DNA of 36,256 nucleotides, from positions 1 through 36,256 of the forward strand of contig JAUWLP010000003.1 of assembly GCA_030613575.1 (NCBI GenBank), written 5' to 3'. Under the pieces are notes generated by a model. That model worked only from the letters and a program-made list of their open reading frames with translations, was not told the DNA's origin and searched no databases. The stretch comes from Desulfobacteraceae bacterium (GTDB lineage: Bacteria > Desulfobacterota > Desulfobacteria > Desulfobacterales > UBA11574). Shown one piece after another: positions 1 to 36,256 of this stretch. Positions within the stretch are counted from its first letter, which is position 1, and each line of letters opens with the position of its first letter. The translations under genes and the position numbers were made by a program.

Positions 1-316
1 AGTGACATCGAACGCCTTTTTGTTCCGACTCCAACATCAGGTGATTAATTTGCTTTGAAGCCTCAGCCATAATTTCTTTTGCGGTCCCATGCTCGCCGGC
101 TTCGGCAAAGGCCGCCGCCGCCATGGACCCCTCGATGAATATCCGGGCATGATCGGCCTTTTTTCGCATTTCTTTGAGGTATTTCCTGTAATTTTTCGGC
201 CGGATAATTTGAAAAACCTTTAATTCCGCCTTTATCCGCTTGCAAAGTTCTACCGCATAGCGAAATGTCTTTCTATCAGGTGTAATTCCGTCAATGGCCA
301 ATAATACTTTTTCCAT
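1..316 (-). CDS. Universal stress protein-like (partial, runs off window start)
   Basis: Not in ORF track; manually translated from ATG at 316 with an AGGGG RBS: MEKVLLAIDGITPDRKTFRYAVELCKRIKAELKVFQII...AAAFAEAGEHGTAKEIMAEASKQ. The N-terminal KVLLAIDG...YAVEL is the USP beta1-alpha1 signature. Confidence 0.8.
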   Translation of the reverse strand, partial: MEKVLLAIDGITPDRKTFRYAVELCKRIKAELKVFQIIRPKNYRKYLKEMRKKADHARIFIEGSMAAAAFAEAGEHGTAKEIMAEASKQINHLMLESEQKGVRCH

Positions 317-352
317 TTTAGTCCCCTTTTGCAGACCAAAAACCAATTTTTG

Positions 353-529
353 CTACATTCGCATATCCTGTCGAGTTTCTTCCCTGCGCTGGATACGAAC
401 ATCTGTGCGTTTCCGACTTCTTTTTTCCGGTTTGTCATGCATGATATCGAGAGCGGTGTCATGTTCTCCAGCTTCGGCGAAAGTTATTGCCGCCATCAGT
501 CTGTCGAAAGTTTCTTTAAATTTAAACAT
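353..529 (-). CDS. 58-aa small protein with AITFAEAGEHDTA motif
   Basis: Manually translated: MFKFKETFDRLMAAITFAEAGEHDTALDIMHDKPEKRSRKRTDVRIQRREETRQDMRM*. Strong GAGGAGG RBS; the motif is shared with the downstream USP. Confidence 0.75.
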   Translation of the reverse strand: MFKFKETFDRLMAAITFAEAGEHDTALDIMHDKPEKRSRKRTDVRIQRREETRQDMRM

Positions 530-588
530 GGTTGATTTCCTCCTCTGAAAAATGTGTTAAAAGTTTTTTTCCTTTTTGCTGATGTATA

Positions 589-605
589 AGCATCTTCCAT
601 GCCAA
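589..605 (-). promoter_or_regulatory. sigma54 (-24/-12) promoter
   Basis: Minus strand TTGGCATGGAAGATGCT has the canonical GG-N10-GC spacing, about 60 bp upstream of the 529 ATG. Confidence 0.7.
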
Positions 606-685
606 CAATATCAATACCGACATATCCTATTGATATTATTAGTTTTAATTGTGTATTCGGGGTGGGAAAGGATCAGACTTTAATC

Positions 686-787
686 GTTACAATTTGCAAT
701 GCTTTTTCAAGCTCATACATTTTATATAGTAAATACAAAATGTTATAATATATTGCGCAAAAGAATCACAATATTGCAGATTGTAAC
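686..787. promoter_or_regulatory. Inverted pair of 15-bp sites, candidate enhancer-binding-protein UAS
   Basis: GTTACAATTTGCAAT (686-700) and ATTGCAGATTGTAAC (773-787) are reverse complements with 1 mismatch, 80-180 bp upstream of the sigma54 site. Confidence 0.45.
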
Positions 788-882
788 GTTAACCCTGTTT
801 TTATATCTACCCCCAAGAAAAACCGTTGCGTGCCTAATCTTAATCTGTTTTATATTGAGAAAAATCTGAATGAGGACAAATC

Positions 883-2916
883 ATGCGCATATTTAAAAGA
901 GAAAAGGGCCAAACAGAAGAATTGTCATCGGAAATAGATGAATTAAAAGAAAATGTCATTAAATCTAACATGCCGGAACAGGTAGAAAAAGTGACATTTA
1001 AAGAAATAGAAAGGCTTTATAAAACCAGTCCTTCCAGTGCAGAATATACCATCGGTATAAATTATATCGATTATCTGGTCAGTCTTCCCTGGAATAAAAT
1101 GACCGACGACAATCTTGATATTAAACGGGCTGAATCAATCTTGAATGAAGAACATTATGGGCTGGCTCAGATTAAAGATCGGATTCTCGAACATCTTGCA
1201 GTCAGAATATTAAAGATGTCCCGCCGGCATAAGATATTGGTTGTGGATGATGAAAAAATTACCCGCCGGAATCTGGAGCATGTTTTTAAAAAAGACGGCT
1301 ATCATGTCAATACTGCTGCCAGCGGAGCTGAAGCCCTGAATTTTCTGGAACAAAGCGCCTTTGATGTTATTGTAACCGATCTTAAAATGGGAAAAGTCGA
1401 TGGTATGGCGGTCCTGGAAAAAGCAAAGGACATTAATCCGGCCACGGAAGTGATTATCATCACCGGATACGCCACGGTGTCAACAGCCATTGAGGCCATG
1501 AAAAAGGGATCATACCACTACCTGACAAAACCATTGAAGCTTGATGAGATCAGATCGACTATCCGGAAAGCGCTGTTCAAGAAAATGGTCCGGCTGGAGC
1601 CCAAAGGTCCTGTTCTCTGTTTTGCCGGACCACCCGGTACCGGGAAAACTTCTCTGGGGATGTCAATTGCCCGGAGTCTGGAACGAAAATTCGTACGTAT
1701 GTCTTTGGCCGGAATGAAAGATGAGTCTGAAATAAGGGGGCATCGTAAAAGCTATGTCGGTGCATTACCCGGCAGAATCATCCAGGAAATTCGTCGCGCT
1801 GAAACCAAGAACCCGGTTATTATGCTTGATGAAATCGACAAAGTCGGTCGTGACTTCAAAGGAGACCCTGCCGCTGCGTTGCTGGAAGTTCTCGATCCTG
1901 AACAGAATACTAATTTTGTTGATCATTATCTGGATGTTCCCTTTGATCTGTCACGTGTTATGTTTATCGCCACCGCAAACGCTCTTGATCTGATTCCCGG
2001 CCCGCTTCTGGACCGGCTGGAGGTTATTACCCTTTTGGGGTATACTGAAGAAGAAAAAGAAAAAATCGCCTCTAACTATTTAATACCCAAAGAAATAGAA
2101 GAGGCCGGCCTTTCGGATAATCCGCCTGTTTTTACTTCAGAGGCAATCCACAAAATCATCAGGGAATACACAAGAGAAGCAGGACTGAGGAATCTTAAAC
2201 GCCAGATATCGTCCATTTGCCGCAAAATTGTCCGGGAAATCTTAAGCGATAGAAATAAAAACGAGCCAAAAATGATAACTCCCGAAATGGTGGAGAGCCT
2301 GCTGGGTCCCAGAAAATTTTATTTTGAAGTCGCCGAAGCCAAAGAAAGAATAGGTGTGGCAACAGGGCTGGCATGGACCGAGGCGGGCGGGCAGATTATT
2401 TTCATCGAGGCTGCCAAGATGAAAGGAAAAGGGAATCTTATCTTAACCGGTTCTCTGGGTGATGTGATGAAAGAATCTGCTCAGGCGGCAATGAGCTATA
2501 TTCGAAGTAATGCCGGATTATTAAATATTTCTGACAATATGTTCGAAGAGCATGATATCCATATTCATGTACCGGCAGGCGCAATTCCCAAGGATGGTCC
2601 TTCAGCCGGCCTGACCATCGCGGTAGCTCTTATATCTTTGATAACAGACCGCCCCTGTAAAAGAGATACTGCACTGACAGGAGAATTGACATTAACCGGC
2701 AGAATTCTTCCTGTGGGGGGAGTAAAGGAAAAAGTTTTAGCGGCTCACAGGGCCGGGGTGAAGTCGGTTGTTTTTCCCGCTAAAAATGAAGCCGACATCA
2801 AAGATATTTCGGAAGATATTAAAAAGGATCTGGATATCATCAAAATAAATGAATTAGAGGAGATAGTTGATCTGGTTTTAAAGCAAGGAAATAGTTCTAA
2901 CAACAATGAAATATAA
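883..2916 (+). CDS. lon: Lon-type ATP-dependent protease with inserted response-regulator receiver domain, lacking the Lon N-domain
   Basis: Walker A GPPGTGKT, Walker B IMLDEIDK, catalytic PKDGPSAG and downstream Lys (GVKEKV). REC domain ILVVDDE...VTDLKM...IITG...LTKP at about aa 116-232. Confidence 0.92.
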   Translation: MRIFKREKGQTEELSSEIDELKENVIKSNMPEQVEKVTFKEIERLYKTSPSSAEYTIGINYIDYLVSLPWNKMTDDNLDIKRAESILNEEHYGLAQIKDRILEHLAVRILKMSRRHKILVVDDEKITRRNLEHVFKKDGYHVNTAASGAEALNFLEQSAFDVIVTDLKMGKVDGMAVLEKAKDINPATEVIIITGYATVSTAIEAMKKGSYHYLTKPLKLDEIRSTIRKALFKKMVRLEPKGPVLCFAGPPGTGKTSLGMSIARSLERKFVRMSLAGMKDESEIRGHRKSYVGALPGRIIQEIRRAETKNPVIMLDEIDKVGRDFKGDPAAALLEVLDPEQNTNFVDHYLDVPFDLSRVMFIATANALDLIPGPLLDRLEVITLLGYTEEEKEKIASNYLIPKEIEEAGLSDNPPVFTSEAIHKIIREYTREAGLRNLKRQISSICRKIVREILSDRNKNEPKMITPEMVESLLGPRKFYFEVAEAKERIGVATGLAWTEAGGQIIFIEAAKMKGKGNLILTGSLGDVMKESAQAAMSYIRSNAGLLNISDNMFEEHDIHIHVPAGAIPKDGPSAGLTIAVALISLITDRPCKRDTALTGELTLTGRILPVGGVKEKVLAAHRAGVKSVVFPAKNEADIKDISEDIKKDLDIIKINELEEIVDLVLKQGNSSNNNEI

Positions 2917-3853
2917 TCACCTTTTCGGACCGGTTCCTTCACGACGGTTGGGGATTTCCCTTGGCGTTGACCTGGTTCCATTGAAAACATGTACATTAAA
3001 TTGTATCTACTGTGAATGCGGTCGTACAACCAATTTGACTTTAGAGCGAAAAGAGTATGTGCCGTTTACCGCGGTTAAAGAGGAACTTACTTTCTATTTT
3101 GCCAATAATCCGAGACCGGACTATATTACCTTTTCCGGTTCAGGTGAACCGACCTTAAATTCAAGAATCGGTGATGTGCTACGTTTCATAGAAAATCAGA
3201 ACCCTGATATTTCTGTTGCGTTATTGACAAATGGGACCTTATTTTCAGAAAAGCAGGTTCGAGAAGATGTTAAGGATGTTTCGGTCGTCATTCCTTCGCT
3301 GGACGCTGCAACGGAAAAGATATTCAAAAAGATAAATCGCCCATCTCCTCATTTACAAGTTGATACAATCATTGACGGGTTAGTCCGGTTCCGCAAAGGA
3401 TATAGCGGGCTAATTTGGCTGGAAATATTTATAGTCCCCGGCATGAATGATACCGAGCATGAATTGACAGCTTTAAAACAGGCCATTGAAAAAATTGAAC
3501 CGGACCGGGTCCAGCTTAATACGCTCGACAGACCCGGACCGGTTTCCACTCTTCGCGCGGCCACCCGGCAGGAACTTGAACGAGTACTCGATTTCTGGCA
3601 GCTTGAAAATGTTTCCATAATCGCTGATGTGTCTGAAAGAAAAGATCTTCTTGCCTATCGCACAGACACCGAATCTACTATTTTGGGAACCATTGCCAGA
3701 CGCCCGTGCACGTTAAAAGATCTGTCTGAAATTTTAGGATTGCAGATTAATGAAGTGAACAAATATCTGGATGTCCTGGAAGTAGACGGAAAAATAAAAG
3801 TTGTAAAGCAGAAGAGGGGATTTTTTTATCAGTTAAAGAAGACGGCTCTGTAA
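2906..3853 (+). CDS. Radical SAM Fe-S protein (COG0731-like) with C-terminal HTH-like region
   Basis: FGPVPSRRLGISLG N-terminus, CTLNCIYC motif, TFSGSGEPTL; overlaps the lon stop. Confidence 0.85.
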   Translation: MKYNHLFGPVPSRRLGISLGVDLVPLKTCTLNCIYCECGRTTNLTLERKEYVPFTAVKEELTFYFANNPRPDYITFSGSGEPTLNSRIGDVLRFIENQNPDISVALLTNGTLFSEKQVREDVKDVSVVIPSLDAATEKIFKKINRPSPHLQVDTIIDGLVRFRKGYSGLIWLEIFIVPGMNDTEHELTALKQAIEKIEPDRVQLNTLDRPGPVSTLRAATRQELERVLDFWQLENVSIIADVSERKDLLAYRTDTESTILGTIARRPCTLKDLSEILGLQINEVNKYLDVLEVDGKIKVVKQKRGFFYQLKKTAL

Positions 3854-4627
3854 CAAGGCTGTTTTTTTGAGATATTGAAAAACCAAAGGCCCTTCGGAAG
3901 AAGCCTGTTCCTTTCCTGATGCAACCTTTTGAATAAAATCGATTTTTTCTCTGTCAAAACTTCCTGTCTGCGTTTCGATCAATTTCAAAGAGTTGTGAAT
4001 GATGCTGTAAAGGACCATGGGGCCATACAGAACCTCCCCGCTTTCTTTTTGGGCTAACGCACCGACAATTTTATGGTGACCAATCCTGAAGGCTTTTGGC
4101 GGCACAGTGTAACCCAGAATTTCGGCAAAAAGATCCATAGATTCAATAACCCCGTCTGCATATTCTCTTTCCAGGGATGCCGTGCCGTTCTGTGCTATTT
4201 CATCGAGGTCGGATTCATCGTAGGAGAGATCCAAACGGTCGATACATTCTTTTTGAATTGTTTTTACAGATTCCTCTTTTTTACTGATGACTACATCGGT
4301 ATCCTTTAATATCTTGATAACATTAAACGGGTTCATCATTTCCTTTACCGTGGGGCTTTTACGCATGGCCACGTCATAAACGGAAGTATTGTAAATAGCC
4401 AGATCATTGTCCAGAACCAGAATCCTGGTTTTTTCGGCATCAACATCCTCGATAAAAAGATCGAGATCACGCTTTCTTTTATATGTATAGGAAGTCATTT
4501 CAAGAAGACTGCGCATGATTTTCTTGTCAACCTTGAGGCCACTCTCCACAGGACCGATTGAAGCGACAACCTGCTTTGCCATTGCATTGATTTTTATCTT
4601 CTGTAAAAGATTTTCTTTAAAAGGCAT
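3833..4627 (-). CDS. Hypothetical protein (264 aa)
   Basis: Long ORF with AAGGAGG RBS; no motif recognised. Confidence 0.7.
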   Translation of the reverse strand: MPFKENLLQKIKINAMAKQVVASIGPVESGLKVDKKIMRSLLEMTSYTYKRKRDLDLFIEDVDAEKTRILVLDNDLAIYNTSVYDVAMRKSPTVKEMMNPFNVIKILKDTDVVISKKEESVKTIQKECIDRLDLSYDESDLDEIAQNGTASLEREYADGVIESMDLFAEILGYTVPPKAFRIGHHKIVGALAQKESGEVLYGPMVLYSIIHNSLKLIETQTGSFDREKIDFIQKVASGKEQASSEGPLVFQYLKKTALLQSRLL

Positions 4628-4756
4628 GGCGCCTCCTTATTATTTTAGGAACTCCTTACGTTAGGGAGGGAAGCTTCATTAACCCAGGATTTTACTAATA
4701 TTTACCACAGCCCCGCATCCAAGTAAACTATACTTTCAATTATTTAATCTCGTTAC

Positions 4757-4785
4757 TTGACCCTAAAACAATATTCAGATATATA
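4757..4785 (+). promoter_or_regulatory. Putative sigma70 promoter of gltA
   Basis: TTGACC-17 bp-TATATA upstream of the 4822 ATG. Confidence 0.45.
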
Positions 4786-4821
4786 TAAATTTTTTAACCG
4801 ACCCATACATAAGGATGAATC

Positions 4822-6111
4822 ATGACTGAATATGCCAAGATTGAATTTGAAGGAAAAATATATGAATTCCCGATTATAGTCGGCTCTGAAGGGGAAAAGG
4901 CCATCGATATATCAAATCTTCGCCAGATGACGGGTTTGATTACACTCGATCCGGGATACGCCAATACCGGTAGTTGCATCAGTTCCATCACCTTCATGGA
5001 CGGTGAAAAGGGAATTTTGCGTTATCGTGGTATTCCGATTGAAGAGCTGGCCGAGCATTCGAGTTTTATTGAGACAACCTATCTATTAATCAACGGGAGG
5101 CTTCCTACAAGAGACGAACTCAACCAAACTTCGATTCTTTTCAATGACCATTCTCTGGTGCATGAGGATATGCAGATTTTTTATCAGAACTTTCCCAGGG
5201 CATCCCACCCCATGGGAATCCTTTCAGCCATGGTAAACGCTTTAAGAAGCTTTTACCCCGAACTCCAGACCATCGAAGAGGAAATAAACATTACGGTTAC
5301 CCGTCTGCTTTCCAAAGTAAGAACCATGGCAGCCATGTCTTATAAAATATCCAGAGGTCATAAGGTGGTTTACCCCCGGCCGGATCTCTCGTACTGCGCC
5401 AATTTTCTGAACATGATGTTTGACACGCCGGTCAAGCATTATGACATCGATGAAGACCTGGTCAAAGCATTAAATACTTTCTGGATTCTTCATGCGGACC
5501 ATGAACAGAACTGTTCTACTTCGGCGGTTCGGCTTGTGGGAAGTGGAAGGGTAAACCTTTATGCCGCGATTTCCGCCGGCATTGCAGCCCTCTGGGGCCC
5601 CTTGCATGGTGGCGCCAACCAGGCCGTTATCGAAATGCTTTCCGACATTCAAGAAGACGGCGGCAATTATCATCGGGCGATTGAAAGAGCTAAAGATAAA
5701 AAAGACCCTTTTCGGCTCATGGGTTTTGGGCACAGAGTCTACAAGTCGTATGACCCCCGTGCCAAAATCATGAAAAAGATGTGCCATAAGGTTCTTAAAA
5801 AACTCCACATTACCGATCCGTTACTCAATATGGCAAAGGAACTCGAAGCGGCGGCCTTAAAAGACGATTATTTCATCGAATATAATCTGTATCCCAACGT
5901 CGACTTTTACAGCGGCATAATACTGCGTGCCATGGGCATTCCCACCAACATGTTTACGGTCATGTTTGCCATCGGCAGGCTTCCCGGATGGATTGCCCAG
6001 TGGAAAGAGGGCGCCGACGATCCCAAATGGAAACTGGGTCGACCCCGCCAGATTTATACGGGCCCTAAAAAGACACAATATATACCTATTGATAAGCGAT
6101 GCACGCAGTAG
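4822..6111 (+). CDS. gltA: Citrate synthase (type II-like)
   Basis: HADHEQNCST, GPLHGGANQ, LMGFGHRVYKSYDPRA and YPNVDFYSG motifs. Confidence 0.97.
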   Translation: MTEYAKIEFEGKIYEFPIIVGSEGEKAIDISNLRQMTGLITLDPGYANTGSCISSITFMDGEKGILRYRGIPIEELAEHSSFIETTYLLINGRLPTRDELNQTSILFNDHSLVHEDMQIFYQNFPRASHPMGILSAMVNALRSFYPELQTIEEEINITVTRLLSKVRTMAAMSYKISRGHKVVYPRPDLSYCANFLNMMFDTPVKHYDIDEDLVKALNTFWILHADHEQNCSTSAVRLVGSGRVNLYAAISAGIAALWGPLHGGANQAVIEMLSDIQEDGGNYHRAIERAKDKKDPFRLMGFGHRVYKSYDPRAKIMKKMCHKVLKKLHITDPLLNMAKELEAAALKDDYFIEYNLYPNVDFYSGIILRAMGIPTNMFTVMFAIGRLPGWIAQWKEGADDPKWKLGRPRQIYTGPKKTQYIPIDKRCTQ

Positions 6112-7220
6112 ATACGGAGCTTAGATGTTTACTGCAACAACTCACCCTGGGTTCAGCGGTAAAGCCGGTAAATTTGCTTGAGGAAAGAGAAGCCTTCCTA
6201 TATCCTCGTCTGACACGCAGAGTAAAATCTCCTGTATTTAGGTATAATAACTCTCCCTCACAATGGGCTGATTTTGAGCCGGTTTTGTCTCTTGATTCCG
6301 TGGATGCTCCTGAAGAGGTAGTTGAAATCTACCGGGAAAAGCAGCGGGAACTGGATATAACGAGGAATATGTTCGCTGCGGTCGGCAGTGACGGATTTAC
6401 ACAATTTGCCATTGAAATCTTCGGCGCCCCAACCGCTGAAGACGCTCGGCAATCTCGCAAGATTCTTGGGAAATTGTCGGATGTTACACCTCCGGAACAA
6501 AACTGTTCGGCAAAGGAGTTTGCAAAGCTGCTCGAGACCCGCTTACGGGAACTCGGCATTTCCATGGATATTAGGCCGATATCTTCCATGGCGACAAAGG
6601 TGTGGGTAGACAGCGTTTCCCGCGCAATCTATCTTAATAAGAATTCCCTTTTTGCACACCAGGAAGTAAGACGCCTTTTAGTGCATGAGATAGATGTACA
6701 CGCCACTCGTATTCACAATGGTTCTTGCCTGCCGTGGGGCATTTTCTCCATGGGTACGGCAGGATACAGGGAAGCCGAAGAGGGGTTGGCAGTCCACTTT
6801 GAACGCCAATCAGGACACCTTTATCCCTTCCAGGAGAAAATTTACGCGGGGAGATGCCTGGCGGTATACCTCTCGCTTTCATCCGGCTTTGTGGAAGTTT
6901 TCGAGGAGCTGCTGATCTATTTCGATGAAAAGACGGCTTACACTATTGTGGAGCGAATTAAACGGGGATTGACAGACACATCCCGTCCGGGTGCGCTTAC
7001 AAAAGAATTCCACTACTTCACCGGTCCCGCAAAGGTTCGGTCGTATCTTCACGAAGGGGGTAATCTTCTAGTGCTTTTGGCCGGAAAAATAGCTTTTAAA
7101 CACGCACGAATCATAGCAAAACTGGTGCAAGAAGGACTTGTAAATACCTCAAAATGGGTCTTCCCGTTGGAGATGAACGATGATAGAAAATCTGCACCAG
7201 CTGAAGGATACTCTGAGTAA
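6099..7220 (+). CDS. DUF1704 / MATCAP-like (QEGLA-motif) zinc carboxypeptidase
   Basis: HEIDVH (HExxxH) at aa 196, downstream EEGLA ligand motif, and RIKRGLTDT...TKE.HY C-terminal signature. Confidence 0.82.
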   Translation: MHAVDTELRCLLQQLTLGSAVKPVNLLEEREAFLYPRLTRRVKSPVFRYNNSPSQWADFEPVLSLDSVDAPEEVVEIYREKQRELDITRNMFAAVGSDGFTQFAIEIFGAPTAEDARQSRKILGKLSDVTPPEQNCSAKEFAKLLETRLRELGISMDIRPISSMATKVWVDSVSRAIYLNKNSLFAHQEVRRLLVHEIDVHATRIHNGSCLPWGIFSMGTAGYREAEEGLAVHFERQSGHLYPFQEKIYAGRCLAVYLSLSSGFVEVFEELLIYFDEKTAYTIVERIKRGLTDTSRPGALTKEFHYFTGPAKVRSYLHEGGNLLVLLAGKIAFKHARIIAKLVQEGLVNTSKWVFPLEMNDDRKSAPAEGYSE

Positions 7221-8607
7221 GTGCCGGGGAACCTGGGCCTGGGTGGGGCAGAGGGGAGTCGATGCATATGCAATGGAAGACTTTGTTCCCACAGATGTAG
7301 TGTTCTGTTGCGACTTTGGTGAGGAGTATTCCAAACTTTGTACGATGGAGTCCCTATTTTCTGTTGAAAAAGATCTCGGGAGGCGGGAAAATTGGGGGAA
7401 TCGGGATCTTGAAAAGTTGTGGGAAGGGTCAATCCGGAAACGGATTGAAACGTACATCGACAAATTAAAAGCTCCCATCAACACAGTCTGTTATCGTTCT
7501 CTTGCGGTTCTGGAGAAAGACAGACGCTTTCGCCTTTTAGCACCTTCCCTGGCACTTAAGAACATGTTTGACGATAAGTTGTGGCAACTGGAACTGTTCT
7601 CCGGATTGAAGGTAAAGACACCAAAAACTTTTGTGCGCTGTCTGGGTGAAATTACTTTTATTGAAGCAAGCGATATTATAGACGGCCCGTTTGTCGTGCA
7701 GCCTCCAGTGGGCTCTTCCGGGGAAAACACCTATATTGTCAGCAATGAGTCCGACTTTGACAAGGCAAAGGAGGTTCTTGGCCCCGCTCAACGGGTGAAA
7801 CTGTCCAAATACATGCCGGTGCCTTCGTTAAACGGACATTGCGTGGTGCTGCGTACCCGGGAAGGATTGAGTGCAATCGCTGTCTGCCCTTCAGTTCAGA
7901 TTGTAGGCACCCGCGGATGCACAAACCGGGCTGAAATTTACTGTGGAAATGATTTTTCAGCTGCCCATAAGGTTCACAAATCCGTGATAGAAGAAACCTG
8001 CACAATCATGGAGAAGATGGGCCTTTTCATGGGCAGTAAAGGCTTTCTCGGGATTTTCGGCATGGATTTCCTTTTAAACGGTTATGAGGTGCTGGCGCTG
8101 GAAATAAACCCGAGGTTTCAGGGGTCAACAATGCCTCTGTCTCTGCTGCAAGTAGACAGGGGAGAAGTGCCCTTGACCGCCCTGCACGTGATGCAGTTTA
8201 TGGGCCTCATAGAAGAGTTCTCCCAAAAGTTCCTCCTGCAGTTGGGAAGGATGTACCGGGATCCTTATTCAGGCGCCCACTTGATCGTCCATAATCTGGA
8301 AAGCAAATCTTGCCGTATGGAACACGATCTGAAAGCAGGCATATACACTCTGTTGGATGACACCCTCGAGTGGGTTCGAAGTGGAGCGACCTATCGTGAC
8401 GTGGAAAGTTCCAATGAGTGGTGTATCCTGGGCAATCTTCCATTCCAGACTATAGAAATCTGTGAAGATGCCCGCATTGCCATGATACAAACCAGTGAAA
8501 GTGTTCTTGACGACAATTTACAACAACTCGAGCCCTATGCTGCGGCTTTTGTGAAGACACTTCAAAGTCGCTTCAGTGTGATTCCCTTTCATGGAGGTAG
8601 TGAATGA
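7180..8607 (+). CDS. ATP-grasp ligase (divergent family)
   Basis: FDDK, PFVVQPPVGSSGENT loop, YCGNDF, GIFGMDF and LEINPRFQGST (ExNxR). Confidence 0.85.
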   Translation: MIENLHQLKDTLSKCRGTWAWVGQRGVDAYAMEDFVPTDVVFCCDFGEEYSKLCTMESLFSVEKDLGRRENWGNRDLEKLWEGSIRKRIETYIDKLKAPINTVCYRSLAVLEKDRRFRLLAPSLALKNMFDDKLWQLELFSGLKVKTPKTFVRCLGEITFIEASDIIDGPFVVQPPVGSSGENTYIVSNESDFDKAKEVLGPAQRVKLSKYMPVPSLNGHCVVLRTREGLSAIAVCPSVQIVGTRGCTNRAEIYCGNDFSAAHKVHKSVIEETCTIMEKMGLFMGSKGFLGIFGMDFLLNGYEVLALEINPRFQGSTMPLSLLQVDRGEVPLTALHVMQFMGLIEEFSQKFLLQLGRMYRDPYSGAHLIVHNLESKSCRMEHDLKAGIYTLLDDTLEWVRSGATYRDVESSNEWCILGNLPFQTIEICEDARIAMIQTSESVLDDNLQQLEPYAAAFVKTLQSRFSVIPFHGGSE

Positions 8608-10211
8608 AACAATTCTCATCGGAAACTTACGAAATAGAACAGCGTTTTGTCGAATTGTATTCCCTTGGCCATAATGGACCTATGGTTGAGGCGCCGTTTT
8701 ACCTTCACGCCCTGGGGTTTGACAGCGAACCAGGGAGACTCGGAGCGGAACTCATCTCTTCTTTCAATAAGCTGGCACAAAAAGACAAAGAACTGTCCAA
8801 GTATGCATTGGATTTTACGGATGCCACCAATTTCCCCGAGACTATTGTCTTGATTGATGCTTCCAACGACCGGCTTCCGACCGGCCCTGAATCCTTTCGG
8901 GTATTACAGGACGAGACAACACGGTCAGGTATAAAGGCTCGTTGTTTACTGGTGAACACAAAGGAAGAACTGATGGAGGCTGTGAATGAAAACCCCAAGT
9001 CTACCTTGGTTATAAGTGAATGTGTTGACTCCAGTGCGTACAACGTTGAAGTCCTGGAGATTCTCGAGCGTATGGGAGTTATTGTACTGCCCGGGCGGGT
9101 CACGGCACCGGGGTACATCTTCTCCGACAAAGGGACCACCTACCAGATGCTTCAAGATGCGGGACAAGAAAATCTGCTGGCACGATACGTATTGGCACCT
9201 GCATCACAAATGAACACTTCCCGGGTAGTTTCGACTATTTTAGATAGTGTAGATGAATACTCTCGAAAATGGAAAACCAACCGCTTCTTTGTAAAACCAG
9301 TCACTGGCGGCAGCGGTGTAGGAGGATTCCGGATATCGCTCACAAACAAAGGGTATTTCGTTCCCGACCTTTCCAAGGTCACCGGAGATGCTTTAGAAGT
9401 CCATCCCATCCATATGGACGTGGATCCGCAGGACGACCACAGGCTTGACGAACTCTTGTGGATTTTTTCCTTGTTTTCAGCCGACCCATATTACAGCAGG
9501 CAATACATGTGGGTGAGCCTTGAGACGCTGAAGCACCGCTATGGAACCGACGATGACCGGGAGGCACTCAGGCAGCACCTGTTAAAGACTATCGCAATCC
9601 ACACAGCCAAGGTTGAAGAGAGAAGTCTGGACCGCAACAGTATGCACGCAAAGCTTGAAGATGCTGTCCGGCAATACGAAGGGTACTTCTCCAAACGATA
9701 TGATCCGGTAATCTGCGAGTATATCGACTTCGGAGCATGGGGACTCAGAGCTCACTATCGCCTCACCGACCGGGGCATACAGCTCGAGTGCGTATACGCC
9801 AGGATTTTTCAGTTGGCCCTGACCGAAGAAGGGGCCTGTTATGTCGGTTCCGACAACATTTCCAACAAACACACCGGGGTGCTCGAGGCTGTGCGGCTTA
9901 CCCCCATAAAAGAAGTCATGGTTAATACAGTAGGGGGCAGCGCTGCTTTCCAAGACCTTCTCAGGAAAGGAGGCCTGGCCGCTTCGGCGCTTGTTTCTAC
10001 TCAGGAACCTGAATTGCGCCGCCGCATCCCGGTGCGCTGCCAGATGGACTTAGCACCTATTGGTGGGAAAATAGGAGAAGGCAACGCAGACACAGCCAGA
10101 GGACAAGCCCTGGGGACGAAATGGCCTGACTTCGTAGCCAACATGCGGGAGTGGTTCAAGGATTGCTTAAGACTCTATTCTCTCCGAAGATCAGTCAATG
10201 AGAAAACTTGA
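8604..10211 (+). CDS. Atypical ATP-grasp-fold protein with large insertion
   Basis: FSDK, FFVKPVTGGSGVGG, VICEYID and QMDL...GEGN (ExN) motifs; ATGA overlap with the upstream gene; GGAGG RBS. Confidence 0.7.
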   Translation: MKQFSSETYEIEQRFVELYSLGHNGPMVEAPFYLHALGFDSEPGRLGAELISSFNKLAQKDKELSKYALDFTDATNFPETIVLIDASNDRLPTGPESFRVLQDETTRSGIKARCLLVNTKEELMEAVNENPKSTLVISECVDSSAYNVEVLEILERMGVIVLPGRVTAPGYIFSDKGTTYQMLQDAGQENLLARYVLAPASQMNTSRVVSTILDSVDEYSRKWKTNRFFVKPVTGGSGVGGFRISLTNKGYFVPDLSKVTGDALEVHPIHMDVDPQDDHRLDELLWIFSLFSADPYYSRQYMWVSLETLKHRYGTDDDREALRQHLLKTIAIHTAKVEERSLDRNSMHAKLEDAVRQYEGYFSKRYDPVICEYIDFGAWGLRAHYRLTDRGIQLECVYARIFQLALTEEGACYVGSDNISNKHTGVLEAVRLTPIKEVMVNTVGGSAAFQDLLRKGGLAASALVSTQEPELRRRIPVRCQMDLAPIGGKIGEGNADTARGQALGTKWPDFVANMREWFKDCLRLYSLRRSVNEKT

Positions 10212-10272
10212 CAGCGCATCGTAATTATTTCAAATCTATCTCTTTCGATGTGTCTTGTGGCTGAACTATTAC

Positions 10273-11058
10273 CTATAGATCTATTTTCATAAGATCCTCT
10301 GCAAGGAGCAGCGGGCCGGAATAGGTTTTTCGGCACTGTTTTTCGATATCGACCTGATCGCATTCCGGATAAAAATGGGTCAAAACCAGTTTGCGGACAT
10401 TGGCCCGGGTTGCAATCTCGCCTGCCAGAGAGGGGGTAAGATGCCCCTTTACCTTCAATTCATCGGGAAGAGCCGATTCACAAATAAGAAGATCCGCATC
10501 CTTTGAAAGCGTCACCAGATTATCGGAAAAATCCGTATCACCGGAATAGACCATGGATATTCCGCCGGCACTTGTTATTTTGTATGCAATACTCTCCGGG
10601 TTGTGCTCAACCGGAAGTGATTCAACATTAAAATCATCAAACCTTCTCATGTCATGACCGTTATTGTCGAGTTCAACAATGTTTAAAAGACCCGGCGCGA
10701 GTTCGATCCAATGACCATAAACATTTTTCAGGTTGTCATAAAACGTTGAAAATCCCCTCCCAGCCACCAATGTAAGCGGAATTTTACGCCGGCTCCCATC
10801 AGGGTATTTGTTGGCGAATAAAAACGGGACCAGTTCACCGGTATGATCCGGGTGGAAATGGCTGTAAAAAACAAAGGAAATATCAAAAATGTCTATGCCG
10901 GCTTCAAGAAGTCTTCGCATGGTGCCGGCTCCGGAATCGAAAACAAGCAATTTGTCCCTTATTTTCGTAAGTATCGAGCATGAGCTTCGCCTGAGAGAAG
11001 GGACACATGTTCCTGAACCGAGAATGGTCACCGATATTTCCATATTATCAGAACTCAT
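10273..11058 (-). CDS. MBL-fold metallo-hydrolase (RNase Z/BN-like)
   Basis: LGSGT, SHFHPDH, VEH, YSGDT and LVLTHFYP motifs. Confidence 0.9.
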   Translation of the reverse strand: MSSDNMEISVTILGSGTCVPSLRRSSCSILTKIRDKLLVFDSGAGTMRRLLEAGIDIFDISFVFYSHFHPDHTGELVPFLFANKYPDGSRRKIPLTLVAGRGFSTFYDNLKNVYGHWIELAPGLLNIVELDNNGHDMRRFDDFNVESLPVEHNPESIAYKITSAGGISMVYSGDTDFSDNLVTLSKDADLLICESALPDELKVKGHLTPSLAGEIATRANVRKLVLTHFYPECDQVDIEKQCRKTYSGPLLLAEDLMKIDL

Positions 11059-12035
11059 TTTTTGCCTGCTTTTTTTTCAATCTTGTTTATGATCCACCTT
11101 AAGAGCTTTTTCTCATCCTTATAATCAACAACCTCTTTTAGGTCTGTAAACGGAATTTCAGCGCGCGCCATGCTTTTATGGCCGCCGCCGGATCCGAAAC
11201 TCAGTTTGGCAACCTTTCCGGCATCCTTGCGAAGCCCGTCATTTCGGAAGACAAGGACCAGTTTTTTATTATATAAACCAGAGACAATGCTCCAGTTTGC
11301 AGAATTTATTTTCATGAAAAAATCTGCTATTAGCACACAGACATCAGGGTTTACGACCGTCCCAAGATGGGCAAAGATTTTCCCTTTTCGCATGCGCCTG
11401 TTTTCGAGTGCGCTTTTGAAATATTTTAAAAAATCGAGCCTGATTTCTGACTGCTCGATTTTACGGGCAAGGTGGATATTGGCATATCGATAAAGAAACT
11501 GAAATGCCCTGACATCTTCAGTTAAGGTTTGCCGCTCAAAATTACATGTATCTGTTTTAATGGCATGAAAGAGACCGGTAGATAGTTTGGCAGAAGGTTT
11601 AATTTTGGCTGCCCTTATGTATTCGGTCATTATGCTGGCAGTGGCTCCGTATTTAGGGCGGATATCAGAAAAATTTGCGTGGACGTCCGTCTCAGGATGA
11701 TGATCTATAACGACATCCGGCGGATACTCTGTAAATATTTCATTATGGTCCGGTTGGGAATCGACAATTACAAAACGGGTGAAGCGATCTTTGACAATGT
11801 CTTTAATTGGAACAAGTTCGACACCCAATAGTCGGATCATGGCAATATTGTCCGGACGTTTAATGATGTTGATATTGGATATGGTTACACCGGATACTTT
11901 GCGCCAGAGCAATCTTTTGACAGCCATAGCGCTTGCAATGGCATCCGGATCGGCGTTAATAACAATGAGAACATTATCTTCGCCTGAAAACTGATCATAA
12001 AAACGACGCAATTTTTCGGCAGCAGAGAGTGTCAT
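11055..12035 (-). CDS. DHH/DHHA1 family phosphoesterase (NrnA-like)
   Basis: ADPDA, IVD, IDHH, IKTDT and GGGH motifs. Confidence 0.9.
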   Translation of the reverse strand: MTLSAAEKLRRFYDQFSGEDNVLIVINADPDAIASAMAVKRLLWRKVSGVTISNINIIKRPDNIAMIRLLGVELVPIKDIVKDRFTRFVIVDSQPDHNEIFTEYPPDVVIDHHPETDVHANFSDIRPKYGATASIMTEYIRAAKIKPSAKLSTGLFHAIKTDTCNFERQTLTEDVRAFQFLYRYANIHLARKIEQSEIRLDFLKYFKSALENRRMRKGKIFAHLGTVVNPDVCVLIADFFMKINSANWSIVSGLYNKKLVLVFRNDGLRKDAGKVAKLSFGSGGGHKSMARAEIPFTDLKEVVDYKDEKKLLRWIINKIEKKAGKK

Positions 12036-12270
12036 ATGGACGCTTCTTCCTCAGGTAGTCTTAAACAAAACGCATTTAACTTACAATATCTTACAAAAAA
12101 ATTTAATGCAATCATACTTTTTTCGATTCATGTAAAGCAAAAAAAATTTGTTTATCTGCTTGACAGTTACGAATAATATTTGTTACCTATCTGTGATTTT
12201 TTTAGAGGCATTATCAAATATCAAAATAATGCTTCAAATTTAAAGAACATAATCAGCATAATCAGACAGT

Positions 12271-12554
12271 ATGGCGAAACAAAAAAAAAACATCTCGATT
12301 ATAAAAAAAATCAGCCCTGGGTCGAAAATCTTTACATTGTAACGCAACTGGGCCTTACAATGGTCGGCTGCATCGCTTTTTGTTTTTTTATCGGACTATA
12401 TCTTGACAAATGGTTGGGAACCAAGGGGATTTTCATAACCATATTTATCATTTTAGGTGTTATCGGCGGCGCAAACGTTGTATACCGTCAGATTCTCGAG
12501 ATAACAGAACCAAAGGAAAATGATAAATTAAATTCCAACAATGGAACAGATTAG
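12271..12554 (+). CDS. AtpZ/AtpI-family membrane protein; probable start at 12271 is frameshifted at an A10 run
   Basis: Two-TM pattern QLGLTMVGCIAFCFFIGLYLDKWLGT...GVIGG. The track start TTG 12180 lies inside the promoter (TTGACA 12160-12165). The ATG at 12271 is one base out of frame across A10 (12281-12290). Confidence 0.7.
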
Positions 12555-12927
12555 ACAGACACAAAAAAAATACTGTTCCGCAGCAATCGCTGTGGCAATT
12601 TTTGCAGGACTTCTTTTTATCCTGGCCGATCAAAAACCGATTGGCAAAGCACTAATTTTGGGGACAGTTTTCAGTATTGTAAATTTTATTTTAATTGGTG
12701 AAACACTTCCGCTAAGAATTGGCAAATCAAAAGGTAAAACATTTTTTATATCATTAGGTTCGATATATTTCAGATATATTATTTTGGCTATACCACTTAT
12801 AATGGCTATTAAACTTGAACAATTTAACCTTTTTGCCGTAATTTTTGGTATCTTTATGGTCCAGATTGTAATAATGGCCGATCATTTTTATAACTATATA
12901 TCTTCTGCCCGCAGAAAACAATTTTGA
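12541..12927 (+). CDS. atpI: ATP synthase protein I (4 TM)
   Basis: Four hydrophobic segments, G....IVNF motif and RY; sits before subunit a. Confidence 0.8.
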   Translation: MEQIRQTQKKYCSAAIAVAIFAGLLFILADQKPIGKALILGTVFSIVNFILIGETLPLRIGKSKGKTFFISLGSIYFRYIILAIPLIMAIKLEQFNLFAVIFGIFMVQIVIMADHFYNYISSARRKQF

Positions 12928-13078
12928 CGGTTTCGTAAAAAGCCCAACTTCTGCGTTGTGCTGCATTTTGTAATCATTCAACGTACGAAAAGTACGCCTC
13001 ATGATTACAAAATTTGCACGCCTTGAATTTGAACTTTTTACGAAACCGTCTAAATCGGACTTTTTACGAGTTCATCAA
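12926..13078. mobile_element. MITE-like palindromic element within the atp operon
   Basis: Perfect 17-bp TIRs GACGGTTTCGTAAAAAG (12926-12942) and CTTTTTACGAAACCGTC (13034-13050), an internal IR ATTTTGTAATCAT/ATGATTACAAAAT, and a third related end GACTTTTTACGAGTTCATCAA (13058-13078). Confidence 0.75.
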
Positions 13079-13096
13079 TTTTAGGACAACAATATT

Positions 13097-13768
13097 ATGC
13101 AAGAATTAGGTAGAATACACCAGTTGATAATCCCTTTTATGGGACGTGAAATCATTTTCAATCTTGAAGTCATGTTTATGACCTGGATTGTCATCACAGT
13201 GCTGCTTGTTTTCGGTTTTTTTGCCACTCGAAAAGCAAGTATGCTTCCCGGGCCGGTACAGGTATCTGGAGAAATATTCGTAAAAATGATTTACGATATG
13301 ACCGAAGATGCGCTGGGCGAACGTTCAAAAACATATGCCCCCCTTATATGCGCTTTGTTCATGTTTTTACTTACCTGCAACTGGATAGGGCTGTTTCCCC
13401 ATCTTCATGAGCCCACGAAAGATCTTAATACACCGTTAAGTCTCGGCATTATGGGGTTTTTTATTGCCCATTATGCTGGAATAAGGGCCAAGGGTATTGG
13501 TTCATATCTTAAAGAATACTGCGAGCCGATCTTTTTGATGGCACCGCTAAATGTTATCGGAGAACTTGCCAAAGTGGTTTCCATCTCCTTTCGTCTGTTT
13601 GGAAACATCATGGGCGGCTCGATCATTATCCTTGTAGTATCGTATCTGACTTTTAGCATTCTTCTTCCACCGTTTCTTAATTTCTTTTTCGTGATTTTCA
13701 TAGGTGCAATTCAGGCCTTTGTCTTTACAATGCTAACACTTGTTTATATTTCGGTACAGGTACATTAA
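13097..13768 (+). CDS. atpB: ATP synthase Fo subunit a
   Basis: PTKDLN, SISFRLFGNI (essential Arg) and IQAFVFTMLTLVY. Confidence 0.95.
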   Translation: MQELGRIHQLIIPFMGREIIFNLEVMFMTWIVITVLLVFGFFATRKASMLPGPVQVSGEIFVKMIYDMTEDALGERSKTYAPLICALFMFLLTCNWIGLFPHLHEPTKDLNTPLSLGIMGFFIAHYAGIRAKGIGSYLKEYCEPIFLMAPLNVIGELAKVVSISFRLFGNIMGGSIIILVVSYLTFSILLPPFLNFFFVIFIGAIQAFVFTMLTLVYISVQVH

Positions 13769-13771
13769 CAT

Positions 13772-14746
13772 ATGGCATATGATATTCAAACATGGGGGAA
13801 TATTGCTGCTTTTGTCGGAGGCGGAATGTGCATGGGAGTCGGCGCAATAGGAGCAGCTATTGGTGAGGGTTATACGGCGGCGGAAGCCAATTTGGCTATA
13901 TCGAGGAACGCGGAATCGGCCGGCGATATTTTTAAATCCATGCTGATTGGGCAGGCCATTGCTGAGTCTGCCTCGATTTTTGCCCTGGTAATTGCGATGA
14001 TACTGCTGTTTACGAAGTTCTCGGTAACGTCTTATGTAACAGTATGTGCTATATTCGCGGCGGGATTATCAATGGGATTTGGGGCTATCGGTTCCGGCAT
14101 AGGCGCAGGTTTTCCGGCCGGGGCCGCCTGTACCGGCATGTCCCGGCAGCCGGCCATGAGCGGCAAATTAACCACAAATATGCTAATCGGTTCAGCAGTG
14201 TGCCAGACCCCATCTATTTTTGCACTTGTAGTATCCTTTATTTTGTTATTTACAGATTTTTCCGGATATCCGGTTTCACCTGGATGGGCGGCTATGCTGG
14301 GTGCAGGGCTTGCTATCGGACTGGGTGCCATAGGCTCGGGTATCGGTGGCGGCGTGGTTGCCGAATCGAGTTGTGATGGAATTGCAAGGCAGCCCCTAAC
14401 GATAACACCTGTAACAAATGTAATGCTTCTGGGGCAGGCCATTGCTCAAACCCCGGCCATATTGGGCCTTTTAATTAGTTTTATTCTTATCTATAAGGGC
14501 TTTCCCGCAACAGACTCGCTTGCCCCCTCCATGGCCCTGCTTGGGTCTGGTATATGTATGGGAGTGGGTGCTATCGGTCCGGGGATCGGTGAAGGCATAG
14601 CCTCTAGTGGCGGAGTAAAAGCGATAGCAAGAAACCAGGAAGTTGTTGGAGTTATAATGCGGTCGATGTTGGTAGGAATGGCTGTTGCCGAGTCAACAGC
14701 AATATACTCAATGGTTATTGCACTGGTCATGATTTTTGTGGCGTGA
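13772..14746 (+). CDS. atpE: Quadruplicated (four-hairpin) ATP synthase c subunit
   Basis: Four ~80-aa c repeats, each with a GxGAIG.GIG helix and an RN/RQP loop. Ion sites read AESASIF (E65), CQTPSIF (Q145), AQTPAIL (Q226) and AESTAIY (E307). Confidence 0.9.
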   Translation: MAYDIQTWGNIAAFVGGGMCMGVGAIGAAIGEGYTAAEANLAISRNAESAGDIFKSMLIGQAIAESASIFALVIAMILLFTKFSVTSYVTVCAIFAAGLSMGFGAIGSGIGAGFPAGAACTGMSRQPAMSGKLTTNMLIGSAVCQTPSIFALVVSFILLFTDFSGYPVSPGWAAMLGAGLAIGLGAIGSGIGGGVVAESSCDGIARQPLTITPVTNVMLLGQAIAQTPAILGLLISFILIYKGFPATDSLAPSMALLGSGICMGVGAIGPGIGEGIASSGGVKAIARNQEVVGVIMRSMLVGMAVAESTAIYSMVIALVMIFVA

Positions 14747-14789
14747 TTTAACCTGAAATTTTAACCAAAATGTTTTTAGGAGGAAAAAA

Positions 14790-15038
14790 ATGGCAATTGA
14801 AGGTGCAGACGTTATCAGAGCAGCGGCTTTTATAGGAGCAGGTATTGCAATGGGGTTTGGCGCAATCGGTCCTGGTGTAGGCGAAGGCCTGGTTGCAGCA
14901 AGAGCATGTGAAGCAATCGGAAAGAATCCCAAAGAGGCAGGTCTTTTGACCCGAACCATGCTTGTTGGTCAAGCGGTTGCCGAGTCAACCGGAATATATT
15001 CACTGGTTATTGCGTTATTGCTCTTATTTGTTGTGTAA
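14790..15038 (+). CDS. atpE: ATP synthase Fo subunit c, Na+-type
   Basis: GPGVGEG (E32) and [11 protein letters not shown] (E65, S66, T67, Y70). Confidence 0.95.
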
Positions 15039-15161
15039 TTTAAATTAGTTAAATTTTTCTGACTTTATAACCGAAAAAAGTTTATAGTAATTTTCCCTTA
15101 AAATATAGCATTAACGTTTATTTTTGCTGAAAGTGGCAGATAATATTTCTTGATGTAGTTT

Positions 15162-15190
15162 AGGACAGTTAAGAATTTTTACTTTATAAT
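15162..15190 (+). promoter_or_regulatory. Possible internal promoter for the b subunits
   Basis: AGGACA-17 bp-TATAAT in the 180-bp AT-rich gap. Confidence 0.35.
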
Positions 15191-15219
15191 GTTTATACAT
15201 TAATTTTGGAAGACATCTT

Positions 15220-15675
15220 ATGCACATTGTCAGCAACATAGCCCTTATAAGTATAAATGGGACGTTATTTTTTCAGCTGATTTCGTTTCTGATCTTCCTG
15301 TTTATTATAAACCGGCTTATGTTTCGTCCTTTACGAGGCGTAATGAGTGAAAGAGATAACCATATCGAGAAAATCAAACAGGATATTATTGATTCAGAAA
15401 ATGAGCTCAAGAATGTAACAAACCAACTTCAACAAGAGGAGTCAGCAGCTAAGGATGAGGCTTTTGAGTTACAGCAAGAACTCGAAGCTGAAGCAAGCCG
15501 ACAAGCTGGTGAAATATTTGTTTTTGTTAGGGACGAAATTGAAACCATAAAAGAGAAGGCTCAAAAAGAAATTGACGCTCAGATATCTGAAGCCAGAAAA
15601 GATATCCGGAAGGAATCTGAAGCCCTGGCATTCAGTATCATGGAAAAGATTCTGGATCGGAGACTGGTTCCATGA
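15220..15675 (+). CDS. atpF: ATP synthase Fo subunit b'
   Basis: INGTLFFQLISFLIFLFIINRLMFRPL..VMSER followed by a charged coiled coil. Confidence 0.9.
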   Translation: MHIVSNIALISINGTLFFQLISFLIFLFIINRLMFRPLRGVMSERDNHIEKIKQDIIDSENELKNVTNQLQQEESAAKDEAFELQQELEAEASRQAGEIFVFVRDEIETIKEKAQKEIDAQISEARKDIRKESEALAFSIMEKILDRRLVP

Positions 15676-16259
15676 AAAGAGTTAATAAAACAGTTAGGTT
15701 GTGCTGCTTTATCGTAGCGGGAGCCACTAGTTTTCATTTTTTAGGACTTGACGCTCTGGCATCTGAAGGTTCAGGCGGCTGGCGACCCATATATGATGAA
15801 ATTCTATTATGGATTAATTTCGGAATCATCGCCTTTGTTTTTGTTAAATACGGAAAAACGCCTTTAATGAATTTCTTGCGGGGTCAAAAAGAGAAAATAG
15901 CACAGGATATAGAACGAGTAGAGCAAAAGAAGGAAAAGGCTGCAAATAGAATCAAAGAAATCCAAAAAGTGCTTGATGAAAAAGATGCTCGCTTTGCTAT
16001 AATAAAAGATCGAATTGTTCGACAAGGAGAAAGGAAAAAGCAGGAAATTGTCGAATCTGCTCAGCAGCAAAGTAAAATGATGCTAAATGATGCCAGGCGA
16101 AGGATAGATAGCCAATTTGGCCAGGCAAAAAGAGCGTTCCGGGCGGAATTGATAGACGCAGCAATCGAATTGGCCATGCAAAGACTTCCCCAAGAGATTA
16201 CTGATGAAGACAACGATAAATTCTCGGACCAATACCTGGCCAGCAAATTATCAGACTAA
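15672..16259 (+). CDS. atpF: ATP synthase Fo subunit b
   Basis: Leader, [23 protein letters not shown] and coiled coil; ATGA overlap. Confidence 0.88.
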
Positions 16260-18853
16260 CGTTCTGTTATAAAGTTAAATACGATCCGTTCACCTTCGAC
16301 ATCAGCCTCGATCTTGGTGCCTTCCGCAATATTCCCCTGCAGGATCTCCATGGAAAGCGGATTTTCGATATATTTTTGAATGGCTCTCTTTAACGGACGA
16401 GCACCATATATCTGATCAAATCCTTTTTCAGCAAGAAAAGAACGTGCATTCTCTGAAAGAACAAGCGCCAGGTTCATTTGAGCCAGTCTTGATCCCAGCC
16501 GTTTAACCTGGATGTCGACGATTTCACCGATCTGTTCCTGCGTTAGATTATCAAAAATTATGATCTCATCGATCCGGTTTAAAAATTCAGGCTTAAATTT
16601 CGCCCGAAGGGCTTCGGTAATTCTGGATTCCATTTCTTCGCGCCTTGATTCTCCGAGCTCCTGAATCCACCGGCTTCCCACGTTCGAAGTCATGATTATG
16701 ATAGTATTCTTAAAATCGACCGTCCTTCCGTGGCCGTCTGTCATACGGCCGTCATCTAAAATTTGAAGCAGCACATTAAAAACCTCGGGATGTGCTTTTT
16801 CGATTTCATCAAACAGCACTACGGAATAAGGCCTCCTCCGGACAGCCTCTGTAAGATATCCCCCTTCTTCATAACCCACGTACCCCGGAGGGGCTCCGAT
16901 CAACCTTGAAACAGCATGCTTTTCCATGTATTCCGACATGTCGATCCTGACTATGGCCTGTTCGCTGTCAAAAATAAATTCCGCCAGTGCCTTAGCCAGC
17001 TCGGTCTTACCGACACCTGTAGGACCCATAAAAATAAATGATCCGATGGGTCGGTTTGGATCCTGCAATCCTGAACGGGCCCGGCGAACCGCATTCGAGA
17101 CCGCTGAAATAGCCTCATTCTGCCCGATCATCCTATCCCCGAGACGATCCTCCATATGGATAAGTTTCTCTTTTTCGCCCTCAAGCATCCTGCTGACAGG
17201 GATGCCGGTCCATCCGGATATGACTTGGGCAATGTCTTCGGCATCGACATCCTCTTTAAGCATTTTTTTGTTTTTCTGCAGCCGGGCGAGTTTTTGATTG
17301 GTCTGGTTCAAGCTATTTCTGAGTTCTGCAGCTTTCCCGTATCTAATCTCCGCAACCTTTGCCAGATTCCCTTCTCTTTCAGCTTGTTGTTCTTCAATGC
17401 CGAGCTGCTCCTGCTGTTCTTTGATCTTTCTTATTGTCTGGATAAGATCCTTTTCATTCTGCCAGTGGGCTTTCATTTCAAGAATTGCATCCTTCAGGTT
17501 ATTTATATTCGCTTCAAGCCCGGCAAGACGCTCTTTGGATGCAGAATCAGATTCTTTTTTCAATGCTTCCCGTTCTATCTCAGCCTGGGTTATCTTTCGC
17601 TGGATCTCATCTATTTCCACAGGCATACTATCGATTTCGATCCTGAGTTTTGAAGCACATTCATCTATCAAGTCGATGGCCTTATCCGGAAGAAAGCGGT
17701 CGGAAATATAGCGGTGAGAAAGAGTCGCAGCGGCAACGATGGCCGAATCCTTGATCCGCACACCGTGATGTACTTCGTATTTTTCCTTTAGACCACGGAG
17801 GATAGATATTGTATCCTCCACCGTGGATTCAAGTACCATAACCGGTTGGAAGCGCCGTTCCAGAGCAGCGTCTTTTTCAATGTACTTACGGTATTCATTT
17901 AATGTGGTCGCTCCCACACATCGCAGTGTGCCCCTGGCAAGGGCCGGTTTTAACATATTTGAGGCATCCATGGCGCCTTCGCTGGCTCCGGCTCCCACAA
18001 GGGTGTGCAGCTCATCGATAAAAAGAATAACTTCTCCTTCTGCTTTCTCCACCTCTTTTAGAACCGCTTTCAGACGATCTTCAAATTCTCCTCTGTATTT
18101 GGCGCCGGCAATAAGCGCACCCATATCAAGGGCAACAAGCCGTCTGTTTTTAAGGCTTTCAGATACATCTCCGGAGACAATACGTTGGGCCAAACCCTCA
18201 ATAATAGCGGTTTTTCCCACACCCGGCTCTCCGATTAAAACAGGGTTGTTTTTTTTACGCCGGGAGAGTACCTGGACAATCCGCCGGATTTCATCATCAC
18301 GGCCGATAACGGGGTCGAGCTTTCCCAGACGGGCCAGATCGGTCAGATTCCGGCTGAACCTGTCAAGCGCCTGGTATTTTTCTTCCGGACTCGGATCGGT
18401 GATACGCTGAGTACCACGAATATCCAGGAGAACCTTTAAAATCGTTTCTCTTGAAATTCCCTTTTCCCTTAAAATTTCGGCAGCCTCTCCCTTCTTTTCA
18501 TCTGATATGGCAAGAAAGATGTGTTCAATGCTGACGTATTGATCTTTCATCTTGGCGGCCTCTGCAAAAGCAGCATCAAGAACCGTTTTTGTTCGGGGAG
18601 ATATGAAGGCATCTCCAACCGTACTCCCGCTTACTTTTGGAAATCTGTCAATTAATGCGTCAAGTTCGCGGGAAACATCATCAGAATAAACACCCAGTTT
18701 ATCCAGCATAGCCCTGGCGATTCCTTCCGGTTCATTGAGCATGGCAAGAAGTAGATGCTCCGGCTCGATCTGCTGGTTGTTATGTGCCGAAGCCATGGAT
18801 TGGGCATTCTGAATAAGTTCCTGTGATTTTATAGTAAATTTATCAAAACGCAT
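16256..18853 (-). CDS. clpB: ATP-dependent chaperone ClpB
   Basis: Two AAA+ modules ([16 protein letters not shown]), KYRGEFEDR, a long middle coiled coil and GAPPGYVGY. Confidence 0.97.
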
Positions 18854-18899
18854 TACTTCCTCCTGTGGTTGTTATCGTCAGATGTTAAGAAAATAAACA

Positions 18900-18917
18900 T
18901 TGACGGTTTAATGTCAA
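18900..18917. promoter_or_regulatory. TTGAC-N8-GTCAA palindrome overlapping a TTGACA -35 upstream of clpB
   Basis: Plus strand TTGACGGTTTAATGTCAA; the minus strand begins TTGACA. Candidate operator. Confidence 0.35.
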
Positions 18918-19005
18918 ACCCTCAAAAGATATGAACTTTAGCGTATTATTTCAGCGCGTTGAAAATCTGGTTATCGAATGTTAAAATAATCTTATAAAAG
19001 ATCAC

Positions 19006-19034
19006 TTGACAACCTAAAAACTTAGTTCTAAAAT
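19006..19034 (+). promoter_or_regulatory. sigma70 promoter of the thi operon
   Basis: TTGACA-17 bp-TAAAAT immediately before the riboswitch. Confidence 0.8.
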
Positions 19035-19042
19035 AATATCGT

Positions 19043-19131
19043 CTCGTTAGGGGTGTTGATATCATCTGAGAGTCCGGGAAAGGACAACCCTTAACCACCT
19101 GATCAGGGTAATACCTGCGAAGGGAAACGGG
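19043..19131 (+). ncRNA. TPP riboswitch (THI box)
   Basis: GGGGTG...CTGAGA...ACCC...ACCTGATCAGGGTAATACCTGCGAAGGGA consensus with P1 CTCGTT/AACGGG, upstream of thiC. Confidence 0.95.
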
Positions 19132-19155
19132 CCTGCGATTCGGATTTGATTGTCC

Positions 19156-19192
19156 ATGCCGTTTTCCTGTTCGGGGAAACGGTATTTTTTTT
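19156..19192 (+). terminator. Riboswitch expression-platform terminator
   Basis: ATGCCGTTTTCC/GGGAAACGGTAT stem followed by a T-tract. The aptamer 3' strand GGGAAACGG can pair with the 5' arm as an antiterminator. Confidence 0.85.
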
Positions 19193-19299
19193 GAAATACC
19201 ATTTGTTTATTTATAGCAGGCGGAGTTTGCTGGATCGGCCCCAAACCGCACCGTCAGATTCCATAAAATGGAAAAAAACGCAATTAACGGAGGTATAAA

Positions 19300-20577
19300 A
19301 TGACACAGATTGAAGCGGCCCGAAGCAATCAGATTACAGAGGCCATGCATCAGGTTGCCCAAAAAGAGGGCCTTACCGCTGAACAGGTGCGTGAAAAAGT
19401 AGCCGCCGGCGTGGTGGTGATTCCCAAAAACCGCAACCGGAATTTCGAAGCGCGCGGCATCGGCCAGGGCTTGAAAACCAAGGTGAATGCCAACATCGGC
19501 ACTTCCCCGAGCCACCATGATCTGAAAGAAGAACTGGCCAAGCTCGACACTGCTGTTGCAGCCGGTATTGACGCGGTAATGGATCTTTCCACCGGTGGCA
19601 ACCTCGATCTCATATTGGAGACCATATTGAAACGATCCCCGGTCATGGTCGGCACCGTTCCGATCTATAAAGTCGTCAGCAAGTTGATGGCAAATAACAA
19701 AACTCTCCCGCAGATGACCGCGGACGACCTTATGGAGGAAATTGAGATGCAAGCCGAGCTGGGAGTTGATTTCATAACGGTGCATTGCGGTATTACCCGA
19801 CAAAGCTTAAGCGCCCTTAAGGGGTGCAATCGGATTATGGGCATGGTGTCGCGCGGCGGCAGCTTTATCGCCGAGTGGATAACCGTCAATAAAAAGGAAA
19901 ACCCCCTGTTTTCCCAATATGATCGTCTGTTGGAAATCTGTCGGCAACACGATGTTACCCTGTCTTTGGGGGATGGACTTCGCCCCGGGGCAATCCATGA
20001 TGCCGAAGATCGTGCCCAAATTTCAGAGCTTTTAATTATGGGCGAGCTGACGCGCCGCGCCCGCAAGGCCGGTGTCCAGGTGATGATCGAAGGTCCCGGC
20101 CATGTTCCGCTGGGACGTATCGCCGGGGATGTACAATTACAAAAGCGCCTTTGTGACAACGCTCCTTATTACGTGCTGGGGCCTTTGCCCACCGACATTG
20201 CCCCGGGCTACGATCATCTGGTAGGTGCCATCGGCGGAGCCGTGGCCGCTGCCAGCGGTGTGGATTTCTTATGTTATCTGACACCTGCCGAACACTTGCA
20301 TCTGCCCACGGTCCAGGATGTCCATGACGGGGTCATTGCCACGCGGATTGCGGCCCATATCGGCGATCTGGAAAAGGGGCTGCCCGGGGCCGAGGACTGG
20401 GATCGGAAGATGTCCCTGGCGCGACGGGAATTCGACTGGGAAACCATGTATAACCAGGCCATCGACCCGGAATTGGCCCGCAAGCGACGTATGCAGACCG
20501 AAGATCATGATCGGGATGTCTGCACCATGTGCGGTGACCTTTGCGCGATTAAAACCTTTGATCGTATTATGCTTTAA
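19300..20577 (+). CDS. thiC: Phosphomethylpyrimidine synthase
   Basis: KVNANIGTS, MDLSTGG, SRGGS, EGPGHVP and C-terminal CTMCGDLC. Confidence 0.96.
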   Translation: MTQIEAARSNQITEAMHQVAQKEGLTAEQVREKVAAGVVVIPKNRNRNFEARGIGQGLKTKVNANIGTSPSHHDLKEELAKLDTAVAAGIDAVMDLSTGGNLDLILETILKRSPVMVGTVPIYKVVSKLMANNKTLPQMTADDLMEEIEMQAELGVDFITVHCGITRQSLSALKGCNRIMGMVSRGGSFIAEWITVNKKENPLFSQYDRLLEICRQHDVTLSLGDGLRPGAIHDAEDRAQISELLIMGELTRRARKAGVQVMIEGPGHVPLGRIAGDVQLQKRLCDNAPYYVLGPLPTDIAPGYDHLVGAIGGAVAAASGVDFLCYLTPAEHLHLPTVQDVHDGVIATRIAAHIGDLEKGLPGAEDWDRKMSLARREFDWETMYNQAIDPELARKRRMQTEDHDRDVCTMCGDLCAIKTFDRIML

Positions 20578-20656
20578 CGAACTTGGGAGCCTTGTTTGGT
20601 CTTGCAAGGGAGCCGCCCCAAAGCCGCACCATCCGGGAGCGACATGAAAGGATCGG

Positions 20657-21421
20657 ATGAAAGATTTGACCGCAATCCAGAAGATTCGGTATTCGCGCAA
20701 CATCCTGGTGCCGGAAATCGGCATGACCGGACAGCAAAAGCTTTTAAGGGGCCGGGTTCTGGTGGTGGGCGCCGGAGGATTGGGAAGTCCTGCTTTGTTT
20801 TACCTGGCTTGCGCCGGCGTGGGAACTATCGGTATTGTGGATGGGGATCGAGTCGAATTATCCAACCTGCAGCGCCAGATTTTATATACATCGGAGGATC
20901 TGGACGATTTGAAGACCCATTCGGCCCAAGAAAAATTGCATCGCCTGAACCCGGATGTTTGCATTGAACCGTACAACGAGCCGTTTACTGCAAAAAACGG
21001 CCCGGCGCTGGTAAGCCGGTATGACTTTGTGATCGAGGCCACGGACAATTTCGAAGCCAAGTTTCTGGTCAACGACATTTGCATTCATGCCAGGGTTCCC
21101 TTTTGCCATGCCGGCATCTTGGGAATGTTCGGCCAGGTCATGACCATCGTGCCCGGCCAATGCGCCTGTTACCGCTGCGTGTTCGGTCACATTCCCGAAC
21201 CGGATCAGGTATCCTCCACCGACCAAGTCGGGGTTTTGGGGGTGGTGCCCGGCGCACTGGGGAGCATACAGGCCGCCGAAGCCGTCAAATTCTTGACCGG
21301 CAGCGGAAAACTGCTGCTTGGGCGGCTGTTGACCTACGACGCCCTGAATTTGATATTTCGGGAAATCGAACTGCCGCCGCCATGTTGCGAGGTATGCCGG
21401 GCAGCAAAACTCATACAATAA
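20657..21421 (+). CDS. thiF: ThiS adenylyltransferase (ThiF/MoeB family)
   Basis: RYSRN, GAGGLG, SNLQRQ, CYRC and C-terminal CEVC. Confidence 0.92.
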
Positions 21422-21435
21422 AAAAGGAGATGACC

Positions 21436-22224
21436 ATGACCCAATTACCTCCGCTGATTATTGCGGATCGAACCTTTGGTTCCCGCCTGCTGATCGGGAC
21501 CGGCAAGTTTGCCTCCACCCGGATCATGCAGCAGGCTATTGCGGCCTCGGGCGCCGAGATTGTCACCGTGGCTCTGCGCCGTGTCGATTTGAGCGATCCC
21601 CAGGACAACCTCATGGAAGCCGTTGATAGAGATCGCTACCTGTTTTTGCCCAACACCAGCGGCGCCAGGGATGCGGAGGAAGCCATGCGTCTGGCACGGA
21701 TTGCCCGGGCAGCGGGATGCGAGCCGTGGGTCAAGCTGGAAGTCACGCCCGATCCCCATTATTTATTGCCCGATCCGGTGGAAACTCTAAAGGCGGCCGA
21801 AATTCTGGTCAAAGAAGGATTTAAGGTACTTCCTTATATTAATGCGGACCCGGTCCTTGCCAAGCGGCTGGAAGAGGTGGGGACGGTTACGGTGATGCCC
21901 CTGGGAGCCCCTATCGGAACCAATCGAGGTTTGAAAACACGCGATGCGATTCAGATCATTATCCAACAGGCACAGGTGCCGGTGGTGGTGGATGCCGGCC
22001 TGGGAGCGCCTTCCCATGCCGCCGAAGCCATGGAGATGGGCGCTGATGCCGTTTTAATCAACACCGCCATTGCTACGGCCGGCGATCCGGTGGGCATGGC
22101 AAAAGCCTTCCGGCTGGGTGTGGAAGCCGGGCATGGTGCGTACATAGCAGGTCTGGGCCGACATTCTTGGGAAGCGGAAGCCAGCTCTCCTTTGACCGGA
22201 TTTTTAAGGAGCAACCACGTATGA
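21436..22224 (+). CDS. thiG: Thiazole synthase
   Basis: [21 protein letters not shown] and MPLGAPIG. Start reassigned to ATG 21436 after AGGAG. Confidence 0.95.
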
Positions 22225-23345
22225 GTTTCTGGCAAAAAATCATTCAATACCGATGGGATCAGATCGAAGCCGCTATTTCCCGCAAGACGGCCCAAGACGT
22301 TCGGCAGGCCTTGAGGGCGCCTACTCGAAACTTTGACGATCTGCTGGCGCTGCTCGCTCCGGTTGCGGCCGACTTTCTGGAAGAAATGGCTCTGGCGGCC
22401 CATCGACTGACGGTTCAGCGCTTCGGCCGGACCATCCAAATGTTCGCCCCTGTTTATATATCCAGTGAATGTACCAATTCCTGTGTATACTGCGGGTTCA
22501 ACCGCCACAATCAAATATCACGCGCCACCCTAAGCGTAGAGGAAGTGGAGAAGGAAGTGATATTTTTGCACCGACAGGGATTTCGTCACGTGCTTTTGCT
22601 GACCGGCGAGTCGCCGCACCACGCACCGGTGGAGTACTTGATCCGCATCGCCCGGAAATTGCAACCGCTTTTAGCGTCCATATCCGTTGAAATCTACCCG
22701 CTGACAACGAACGACTACCGCCGCCTGATCGAAAACGGCGTGGACGGATTGACCGTTTACCAGGAAACCTACCATTTAAAACGGTATGCCGAGGTCCATC
22801 CAGCCGGTCCCAAGCGTAACTACCACTGGCGCCTGGAAACCCCGGATCGCGGGGGTCAGGCCGGATTCCGTCGCCTAAATATCGGCGTTCTATTAGGATT
22901 GTCCGACTGGCGCGTGGACGGCGCCTTCGTGGGGTTACACGCAGCCTATCTGGTGCGCCGTTACTGGCAAAGCCACGTGTCGGTCTCCTTTCCACGCCTG
23001 CGGCCTGCGGCCGGAGGATTTCAACCCCAATTTCCCGTAAACGACGCCCATATGCTGCAGCTCATGTGCGCGCTGAGACTCTGGCTGCCCGATGCAGGGC
23101 TGGTGCTGTCCACACGCGAACCCGCCAGCCTTCGCGAGAATCTGCTGCCCTTGGGGATTACCCAAATGAGCGCGGGCAGCAAAACCGCACCGGGCGGTTA
23201 TGTGGCTAAAGAAAACGTAGAGGGCCAGTTTGAGATCAGCGACCTTCGCAGTCCGCAAGAAGTGGTCAGCATGATCGCCGCCCACGGCTACGAGCCTGTC
23301 TGGAAGGATTGGGATGCTAGTTTCTTGAATGCCGCACAGCCTTGA
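22221..23345 (+). CDS. thiH: 2-iminoacetate synthase (radical SAM)
   Basis: [20 protein letters not shown] and QFEISDLRS. Start at ATG 22221 overlapping the thiG stop. Confidence 0.95.
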
Positions 23346-23430
23346 CTGACAGCGCTTTCTTGTGTTGGTAGCGCCAGGCGGTTTTTTTGCGATAATCCGG
23401 CAAATCGACAGTATGCAAAAGGAGCCATTT

Positions 23431-23637
23431 TTGTCGATTCATATCACACTCAACGGTAAACCTCACGCGGTTGAACAGCGCATGGATATCTTATCGTTGC
23501 TGGAAACATTGAAGGTACCTCCGGCCAGTGTTGTGGTGGAACGAAACCGAAATATTTTACAACGGGAAATGTTTGATCGCGTTATTTTAAAAGACGGTGA
23601 TGAACTGGAGCTCATTCGATTTGTAGGGGGCGGATGA
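23431..23637 (+). CDS. thiS: Sulfur carrier ThiS
   Basis: ITLNGK...VVVERN...C-terminal FVGGG; TTG start after AAGGAG. Confidence 0.92.
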   Translation: MSIHITLNGKPHAVEQRMDILSLLETLKVPPASVVVERNRNILQREMFDRVILKDGDELELIRFVGGG

Positions 23638-24296
23638 ATCGTAAAGAACGGTTGATAAAATTAAAATCCATCGATATTTATCCGGTTACCTGCCAAGAGC
23701 TTTCAGAAGGCCGAACCAACCTGGAAGTATTGGCGGCGGTCCTGGCAGGCGGCGCTAAAATTATTCAGCTGAGGGAAAAGCATTGGGACAAGAAGGATCT
23801 TTATGAACTGGCCATCGAATTTCGCAAACTCACCCGCAGCCACGGTGCGCTTTTGATTATCAACGATCATGTGGACGTGGCCCTGGCTGCAGGAGCCGAC
23901 GGGGTCCATCTGGGTCAGGAAGATCTGCCCGTCGGGGCGGCACGAAAAATCGCCCCGGAACTGATTATAGGCGCTTCCAGCCACAGTCTGAAAGAGGCCC
24001 TAAAAGCCGAGCAAGACGGCGCCGATTACGTTAACATCGGTCCTGTTTTCCCCACTAAGACCAAACCAGATACGGGTCGTTTTCTGGGACCTGGAGCCAT
24101 CAGCGAAATCGGGTCGCAGCTTACCGTGCCCTTTACCACCATGGGCGGTATCAATCCGGACAATATCGGCCGGGTTCTGAAAGCGGGCGCGCGCCGCGTG
24201 GCCATGATCACCGGCATAACGCGTGCCGCGGATATCGCGGCAAGGGTGCGCCAGCTCCGCAAAACCATCACCGATTATTATGACCGTTTCCATTAG
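23634..24296 (+). CDS. thiE: Thiamine-phosphate synthase
   Basis: IQLREK, IINDHVD, GVHLGQED and GPVFPTKTK. Confidence 0.95.
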   Translation: MNRKERLIKLKSIDIYPVTCQELSEGRTNLEVLAAVLAGGAKIIQLREKHWDKKDLYELAIEFRKLTRSHGALLIINDHVDVALAAGADGVHLGQEDLPVGAARKIAPELIIGASSHSLKEALKAEQDGADYVNIGPVFPTKTKPDTGRFLGPGAISEIGSQLTVPFTTMGGINPDNIGRVLKAGARRVAMITGITRAADIAARVRQLRKTITDYYDRFH

Positions 24297-24391
24297 CCGA
24301 TTTGGAAATTCTATCCCACTGTAAGCGGGAAAGATAAAGGGATTTGCTTAAGGCTTAAATTTTTTCTTAGGGACTGGAATATTGGAGTGGT

Positions 24392-24419
24392 GGAAGGGCG
24401 GCGCAGAAGCCGCCCTTCC
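24392..24419. terminator. GC-rich hairpin between convergent thiE and PilZ genes
   Basis: Perfect 11-bp stem GGAAGGGCGGC/GCCGCCCTTCC with a 6-nt loop; no T-tract. Confidence 0.6.
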
Positions 24420-24476
24420 GGGCGCTAAAGATGTAGCCTCCTTGGCACATAAGAAAGGAAAAACCATAATAGCCCG

Positions 24477-24782
24477 TTAATAATATTTGACGCCAATGCC
24501 AAAACGAGAAGCGTCTTCGCTGCTCATTTCCTTCCACCATCTTACTTCAGCGAGGGATGCGGTTCGCAGCCCATTGCAGAGTTCTGGTTCAGAAGTATCA
24601 AAAGAACAGGTTTTCACCTTGAAGAAAATATTCGTCCCTTCTTTGAAAAATGAATCAGACTCAAAATACATGCCGCCTTCACCGCAGTTAAGCATTGTGG
24701 CATTAACGGTTTTATCTTTATTAAAACAGTTGCACATAACGGATGCTTCGCATTTATGGCGTTTATCGGCTCTTTTTTTCAT
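24477..24782 (-). CDS. Stand-alone PilZ-domain protein
   Basis: RADKR (RxxxR), NCGEGG (D/NxS/GxxG-like) and C-terminal GIGVKY; GGAGG RBS. Confidence 0.75.
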   Translation of the reverse strand: MKKRADKRHKCEASVMCNCFNKDKTVNATMLNCGEGGMYFESDSFFKEGTNIFFKVKTCSFDTSEPELCNGLRTASLAEVRWWKEMSSEDASRFGIGVKYY

Positions 24783-24787
24783 AGGGT

Positions 24788-25149
24788 ATAGAACCTCCTA
24801 ATTTTGCGGCGGATTCGTGGTTTAATCCATAGGTTGTTCCTACTTGCCCGATTTAAGGTACGGTCATATTAAGGATATTGTTGTAAGTCCCGAAGCAGTT
24901 TAAACAAGTCTGGTCATTTTGGGGATCTTCTTTCCAGTGCCCGTCAACAAGAAATTTATACTCGTAGCTTCCGGGAGGTAGAATCACAGCCTTATTCCAC
25001 ACCCCATTCCCATCCTTTTTCATGAGATGTTTTTTGGGATTCCAATTATTAAAATCTCCCATCAAAATGACCTCTTGAGCACCTGATAAATCAATGGAAA
25101 ATGTTACTTTTTTCCGCTTGATTTTCTTTTTTGATTTGACCTTTGCCAT
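24788..25149 (-). repeat. ~360-bp duplication (CBM48 gene plus downstream spacer/RBS), partner at 33353-33713
   Basis: Near-identical sequence from ATAGAACCTCCT through the start codon in both copies. Confidence 0.9.
24853..25149 (-). CDS. Glycogen-binding CBM48/AMPK-beta-like protein, copy A
   Basis: GDFNNW, LPPGSYEYKFLVDGHW..DP...N.FG..NN; ATG 25149 after GAGGAGG. Confidence 0.88.
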   Translation of the reverse strand: MAKVKSKKKIKRKKVTFSIDLSGAQEVILMGDFNNWNPKKHLMKKDGNGVWNKAVILPPGSYEYKFLVDGHWKEDPQNDQTCLNCFGTYNNILNMTVP

Positions 25150-25217
25150 GCAATACCTCCTCATGTAAAATTGCTTCGAGATTTTGTGTCATGTTCAATA
25201 AAATAAGCTAATATCAA

Positions 25218-25356
25218 ATTATATTTCAATCTGTCCATAGAGTAGTAGCTTCATTTTGATGGTGAGAACTCCTATGGGGCGGGGATTTATCCCGCGCAAT
25301 CGGGAGAAAAACTGATAAGATAAGTTTTTGTGGGCAGGCTTATTTTTTCCACGGAT
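25218..25356 (-). promoter_or_regulatory. Repeated promoter cassette, copy 1
   Basis: TGTCCATAGAG...GGGATTTATCCC...CAATCGGGAGAAAAACTGATAAGATA...CAGGCTTATT; minus-strand TATAAT at 25218-25223. Confidence 0.8.
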
Positions 25357-25439
25357 TAAGCCAATCAACAAGGTGGATTTCCGGCTTATAAGTGTGATTA
25401 TCTATTGCTGTGTTTATCTTATACTACAATGTTGAGTGG

Positions 25440-25736
25440 CTATTCCGTAAATCCATAATGAAACATTTCGTATTCGGTTTTTCCCCCAAGCAAAGCATCC
25501 ATCTTATCTTGAGTTTCCTGTCTTTCCTTACTTAACAACCATTTTTCCCAGTATTCAGAGGACTTCCAGGTACTGATAACTAAAAACGTATCGGGTTTGT
25601 CGAGGCTTTTTAAGGTTTCACCAGAGATATAGCCTGACTGGTTTGTAGCAAGGACTCTCATTTGTCTAAATAGGGGTATCATTTCCTTTGCCTTGTTTTC
25701 CGGTACAATCCGTTTAATTAGAATTTTAACAGCCAT
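25440..25736 (-). CDS. Antibiotic biosynthesis monooxygenase (ABM) family protein
   Basis: ATNQSGYISGETL...FLVISTWKS.E.WEKW..S.ER pattern. Confidence 0.85.
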   Translation of the reverse strand: MAVKILIKRIVPENKAKEMIPLFRQMRVLATNQSGYISGETLKSLDKPDTFLVISTWKSSEYWEKWLLSKERQETQDKMDALLGGKTEYEMFHYGFTE

Positions 25737-25801
25737 TTTGTTCTCCTTTCATATAGCAGATTGATTTGGTTTTTATGTTTAAGCAAGATTCCTTATGGTA
25801 G

Positions 25802-26989
25802 TTATTCCTGATACACATGTGTCCTCGTTACCGGCAACGTATTGTCCAATCCTTTGGAGAAAAGAATCTGAAACAGGCGTAAATCGCCGTACATAAATCC
25901 TGCTGCCGTACTGTTTAAAAACAGACGCCATTGCCTCACAAATGCTCCATCAAACAATTTCCTTATTTTCTCTATATTTCCTTCGAAATTTTCTGCCCAT
26001 TTTTCGAGAGTTTTGGCATAGTGCAGCCGCAAATTTTCTACATCCAGGATGGAAAAACCGGTTTTTCCCATTTCTTGTACAATTTCGTGAAGAGTCGGAA
26101 TATAAGCCCCGGGAAAGATATAACTAAATGTCCAGGGATCGTCGATAGACGGGGTGTCTTTCCCAATTGTATGCAGCAGACCCAACCCGCTGGTTTTTAA
26201 CAAATCCGAAACTTTTTGAATAAAAGTAGGGATGAATCTTTTCCCTACGTGTTCCATCATACCTATGGAAACTATTTTATCAAATTTATCATCTAACTCT
26301 CTGTAATCCTGATACAAAACCTTAAGCTGATTTTGAAGCCCCAATTCTTTGATTTTACGATTGGCGTATTGGAACTGATTTTTCGATAGCGTAATTCCAA
26401 CTCCGGTTATGCCATATTTTCGGGCTGCATAGATAAGCATTCCGCCCCAGCCGCAACCAATGTCGAGAAGGGATTCATTCGGCTTGAGTAAAAGTTTGCG
26501 GGCAATATGTTCGTATTTGTTCAATTGTGCCTGTTCCAGAGAATCATCCGGCTTTACAAAATACGCACAGGAGTAAGTCATGGTCTTATCAAGATAGAGT
26601 GCATAAAATTCATCGCCCTTGTCGTAATGGTAAGAAATGTTTTTTTGGGCTTGTCGCAGGGTGTCGCTGTTTAGCAGCGAAAGGATAAGAAGTCGAAATT
26701 TTTGCCAGAAAGATAACCGGTACTCGTCAAAATCAATGGAGAATCCCAGACGAAAAAGTTTTAGAAGATCGTTCTCTATTTCCAGATCTCCCTTCACATA
26801 GGATTCTCCAAACCCTAAAAATCCTTTTCTGATGATTTTTCTGGCACAACTTTTGGTTTTCAGGCGTAATGTTACCTGTGGAAAGTTTCCGAAGCGTATG
26901 GCATCACCATCCCAGAATTCTATGGCAAAGCATGCCCTTGGGTCAGATTGATGCATCATTTGGGCGATATTTTTGATAACCTTTTTCAT
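25802..26989 (-). CDS. cfa: Cyclopropane-fatty-acyl-phospholipid synthase family methyltransferase
   Basis: HYD.G.EFY, MTYSCAYF, LDIGCGWGG, SIGMMEHVG and YIFPG. Confidence 0.92.
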   Translation of the reverse strand: MKKVIKNIAQMMHQSDPRACFAIEFWDGDAIRFGNFPQVTLRLKTKSCARKIIRKGFLGFGESYVKGDLEIENDLLKLFRLGFSIDFDEYRLSFWQKFRLLILSLLNSDTLRQAQKNISYHYDKGDEFYALYLDKTMTYSCAYFVKPDDSLEQAQLNKYEHIARKLLLKPNESLLDIGCGWGGMLIYAARKYGITGVGITLSKNQFQYANRKIKELGLQNQLKVLYQDYRELDDKFDKIVSIGMMEHVGKRFIPTFIQKVSDLLKTSGLGLLHTIGKDTPSIDDPWTFSYIFPGAYIPTLHEIVQEMGKTGFSILDVENLRLHYAKTLEKWAENFEGNIEKIRKLFDGAFVRQWRLFLNSTAAGFMYGDLRLFQILFSKGLDNTLPVTRTHVYQE

Positions 26990-27068
26990 ATGGCATAAAA
27001 AGGTTGTGATTAAAAGACTTGTGATTTCGTCAGGTTGTGGAATTTCCGAAACATTTAATTAATACCAG

Positions 27069-27230
27069 AATATAATTCATTTTGTCCATAGAGGCAATTC
27101 TTTATTTTGATGGTGTCAACCCCTATGGGGGCGGGAATTTATCCCGCGCAATCGGGAGAAAAACTGATAAAATAGATTTTTGTAGACAGGCTTATTCTTT
27201 CCACAGATCCACGTCGATAATTCCTAACCT
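27069..27230 (-). promoter_or_regulatory. Repeated promoter cassette, copy 2 (contiguous with the NarL gene 3' end)
   Basis: Same conserved blocks; -10 TATATT at 27069-27074; overlaps the last codons of the response regulator. Confidence 0.8.
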
Positions 27231-27869
27231 TGCGGCATATCGAACCAGCTCTAGTGTGCTGTGGATATTAAGCTTGCGCAAAATATTTGATCTGTGATTT
27301 TCAACAGTTTTGGGGCTGATGAAAAGTTTTTTTGCGATCTGTTTGGTGGAAAGGCCTTGTGCCAGTAACACCATGATCTCTTGCTCTCGGGGGGTCAGAG
27401 TTTCATAGGTGGCATCGGTTATCTTCGCCTCTTGTTCCGGAAATTGCATAAGCTTTTTAACCACCTTATGGGAAACAGAACTGTCCATAAAATACTCTCC
27501 CTTCAAGACAGTATCTATCCCCTGTAAAAGTCTTTCAGAGGCCGATTCCTTGACCACATATCCTGTGGCCCCGGCCTGAAATGCTTTAACAATATAATCC
27601 ACTTTGGAATGCATGGTGATAATCATGATACATGTTTTAGGCGATGCATTCTTAAGTTCTCGGGTCAGTTGAATGCCGCTTTGATCCGGCAAAGACATAT
27701 CCACCAGTGCCAGATCAGGCTTGAGTTCCCTCGCCATTTGAAGCCCTTCACGTCCGTTTCCCGCCTCCCCAATCACCTTAAACCTATCATTGCGTCCGAT
27801 GACCGCTTTGAGGCCTTCCCTGAAAAGGGGGTGGTCATCTATTATTAATATGGTTTTCTTATGAACCAC
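27192..27869 (-). CDS. NarL/LuxR-family response regulator
   Basis: ILIIDDHPLFREG, LVDMSLP and LTPREQE...KTVENHRSN HTH; start reassigned to GTG 27869. Confidence 0.93.
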   Translation of the reverse strand: MVHKKTILIIDDHPLFREGLKAVIGRNDRFKVIGEAGNGREGLQMARELKPDLALVDMSLPDQSGIQLTRELKNASPKTCIMIITMHSKVDYIVKAFQAGATGYVVKESASERLLQGIDTVLKGEYFMDSSVSHKVVKKLMQFPEQEAKITDATYETLTPREQEIMVLLAQGLSTKQIAKKLFISPKTVENHRSNILRKLNIHSTLELVRYAARLGIIDVDLWKE

Positions 27870-30102
27870 TCTTGTTGTCCTTATAAGGAAGCGTAATAGA
27901 GATCTTTGTGCCCTGCATGGGTTTTGATTGAATTTCCATTTTACCTTGAAGCAATTTAGCCCTTTGCTCCATGCTCCGAATTCCCATTCGTTTCTCTTCT
28001 GATAGGGTTGACAATCGTTTCTGAACATCAAAACCCTTACCATTATCTTCTATACGAAGAATAATATTAGGGAAAGCTGCAACCAGTCTGATGGTCACAT
28101 GGTCAGCGCCAGCGTGCTTTTTGATGTTGGTAAGACTTTCTTGAATCAAACGATACAGGTTGATTTCGGTGTCAAAATCCAGCTTTAAATTCTTCATGCC
28201 GGCGGAATGGAAATCAACATTTATTCCATTGTCCTCAGAAAAATCATGACAATACTGAAAAATGGTCTGTACAAGTCCCATTTCATCAAGAGCCGGGGGA
28301 CGTAAATCATATGAGACGTCCCGAACTGCTTTTATGGATTCTTGAAGCGTTCTTGACATTTCAGAAACTCTTCGCCTGATCTCGGGAGGTATCGCAGGCT
28401 GATGATCAAAAAGCGTTTCAAAGCCAATTTTTACCGCGGAAAGCTCTTGCGCCACGTTGTCGTGCAAATCACGAGAAATCCTCTGACGCTCATTTTCTTG
28501 GGATTTCATCAACTCGCGGGTGAGAGCATGAATCTGTTCTTCGGCCCGTTTTCGCTCGTTGATATTACGCAATGAGCCGACAATTTTTACAGGATTACCA
28601 TGCCTATCTCGTACCAGCTTTGCCGTTATCGAACAATAGGTTTGAGAGCCTTCTTTATCTATCATAAGCGCTTCATAGTCAGTAACTTTCCCTTTTTTCA
28701 GAAGTTCTTTTACCAATTCATCTCTATTTTTCGGATCAACATATATATCGGATAATGATTTTCCTATGATCTCTTCTCTTTTGTAGAACGAAACATCCTC
28801 TATCGAGGGGCTGGCTTCTAGAATTATTCCATCAAGGGTTACTTCATAATAAACATCCTGAATATTTTTAAAAATGTTGCGATATTTCTCTTCACTTTTC
28901 CTCAGAGCCTCCTCCGCCCGCTTTTTTTCGGTAATATCAGTAATAAATGCAAAGGCACCCAGAACCTCTCCCGATTTACCCCTGATTGTGGTGGCATTAA
29001 AATATGCTGGTAGGTTTTCACCGTTCTTTTTTTTCAAGGTAATTTCATAACTGCGATGGGCTGTGACGGATATCTTTGAGGTCTGTTCAATAAAAATCTT
29101 TCGGTTCTCATCATCAACGAAGTCAAAGGGTGTTTTGCCAATCATCTCATCTTGACTGTAGCCAAGCATTTTGGAAAGAGCCGCGTTGACTTCGATAGTT
29201 TTGAGTTCAGAATTTATCAGCCAGCATCCTTCCGATGTAATTTCCAGAAGGGTTCGGTGTTTCTCTTCGCTTGCTCTCAGCGCCTCCTCTCCTTGTTTCC
29301 GTTCGACAATTCTTCCCGTTAGCCCAGTAATAGCATTGATCAAATTCCTTTCTTCTCTAAGGAAAGGACCCTCATCAATTTCCGGTCTTTCTTCCAGGTA
29401 ATAAACCTCCAAAATACCGCTCGGTTCACCATGCACTTTAATATCGCCGACCTGCTTCCAAATTGTCTCCCGGAAATTTTTTGTTCTCCATTCTCGGCCT
29501 TGTATAATAACTCGTGCACAAGTTATTTCCGGATATTGCCACGAGGGGGGAATAAGATCAACTATCCCCTGAAGTATCTCCTCCAACGCAACATCCCGCT
29601 GCTCAACAAGATTGGCAATACCATAGAGGAAGTTGAGTTCCTTGACCCGTTTGCCAAGATCATTGGTCTTCTTCCGCAAGGCCTTCTCTACCTGCTCACG
29701 TTCTGTAACGTCGCGCCAGATGCTGATGACAACACCCGGCTCCTCATCCGCAACTCGTTCAAGGAGAGAAGCATTGACACTGAAATGGCTTACTTTGTTC
29801 TTTGTCGTCATCTCAAATTCGACATTACGGCAAAAACCTTCGAGTCGGACCTTCTTTTCCAGCTCAGACCAACGGTTCAAAGCATTGGCATTGAGTTGTT
29901 CAAGCCAGATGAACATACTGGTCTCTACGACATCCCGCCACTGCCGTCCAAAGAACGAGCAGAAGGTCTCATTGACTACGATAATAGTATGCGTCGAGTC
30001 CGTAATCACGATACCGTCGGCCGAGGCACGCAGCAGCGTCTCGAAAAACTTTACTGTCTGCCGGGTGGCTTCTAATTCGCCTTTCCTAAGTCGTTTGCTC
30101 AT
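27859..30102 (-). CDS. Cytoplasmic multi-PAS/GAF HisKA_3 sensor histidine kinase
   Basis: Three PAS/PAC repeats, a GAF-like PSWQYPEITCAR segment, ERQRISRDLHD H-box, QESLTNI and DNGKGF; no TM helix seen. Confidence 0.92.
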   Translation of the reverse strand: MSKRLRKGELEATRQTVKFFETLLRASADGIVITDSTHTIIVVNETFCSFFGRQWRDVVETSMFIWLEQLNANALNRWSELEKKVRLEGFCRNVEFEMTTKNKVSHFSVNASLLERVADEEPGVVISIWRDVTEREQVEKALRKKTNDLGKRVKELNFLYGIANLVEQRDVALEEILQGIVDLIPPSWQYPEITCARVIIQGREWRTKNFRETIWKQVGDIKVHGEPSGILEVYYLEERPEIDEGPFLREERNLINAITGLTGRIVERKQGEEALRASEEKHRTLLEITSEGCWLINSELKTIEVNAALSKMLGYSQDEMIGKTPFDFVDDENRKIFIEQTSKISVTAHRSYEITLKKKNGENLPAYFNATTIRGKSGEVLGAFAFITDITEKKRAEEALRKSEEKYRNIFKNIQDVYYEVTLDGIILEASPSIEDVSFYKREEIIGKSLSDIYVDPKNRDELVKELLKKGKVTDYEALMIDKEGSQTYCSITAKLVRDRHGNPVKIVGSLRNINERKRAEEQIHALTRELMKSQENERQRISRDLHDNVAQELSAVKIGFETLFDHQPAIPPEIRRRVSEMSRTLQESIKAVRDVSYDLRPPALDEMGLVQTIFQYCHDFSEDNGINVDFHSAGMKNLKLDFDTEINLYRLIQESLTNIKKHAGADHVTIRLVAAFPNIILRIEDNGKGFDVQKRLSTLSEEKRMGIRSMEQRAKLLQGKMEIQSKPMQGTKISITLPYKDNKSGS

Positions 30103-30152
30103 GGTAATTCCAATTTGCTTCTCTCTCAGGCATTAATAAATAATTCCCCAAC

Positions 30153-30211
30153 AAAGAAAAAACGAAAAGGCCCATACTTTTACACAGTTTATATACTGTA
30201 TATGAGCCTTT
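30153..30211 (-). terminator. Intrinsic terminator inside the kinase 5' leader
   Basis: Minus strand AAAGGCTCATA...TATGGGCCTTT stem (with G-U) followed by TCGTTTTTTCTTT, about 50 nt before the ATG. Confidence 0.65.
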
Positions 30212-30343
30212 ATCTATCACATAGGGTTACCCCCTGAATTTGGCTGTTATTATCTTATTTTTATGTTATTCTAATAGGTTATATATCATTTTGAATTGGG
30301 CCTTCAATTTCGTTTAGTCATGAACATTATAGATAAAAATATA

Positions 30344-30446
30344 ATTCTACAATAAAAAATTTATTACAGATTTAAAAAATTTTGTCTATAGGATAAAGTT
30401 CTTATTTGTATAGGAAAACATCCTAAAGATATAGGGAGTTATCCCG
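30344..30446 (-). promoter_or_regulatory. Putative kinase-operon promoter with three tandem TAGG-N7/8-CCYR boxes
   Basis: Boxes at 30389-30404, 30411-30425 (TAGGAAAACATCCTA) and 30432-30446, about 21 bp apart; minus-strand TAGAAT at 30344-30349. Confidence 0.55.
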
Positions 30447-30543
30447 AACTTGAATAAAATATTACAATGCCATACGGTTAATGGACAACAAAATATATCA
30501 TTCTGCCCTGGCTTTAAGGTTCTTGCCTCCCTTTGGCATGGTT

Positions 30544-30660
30544 TTTGGAATTTGATGCTTGAGATTTGGGATTTATTTGGAATTTGGTACTTGGAGTTTG
30601 GAATTTAATTGATCTTTGGCACCTGGAATTTGGGATTTCAAAAAACTCGTGAACGGTTAC
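30544..30660. repeat. Degenerate 7-bp tandem repeat tract (TTGGAAT-like) ending in TGAACGGTTAC
   Basis: TTGGAAT TTGATGC TTGAGAT TTGGGAT ... TTGGAAT TTGGTAC TTGGAGT TTGGAAT. Confidence 0.7.
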
Positions 30661-30701
30661 AAATGATCCTTAACCCGCTACACCCATCAGCACGATTGCT
30701 T

Positions 30702-30974
30702 CTAATTTTGTGCTAAATCGCGTTCATTTTCTCCGATAAAAATTAGGTTGCTGAGTTTCTTTAAGGAGCCAAAGTTCTTTTGCAACACATTCCTGCCGAA
30801 TGCATAAATGGTCCTAAGATCATTAGTATCGATAAAGATTTGATAAAAATTGGTTCCTTGATCTTTTATAGTATTGATCAATTCATATGCCGAAGTTCCA
30901 TCAAAATCACCATTCAGTTTCAGATGAAGACTGTCTCTGGTTTTATAAGATAAAATTTGAAAATTTGCAGCCAT
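30702..30974 (-). CDS. STAS-like small protein (anti-anti-sigma fold)
   Basis: LKLNGDFDGTSAYEL...IFIDT..L..I..FG; AAGGAG RBS. Confidence 0.65.
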   Translation of the reverse strand: MAANFQILSYKTRDSLHLKLNGDFDGTSAYELINTIKDQGTNFYQIFIDTNDLRTIYAFGRNVLQKNFGSLKKLSNLIFIGENERDLAQN

Positions 30975-31021
30975 TGCATATCTCCTTTAAATATTATTCT
31001 TGTTATTAGTTTTATTATCAG

Positions 31022-31223
31022 AGTGTAATTCACTCTGTCCATAGAGAGGAGGCTTCATTTTTATAGTGGGAACTCCTGAGGGACGAGAATTTATCCCACA
31101 CAATCGGGAGAAAAACTGATAAGATAGGTCGTAACCTTTTACGGGTTCAGAGTTTCACGGTTACGATACTTTTTGTAGGCAGGCTTATCCTTTCCACAGG
31201 TCCAGGTCGATAATATCTAACCT
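31022..31223 (-). promoter_or_regulatory. Repeated promoter cassette, copy 3, with NarL 3'-end relic and small insertion
   Basis: Same blocks; -10 TACACT; the relic reads RLDIIDLDLWKG* versus the regulator's RLGIIDVDLWKE*. Confidence 0.8.
31130..31165. repeat. Mini insertion with CGTAACC/GGTTACG inverted ends
   Basis: Absent from cassette copies 1 and 2 at the same position. Confidence 0.55.
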
Positions 31224-31302
31224 TTATTAATTGTGATGTACAGTACCCGTGACGTTCATTCGGATTTTTCGTAGATTCTTTTCTTAGCTTTTTCCCTTGG
31301 TT

Positions 31303-31533
31303 TCACTCGACAATCTCAAGTATTGCGCGTTTCTTTATTTTTGCAGAAGATGCATTTAAAATAGTCCGGATTGCCTGGGCAGTCCGGCCCTTTTTGCCGA
31401 TAATTTTTCCCAAATCTTCTTTGGCAACCTTCAACTCGAGCACCGAAGTCTGGTTCCCCACGACCTCCTCAATCACTACCTGTTCCGGATTGTCGACCAG
31501 TGCCGCAACAATATAACCGACTAGATCTTTCAT
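31303..31533 (-). CDS. khpA: KH-domain RNA-binding protein KhpA
   Basis: ALVDNPEQV...[20 protein letters not shown] (GxxG loop). Confidence 0.9.
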
Positions 31534-31686
31534 AGCGTTATCTCCTTTTCCATGTCAGTTCCCTTATCGTAAGATCTATATTTCCCCATGAGACGAATTT
31601 TCGATTTTCCGGAGATAATAATATTTTTTTAAAAAATCGTATCAACACCAGATTTTATAGTATTTTCCGGCCTCTTTTTAAATTTT

Positions 31687-33324
31687 TCAACGGGCTATCT
31701 GATAAAGTTCTGCAGGCCATTGTAGTTCAGTGGGCATCGGCTCATTTATATTTTTAACAAATTGTGCTTTTTTGCCGATATCTTTGCTCATGCCACGGAT
31801 TTCCGCGCTGTCCTTAATAATTAGCGGACGCTGAAGCATCTGTTCATAAAGATCTATGTAATGTTGCGCTGTGACCCTATGGTTGAATTTGGAAGCACTT
31901 TGTATCATTATCCGGTTGATTTGCCTTTCCTTCTCTTTAATCGGCAGCATATAAAAGTTCATTGCCTGATCAATAGCCCAGGATAGCCCGTTTGAGTCAA
32001 AAGTCCTAAATAGAAAGCCGTTGCCGGTTTTTCTATCTACATCCAGGTGGACGACTGTATCGTGAATCCCTCCGGTATCGTGGGCTATTGGAAGGGCCCC
32101 GTAGATTGCACCTATCATTTGGGGCAGGCCGCAAGGTTCAAAGCTTGAAGGCATCATAACAAAATCCGAGGCCCCATAGGCCAGACGGGCCAGACGTTCG
32201 TTGAAGTCGCATACTGCTATCCGGTCAGATAAATTATGAAATCGAACGATGTCTTTAAAATGCCTTTGAAACTCTCCGTCTGCTACAAAAACGATCTCAA
32301 GATTCTGCTTCCAGTAACGGGAAACTACTTTATAAAGTATCTCAGCAAGGAGCTGACATCCCTTTTGAACCGGATCCAGGCGCGAAGGCCAGAAGAAGAT
32401 GGGCACCCGTGTATTCTGAACCAAGCCTAAAGTTTTCTGAAGAATGCGTTTATTGGCCTTTTTCCCAAAAACATGGTTCGCTGCGGAATATTTACAGGGG
32501 AGGGCCTCATCAATGGATGGGTTATAGGAAGGGTCTGGAGCGTTTAGAATTCCATTAGCGCATCCGGCGTTTCTTTTGTTGGATAGCTCTCGTTGCATGG
32601 AGTTTTTTACAAAGCCGTGCCGTCCTTCAACCATCTCCTTCAGGAAGGTTGGACTTACAGTATTTACAAAATGGGCAGCAAAAACTCCGCTTGCAAGGAA
32701 ATCTACAGGAATGGAGTCTCTGGTATTTTCATAGTTGGACGGGTAATATTCAAAAAAAAGGTTCTTCCAGAACAAAGCGCTGTCAATACCCCTGTCCTCA
32801 ATTTCAGAAAGGAGGCTTTTAACAGTATGGATATTGTGAATAGTAAAAAGGCAAGGAATACCCAATCGTCTTGCCATGGCTGGAATCAGACCGGTCATCC
32901 AATCATTGCAATGGATAAGATCCGGCTGAACCTGGGGAACGATATTGTTGATAACTTCTCGCTGAAACGCTAATGAAATTTTAATTTTTTCAAACTCATA
33001 CTTGGAATAGATATGATTAAGATAAAAAAAAGTCCTGTCCTGGGCCAGGTGGATCCTTTCATCCGGTACGCTGTTTCTTATTCTGCTCAGTTCCCTTCTA
33101 ACAAGTGGAGACATATGACCGTTGAATATTGAACGGTAGTCCGGAAGAGCCACATGGACATCGGCGCCCTGACTATAAAGGGCATTTATTAGTGCAGCCG
33201 AGACATCTGCAAGCCCTCCTGCTCTGGCATTCAGGCAAATTGAATTCTTTACCATGCCGCTGGGAAGATAGGCTACTTCAGGTGTCACAATAAGAACGCG
33301 AGGGTTGGTTGTAGGACTGGTTAT
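31687..33324 (-). CDS. glgA: Glycogen synthase-like GT5 glycosyltransferase (start codon non-canonical or mutated)
   Basis: PRVLIVTPE, RAGGLADV, HCNDW, TIHN, QKG and PSSFEPCGL. The frame stays open upstream of the track GTG (33288) to ATA 33324 and ATT 33351. Confidence 0.8.
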   Translation of the reverse strand: MTSPTTNPRVLIVTPEVAYLPSGMVKNSICLNARAGGLADVSAALINALYSQGADVHVALPDYRSIFNGHMSPLVRRELSRIRNSVPDERIHLAQDRTFFYLNHIYSKYEFEKIKISLAFQREVINNIVPQVQPDLIHCNDWMTGLIPAMARRLGIPCLFTIHNIHTVKSLLSEIEDRGIDSALFWKNLFFEYYPSNYENTRDSIPVDFLASGVFAAHFVNTVSPTFLKEMVEGRHGFVKNSMQRELSNKRNAGCANGILNAPDPSYNPSIDEALPCKYSAANHVFGKKANKRILQKTLGLVQNTRVPIFFWPSRLDPVQKGCQLLAEILYKVVSRYWKQNLEIVFVADGEFQRHFKDIVRFHNLSDRIAVCDFNERLARLAYGASDFVMMPSSFEPCGLPQMIGAIYGALPIAHDTGGIHDTVVHLDVDRKTGNGFLFRTFDSNGLSWAIDQAMNFYMLPIKEKERQINRIMIQSASKFNHRVTAQHYIDLYEQMLQRPLIIKDSAEIRGMSKDIGKKAQFVKNINEPMPTELQWPAELYQIAR

Positions 33325-33416
33325 GATCTGTTGCTCCTTTACTTCAGTAATAATAGAACCTCCTGATTTTTGGCGGATCCGTGGTTTAATCTATAGGTTG
33401 TTCCTACTTGCCCGGT

Positions 33417-33713
33417 TTAAGGCACGGTCAGGTTAAGAATATTGTTGTAAGTCCCGAAGCAGTTTAAACAAGTCTGGTCATTTTGGGAATCTTCTTTCCA
33501 TTGCCCGTCAACCAGAAACTTGTACTCGTAGCTTCCGGGAGATAGAATCACAGCCTTATTCCACACCCCATTCCCATCCTTTTTCATGAGATGCTTTTTG
33601 GGATCCCAATTATTAAAATCTCCCATCAGGACGACCTCTTTGGCATCTGATGAATCAAATGAAAAAGTAGCTTTTCGCCGCTTGATTTTCTTTTTTGATT
33701 TGACCTTTGCCAT
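33417..33713 (-). CDS. Glycogen-binding CBM48/AMPK-beta-like protein, copy B
   Basis: Same length as copy A (98 aa) and nearly identical; AAGGAG RBS. Confidence 0.88.
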   Translation of the reverse strand: MAKVKSKKKIKRRKATFSFDSSDAKEVVLMGDFNNWDPKKHLMKKDGNGVWNKAVILSPGSYEYKFLVDGQWKEDSQNDQTCLNCFGTYNNILNLTVP

Positions 33714-33750
33714 TATTCATCTCCTTAAAAATAATGATTATCCATAACGT

Positions 33751-33927
33751 TCATTTTACCACTACCGGATTTACAGTATCAAATCCTGAACCTGTATGAA
33801 CATCTCCAAGGATTTCCATTCGTTTTGATAACACCTGGATCTCACACTCGGGAAATAATATATGCATCTTTACAATCAACATATCTACTCTTTCAGGATC
33901 ATCGCTTAATATAATTATTTTCTTCAT
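33751..33927 (-). CDS. 58-aa small protein (receiver N-terminus-like, LFPECEI)
   Basis: Manually translated: MKKIIILSDDPERVDMLIVKMHILFPECEIQVLSKRMEILGDVHTGSGFDTVNPVVVK*; GGAGG RBS. Confidence 0.65.
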   Translation of the reverse strand: MKKIIILSDDPERVDMLIVKMHILFPECEIQVLSKRMEILGDVHTGSGFDTVNPVVVK

Positions 33928-33951
33928 GTTAAGCCTCCCCTCCCTATCGGT

Positions 33952-34182
33952 TCATTCTTCAGGATAGTGGCTTTTCAGACAGTACGGTCGCCAGCAACAA
34001 TCTATTTGGTCACAATATTCCTCTGCCCTTAGGAAACAATCAAAGTTTCCTTCAACACGCTGAACGCTTCTAATCAGGGCTGTAATATCGAGGTAAGCAT
34101 CTTCAACACCTCGATTTTTGGTGTCAATTGATGTTTTCCCTGTTTCTTTATTGGAAACACTTATGCTGTCTTGATCTGACAT
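33952..34182 (-). CDS. Small Cys-rich protein (SAP-domain-associated Zn-binding-like motif)
   Basis: LIRSVQRVEGNFDCF...CDQIDCCWRPYC. Confidence 0.65.
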   Translation of the reverse strand: MSDQDSISVSNKETGKTSIDTKNRGVEDAYLDITALIRSVQRVEGNFDCFLRAEEYCDQIDCCWRPYCLKSHYPEE

Positions 34183-34236
34183 GATTTGTATATACTATAT
34201 CTTTTTGGGTTTGTAGAAATCGAATAACGGTTTCTC

Positions 34237-34337
34237 TTCAATTTGTCCATAGAGGGGGGGCTTCAATTTGATGGTGGAAACTCCTAACAGGCAGGAATTT
34301 ATCCCACCTACTTGGGAGAAAAACTGATGAGATAGGT
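34237..34337 (-). promoter_or_regulatory. Repeated promoter cassette, copy 4 (-10 degenerate)
   Basis: TTCAATTTGTCCATAGAG...GGAATTTATCCC...GGGAGAAAAACTGATGAGATAG. Confidence 0.75.
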
Positions 34338-34346
34338 TGTAACCGT

Positions 34347-34607
34347 CTACAGGTTCAGGAGTTCTTTGATCTTCAGAGCGTTTTTAGGTGCATGCCCCAT
34401 CGCGTCGTTGTCAAAGTAAACATAAGTATCTACGTCCCATTTTTTTATCTTTTCAGCCCAGTTATTAATTTCGTTTTCTGAGTATTCGGACACATATAGT
34501 TTTCTTGATCCATGCAGACGAATATAGATAAAATTAGATGTTACTGCTTCAAGATAGGCAACAACCACTGACGGAGAGCGCCCCACACCTGCATTGCAAT
34601 ATACCAT
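34347..34607 (-). pseudogene. Chimeric relic: dual-specificity phosphatase CX5R loop fused to DUF72 C-terminus
   Basis: VYCNAGVGRSPSVVVAYL (CX5R) joined in frame to TSNFIYIRLHG...YVYFDNDAMGHAPKNA (DUF72 end). Confidence 0.75.
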
Positions 34608-34676
34608 TATTCTATGGTCTTTGATTCCTCCTGACTTTAATAAATGAAGTTATGGGAAAGGTGATTCTGCATCTTC

Positions 34677-35048
34677 CTACTTGGCGGGATTGTTTTCTAA
34701 TAACGCGGATATCTTTTGCTTTAGTTCATCGGCGGCAGAGTGGCTCTTGAGCAAATATCCATCAGCTTGAGAAAGACGGTGATCAAACAGGTAATTGTGG
34801 TATGGAGCAATGATAAGCACCGGGAGACTTGGTTCTTGTATTTTAATGTTACGTAAGACATCCCATACGAGAAATCCATACTTCAGGTAAAGGTTAAGGA
34901 GCACTACATTAGGTTTAAATGATAAAATGTTTTTACTAACTGACTCGATATCATCCGTGACTTCTATTCTGTGGCTTTCACCAGCAAGCCCTTCTCTGCA
35001 TAAATTCTTCGCCCACTCCTGATCATCTATGATAAGTATGTTTGCCAT
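34677..35048 (-). CDS. Single-domain receiver protein with Asn at the phosphoacceptor position
   Basis: ILIIDD...VVLLNLYL (Asp to Asn)...IIAP...LLKS. Confidence 0.8.
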   Translation of the reverse strand: MANILIIDDQEWAKNLCREGLAGESHRIEVTDDIESVSKNILSFKPNVVLLNLYLKYGFLVWDVLRNIKIQEPSLPVLIIAPYHNYLFDHRLSQADGYLLKSHSAADELKQKISALLENNPAK

Positions 35049-35065
35049 TTTACTTTCATCATTTC

Positions 35066-35108
35066 GCCCCGGTGAAATGATCCCGAATTATTGGGAAATT
35101 CACAGGGC
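35066..35108. repeat. Short REP-like imperfect palindrome
   Basis: GCCCCGGTGAAAT...TCCCGAATTATTGGGA...AATTCACAGGGC. Confidence 0.45.
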
Positions 35109-35117
35109 AGGCATTGA

Positions 35118-35178
35118 TTTCACTCGACAATCTCAAGTATCGTGCGTTTTTTTGTTTTTGCAGAAGATGCATTTAAAA
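35118..35178 (-). pseudogene. 3' fragment of a khpA copy
   Basis: Matches 31301-31361; reads LNASSAKTKKRTILEIVE*. Confidence 0.8.
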
Positions 35179-35207
35179 CCATACCAGAAATAAGAAAAAG
35201 GTCATTA

Positions 35208-35247
35208 TCCCTGCCGGTAAAGGTAAATCCCTTTTTACCAGCAGGGA
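35208..35247 (-). terminator. Hairpin downstream of the PilZ-Zn gene
   Basis: Minus strand TCCCTGCTGGTAAA...TTTACCGGCAGGGA (G-U pair valid on the minus transcript). Confidence 0.5.
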
Positions 35248-35375
35248 CTGAACACCACCACCTAGGTAGTGATATATCTGCCAGAAGTTATAAACGGTAT
35301 CACCATTGACTTTGTGATTTAACCCGGCATTGTTCACCCTTCGACAGTTCGCCCAATCGGAGAATGAGTGAGGTT

Positions 35376-35882
35376 TCAGATGACGTTTCCGATCAGAAAT
35401 TCCTTTATGCTTTCCTTAATCTTACCCTCAGGCAACTCCTCTAAATAATTAAAACAATTTATACACAAACAGACAAGATCTTCGTTCTCAAGGATTTCTC
35501 CAGAAGGCACCTTTTCACCGCATAAGTCACAGGAACAGCTTAATCCATGAACATTCCCACCATAAACTGTATGACTTTTAGCCAGATATTGGATGCCAAT
35601 TCCATAACAGGAAGTTTCACTTTTATCTATTTTTTTGCACCATTTTACTTTCGCCCGATAGGCCTTGTAAGCTTCAGGGCCAGGCGTATCAGGCGTGTAA
35701 TGTATCATTTTAATGCAAATATCTGACTTTTGCTTGATGGCATGGTCTGACTCGAAATACATACCGCCCAGGCCGCTATTATACATTTTGGCATTATAAT
35801 AGTTTTCCGTATCATAATCTGCATACATGATAGGGGCTTCATAAGAATTGCGAGAATACGCTCTTTTTATTAATGCAGACAT
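35376..35882 (-). CDS. PilZ-domain protein with C-terminal C4 zinc ribbon
   Basis: RAYSR, NSGLGGMYFES and GIGIQY, then CDLC...CINC. Confidence 0.75.
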   Translation of the reverse strand: MSALIKRAYSRNSYEAPIMYADYDTENYYNAKMYNSGLGGMYFESDHAIKQKSDICIKMIHYTPDTPGPEAYKAYRAKVKWCKKIDKSETSCYGIGIQYLAKSHTVYGGNVHGLSCSCDLCGEKVPSGEILENEDLVCLCINCFNYLEELPEGKIKESIKEFLIGNVI

Positions 35883-36102
35883 TTTTTCACTCCTACTCTT
35901 TTGAAATTATATCGTATTTAAAAAACACCCTTTTCCTCCATAAAATTGTTGTATTTTGTAACCAAGAATATGCACAGACATGCCATCAACATGTTGCGAC
36001 TTTAGGATGATCGGTTAGGATCATGATTTTATTTTGCCCTGAAAAACTTGGCCCTTTGGGCCAGGTCAGAGATAGATGGCTCTGCCTTGGAGTTTTGTGT
36101 CT

Positions 36103-36252
36103 AAAATCACAAATTCCAAGCACCAAATTACAAATAAATCTCAAATTCCAATATTCAATGACCAAAACCTTCCAGGGCGAGACATTGTTTGGATTTTCGA
36201 ATTTCGGTCATTGGAAATTGTTTGTAATTTGTAATTTGATATTTGGGATTTC
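36103..36252. repeat. Inverted heptamer-repeat element (AAATYNC arm / GNRATTT arm)
   Basis: AAATCACAAATTCCAAGCACCAAATTACAAAT...CAATGACCAAA mirrored by TTCGGTCATTG...TTTGTAATTTGATATTTGGGATTT. Confidence 0.7.
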
Positions 36253-36256
36253 AATA

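Follow-up and report, generated by a model that had tools for sequence, protein, structure and literature searches.

A conserved three-gene unit combining a MATCAP-family peptidase with two dissimilar ATP-grasp proteins in Desulfobacteraceae and distant sediment bacteria

Results

Organisation of the locus

The window analysed here is the whole 36,256-nucleotide stretch from a Desulfobacteraceae bacterium (GCA_030613575.1 JAUWLP010000003.1:1-36256). It contains three overlapping genes, PEP, AG1 and AG2, which follow a citrate synthase gene on the same strand:

4822..6111, + strand: citrate synthase (Pfam Citrate_synt 3e-134), directly 5' of PEP
6099..7220, + strand: PEP (gene 1), 373 aa; predicted cytoplasmic zinc metallocarboxypeptidase of the MATCAP/DUF1704 family
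7180..8607, + strand: AG1 (gene 2), 475 aa; three-domain ATP-grasp protein of the biotin-carboxylase/PurK/PurT/L-amino-acid-ligase type
8604..10211, + strand: AG2 (gene 3), 535 aa; member of an unannotated family, with a Ddl/LysX-type ATP-grasp fold predicted by modelling

The open reading frames lie exactly where a previous sequence-only reading had placed them, with the overlaps it gave (41 nt for PEP/AG1 and 4 nt for AG1/AG2, where the AG2 ATG overlaps the AG1 stop as ATGA). It had missed that the start of the PEP reading frame also overlaps the citrate synthase stop, by 13 nt. The assigned start codons are supported because alignment of the trio orthologues begins at residue 1 and because Shine-Dalgarno-like sequences precede the ATGs at 7180 (GGAG, 9 nt 5' of AG1) and 8604 (GGAGG, 7 nt 5' of AG2). 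Contigs from an independent marine-sediment DNA run span all of the gene junctions, which excludes an assembly error as the source of the arrangement. Inspection of ORFs and Pfam matches confirmed that no transporter, precursor peptide or regulator is visible within this window.

The peptidase

PEP matches the Pfam MATCAP model PF08014 with an E-value of 1.4e-42 (146.4 bits, cut-off 27) over profile positions 38-346 of 365, and human MATCAP chain 7z5g (PDB entries 7z5g/7z6s) at 2.5e-5. Its HEIDVH (residues 196-201, containing H196, E197 and H201) and EEGLA (E227-A231) motifs align with HEIGTH and EEGLA of the human protein; H196, E197, H201 and E228-G-L-A are invariant across 24 aligned family members, two of which are QEGLA-type proteins. 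These results agree with the earlier recognition of an HExxxH/EEGLA peptidase of the DUF1704/MATCAP family. We assign PEP, present in one copy in this genome, as a zinc peptidase of that family with gluzincin-type HExxxH and EGLA motifs, for which carboxypeptidase activity is predicted. Assignment to the QEGLA equivalog family (NCBIfam TIGR02421) was rejected: PEP scores 160.8 bits against a cut-off of 338.65 and has no adjacent GshB/PRK12458-type ligase. A QEGLA-type protein from the same phylum scores 336.1 against this model.

The two ATP-grasp proteins

AG1 matches Pfam ATP-grasp_3 (6.3e-10, 39.8 bits, cut-off 23.2). Its best NCBIfam match, NF005096 (PRK06524 'biotin carboxylase', 3.7e-21), extends over almost the whole length and reaches 74.8 bits (cut-off 684); LdmS (2.1e-6), PurT and MfnD are matched weakly, and rimK_fam gives 13.9 bits against a cut-off of 143.4. 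When the AG1 profile was compared with the PDB, the best match was 7r8p, which we take to be the L-Asp--L-Met ligase LdmS, followed by the biotin-carboxylase domain of pyruvate carboxylase, 8yi6 (L-propargylglycine--L-glutamate ligase), PurK, PurT and CPS. The AF2 model (pLDDT 92.5) has at least 500 ATP-grasp matches in the PDB at E<=1e-3 (Foldseek), the best to biotin-carboxylase domains (3e-16), then to PurK, PurD and PurT. The motif E308-I-N310-P311-R312-F-Q314 is invariant, and its ExNPR, like the K-P-glycine loop and ExN of AG2, presumably serves ATP/Mg binding. Ser316 presumably sits where biotin carboxylase has its catalytic Glu after ExNxRxQ. AG1 was rejected as a true biotin carboxylase/PRK06524 on its score and on the lack of biotin carrier or carboxyltransferase genes in the loci. 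We place it among ATP-grasp enzymes of the biotin-carboxylase/PurK/PurT/amino-acid-ligase type, and it is a putative ligase.

AG2, also present in one copy in this genome, has no sequence match in Pfam, NCBIfam or the PDB even with a 31-sequence profile, and it matches only 40 clusters (50% identity) among 1.84 billion representatives. For its AF2 model (pLDDT 88.8, pTM 0.90), Foldseek returns 245 matches in the PDB (E<=1e-3), and every named one is an ATP-grasp enzyme. The probability is 1.00 for both D-Ala:D-Ala ligases (6e-7, TM to target 0.5-0.64) and ArgX/LysX (1.3e-6, nearly equal), and the best structural matches include the D-Ala:D-Lac and D-Ala:D-Ser ligases (1ehi, 4fu0) of resistance operons. 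A large helical insert occupies approximately residues 278-362 of AG2, which also has a glycine-rich loop K231-P-x2-G-G-x-G-x-G-G-F-R and a second motif E492-G-N494. K231-P, G235, G236, G238, G240, G241 and E492-G-N494 are invariant and were tentatively likened, by eye, to the ATP-binding Lys with glycine-rich loop and the Mg-binding E-x-N of ATP-grasp enzymes; in all, ∼110 columns are invariant among 31 sequences reaching down to 39% identity. As leads only, language-model neighbours of AG2 carry RimK/GshB/YheCD families, and in one Atlas neighbour cluster 18% of members carry TTL, the sole trace of TTL for the ligases of the trio. The confident model points to an ATP-grasp fold of the D-Ala-D-Ala-ligase/LysX type in a family without an entry in Pfam or NCBIfam. 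Identification of AG2 as a D-Ala:D-Ala ligase was rejected, as it matches neither Dala_Dala_lig_C nor Dala_Dala_lig_N in Pfam and a genome scan with PF07478 finds nothing at the trio; the genuine Ddl of this genome lies on contig C71 (190 bits).

The sequence-only reading had described two dissimilar ATP-grasp proteins. Both parts of this description held, the class of AG1 by sequence (ATP-grasp_3), that of AG2 by AF2 model and Foldseek, and their dissimilarity by a profile-profile probability of 6%. A TTLL-like pair of initiase and elongase paralogues was ruled out, the two lying in different ATP-grasp clades. Pfam TTL (PF03133) matches neither at E<=0.01, and neither reaches the cut-off of the RimK or GSH-S_ATP models in Pfam and NCBIfam, AG2 having no match to them at all; the AG2 profile against the GshB-type partner of a QEGLA peptidase gives an hhalign probability of 0.3%. 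The view that neither ligase is GshB/RimK-like therefore stands by sequence but not clearly by structure, where the fold and language-model neighbours of AG2 fall on the Ddl/LysX/RimK/GshB side. RimK-type genes are present elsewhere in this genome. No characterised pathway could be assigned to either ligase, the NCBIfam matches of AG1 being far under their cut-offs and AG2 having none.

Conservation and distribution of the trio

Synteny counts were drawn from 68 loci and restricted to those whose flanking DNA leaves room. AG1 lies directly 5' of AG2 on the same strand in 55 of 56 such loci (17/17 of Desulfobacterales type and 38/39 others), and PEP is present in 44 of 51 (17/17 and 27/34, respectively). 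The junctions are mostly 4-nt overlaps. Pairwise distances of PEP, AG1 and AG2 correlate at r of at least 0.94 (37 loci with all three near-full length), which we interpret as co-inheritance and not as independent co-evolution. The earlier proposal had been staked on the trio recurring elsewhere, and its synteny is indeed conserved across distant phyla, in several distant groups of sediment bacteria. Of the 34 loci outside the Desulfobacterales that have room for PEP, 7 lack it, and a search of 5 such genomes, which may be incomplete, located it at another site in none of the 5. The peptidase is thus not obligatory, and its function appears dispensable since both ligases persist without it in several lineages.

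The trio is an accessory unit with a patchy distribution: genomes carrying it number 23 of 52 in its own family, 3 of 201 in its order, 8 of 251 among the Omnitrophota sampled and 1 of 15 others inside a single genus. No precursor, carrier, transporter or regulator gene is conserved with it, and no lineage shows a conserved small ORF, carrier protein or target gene beside it. We regard it as a self-contained cytoplasmic module, inherited and exchanged as a unit. The housekeeping genes between which it had been described do flank it, but are not themselves part of the unit. Citrate synthase adjoins the trio only in Desulfobacterales loci, and trio-less genomes of the same genus have a citrate synthase of 90-94% identity with the same upstream neighbours and other downstream genes; it is probably co-transcribed with the trio, yet stands outside the unit. 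In the Omnitrophota a gene for a CstA 'carbon starvation' transporter lies 3' of AG2 in 22 loci, within a neighbourhood conserved as a whole (NadE, GH130, PTS EIIA, CofD/YvcK-like).

Discussion

Related systems

Three other MATCAP-family genes occur among 401 genomes of the same phylum, and the two examined are both of QEGLA type with a PRK12458/GshB-type ligase gene directly 3', in keeping with the GshB/RimK-type partner earlier named as usual for bacterial DUF1704. These QEGLA/DUF1704 (TIGR02421) and PRK12458 pairs, themselves uncharacterised, resemble the trio in peptidase family and catalytic motifs, and in having the peptidase gene first and translationally coupled to an ATP-grasp ligase. 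They differ in encoding one GshB/RimK-type ligase, whereas the trio has two ligases of other types, and in the peptidase, which is ∼645 aa long with a ∼285-aa N-terminal extension typical of QEGLA-type bacterial members that the 373-aa PEP lacks. LdmS, the BesA-type propargylglycine--Glu ligase, PurT and D-Ala:D-Ala ligase share the folds of AG1 and AG2; small-molecule ATP-grasp amidoligases are the nearest detectable sequence relatives of AG1, all far under cut-offs, while AG2 has none. To our knowledge, none of these four enzymes occurs in a conserved trio with a MATCAP-type peptidase.

The tubulin tyrosination cycle (TTL with MATCAP/TMCP1-2, KIAA0895L/KIAA0895) likewise opposes an ATP-grasp ligase family to a carboxypeptidase, which is homologous to PEP (PF08014, 7z5g), but its eukaryotic genes are unlinked and the trio has no tubulin and no ligase with a Pfam TTL match. 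A protein substrate of eukaryotic MATCAP/TMCP has been demonstrated (PMC10499314). In Pseudomonas RimABK, RimK polyglutamylates RpsF (ribosomal protein S6) and RimB removes glutamates, so that a bacterial operon couples an ATP-grasp 'writer' to a peptidase removing the added residues, as in the trio (PMC11957791). RimABK has one RimK-type ligase, in contrast to the two unrelated ligases of the trio, neither of which reaches the RimK models. The type of operon, ligase plus peptidase, is already known; the PEP-AG1-AG2 trio is a new variant of it, and one of its ligases, AG2, comes from a family with no database entry.

Proposed function

We tentatively favour, with a confidence that stops a little short of calling it probable, a function in which AG1 and AG2 together assemble a short peptide in the cytoplasm, which PEP then trims. 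The two ligases, mechanistically distinct, would each convert a carboxylate into an acyl-phosphate and couple this to an amine. As an enzyme of the amino-acid-ligase/PurT/biotin-carboxylase type, AG1 would make the first amide, and AG2, the orphan with a Ddl/LysX fold, would attach another residue at the C-terminal carboxylate so formed, giving a short non-ribosomal peptide or pseudopeptide. PEP would take the C-terminal residue off again and so serve turnover or recycling of the product or regulate its amount, and the likeliest acceptor would be a free small molecule and not a protein. The data establish gene structure, folds, retention of the presumed catalytic motifs, synteny and accessory distribution; that AG1 and AG2 act as ligases, in which order and on which substrates, and that PEP acts on their product, is what we infer here. 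The proposal is consistent with conservation of the trio as a unit in gene order, junctions and co-inheritance, with the invariance of the presumed catalytic residues in all three proteins, and with the second, independent architecture in which a MATCAP-family peptidase lies beside an ATP-grasp ligase. The named PDB sequence matches of the AG1 profile are small-molecule enzymes (first 7r8p, taken to be LdmS, whose NCBIfam model AG1 also matches, then L-propargylglycine--L-Glu ligase, PurT, PurK and biotin carboxylase), the best structural matches of AG2 are the dipeptide-forming D-Ala:D-Ala ligases, and a conserved small ORF, carrier or target gene was found beside the trio in no lineage. However, AG2 matches ArgX/LysX, which ligate to the C-terminus of a carrier protein, almost as well, and its unusual constraint would fit a macromolecular substrate or partner. 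The fold of AG1 is nearest to carboxylases, and AG1 may not be an amide ligase. It would be unusual for a synthesis operon to encode its own degrading enzyme, except where this peptidase has a part in maturation or regulation of the product, and PEP is not always present outside the Desulfobacterales. Furthermore, all members of the peptidase family characterised to date act on protein C-termini, namely tubulin tails (PMC10499314).

A rather unlikely alternative is a protein-tagging cycle, modelled on TTL/MATCAP (tubulin) and RimK/RimB (ribosomal protein S6), in which one or both ligases would add amino acids to a C-terminal or side-chain carboxylate of a protein encoded elsewhere and PEP would remove them. 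RimK targets are not encoded beside the ligase, so that the lack of a linked target gene is compatible with such a cycle, and the very strong conservation of AG2, its ArgX/LysX match and, as a lead only, its language-model neighbours also favour it. Yet we know of no AG1-type (biotin-carboxylase/PurT/Lal-like) ATP-grasp enzyme that modifies proteins, and neither ligase matches Pfam TTL or RimK. Self-modification is unlikely because the C-termini of PEP, AG1 and AG2 vary between phyla; several lineages that retain AG1 and AG2 have lost the eraser; and the patchiness within one genus means that any target must tolerate absence of the trio. Precedent speaks for the cycle: the characterised family members of PEP act on protein tails, as carboxypeptidases and deglutamylases (PMC10499314), and a bacterial operon with an ATP-grasp writer and a protease eraser is documented for RimK/RimB on RpsF (PMC11957791).

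It is improbable that the product is a storage or protective polyamide comparable to cyanophycin or poly-glutamate, which two ligase activities would extend, as backbone and branch or as two alternating residues, and from which PEP would release C-terminal residues on need. Two different ligase activities and an exopeptidase would be the minimal set for such a cycle, and a patchy accessory distribution would suit a storage trait, but Pfam and NCBIfam reveal no cyanophycin synthetase similarity or Mur-ligase-like domain, and there is no primer or granule-associated gene. The CstA gene of the Omnitrophota loci would fit as well, although this adjacency is confined to one lineage with its whole neighbourhood conserved and may be mere vertical synteny. 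RimK does make poly-alpha-L-glutamate, a synthesis that RimB modulates (PMC11957791).

Still less probable is that AG1 forms a carboxyphosphate, as a carboxylase would, and that AG2 then ligates a carboxylated, carbamoylated or ureido-linked compound. The best Foldseek matches of AG1 (biotin-carboxylase domains and PurK, 3e-16 to 1e-14) and its nearly whole-length match to a 'biotin carboxylase' family argue for this, whereas the score of the latter, the lack of a biotin carrier or carboxyltransferase gene in any locus and Ser316 at the presumed position of the catalytic Glu argue against. Least probable of all is that PEP clears a competing or precursor substrate, as VanX/VanY do beside VanA, in a module that diverts a peptide precursor, for example one of the cell envelope, so that it ends differently: Van-type resistance operons do pair a Ddl-fold ligase with zinc peptidases, and the AG2 matches include resistance ligases, but AG2 has no sequence similarity to Ddl (PF07478), the genome has its own Ddl elsewhere, and PEP is not related to VanX/VanY. 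The trio also lacks a partner dehydrogenase, racemase or regulator, and its proteins all look cytoplasmic.

Implications

The boldest form of the protein-tagging alternative, which we consider unlikely, is a prokaryotic 'C-terminal tail code' in which two unrelated ATP-grasp writers would extend the tail of a conserved cellular protein by extra residues and a MATCAP-type eraser would take these off. If it were true, the pairing of an ATP-grasp ligase with a MATCAP-family carboxypeptidase, known from eukaryotic tubulin, would be an ancient bacterial invention with at least two operon architectures, and AG2 would found a new family of protein-modifying ligases.

Gene organization of the trio

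The three plus-strand open reading frames (ORFs) of the unit lie at exactly the coordinates claimed for them in the sequence-only reading. They comprise a zinc carboxypeptidase gene of the MATCAP/DUF1704 family (PEP) and, 3' of it, two ATP-grasp genes (AG1 and AG2):

4822-6111: citrate synthase, directly upstream of PEP
6099-7220, plus strand: PEP, ORF of 373 aa
7180-8607, plus strand: AG1, ORF of 475 aa
8604-10211, plus strand: AG2, ORF of 535 aa

PEP and AG1 overlap by 41 nt, AG1 and AG2 by 4 nt, and PEP overlaps the stop of the citrate synthase gene by 13 nt. The start codons of the trio are credible because alignments with orthologues begin at residue 1 in these proteins and because the ATGs at 7180 (AG1) and 8604 (AG2) are preceded by GGAG (9 nt 5') and GGAGG (7 nt 5'), respectively. 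Matches resembling promoters and terminators occurred within the block about as often as expected by chance (10 versus 6.9±2.0 and 7 versus 7.0±3.1). Contigs of another, independent DNA run from marine sediment span every trio junction, which rules out an assembly artefact. The DNA runs containing the stretch were cold-seep and marine-sediment metagenomes. No RNA run was listed for it and a true RNA run had no match, which is informative in neither direction; two runs labelled 'metatranscriptomic', flagged as probably DNA, gave short contigs only, 90-97% alike.

Conservation and distribution of the trio

Scanning a single genome for each species gave 68 loci that encode a relative of AG2. These relatives show 76-93% identity in Desulfobacterales loci, and those at 35-44% derive from bins labelled Omnitrophota, 'Planctomycetia', Elusimicrobiota, KSB1 and others. 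Counting only loci with sufficient upstream DNA, AG1 was directly upstream of AG2 on the same strand in 17/17 Desulfobacterales-type loci and in 38 of the 39 others, the exception being L057, in which AG2 is on its own and surrounded by unrelated genes. Conservation of the neighbourhood, which the sequence-only reading had put forward as a check, thus held across distant phyla. PEP was found upstream of AG1 in all 17 Desulfobacterales-type loci and in 27 of 34 others; the loci without it were L028, L033, L034, L047, L052, L057 and L064. Whole-genome searches of five genomes with PEP-less loci, of unstated completeness, revealed no MATCAP-family gene elsewhere (0/5). PEP has been lost in some lineages, and the ligase pair can therefore stand alone. 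Gene junctions within the trio are mostly 4-nt overlaps across loci. The pairwise distances of PEP, AG1 and AG2 correlate with r of at least 0.94 across the 37 loci where all three are near full length, indicating that the unit was inherited together, although the correlation is not independent evidence of co-evolution since the loci are kin.

AG2 is single-copy in the metagenome-assembled genome that contains the window (82% complete). It was present in 1 of 15 other genomes of the same genus, in 23/52 genomes of the family (11 of the 21 of high quality), in 3/201 of the order, all three within the one family, and in 8/251 genomes of a phylum sample around an Omnitrophota carrier. Genome G206 retains only an AG1 fragment and a 123-aa C-terminal AG2 remnant beside citrate synthase (L066, 1726-2188), and in G246 AG2 carries two in-frame TAA codons. 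From these counts and instances of decay we conclude that the module is accessory, patchy and repeatedly lost, and common to distant phyla.

Neighbouring genes

The following features lie around the unit in the window or in an Omnitrophota locus:

883-2916, plus strand: Lon-type protease (AAA and Lon_C) that carries a response-regulator receiver domain at its N-terminus
2906-3853, plus strand: radical SAM protein whose C-terminal region is winged-helix (MarR/DprA_WH-like), kept upstream in same-genus genomes
3833-4627, minus strand: 264-aa ORF, no Pfam match
13772-14746, plus strand: ATP synthase c-subunit ORF, 324 aa, in which PF00137 matches four separate stretches
L027, 3130-5258 and 9904-11610: genes before and after the unit in a locus typical of ∼22 Omnitrophota loci

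The divergent 264-aa gene and citrate synthase neighbour the trio only in Desulfobacterales. The 264-aa ORF adjoins citrate synthase in relatives whether they carry the trio or not (68-91% identity), and same-genus genomes lacking the trio keep the radical SAM, 264-aa and citrate synthase genes and differ in their downstream genes. Citrate synthase was rejected as a part of the system, given its restriction to Desulfobacterales and the 90-94% identity of its orthologue in trio-less genomes of the same genus. A second citrate synthase (L070, contig C195 of the window's own genome) is 33% identical to that of the window, and both types also occur in same-genus genomes. The c-subunit ORF, which lies between atpB (13097-13768) and two b-type subunits (15220-16259), appears to be a c subunit in which four hairpins are fused.

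Within the Omnitrophota the entire neighbourhood is conserved, with an SPL-like radical SAM gene and a nitroreductase on the upstream side and the CstA transporter, NadE, GH130, PTS-EIIA and a CofD/YvcK-like gene downstream. Omnitrophota loci without PEP also lack the nitroreductase. The SPL-like protein is 470 aa long with an N-terminal extension of ∼200 aa; its gene was discarded as a partner, a homologue being present in 45/52 genomes of the window's family irrespective of the trio. In Elusimicrobiota the unit is followed by CobA/BtuR and DUF2092, unlike in the other groups. Across the loci examined, no small ORF, carrier, transporter or regulator travelled with the trio. Anti-phage defence or phage origin was dismissed, as there was no PADLOC or PHROGs match.

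The peptidase and its QEGLA-type relatives

PEP belongs to the MATCAP/DUF1704 family (PF08014, 1.4e-42) and matches the human MATCAP chains 7z5g/7z6s at 2.5e-5, its HEIDVH and EEGLA motifs aligning with human HEIGTH and EEGLA. All 24 aligned sequences share H196, E197, H201 and E228-G-L-A. PEP scores 160.8 bits with TIGR02421, whose cut-off is 338.65, and is therefore not a QEGLA equivalog. The family is rare in the phylum, occurring in 4/401 genomes including the window's own, and in 0/14 control genomes. We examined two of the three other MATCAP-family genes of the phylum, both QEGLA-type and from other Desulfobacterota:

L073, 1447-3369, minus strand: QEGLA-type MATCAP-family protein
L075, 616-2559, plus strand: QEGLA-type MATCAP-family protein

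Both proteins are ∼645 aa long and have an N-terminal extension of ∼285 aa with no Pfam match; hhalign gave a probability of 0.4% that this extension is a hidden AG1 homologue, an idea we rejected. The one scanned with NCBIfam scored 336.1 bits for TIGR02421. Directly 3' of each gene, and translationally coupled to it, is a GshB-type ligase (identified as PRK12458 at 486 bits, above the cut-off, for the partner of the NCBIfam-scanned protein), which bears out in 2/2 cases the earlier expectation that the usual bacterial DUF1704 partner is of this type. The AG2 profile shows no similarity to the GshB-type partner (probability 0.3%). Two operon architectures thus combine a MATCAP-family peptidase with ATP-grasp ligases, one having a single GshB-type ligase and the other AG1 and AG2.

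The two ATP-grasp proteins

AG1 matches ATP-grasp_3 at 6.3e-10. Its AlphaFold2 model (pLDDT 92.5) superposes on biotin-carboxylase domains, PurK, PurD and PurT, and a 28-sequence profile searched against the PDB returned the ATP-grasp protein 7r8p, followed by the biotin-carboxylase domain of pyruvate carboxylase, L-propargylglycine--L-glutamate ligase, PurK, PurT and CPS. It also matches the 'biotin carboxylase' family PRK06524 over nearly its full length, far below the cut-off. PRK06524 was abandoned as a lead since the cut-off was exceeded in 0/301 genomes of the phylum and 0/14 control genomes; the searchable literature holds no mention of it.

AG2 went unmatched in sequence searches of Pfam, NCBIfam and the PDB, even when a profile of 31 sequences was used. 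Its predicted model (pLDDT 88.8, pTM 0.90) retrieved D-Ala:D-Ala ligases and ArgX/LysX in Foldseek with a probability of 1.00, the PDB yielding 245 matches at E≤1e-3, and its language-model neighbours, taken as leads only, carry RimK/GshB/YheCD/Ddl families. The AG2 family is small, with sharp limits: at 50% identity it forms 40 clusters among 1.84 billion representatives, and in a 5.8-billion set 152 proteins match at E≤1e-3, all unnamed or 'hypothetical'. Metagenome-collection scans with the single distant relatives P0128 and P0127 returned no relative. Some 110 columns are invariant in 31 sequences with identity down to 39%, among them a K-P-glycine-rich loop together with an E-G-N motif, presumably the ATP and Mg sites as in ATP-grasp enzymes generally. 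D89, T93, E96 and R99 of the N-domain are likewise invariant, and AG2 has a helical insert of ∼85 residues. No fused forms were seen among proteins of 938-2675 aa, which is weak evidence. AG1 and AG2 are unrelated in profile-profile comparison (probability 6%), and a prediction of AG1 in complex with AG2 (residues 12-535), run without controls and uninformative on binding, scored 0.00 against a mark of 0.32.

Possible function and significance

A MATCAP-family peptidase accompanies ATP-grasp ligases in the trio and in the QEGLA pairs, and TTL and MATCAP are paired functionally in eukaryotes, according to the portions of PMC10499314 concerned with them. This recurrence suggests that the two enzymes may share a carboxylate as their site of action, the ligase attaching a residue that the peptidase takes off. 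We tentatively prefer as the product a free small peptide or pseudopeptide, which AG1 and AG2 would assemble in two steps; this is quite possible, considering that the detectable relatives of AG1 are small-molecule enzymes, that the best structural matches of AG2 are dipeptide ligases, and that there is no linked target or carrier gene. A cycle of protein-tail tagging, for which the relevant part of PMC11957791 provides a bacterial precedent in RimK/RimB, is a less probable but plausible alternative; the known substrates of the peptidase family, the LysX/ArgX structural match and the extreme conservation of AG2 would all fit it. Self-modification of the proteins' own C-termini was rejected, as the 'GGSE/GGSK' ending of AG1 is restricted to Desulfobacterales. 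A storage polyamide system, a VanX-like peptidase that would 'clear the competitor' and a carboxylase role for AG1 are minor alternatives.

To our knowledge, bacterial MATCAP/DUF1704 members have no assigned biochemical function. The searchable open-access literature yielded no paper that treats them alongside ATP-grasp enzymes, nor any functional account of QEGLA proteins by title or abstract. Ligase-plus-peptidase operons are already a known kind; the literature searched contains no apparent description of the trio's composition or of the AG2 family, and the amidoligase survey of Iyer et al. (2009) may mention the arrangement. AG2 represents a sharply bounded, highly conserved ligase family without a database model. 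Being ∼4.1 kb long and cytoplasmic, with no visible accessory genes needed, the trio is directly testable in a heterologous host. Such a test would reveal either a hitherto undescribed route to a non-ribosomal peptide, with turnover built in, or a new type of protein-tail modification in bacteria, and either would inform the origin of the eukaryotic tubulin ligase/carboxypeptidase logic.

Follow-up and report, generated by a model that had tools for sequence, protein, structure and literature searches.

The window, as we call the whole stretch of 36,256 nucleotides of Desulfobacteraceae bacterium DNA that was analysed, carries on its forward strand an intact open reading frame (13772-14746) whose 324 amino acids make up four tandem F-type c hairpins. 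This gene, here c4, lies in an operon ordered atpZ-atpI-atpB-c4-c-b'-b, which by its Pfam matches and the list of open reading frames holds a complete Fo and zero F1 genes; a convergent clpB follows atpF on the minus strand. The features of the locus are as follows.

12180..12554, + strand: atpZ-like small membrane protein (ATPase_gene1), the operon's first gene; PF09527, E 7.3e-15; same place in relatives
12541..12927, + strand: atpI (ATP synthase I chain); PF03899, E 3.4e-07; synteny in relatives
13097..13768, + strand: atpB, Fo subunit a; PF00119, E 3.3e-52; stator Arg in SFRLFGN
13772..14746, + strand: c4 (four-hairpin c subunit), 324 aa; start codon 3 nt past the atpB stop, strong Shine-Dalgarno absent
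13772..14014, + strand: c4 hairpin 1 (aa 1-81); E32 (13865-13867), E65 (13964-13966)
14015..14257, + strand: c4 hairpin 2 (aa 82-162), silent; A112; Q145 (14204-14206), then T146, P147
14258..14500, + strand: c4 hairpin 3 (aa 163-243), silent; G193; Q226 (14447-14449), then T227, P228, L231
14501..14743, + strand: c4 hairpin 4 (aa 244-324); E274 (14591-14593), E307 (14690-14692); helper set complete
14778..14783, + strand: Shine-Dalgarno AGGAGG (consensus), ending 6 nt ahead of the single-c start codon
14790..15038, + strand: single-hairpin c, 82 aa; PF00137, E 2e-18; E32, V63, E65, S66, T67, Y70
15220..15675, + strand: atpF' (subunit b'), peripheral stalk; PF00430, E 9.6e-20; 29% identical to the F1-operon b'
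15672..16259, + strand: atpF (subunit b), peripheral stalk, the operon's last gene; PF00430, E 4.3e-14; 25% identical to the F1-operon b

The real start of the atpZ-like gene possibly lies downstream of 12180, and atpI is a presumed assembly factor of the c-ring. The stator arginine of atpB was placed in SFRLFGN by alignment to the chloroplast a subunit (6fkf_a). The operon's a subunit and single c share only 35% and 48% identity, respectively, with the genome's canonical copies. Promoter and terminator scans returned sites no more numerous than in shuffled sequence.

The initial annotation described four fused c units, and these are confirmed. Both the Pfam family PF00137 (ATP-synt_C; E 7.9e-55, 183.4 bits, cut-off 24) and the NCBIfam F0F1 subunit C models (best E 2.2e-70) match c4 in four stretches, with NF009999 reaching 232.9 bits (cut-off 124). 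The units align to the downstream single c with no large gaps and a period of 80-81 aa, each carries the G-x-G-x-G runs of a Gly-rich first helix, and the AlphaFold2 model (pLDDT 94.7, pTM 0.90) folds into eight transmembrane helices forming four hairpins.

Reading the codons directly gives E32, I63, E65, S66, A67 and F70 for unit 1; A112, V143, Q145, T146, P147 and F150 for unit 2; G193, I224, Q226, T227, P228 and L231 for unit 3; and E274, V305, E307, S308, T309 and Y312 for unit 4. The ion-carrying carboxylate is kept in units 1 and 4 (E65, E307) and is Gln in units 2 and 3 (Q145, Q226). The same codons confirm the carboxylate pairs that had been assigned to units 1 and 4 and the QTP glutamines with loss of the E32 equivalent (A112/Q145, G193/Q226) in units 2 and 3, and the normal single-hairpin c gene said to follow c4 is indeed there (14790-15038, 82 aa). 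By homology, c4 is an F-type subunit c, and two of its four hairpins are predicted to be unable to carry an ion by canonical chemistry.

How many sites this leaves depends on where the remaining ligands come from. In the Na+-binding rings described in the literature, the helper ligands (V63 O, S66, T67 and Y70) are supplied by the preceding hairpin (PMC3692424; bioRxiv 10.64898/2026.10.01.756066). Unit 1 does lack the Thr and Tyr ligands, as had been pointed out (A67, F70), but because such ligands serve the next hairpin, the loss faces silent unit 2 and would leave unit 1's own site unharmed. It is the unit 4 site that would go without Thr and Tyr, since unit 3 reads T-P-x-x-L. Judged by sequence, the predicted two-carboxylate Na+ set is complete in the single c and at the junctions from c to unit 1 and from unit 4 to c. 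Where unit 3 meets unit 4, only the carboxylates, T227 and the backbone position remain of it, with P228 and L231 standing in place of Thr and Tyr. The original count of only two ion sites is right as to the two Gln-silenced hairpins, but may in effect amount to one full site and one degenerate site.

The E-Q-Q-E pattern, whose conservation had been proposed as a check, is kept in 79 of the 79 four-hairpin proteins among the 120 relatives listed. All 79 have 'ESAF' in hairpin 1 and 'VESTY' in hairpin 4 (E274 being gapped in one row). Unit 3 falls into two classes, 59 of the QTP type in which position 70 is L or C, and 20 that read QTTxxY. In the family alignment (A1; mean column identity 82%), Q145, T146 and P147 are invariant in 73/73 rows, as are E274, E307, S308, T309 and Y312. 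The invariance of the unit 4 carboxylates despite the loss of two helper ligands in 59/79 relatives is a feature for which the hybrid-ring model developed below offers no explanation. A tree of the hairpins (79 columns, many open forks, only its starred groupings used) gave no decision between an ancestral and a regained Glu in unit 4.

Elsewhere in the phylum, where forms with 2 to 6 hairpins are found, the first hairpin carries Glu, the inner hairpins carry Gln-Thr-Pro, and Ser-Thr-x-x-Tyr is kept in the hairpin that precedes a Glu-bearing hairpin, a site rule that other families obey as well. The first unit of multi-hairpin c always has Glu, with Tyr lost and Thr mostly lost, and the terminal unit reads NVQSTY in 24/25 five-hairpin and 14/17 six-hairpin forms. 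As read from these motifs, the rule is equally compatible with contacts between one c4 and another and with contacts between c4 and c.

By its sequence relationships, then, c4 is a member of a large family of 2- to 6-hairpin proteins and no singular protein. Among 8000 scored candidates, 2209 proteins are relatives at E<=1e-5, and a close relative (E<=1e-30) occurs in 231 of the 401 sampled genomes of the order, spread over 117 of 174 genera. A second 320-aa family, of pattern E-Q-E-D/E, exists beside it. Open frames of 380-551 aa were considered as five- or six-hairpin genes and rejected, the 15 such regions examined and one near relative all proving to be four-hairpin genes with upstream read-through. 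The one match outside the Desulfobacterota, on a contig labelled Thermoguttaceae (L099), was likewise rejected as evidence of carriage by a planctomycete; it is a frameshift-ridden copy of the same neighbourhood, with an MBL gene 85% and clpB pieces 89-92% identical to those of the window. Three RNA libraries, from as many studies, contain contigs, derived from strains of relatives and mostly 90-95% alike, that cover c4 and span the atpB-c4 and c4-c junctions, although such contigs can contain DNA. None of the sequencing runs searched contained half or more of the words sampled from this stretch, and gaps in coverage within single runs carry no weight. A full-text literature search returned no paper on F-type c with three or more hairpins or on a hybrid rotor of Desulfobacterales; multi-hairpin c genes of such bacteria may already be listed in earlier literature, and we regard the novelty as provisional.

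A single c follows c4 in 30/30 loci, and the whole atpZ-I-B-c4-c-b'-b set is present in 12 of 16 regions of the order, the remaining four being partial (three lie at a contig end; L050 has no match to b'/b). In regions from other families of the phylum a multi-hairpin c and a single c adjoin atpB in 18 of 18 cases, with the multi-hairpin gene preceding the single c in 17 and the order reversed in one (L121). The full two-carboxylate motif of the single c is invariant in 32/32 operon-mate c subunits, and with a mean column identity of 90% this is the operon's most conserved protein; its best PDB sequence matches are Na+ rings, namely those of Acetobacterium woodii (c1 and c2), I. tartaricus and F. 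nucleatum. In 25/25 related loci the Shine-Dalgarno sequence at the single c matches AGGAGG at 5-6 of 6 positions and that at c4 at just 3-4 of 6, and the c4 start lies 2-5 nt beyond the atpB stop. The contrast between the two ribosome-binding sites is an indirect hint at stoichiometry.

A complete Fo with no F1 genes raises the matter of what it drives or is driven by. The metagenome-assembled genome from which the window comes (82% complete) carries, in addition, an atpZ-I-B-E locus of the canonical kind and a single F1 operon (b'-b-delta-alpha-gamma-beta); at that completeness a second F1 could be missed, so the argument for a single F1 leans on relatives. In a hand tally over the sampled genomes, genes for a exceed genes for gamma by exactly one in 47 of 56 c4-positive genomes that are at least 95% complete, whereas the two numbers are equal in 40 of 43 c4-negative genomes. 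A single alpha/beta pair beside two a genes is found in each of two complete genomes, G334 and G421. In five other lineages (L113, L114, L119, L126 and L127) a multi-hairpin c sits inside a full operon ending delta-alpha-gamma-beta, and in G421 the only alpha/beta pair found is the one within such an operon. On these gene inventories, the c4 Fo seems to be a second membrane motor, widespread among sulfate-reducing Desulfobacterales, and to share the cell's single F1 head.

Binding between c4 and the single c is favoured, short of demonstration, by structure prediction. A complex model of c4 with two copies of c scored 0.66 against 0.00 for the best of 3 controls, a mark attained by 58/80 solved complexes and 2/110 mismatched pairs, with at least 95% of contacts in agreement between runs and a partner pLDDT of at least 78. 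One copy of c places residues 63-68 and 70 on unit 1 (residues 32 and 65 included); the other places residues 21-41 and 65 on residues 305-306, 308-310 and 312-313 of unit 4. This result may be no more than an echo of the solved A. woodii ring, 4BEM.

We therefore propose, with a probability of roughly 0.6, that one c4 joins several copies of the single c in a hybrid ring coupled to Na+, in which two blind positions lie side by side and which drives or is driven by the cell's only F1; everything here from the composition and size of the ring and its c4:c ratio to the coupling ion and the working direction is inferred. One c4 chain, its N and C termini periplasmic, would supply four neighbouring hairpins of a heteromeric c-ring, and by analogy with A. 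woodii the rest would consist of several copies of the adjacent single c. Each Na+ site would combine E32 and E65 of one hairpin with V63(O), S66, T67 and Y70 of the preceding one. The preceding single c would then complete the unit 1 site, and the sites of units 2 and 3 would be blind by virtue of their Gln. That of unit 4, short of Thr67 and Tyr70, would retain its two carboxylates along with the backbone oxygen and one Thr hydroxyl, and the S-T-Y of unit 4 would complete the site of the next single c. Such a ring would rotate against the operon's own a subunit, through the Arg in SFRLFGN, and be tethered to the single F1 by the operon's own b/b' stalk. Eleven hairpins have been reported for Na+ F-type rings. 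Assuming that size, the ring would have 9 carboxylate sites in place of 11, or 8 if the unit 4 site is dead, and would use about 3.0 or 2.7 Na+ per ATP, respectively, in place of 3.7; the lower ratio would allow ATP hydrolysis to build a steeper Na+ gradient, or synthesis to proceed at low phosphorylation potential. The blind hairpins are clustered, two here and up to five in relatives, while in V-type rotors they alternate, and so a simple 'gear change' may be the wrong picture.

The composition of the ring could be otherwise. It may contain several c4 chains or consist of c4 alone, the single c serving as a minor filler or forming separate rings; a ring of three c4, for example, would comprise 12 hairpins with 6 carboxylate sites, for about 2 ions per ATP. 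Here the S-T-Y of unit 4 would complete the unit 1 Glu site of the next c4, as the site rule permits, and homomeric rings are known from fused V/A-type proteolipids, whose V-type c chains are among the Foldseek matches of c4. We nevertheless think this unlikely, given that the multi-hairpin gene has beside it, in all 30 + 18 loci, a single c gene, which encodes the best-conserved protein of the operon, that the strong ribosome-binding site sits at the single c and not at c4, which is tightly juxtaposed to atpB, and that relatives with five or six hairpins and a single Glu would be left with 2-3 sites per ring. That same juxtaposition, together with the weak Shine-Dalgarno in 25/25 loci, suggests coupled and roughly equimolar synthesis of c4 with subunit a, as would suit a protein whose chief role is that of an assembly nucleus or ring-size template, a four-hairpin arc made 1:1 with a in which silenced sites are a tolerated by-product; the retention of atpI and atpZ fits this as well. 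As the main role we nevertheless judge it rather improbable, since the invariance of the silent-position Gln and QTP (73/73 rows) and the phylum-wide, position-specific rule indicate selection on the site pattern itself, and since a fixed template is hard to square with a hairpin number that differs between lineages, from 2 up to 6.

It is highly improbable, in our estimate, that the c4 Fo operates without F1, for instance by conducting Na+ in a regulated manner or by serving as the rotor of some other process. The operon's want of F1 genes and the one extra a gene over gamma genes in most c4-positive genomes would fit that reading, but the stalk subunits b and b', known for holding F1, are retained, the same Fo type is joined into full operons with delta-alpha-gamma-beta in five other lineages, and the full operon of G421 has the only alpha/beta pair found in that complete genome. 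Finally, the absence of the essential carboxylate from two hairpins might be taken as the mark of a decaying, functionless duplicate; an intact frame, 82% mean column identity, occurrence in 117 of 174 sampled genera, a model pLDDT of 94.7 and coverage by RNA-library contigs make this scarcely credible.

The usual view is that ring size sets the ion/ATP ratio of rotary ATP synthases; in V-type rotors and the A. woodii ring, silenced hairpins set it as well. The window adds a widespread, conserved F-type c family of globally important marine sulfate reducers, in which 2-5 neighbouring hairpins are silenced per chain under a strict position-specific ligand rule and the second Fo apparently has no F1 of its own. 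The family raises the questions of whether Fo can rotate through a long ion-blind arc, whether one F1 can serve two Fo with different ions or gear ratios, and how organisms at the thermodynamic limit tune their ATP yield. A bolder and decidedly tentative extension, on balance somewhat doubtful, is that most Desulfobacterales and several other Desulfobacterota run two interchangeable Fo on one F1, a canonical one and a Na+ one with a fused-c blind arc, and that c2-c6 represent an evolved gearbox. If so, the Na+/ATP ratio of an 11-hairpin ring would step from about 3.3 to about 2.0 along c2, c3, c4, c5 and c6, ATP synthesis at a very low phosphorylation potential, or Na+ pumping up steep gradients, would come within reach of energy-limited sulfate reducers, and a rotor passing up to five consecutive blind positions would challenge current ideas of Fo torque.

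Among known systems, the N-ATPase is an alternative F1Fo operon (atpD-C-Q-R-B-E-F-A-G) with its own alpha, beta, gamma and epsilon, with atpQ/R and without delta. It resembles the c4 Fo in being a second F-type set in the genome and often predicted to be Na+-coupled, but the c4 operon differs in its atpZ/atpI, its b' and b and its want of F1 genes. An identification as N-ATPase was rejected on this last ground and because the alternate-F1F0 models stay below cut-off for a (118.5 vs 302.1) and for the single c; with TIGR03322 (cut-off 130.85) the single c scores 64.2, and c4 154.3 as a sum over four stretches. Relatives such as G049 have an N-ATPase-like set additionally.

Multi-hairpin proteolipids are best known from V/A-type enzymes, where E. 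hirae NtpK, the triplicated c of methanogens and the 13-hairpin c of M. kandleri have been described (PMC2359735, PMC9171764). They share with c4 the gain of hairpins by gene fusion and the loss of carboxylates in some of them, and V-type c chains and 2bl2_A resemble the c4 fold (TM 0.8 over target). A V/A-type identity was rejected all the same, as V-type K models score at most 105.6 bits on c4, all below their cut-offs, against 232.9 for the F-type NF009999, and the neighbouring a, b and b' are F-type; the blind hairpins of c4 are moreover clustered, those of V/A-type proteolipids alternating. The F. nucleatum ring, reported as a two-carboxylate Na+ c11 ring (PDB 3ZK1; PMC3692424), is among the top PDB sequence matches of both c4 and the single c, and its motif (E32, V63, E65, S66, T67, Y70) is shared by the single c, by unit 4 and, as regards the carboxylates, by unit 1. 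Unlike the c4 system, it is a homomeric ring of single hairpins encoded by one complete operon.

For Desulfococcus oleovorans, also of the Desulfobacterales, Koumandou and Kossida (2014; PMC4154653) reported a complete extra set of Fo genes lying apart from the main locus, in which a and c have diverged strongly from their canonical counterparts; they read it as possibly a species-specific duplication or a transfer from Thermotogae. As far as consulted, their account makes no mention of a multi-hairpin c. Compared by that published description, this set is like the c4 Fo, whose a and c are 35% and 48% identical to the canonical copies; while it was thought possibly species-specific, the c4 trait is present in 231/401 sampled genomes of the order. 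Cultured carriers probably exist, and biochemistry and cryo-EM would be feasible if the D. oleovorans c proves to be multi-hairpin.

The closest counterpart is the F/V-hybrid Na+ c-ring of A. woodii (PDB 4BEM), described as one c1 and nine c2/3 (PMC9171764; bioRxiv 10.64898/2026.10.01.756066). Its c1 (4bem_J) is the best solved match of c4 both in sequence (E 1.1e-21) and in fold (Foldseek E 3.5e-07, TM 0.79 over target). The c4 chain has four hairpins to the two of c1, and with them two adjacent blind positions and a second Glu hairpin at the C-terminus; position 32 is Glu in c4, of the two-carboxylate type, and Gln in c1. The c4 operon, known here from its genes, is also unlike that of A. 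woodii in that F1 genes are absent and a canonical Fo coexists. Both proteins nonetheless consist of fused F-type hairpins encoded between atpB and a single-hairpin c (gene order in A. woodii as given in PMC7911925), and both are silenced by a change from Glu to Gln followed by Thr. In the alignment c1 reads AETSGIF and then AQTTGIY, following the same position rule as the c4 family, with a Glu hairpin that lacks Tyr and a Gln hairpin that keeps T-T-x-x-Y.

The open reading frame at 13772-14746 on the forward strand encodes a 324-aa protein, c4, in which Pfam places ATP-synt_C in four stretches (E 7.9e-55) and NCBIfam models of F0F1 subunit C find four matches, the best with 232.9 bits (cut-off 124); no V-type K model scored above its cut-off in the same NCBIfam scan. 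Split at a recurring GAIG anchor, its four hairpin units align to one another and to the one-hairpin c subunit of the next gene (the single c), with a period of 80-81 residues. The codons, the domain models and the unit alignment confirm in every detail the four-hairpin c and the residues first described in the initial annotation.

Residues of the c4 units (codon reading) and of the single c
c4 unit 1: E32, I63, E65, S66, A67, F70
c4 unit 2: A112, V143, Q145, T146, P147, F150
c4 unit 3: G193, I224, Q226, T227, P228, L231
c4 unit 4: E274, V305, E307, S308, T309, Y312
single c (14790-15038, single hairpin, 82 aa): E32, V63, E65, S66, T67, Y70

The genes atpZ-I-B-c4-c-b'-b form one block, all on the same strand.

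Other genes of the Fo block and its neighbour
12180-12554, same strand as c4: atpZ-like gene
12541-12927, same strand as c4: atpI
13097-13768, same strand as c4: atpB (subunit a)
15220-15675, same strand as c4: b'
15672-16259, same strand as c4: b
clpB: opposite strand, convergent to the Fo block

No F1 genes lie within the window, the remaining genes of which are housekeeping (Lon-like protease, citrate synthase, thiamine synthesis, glycogen-related). A response-regulator receiver domain (residues 118-227) sits close to the N-terminus of the Lon-type protease (883-2916, forward strand; AAA and Lon_C). Consecutive forward-strand genes at 6099-10211 encode a MATCAP-like carboxypeptidase homologue, an ATP-grasp protein and a 535-aa protein without a Pfam match, a trio upstream of divergent genes, MBL and DHH, which in many relatives are found with the operon. 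In the atpI-atpB spacer (12926-13090) lies a MITE-like element of ~165 bp that has terminal inverted repeats and gave 105 BLAST segments over many contigs of the same MAG; many of these copies are nearly full-length, with 93-98% identity. Contigs of related strains lack 164 bases at this place, and depth there was very high in one run.

A word-indexed protein search with c4 scored 8000 candidates, of which 2209 reached E<=1e-5. By length, the best 120 of these cluster at about 324, 404 and 485 aa, and a hairpin HMM divided them, together with the window's own protein, into 79 four-hairpin (c4 included), 25 five-hairpin and 17 six-hairpin forms. Conservation of the carboxylate pattern E-Q-Q-E in homologues of ~320 aa, a check proposed in the initial annotation, proved complete in this set (79/79 four-hairpin proteins); among the same best 120 matches, E-Q-Q-Q-Q was found in 24/25 five-hairpin and E-Q-Q-Q-Q-Q in 13/17 six-hairpin proteins. 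At E<=1e-30, c4 matched 231 of 401 genomes drawn evenly from the order, including 164/278 high-quality genomes and 117/174 genera, as well as 88 entries in a search of 1.84 billion cluster representatives. In a sample of the phylum, 42/401 genomes had a match. Named records with close relatives are MAGs of Desulfobacterales, Desulfobacteraceae, Desulfococcaceae, Desulfosarcina and Desulfosalsimonadaceae.

Within the order c4 is followed by the single c in 30/30 loci, and the fetched regions hold the whole operon in 12/16 cases and part of it in the remaining 4. Other families of the phylum have multi-hairpin genes with 2, 3, 4, 5 and 6 hairpins, which adjoin atpB and pair with a single c in 18/18 regions, the multi-hairpin gene coming first in 17 of them; the single c comes first at locus L121 (genome G543), where a two-hairpin c, both hairpins fully EVESTY, is encoded 3' of it. 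Locus L128 (G625) has a three-hairpin variant, E-Q(STY)-E(STY). The window's neighbourhood (MBL, DHH, atpZ-I-B-c4-c, clpB) recurs at 60-94% protein identity and with many frameshifts in L099, labelled Thermoguttaceae (Planctomycetota); we rejected this as a planctomycete gene, the contig being probably a mis-binned, error-rich one from Desulfobacterales. We also noted a second large family of ~320-aa four-hairpin c proteins (P0200, P0201, P0205-P0270) with the pattern E-Q-E-D/E and 25-34% identity to the window's, for which F-type models scored best in the three members scanned (P0200, P0213, P0228), and giant proteolipids of 8 to 15 hairpins (P0142, P0172, P0173, P0190, P0204), nearly all of which have Glu in each hairpin. 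The records of P0142 (1139 aa, 15 hairpins) and of its cluster members carry the name hypothetical protein and come from Promethearchaeota and Hodarchaeota MAGs.

In the available passages on the F. nucleatum structure (PMC3692424), one hairpin gives the Na+ ligands E32 and E65 and its neighbour V63(O) and S66, with a water ligand held by T67 and E65 hydrogen-bonded by Y70. Double-hairpin subunits need Glu in the second hairpin and [STQ][STQ]xxY only in the first, according to the accessible part of a 2026 preprint (bioRxiv 10.64898/2026.10.01.756066), which implies that the helpers are supplied by the preceding hairpin. The multi-hairpin family follows a corresponding rule. Its first hairpin always has Glu, with its own helper positions decayed ('ESAF' in 79/79 four-hairpin forms), because these face a blind site, i.e. 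one with Gln at the carboxylate position; inner hairpins read Q-T-P; and the hairpin before a Glu hairpin retains S/T-T-x-x-Y even with Gln in place of its own carboxylate. The last unit is NVQSTY in 24/25 five-hairpin and 14/17 six-hairpin forms. By sequence alignment the two-hairpin c1 of A. woodii obeys the same rule (AETSGIF, then AQTTGIY), its Glu hairpin having lost Tyr and its Gln hairpin keeping T-T-x-x-Y.

The window's c4 breaks this rule. Its unit 3 reads G-I-Q-T-P-L, so that the unit 4 site has E274, E307, the backbone position and T227 but is left without the Thr and Tyr helpers. This state is shared by 59/79 four-hairpin relatives; in the remaining 20, unit 3 reads Q-T-T-x-x-Y, which makes the unit 4 site complete. 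The initial annotation had noted that unit 1 lacks the Thr/Tyr ligands. Those residues are indeed absent from unit 1, but the helpers come from the preceding hairpin and the observation was assigned to the wrong site: whichever hairpin precedes unit 1 in the ring should complete its site and, read from these residues, the site of doubtful quality is unit 4's, not unit 1's. A tree of 146 hairpins over 79 columns, with many open forks, groups all first units (SH-aLRT 96), the single c subunits (92) and 47 Q-T-P units, nearly all of them inner ones (97), and places the window's unit 3 among Q-T-T-x-x-Y units (98) and its unit 4 among the NVQSTY units that end five- and six-hairpin forms (97).

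An AlphaFold2 model of c4 (73-row alignment; pLDDT 94.7, pTM 0.90) has eight long helices in four hairpins joined by loops of 7-9 residues, with helix breaks at 145/146 and 226/227 adjoining the Pro of QTP. Foldseek against the PDB ranked A. woodii c1 first (4bem_J, E 3.5e-07, TM 0.79 over target), followed by V-type c chains, and found no chain covering more than about half of the model (TM over query <=0.46). Predicted as a complex with two copies of the single c, c4 scored 0.66 (best of three controls, 0.00), a mark reached by 58/80 solved complexes and 2/110 mismatched pairs, although, with the similar complex 4BEM solved, this score may reflect recall of a known ring and not independent evidence. 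Runs agree in at least 95% of contacts, with partner pLDDT of at least 78. One single c packs residues 63-68 and 70 onto unit 1, whose residues 32 and 65 are among those contacted, and the other sets 21-41 and 65 against 305-306, 308-310 and 312-313 of unit 4. These modelled contacts match the prediction of the site rule, and the model supports, but does not show, binding of the single c by c4.

Translation signals were compared in 25 of 30 loci, five being left out. The c4 start codon lies 2-5 nt past the atpB stop with an AGGAGG match of only 3-4/6 (25/25 loci), and the single c has a 5-6/6 match at proper distance in all 25 (6/6 in 19), which is compatible with roughly 1:1 synthesis of c4 and subunit a and an excess of the single c. 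The exact strain was absent from all sequencing runs searched. Three RNA libraries from three studies (X4, X6, X7) gave contigs, most of them 90-95% alike, over the operon of close relatives; these bridge atpB into c4 (X4 record 10, 13090-14076; X7 record 28, 13454-14055) and c4 into c (X7 record 29, 14320-14872; X6 record 20, 14732-14963). As RNA libraries can contain DNA and a contig spanning two genes does not prove one transcript, these lend weak support to expression of the c4 operon.

The window's MAG (2.4 Mb, 198 contigs, 82% completeness) has a second, canonical locus atpZ-I-B-E on contig C128 and one F1 operon (b'-b-delta-alpha-gamma-beta) on contig C86. Identity to the canonical copies is 35% for a, 48% for c, 29% for b' and 25% for b; judged by these values, the window's Fo proteins are old paralogues, not recent copies. 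Five other lineages (L113, L114, L119, L126, L127) encode a multi-hairpin Fo inside a full operon ending delta-alpha-gamma-beta, which argues that this Fo type works with an F1. The complete genomes G334 and G421 each have two a genes and one alpha/beta pair, in G421 within the multi-hairpin operon; further strong PF00006 matches in G421, whose open frames span 440-566 aa and lack an a, b or gamma call alongside, are presumably flagellar-type ATPases.

We tallied a against gamma genes, combining tables by hand, in 100 genomes of the order at least 95% complete, dropping G788 (c4 status unknown). Genes for a exceed those for gamma by exactly one in 47/56 c4-positive genomes and the two numbers are equal in 40/43 c4-negative ones; since the a gene beside c4 is part of the group-defining trait, the informative part is the missing gamma. 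The extra Fo thus arrives without an extra gamma. Among the other c4-positive genomes, four have an a excess of two or more (G034, G055, G060, G066), two have no gamma found (G041, G048) and three have equal raw numbers (G058, G073, G252), the second gamma match being a fragment in G058 and G073. In G252 (reported 100% complete, 9% contamination) the only a gene seen is that of the c4 operon. Three near-complete c4-negative genomes (G029, G059, G079) have two a genes, one gamma and no c4 match; these and G252 may reflect gaps in assembly or additional variants. Extra a genes also occur where a genome has gamma two or three times, as expected if N-ATPase-like sets have been added as in G049.

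All six residues of the experimentally shown F. nucleatum Na+ site recur in the single c and in c4 unit 4, the best solved sequence relatives of the single c are all Na+ rings, and the MAG has two Rnf/Nqr-type loci. Na+ coupling of the window's Fo is likely, at roughly three chances in four. The canonical c (C128, 2718-3005, reverse strand) has Q32 and V-E-S-L-C-I-Y, a Na+ motif incomplete for Thr at +2, and its coupling ion is likewise not obvious from sequence. All Na+ F-type rings known in 2013 had 11 hairpins, in the passages available from PMC3692424. At that size a c4 ring would use ~3.0 Na+ per ATP (2.7 if unit 4's site is dead), and rings of the five- and six-hairpin relatives 2.3 and 2.0. 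Papers on C. aceticum and Eubacterium callanderi state, in the parts available, that fewer ions suit steep-gradient pumping or synthesis at low phosphorylation potential and that ATP synthesis is still possible with a V-type c. Since its blind hairpins are clustered, the rotor would have to turn through a long arc with no ions exchanged, and how it does so is the most interesting question.

The passages searched gave no account of F-type c subunits that have three or more hairpins, nor of a site rule for them. The available text of the D. autotrophicum genome paper names AtpA-I only, that of a 2026 Desulfatiglandales paper, which cites Brandt and Muller 2015, reports atpE in two to four copies, and that of the 2026 rotary ATPase evolution preprint (bioRxiv 10.64898/2026.10.01.756066) calls F-type rings 'predominantly' single hairpins, with A. 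woodii the only mixed ring cited. New here are the size and regularity of the multi-hairpin family, the position-specific ligand rule with its re-reading of which c4 site is impaired, and the F1-less operon, together with a pattern seen across the order in which two Fo accompany one F1. The main idea of the initial annotation, a hybrid ring that has a reduced number of ion sites, is the explanation with the most support, by close analogy with A. woodii.

Follow-up and report, generated by a model that had tools for sequence, protein, structure and literature searches.

A candidate promoter-control module of about 95 bp linked to a NarL/DevR-type two-component system in Desulfobacterales

Introduction

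Regulators with a GerE-type HTH, such as NarL/NarP and those of the VraR type, have inverted-repeat sites upstream of sigma-70 promoters. In the mycobacterial DevR (DosR) system the kinases are of the HisKA_3 type, the sensors carry GAF domains, DevR regulates its own operon, and a small heat-shock protein and universal stress proteins belong to the regulon. Promoters are also found on mobile sequences, as in the Correia/MITE elements of Neisseria. To our knowledge no GerE-HTH response-regulator regulon with a fixed promoter module of ~95 bp has been described, and a literature search for such a regulon in the order Desulfobacterales found nothing relevant. DevR is reported to recognise palindromes with GGGACT half-sites and to require tandem boxes that are in helical phase (e.g., with centres at -42.5 and -63.5); in Mycobacterium tuberculosis the storage-polymer synthase gene tgs1 is among its targets (PMC3177182).

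Here we analyse a window of 36,256 nucleotides from a Desulfobacteraceae bacterium in which a module of about 95 bp recurs around a kinase and a NarL/FixJ-family regulator. We consider it probable (roughly 0.7) that every copy makes up a full promoter-control module which acts as double-stranded DNA, is linked to the regulator and was spread by duplication. The likeness to DevR extends to a NarL-family regulator with a HisKA_3 kinase, to palindromic boxes whose half-sites start with GGGA, to at least two tandem boxes in helical phase (a requirement for DevR, ~21 bp centre to centre), to a module copy before the regulator's own operon, matching the autoregulation of DevR, and to targets among which are universal stress proteins, small heat-shock proteins and a synthase of storage polymer (tgs1 in M. 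tuberculosis, GlgA-like here). The differences are no less clear. The two regulators are distant kin only (E 9e-32 over full length), the sensors carry GAF there and PAS here, and IR1, one of the module's two inverted repeats, has its GGG and CCC 7 nt apart, unlike the Dev box spacing. Compared with the DevR promoters covered by that source, the module's nearest repeat lies near -66 without overlapping the -35; in addition, the module has a near-consensus core with extra invariant AAAATGA and CTCTA blocks, and its whole 95 bp are kept and copied as one unit. The operators of NarL/NarP and VraR belong to the same regulator family and likewise consist of inverted repeats upstream of a sigma-70 promoter, but differ in half-site sequence and spacing.

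Results

Module copies in the window and the genome

The initial annotation had noted a recurring sequence at four places in the window. All four are matched on the minus strand by R1, a sequence-only covariance model used for the module searches (E 4e-28 to 7e-23, Table 1), and are covered by families D2-D5 in a repeat scan of the window. Aligning the copies and scanning the genome bore out the repeat and made it larger: the window holds six copies in place of four, five of them placed in Table 1, and the genome eight, including a diverged copy before the kinase, with orthologous copies in genomes L055 and L075, and three on other contigs, all of which had been missed. The conserved TGTCCATAGAG block is indeed present upstream of a minus-strand start in 4/4 copies, though at 52-94 nt (near edge to next ATG) and not at 62-94. 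Within the genus, BLAST detects 2-7 copies in 15/15 genomes and R1 5-19 copies in 10/10, so that the repeat is far beyond chance. A stretch related to the ~40-nt insert before copy 3 also precedes copy 4 and the copies of many relatives (four-copy and 75-copy alignments).

Table 1. Positions of module copies, their sub-parts and associated genes
Feature	Position	Strand	Description
Module copy 1	25205-25317	-	R1 E 5.8e-28; precedes CBM48 gene 24853-25164 and PilZ gene 24477-24782 (Pfam)
Copy 1, -10 block	25209-25216	-	
Copy 1, -35	25232-25237	-	TGGACA
Copy 1, AAAATGAA	25250-25257	-	
Copy 1, IR2	25261-25273	-	
Copy 1, IR1	25281-25293	-	
Regulator-tail relic at copy 1	25340-25379	-	...LVDWLNPWKK then stop, score 21; upstream of copy 1, more decayed
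ABM gene	25440-25736	-	Target of copy 2 (Pfam)
CFA synthase gene	25802-26989	-	Target of copy 2, 63-70 nt downstream (Pfam)
Module copy 2	27054-27169	-	R1 E 2.8e-27; adjoins regulator's stop codon
Copy 2, -10 block	27060-27067	-	
Copy 2, -35	27083-27088	-	
NarL/FixJ-family response regulator	27192-27872	-	Receiver and GerE HTH (Pfam); C-terminus ...DLWKE then stop
Sensor kinase, cytoplasmic-type	27859-30102	-	PAS domains, then HisKA_3 and HATPase (Pfam, NCBIfam)
Diverged module copy	30359-30451	-	R1 E 5.8e-8; 257 nt upstream of kinase start
Diverged copy, TAATAA	30361-30366	-	
Diverged copy, TAGACA	30383-30388	-	
Module copy 3	31009-31121	-	R1 E 4.3e-28; 38 nt before 90-aa gene 30702-30974
Copy 3, -10	31014-31019	-	GATAAT
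Copy 3, -35	31036-31041	-	
Insert, ~40 nt	31129-31169	-	AACC-N7-GGTT inverted repeat; between regulator relic and copy 3 core
Regulator-tail relic at copy 3	31185-31226	-	Last 13 codons and stop, RLDIIDLDLWKG; score 49 against regulator tail
GlgA-like gene	31687-33288	-	Target of copy 4 (Pfam)
Second CBM48 gene	33417-33713	-	Target of copy 4 (Pfam)
58-aa gene		-	Target of copy 4
76-aa gene	33952-34182	-	Target of copy 4
Module copy 4	34228-34329	-	R1 E 6.8e-23, model positions 2-104 only
Copy 4, -35	34234-34239	-	
Copy on contig C74	5873-5981		R1
Copy on contig C49	13702-13803		R1
Copy on contig C140	2496-2590		R1

The predicted core promoter

Judged by its sequence, the 3' third of the module is a sigma-70-type core promoter. 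The predicted -35 hexamer is TGGACA in 74/86 copies and TAGACA in 12/86, each a 5/6 match to TTGACA; its GACA is retained in 85-86 of the 86 and the preceding CTAT in 84-86. No good -35 had been recognized earlier, yet TGGACA sits inside the very TGTCCATAGAG block that the initial annotation had singled out. The -10 block, GATAAT/TGnTAAT, follows 16-18 nt past the -35 in an approximate register, with its T/A retained in 71-72/86 copies, and the spacer columns are low in information. A pattern scan returned TGGACA-16-GATAAT at copy 3 (10/12) and TGGACA-16-GATATT at copy 1; the -10 region of copy 4 is poor, and genomes L247 and L250 have TATAAT at 16 nt. In diverged copies of other families TRGACA, its distance to a TAAT-type block and that block persist, but the spacer sequence does not. 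The aligned hexamers TATAAT, TATATT and TACACT that had been proposed as the -10 do exist, but they are located in the spacer and are lost in diverged copies, in which GATAAT/TGnTAAT is kept instead.

The gene that a core would serve has its start codon 30-100 nt downstream. As a positive control, the TPP riboswitch of the window has a TTGACA-17-TAAAAT promoter whose end lies 5 nt ahead of it, indicating that canonical promoters are in use here. Against the promoter reading, promoter-like matches in the 10-kb region were not above chance (29 versus 23.9 +/- 4.7). Among the assembled and fragmentary contigs of an RNA library, one of 208 nt from the 90-aa gene stops ~10 nt beyond the -10 proposed for copy 3, and others reach into modules (e.g., a joint 26988->27076, with loose ends at 25365 and 31129). 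The promoter had been described as activator-dependent. With a core this near consensus, it does not have the look of one that depends on an activator, and regulation may be positive or negative.

Inverted repeats and invariant blocks

Upstream of the core are two inverted repeats of the GGGA...TCCC type with centres near -66 and -86, ~20 bp or two helical turns apart, a distance found both in copy 1 and in the alignments. IR1, GGGAYAAATTCCC, retains its GG in 86/86 copies and its CC in 83-84/86, with palindromic pairing in 91% of cells, and IR2 is the weaker inverted repeat. The AAAATGA block, at about -56 to -50, is invariant, and IR1 stands at a fixed 39-40 nt before it in 9/9 regulator-adjacent copies measured. 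No repeat abuts or overlaps the -35, the nearest clear one being that centred near -66. Around -46 there is just a C/T-rich stretch, which differs with the gene class. Three boxes 20-21 bp apart had been reported, two of which correspond to IR1 and IR2, while the third, further upstream, is confined to this genus. With their phasing and conserved half-sites, the repeats are good candidate operators, as had been proposed.

Two features fit such operators less well. Conservation spans nearly all 95 bp; AAAATGA and CTCTA are part of it, and no known contact accounts for these two blocks. Conservation on this scale exceeds the usual needs of regulator sites, which counts against a regulator-operator reading. 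In the second repeat the distance between GGG and CCC varies from ~5 to 8 nt across lineages, which is awkward for a rigid dimer.

Linkage of the module to the kinase and the regulator

The closest solved relatives of the regulator are VraR, NarL and DevR, and its recognition helix aligns with those of all three. One module copy lies before the kinase-regulator operon and one after the regulator stop. Reading by hand, we count at least 27 genomes with a module on the regulator's strand and within ~300 nt past its stop; the regulator gene usually adjoins one copy, on that copy's upstream side. In one sample of 151 genomes of the order, with regulator orthologues called at E<=1e-85, module and orthologue are both present in 54 and both absent in 79, with the regulator only in 5 and the module only in 13; the resulting odds ratio of 66, with 18/151 genomes discordant, is to be read with the caveat that related genomes are non-independent and that adjacency alone yields co-inheritance. 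Within the family, outside the genus, module and regulator agree in 20/21 genomes. The link to the NarL-type regulator made in the initial annotation is upheld by this co-occurrence and adjacency, and by its sequence the module is the cis element shared within a regulon that is coupled to the PAS-HisKA_3 kinase and the NarL/DevR-family regulator.

The same promoter module could instead have its repeats and its AAAATGA/CTCTA blocks bound by some other factor (for example a nucleoid protein, a global regulator or an alternative sigma that recognises an extended -35), in which case the two-component system would simply be one of the regulon's members. The 13 genomes with a module but without a regulator orthologue at the above threshold would fit this, as would the conservation, which is strongest in AAAATGA and CTCTATGGACA rather than in the palindromes, the varying spacing of the second repeat, and the targets, which include a weakly STAS-like gene as well as several genes for single receiver domains and so hint at partner-switching. 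We regard it as unlikely, given the strength of the module-regulator association, both across the sample and within the family, the position of a copy directly after the regulator gene, and half-sites of the GGGA type that suit a DevR-like HTH.

We therefore favour a promoter-control module that responds to the regulator, which probably binds it. Phosphorylated dimers would bind both repeats cooperatively on one helix face, the bound regulator would control RNA polymerase at the core promoter, and through the copy before the kinase the regulator may also control its own operon.

A module that probably acts as DNA rather than RNA

Riboswitches and leader RNAs resemble the module in size, in being multi-copy and in their co-orientation upstream of genes. 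The element could thus act as an RNA, be it a 5' leader, a riboswitch or a protein-binding leader (for instance CsrA-like, there being several GGA motifs), with the promoter further upstream. Its co-orientation with the downstream gene is without exception, its length and degree of conservation are similar to those of a riboswitch aptamer, GGGA...TCCC can be drawn as hairpins with IR1 pairing in the 91% of cells given above, some of the fragmentary RNA-library contigs run into modules, and the C74 copy has a hairpin behind it and no ORF close by. Pairs of IR1 and of a spacer hairpin score slightly above shuffles (4-9/500 reach the score), although one helix is only 67% paired.

The structural analyses nevertheless make an RNA very unlikely. 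Rfam returned nothing on the modules at gathering score or at E up to 10, its sole match in the window being the TPP riboswitch at 19039-19142. With 73 copies RNAalifold gave 3 pairs at -2.86 kcal/mol, and with 84 copies from the whole order it gave 0 pairs; the box hairpins lack covariation (232/500 shuffles reach the score), and the pairs with the highest mutual information mark paralogues and not helices. No consistent strand preference emerges from the mismatch types: T-G is seen at the IR1 flank in this genus, and variants of the form AGGA...TCCC elsewhere have A-C. The 3' end carries exactly the two blocks and the spacing of a promoter, whereas no conserved promoter precedes the module and no terminator or SD-sequestering platform follows it. 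The structured RNA that had been offered as the alternative has thus failed on Rfam match, consensus structure and covariation, in contrast to described riboswitches and leader RNAs.

Duplication from the regulator locus

Copies 1 and 3 had been said to retain the last codons of the regulator, and they do, which confirms spread by duplication carrying the 3' end of that gene. In the repeat family D4, positions 27177-27231 are 89% identical to 31170-31224 and 60% to 25325-25379. The relic at copy 3 is preceded by two stop codons and lies downstream of a KH-domain gene (31303-31533); that at copy 1 has no attached regulator ORF, the open frame ending at its stop being 27 codons. Relics of the copy-1 type precede CBM48-type copies in at least five other genomes (L025, L048, L053, L034 and L057), and a regulator-tail relic is also found in L065. 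Flanks have been shuffled as well: the DUF72 tail that here precedes copy 4 stands before a copy of the 90-aa type in L056, L059, L060 and L061.

Orthologous copies before the same genes across the genus, and a regulator-module arrangement ancestral to much of the order, speak against a regulon built locally and recently, as had been supposed. From the genomes compared, the ancestral unit is regulator gene, module, target gene, and in some lineages the module has multiplied through segmental duplications that start inside the regulator 3' end, with later exchange of flanks.

Like the promoters borne by Correia/MITE elements, the module is one promoter sequence placed in many copies before unrelated genes. 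A non-autonomous MITE-like element carrying an outward promoter incidentally would account for the up to 24 copies per genome, for the shuffled DUF72 flank and for RNA-library contigs that join modules in other arrangements. Yet the repeat scan of the window found no terminal inverted repeat pair flanking any copy, the left edge is ragged (a regulator relic, the 40-nt insert, or neither), and throughout the genus the same genes have copies at orthologous positions before them, in strict orientation, without signs of transposition; the codon relics, moreover, trace the spread to the regulator locus. A mobile element is accordingly improbable in the extreme. A promoter cassette is preferred over both the RNA and the mobile unit, in agreement with the earlier view.

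Distribution, targets and a possible survival regulon

R1 finds the module in 67/151 sampled genomes of the order, with 1-24 copies each, and it is rare elsewhere in the phylum. Among 86 copies, 65 lie on the same strand, 25-93 nt (a few further) upstream of six recurrent gene classes, and 0/86 are in opposite orientation to these; orientation is thus not random, as a promoter had led the initial annotation to expect. The targets here are glycogen-related genes (GlgA-like, CBM48), CFA synthase and small proteins, and in the other families of the order they are cold-shock, Hsp20, universal-stress and receiver-domain genes. This content, with glycogen synthase, glycogen-binding modules and CFA synthase beside the stress proteins, points to a dormancy or energy-limitation programme, which would bear on the starvation survival of sulfate reducers in seep and vent sediments.

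It is possible, at somewhat less than even odds, that much of Desulfobacterales shares a hard-wired ~95-bp module that defines a DosR-like survival regulon, grown and shrunk by copying and pasting the whole module. If so, a DosR-like regulon under the control of a NarL-type regulator with a cytoplasmic PAS kinase would extend to uncultured seep and vent lineages, this one included, and comprise storage glycogen, cyclopropane lipids, Hsp20, cold-shock and universal stress proteins and small Cys-rich proteins. Copying would often include the regulator gene or its tail, as opposed to binding sites arising point by point, and the regulon of any member could be read directly from its genome. For organisms known mostly from metagenomes, R1 is a sequence-only handle on the whole regulon (1-24 candidate promoters per genome), and the module would be a clear natural case of regulon growth by duplication of a whole promoter-operator, with regulator codons as the fossil. 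The 90-aa gene behind copy 3 gives a weak match to anti-sigma-factor antagonists (TIGR00377, E 0.025), far under the cutoff.

Module copies in the window, the genome and related taxa

The four copies of a promoter cassette described in the initial annotation are real: the repeat search places overlapping families of direct repeats at each of them, and they align over ~115 nt on the minus strand, where all neighbouring genes are also encoded. With copy 2 as query, BLAST added a fifth copy from a different contig of the source genome and detected 2-7 copies in all 15 genomes of the genus and further copies in three more genera of the family. BLAST alone under-detected the module family (23 of 61 relatives) and a profile model was required. 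R1, a covariance model built on sequence only from 86 aligned copies (alignment A4), finds eight copies in the source genome, one of them a diverged copy that had been overlooked and that precedes the kinase gene by 257 nt. R1 matches 36 of 41 genomes in the family sample, with 5-19 copies per genome in the source genus, and 67 of 151 genomes (49 of 109 genera) in the order sample, with 1-24 copies each; in the phylum-wide sample it matches 8 of 151 genomes, two of the eight within the order. A pattern scan of genome contigs returned at least 128 loci in which true Desulfobacterales matches were mixed with chance ones in unrelated taxa, and was used only for taxon labels; the titles of true matches among those listed name Desulfobacterales and Desulfobacteraceae MAGs. 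Literature searches on Desulfobacterales/Desulfobacteraceae regulons and stress promoters, on promoter duplication and on glycogen in Seep-SRB2 turned up no account of the module.

Coordinates of the module copies and of other features in the window and at related loci
Feature	Position (strand)	Detail
Module copy 1	25205-25317 (-)	repeat families overlap at 25175-25379
Module copy 2	27054-27169 (-)	repeat families overlap at 27026-27231
Module copy 3	31009-31121 (-)	repeat families overlap at 30979-31224
Module copy 4	34228-34329 (-)	repeat families overlap at 34237-34358
Diverged module copy	30359-30451 (-)	found with R1
Regulator gene (NarL/FixJ family)	27192-27872 (-)	stop region 27192-27194
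Kinase gene (PAS-HisKA_3)	27859-30102 (-)
86-aa DUF72-like ORF	34347-34607 (-)	abuts copy 4
300-nt direct repeat	24803-25102, 33367-33666	91% identity
65-nt repeat	31297-31361, 35114-35178	92% identity; 3' end of KH-domain gene, intergenic
AACC-N7-GGTT stretch	31129-31169, ~34331-34360 (-)	5' of copies 3 and 4
TTTGGAATTTG-like repeats	30543-30641, 36104-36254; L003 ~1700-1760	direct and inverted arrays
TPP riboswitch	19039-19142 (+)	60.1 bits
Promoter of TPP riboswitch	ends at 19034	TTGACA-17-TAAAAT
Terminator-like strong hairpin	19156-19185	after the riboswitch
Module on contig C74 of the source genome	L003 1500-1660
Universal stress protein gene	L003 2028-2492	next gene after the C74 module
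MISSPCKNC-starting protein gene in a relative	L225 806-1420 (-)	64-81 aa in this and related loci

Predicted core promoter and upstream control region

The information profile over the 86 copies shows sharp blocks at GGGAYAAATTCCC (the first inverted repeat, IR1), AGG..TT..CC (the second, IR2), AAAATGA and CTCTATGGACA, and a weaker T-G-n-T-A block. Copies of distant families retain TGGACA or TAGACA, then 16-18 unconserved bases and GATAAT, TATAAT or TAATAA. The -10 hexamers proposed earlier (TATAAT, TATATT and TACACT) fall within this unconserved spacer and are thus not the -10, and the statement that no good -35 exists was wrong, as the -35 is located inside the TGTCCATAGAG block. A simple promoter pattern scan reads TGGACA-16-GATAAT at copy 3 and TGGACA-16-GATATT at copy 1; since sigma-70-like matches between 24400 and 34700 are no more frequent than in shuffled sequence, our promoter call is based on conservation and not on the scan. 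The organism does use canonical promoters, as in the TTGACA-17-TAAAAT that ends 5 nt upstream of the TPP riboswitch. Readings of the module as a sigma-54, sigma-32 (CCCCAT stretch), ECF-type or IHF element were checked from sequence and dropped because spacing or conservation did not fit.

Numbered from the proposed -10 of copy 1, IR1 is centred at ~-86 and IR2 at ~-66, AAAATGAA occupies -56 to -49 and CTCTA lies immediately upstream of the -35. The distance from IR1 to AAAATGA is fixed at 39-40 nt in all nine regulator-adjacent copies measured, and the spacing of IR2 varies between lineages. The third box of the initial annotation, near -107, is present in the source genus and absent outside it. 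Because the core is close to consensus, activation is no likelier than repression or modulation.

Folding only the four window copies initially suggested hairpins, as in a structured RNA; these were not sustained in larger alignments. Rfam gave no match on the modules, either at the gathering score or at E up to 10, and ARAGORN detected no tRNA or tmRNA. RNAalifold yielded -2.86 kcal/mol and three pairs for 73 copies, and zero pairs for 84 order-wide copies aligned to R1. In pair counts a TCCC-N8-GGGA hairpin, which is without covariation, had a score reached by 232 of 500 shuffles. For a GGGA-N5-TCCC stem with a hairpin in the promoter spacer, 9 of 500 shuffles reached the score, only a marginal excess, and the second helix paired in just 67% of cells; such values arise without structure too. 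The top pairs of a mutual-information scan were paralogue-class signatures and no helices. On the Rfam, RNAalifold, pair-count and mutual-information results a structured RNA is therefore rejected.

The regulator and its link to the module

The regulator combines a receiver with a GerE-HTH domain and has VraR, NarL and DevR as its nearest solved relatives, with the recognition helices of which its own aligns. Across the 151-genome sample of the order (orthologue cut-off E<=1e-85), the module was found in 54 genomes with the regulator and not found in five, and among genomes lacking the regulator it was found in 13 and not in 79. The odds ratio is 66, although kin are non-independent and the Fisher value is accordingly overstated; 18 of the 151 genomes are discordant. 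Within the family but outside the genus, regulator and module agree in 20 of 21 genomes, joint loss of both in three genera included. By hand count in the order sample, at least 27 genomes carry a module copy within ~300 nt downstream of the regulator stop, and in many single-copy genomes the one copy is this regulator-adjacent module. Genomes across the order also encode regulator paralogues (60-74% identity) with a diverged module directly downstream, followed usually by a small MISSPC-type gene. From this association we infer that the regulator binds the module.

The closest known architecture is that of the tandem-box promoters of DevR (PMC3177182), which reads a GGGACT motif in each palindrome half and requires at least two boxes in helical phase, e.g. 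at -42.5 and -63.5.

Duplication history

The regulator ends in ...DLWKE*, and relics of this tail, as had been claimed, lie upstream of two copies without a regulator ORF attached: the stretch at copy 3 translates to RLDIIDLDLWKG* behind two stop codons (89% DNA identity to the regulator tail) and that at copy 1 to ...LVDWLNPWKK* (60%). The copy-1 relic is common to at least five other genomes and is therefore old; another relic, with an in-frame stop, occurs at a relative's locus, L065. The ancestral unit is regulator, module and target, in that order, and multiplication of the module in some lineages took along the 3' end of the regulator gene, as the relics show. The module flanks have since been exchanged. 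In the window a DUF72 tail lies upstream of copy 4, but four other genomes have it upstream of the 90-aa-type copy. RNA-library contigs from related strains show the modules joined in different orders; these are Logan contigs of four RNA runs that cover small shares of the window, from which starts and strand are not readable and for which uncovered parts are uninformative. A transposing element is unlikely, as the window repeat search showed no terminal repeats at the copies and none of the 86 is in opposite orientation to the recurrent downstream genes.

The 86-aa ORF next to copy 4 has matches to no more than the final third of DUF72 and a fragment of a dual-specificity phosphatase domain, and is probably a truncated gene.

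Target genes

Random orientation relative to genes would speak against a promoter, and 65 of the 86 copies share a strand with a gene of one of six recurrent classes and precede it by 25-93 nt (more in a few cases), with none facing a gene of these classes on the opposite strand. The classes are CBM48 (17 copies), MISSPC-type small protein (13), GlgA-like (11), 90-aa protein (9), CFA synthase (8) and small MxDQDC protein (7). In the window the modules precede CBM48 + PilZ, CFA synthase + ABM, the kinase-regulator operon, the 90-aa protein (a weak anti-sigma-antagonist match) and a small-protein group with CBM48 and a GlgA-like gene after it. The first ORFs downstream of 27 modules in three distant genomes encode receiver-only proteins (5), cold-shock proteins (3), HisKA_3 kinases (2), Hsp20 (1), a universal stress protein (1), enzymes, a transporter and TPR proteins (6 together) and proteins of no family (9). 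The theme of the regulon is storage and stress survival.

The small target proteins match no Pfam or NCBIfam family and fall in the Atlas only into 'hypothetical protein' clusters of Thermodesulfobacteriota; the 76-aa and 58-aa proteins of the window have no similarity to the MISSPC-type pair. The MISSPCKNC-starting protein, whose gene is the commonest after the regulator-adjacent module, has hypothetical Atlas clusters mostly from Thermodesulfobacteriota. The 300-nt direct repeat stems from a pair of paralogous CBM48 (glycogen-binding) genes, both stand-alone and each with a module upstream. On contig C74 (locus L003) the module follows a branching-enzyme-like gene and is itself followed by a GC-rich hairpin and ~430 nt without an ORF.

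Other repeats and the riboswitch

The terminator-like hairpin lies upstream of the thiamine genes. The short TTTGGAATTTG-like units form a second repeat family, which also follows the C74 module copy, and in relatives a similar stretch lies between module and cfa gene. Near the 65-nt repeat, position 35049 is joined back to 31300 in RNA-library contigs, which points to a different gene order in related strains. The ~40-nt stretch with the AACC-N7-GGTT inverted repeat (CTGAACGGTTAC-like) also lies upstream of many relatives' copies, and could represent a small insertion or an additional protein site.
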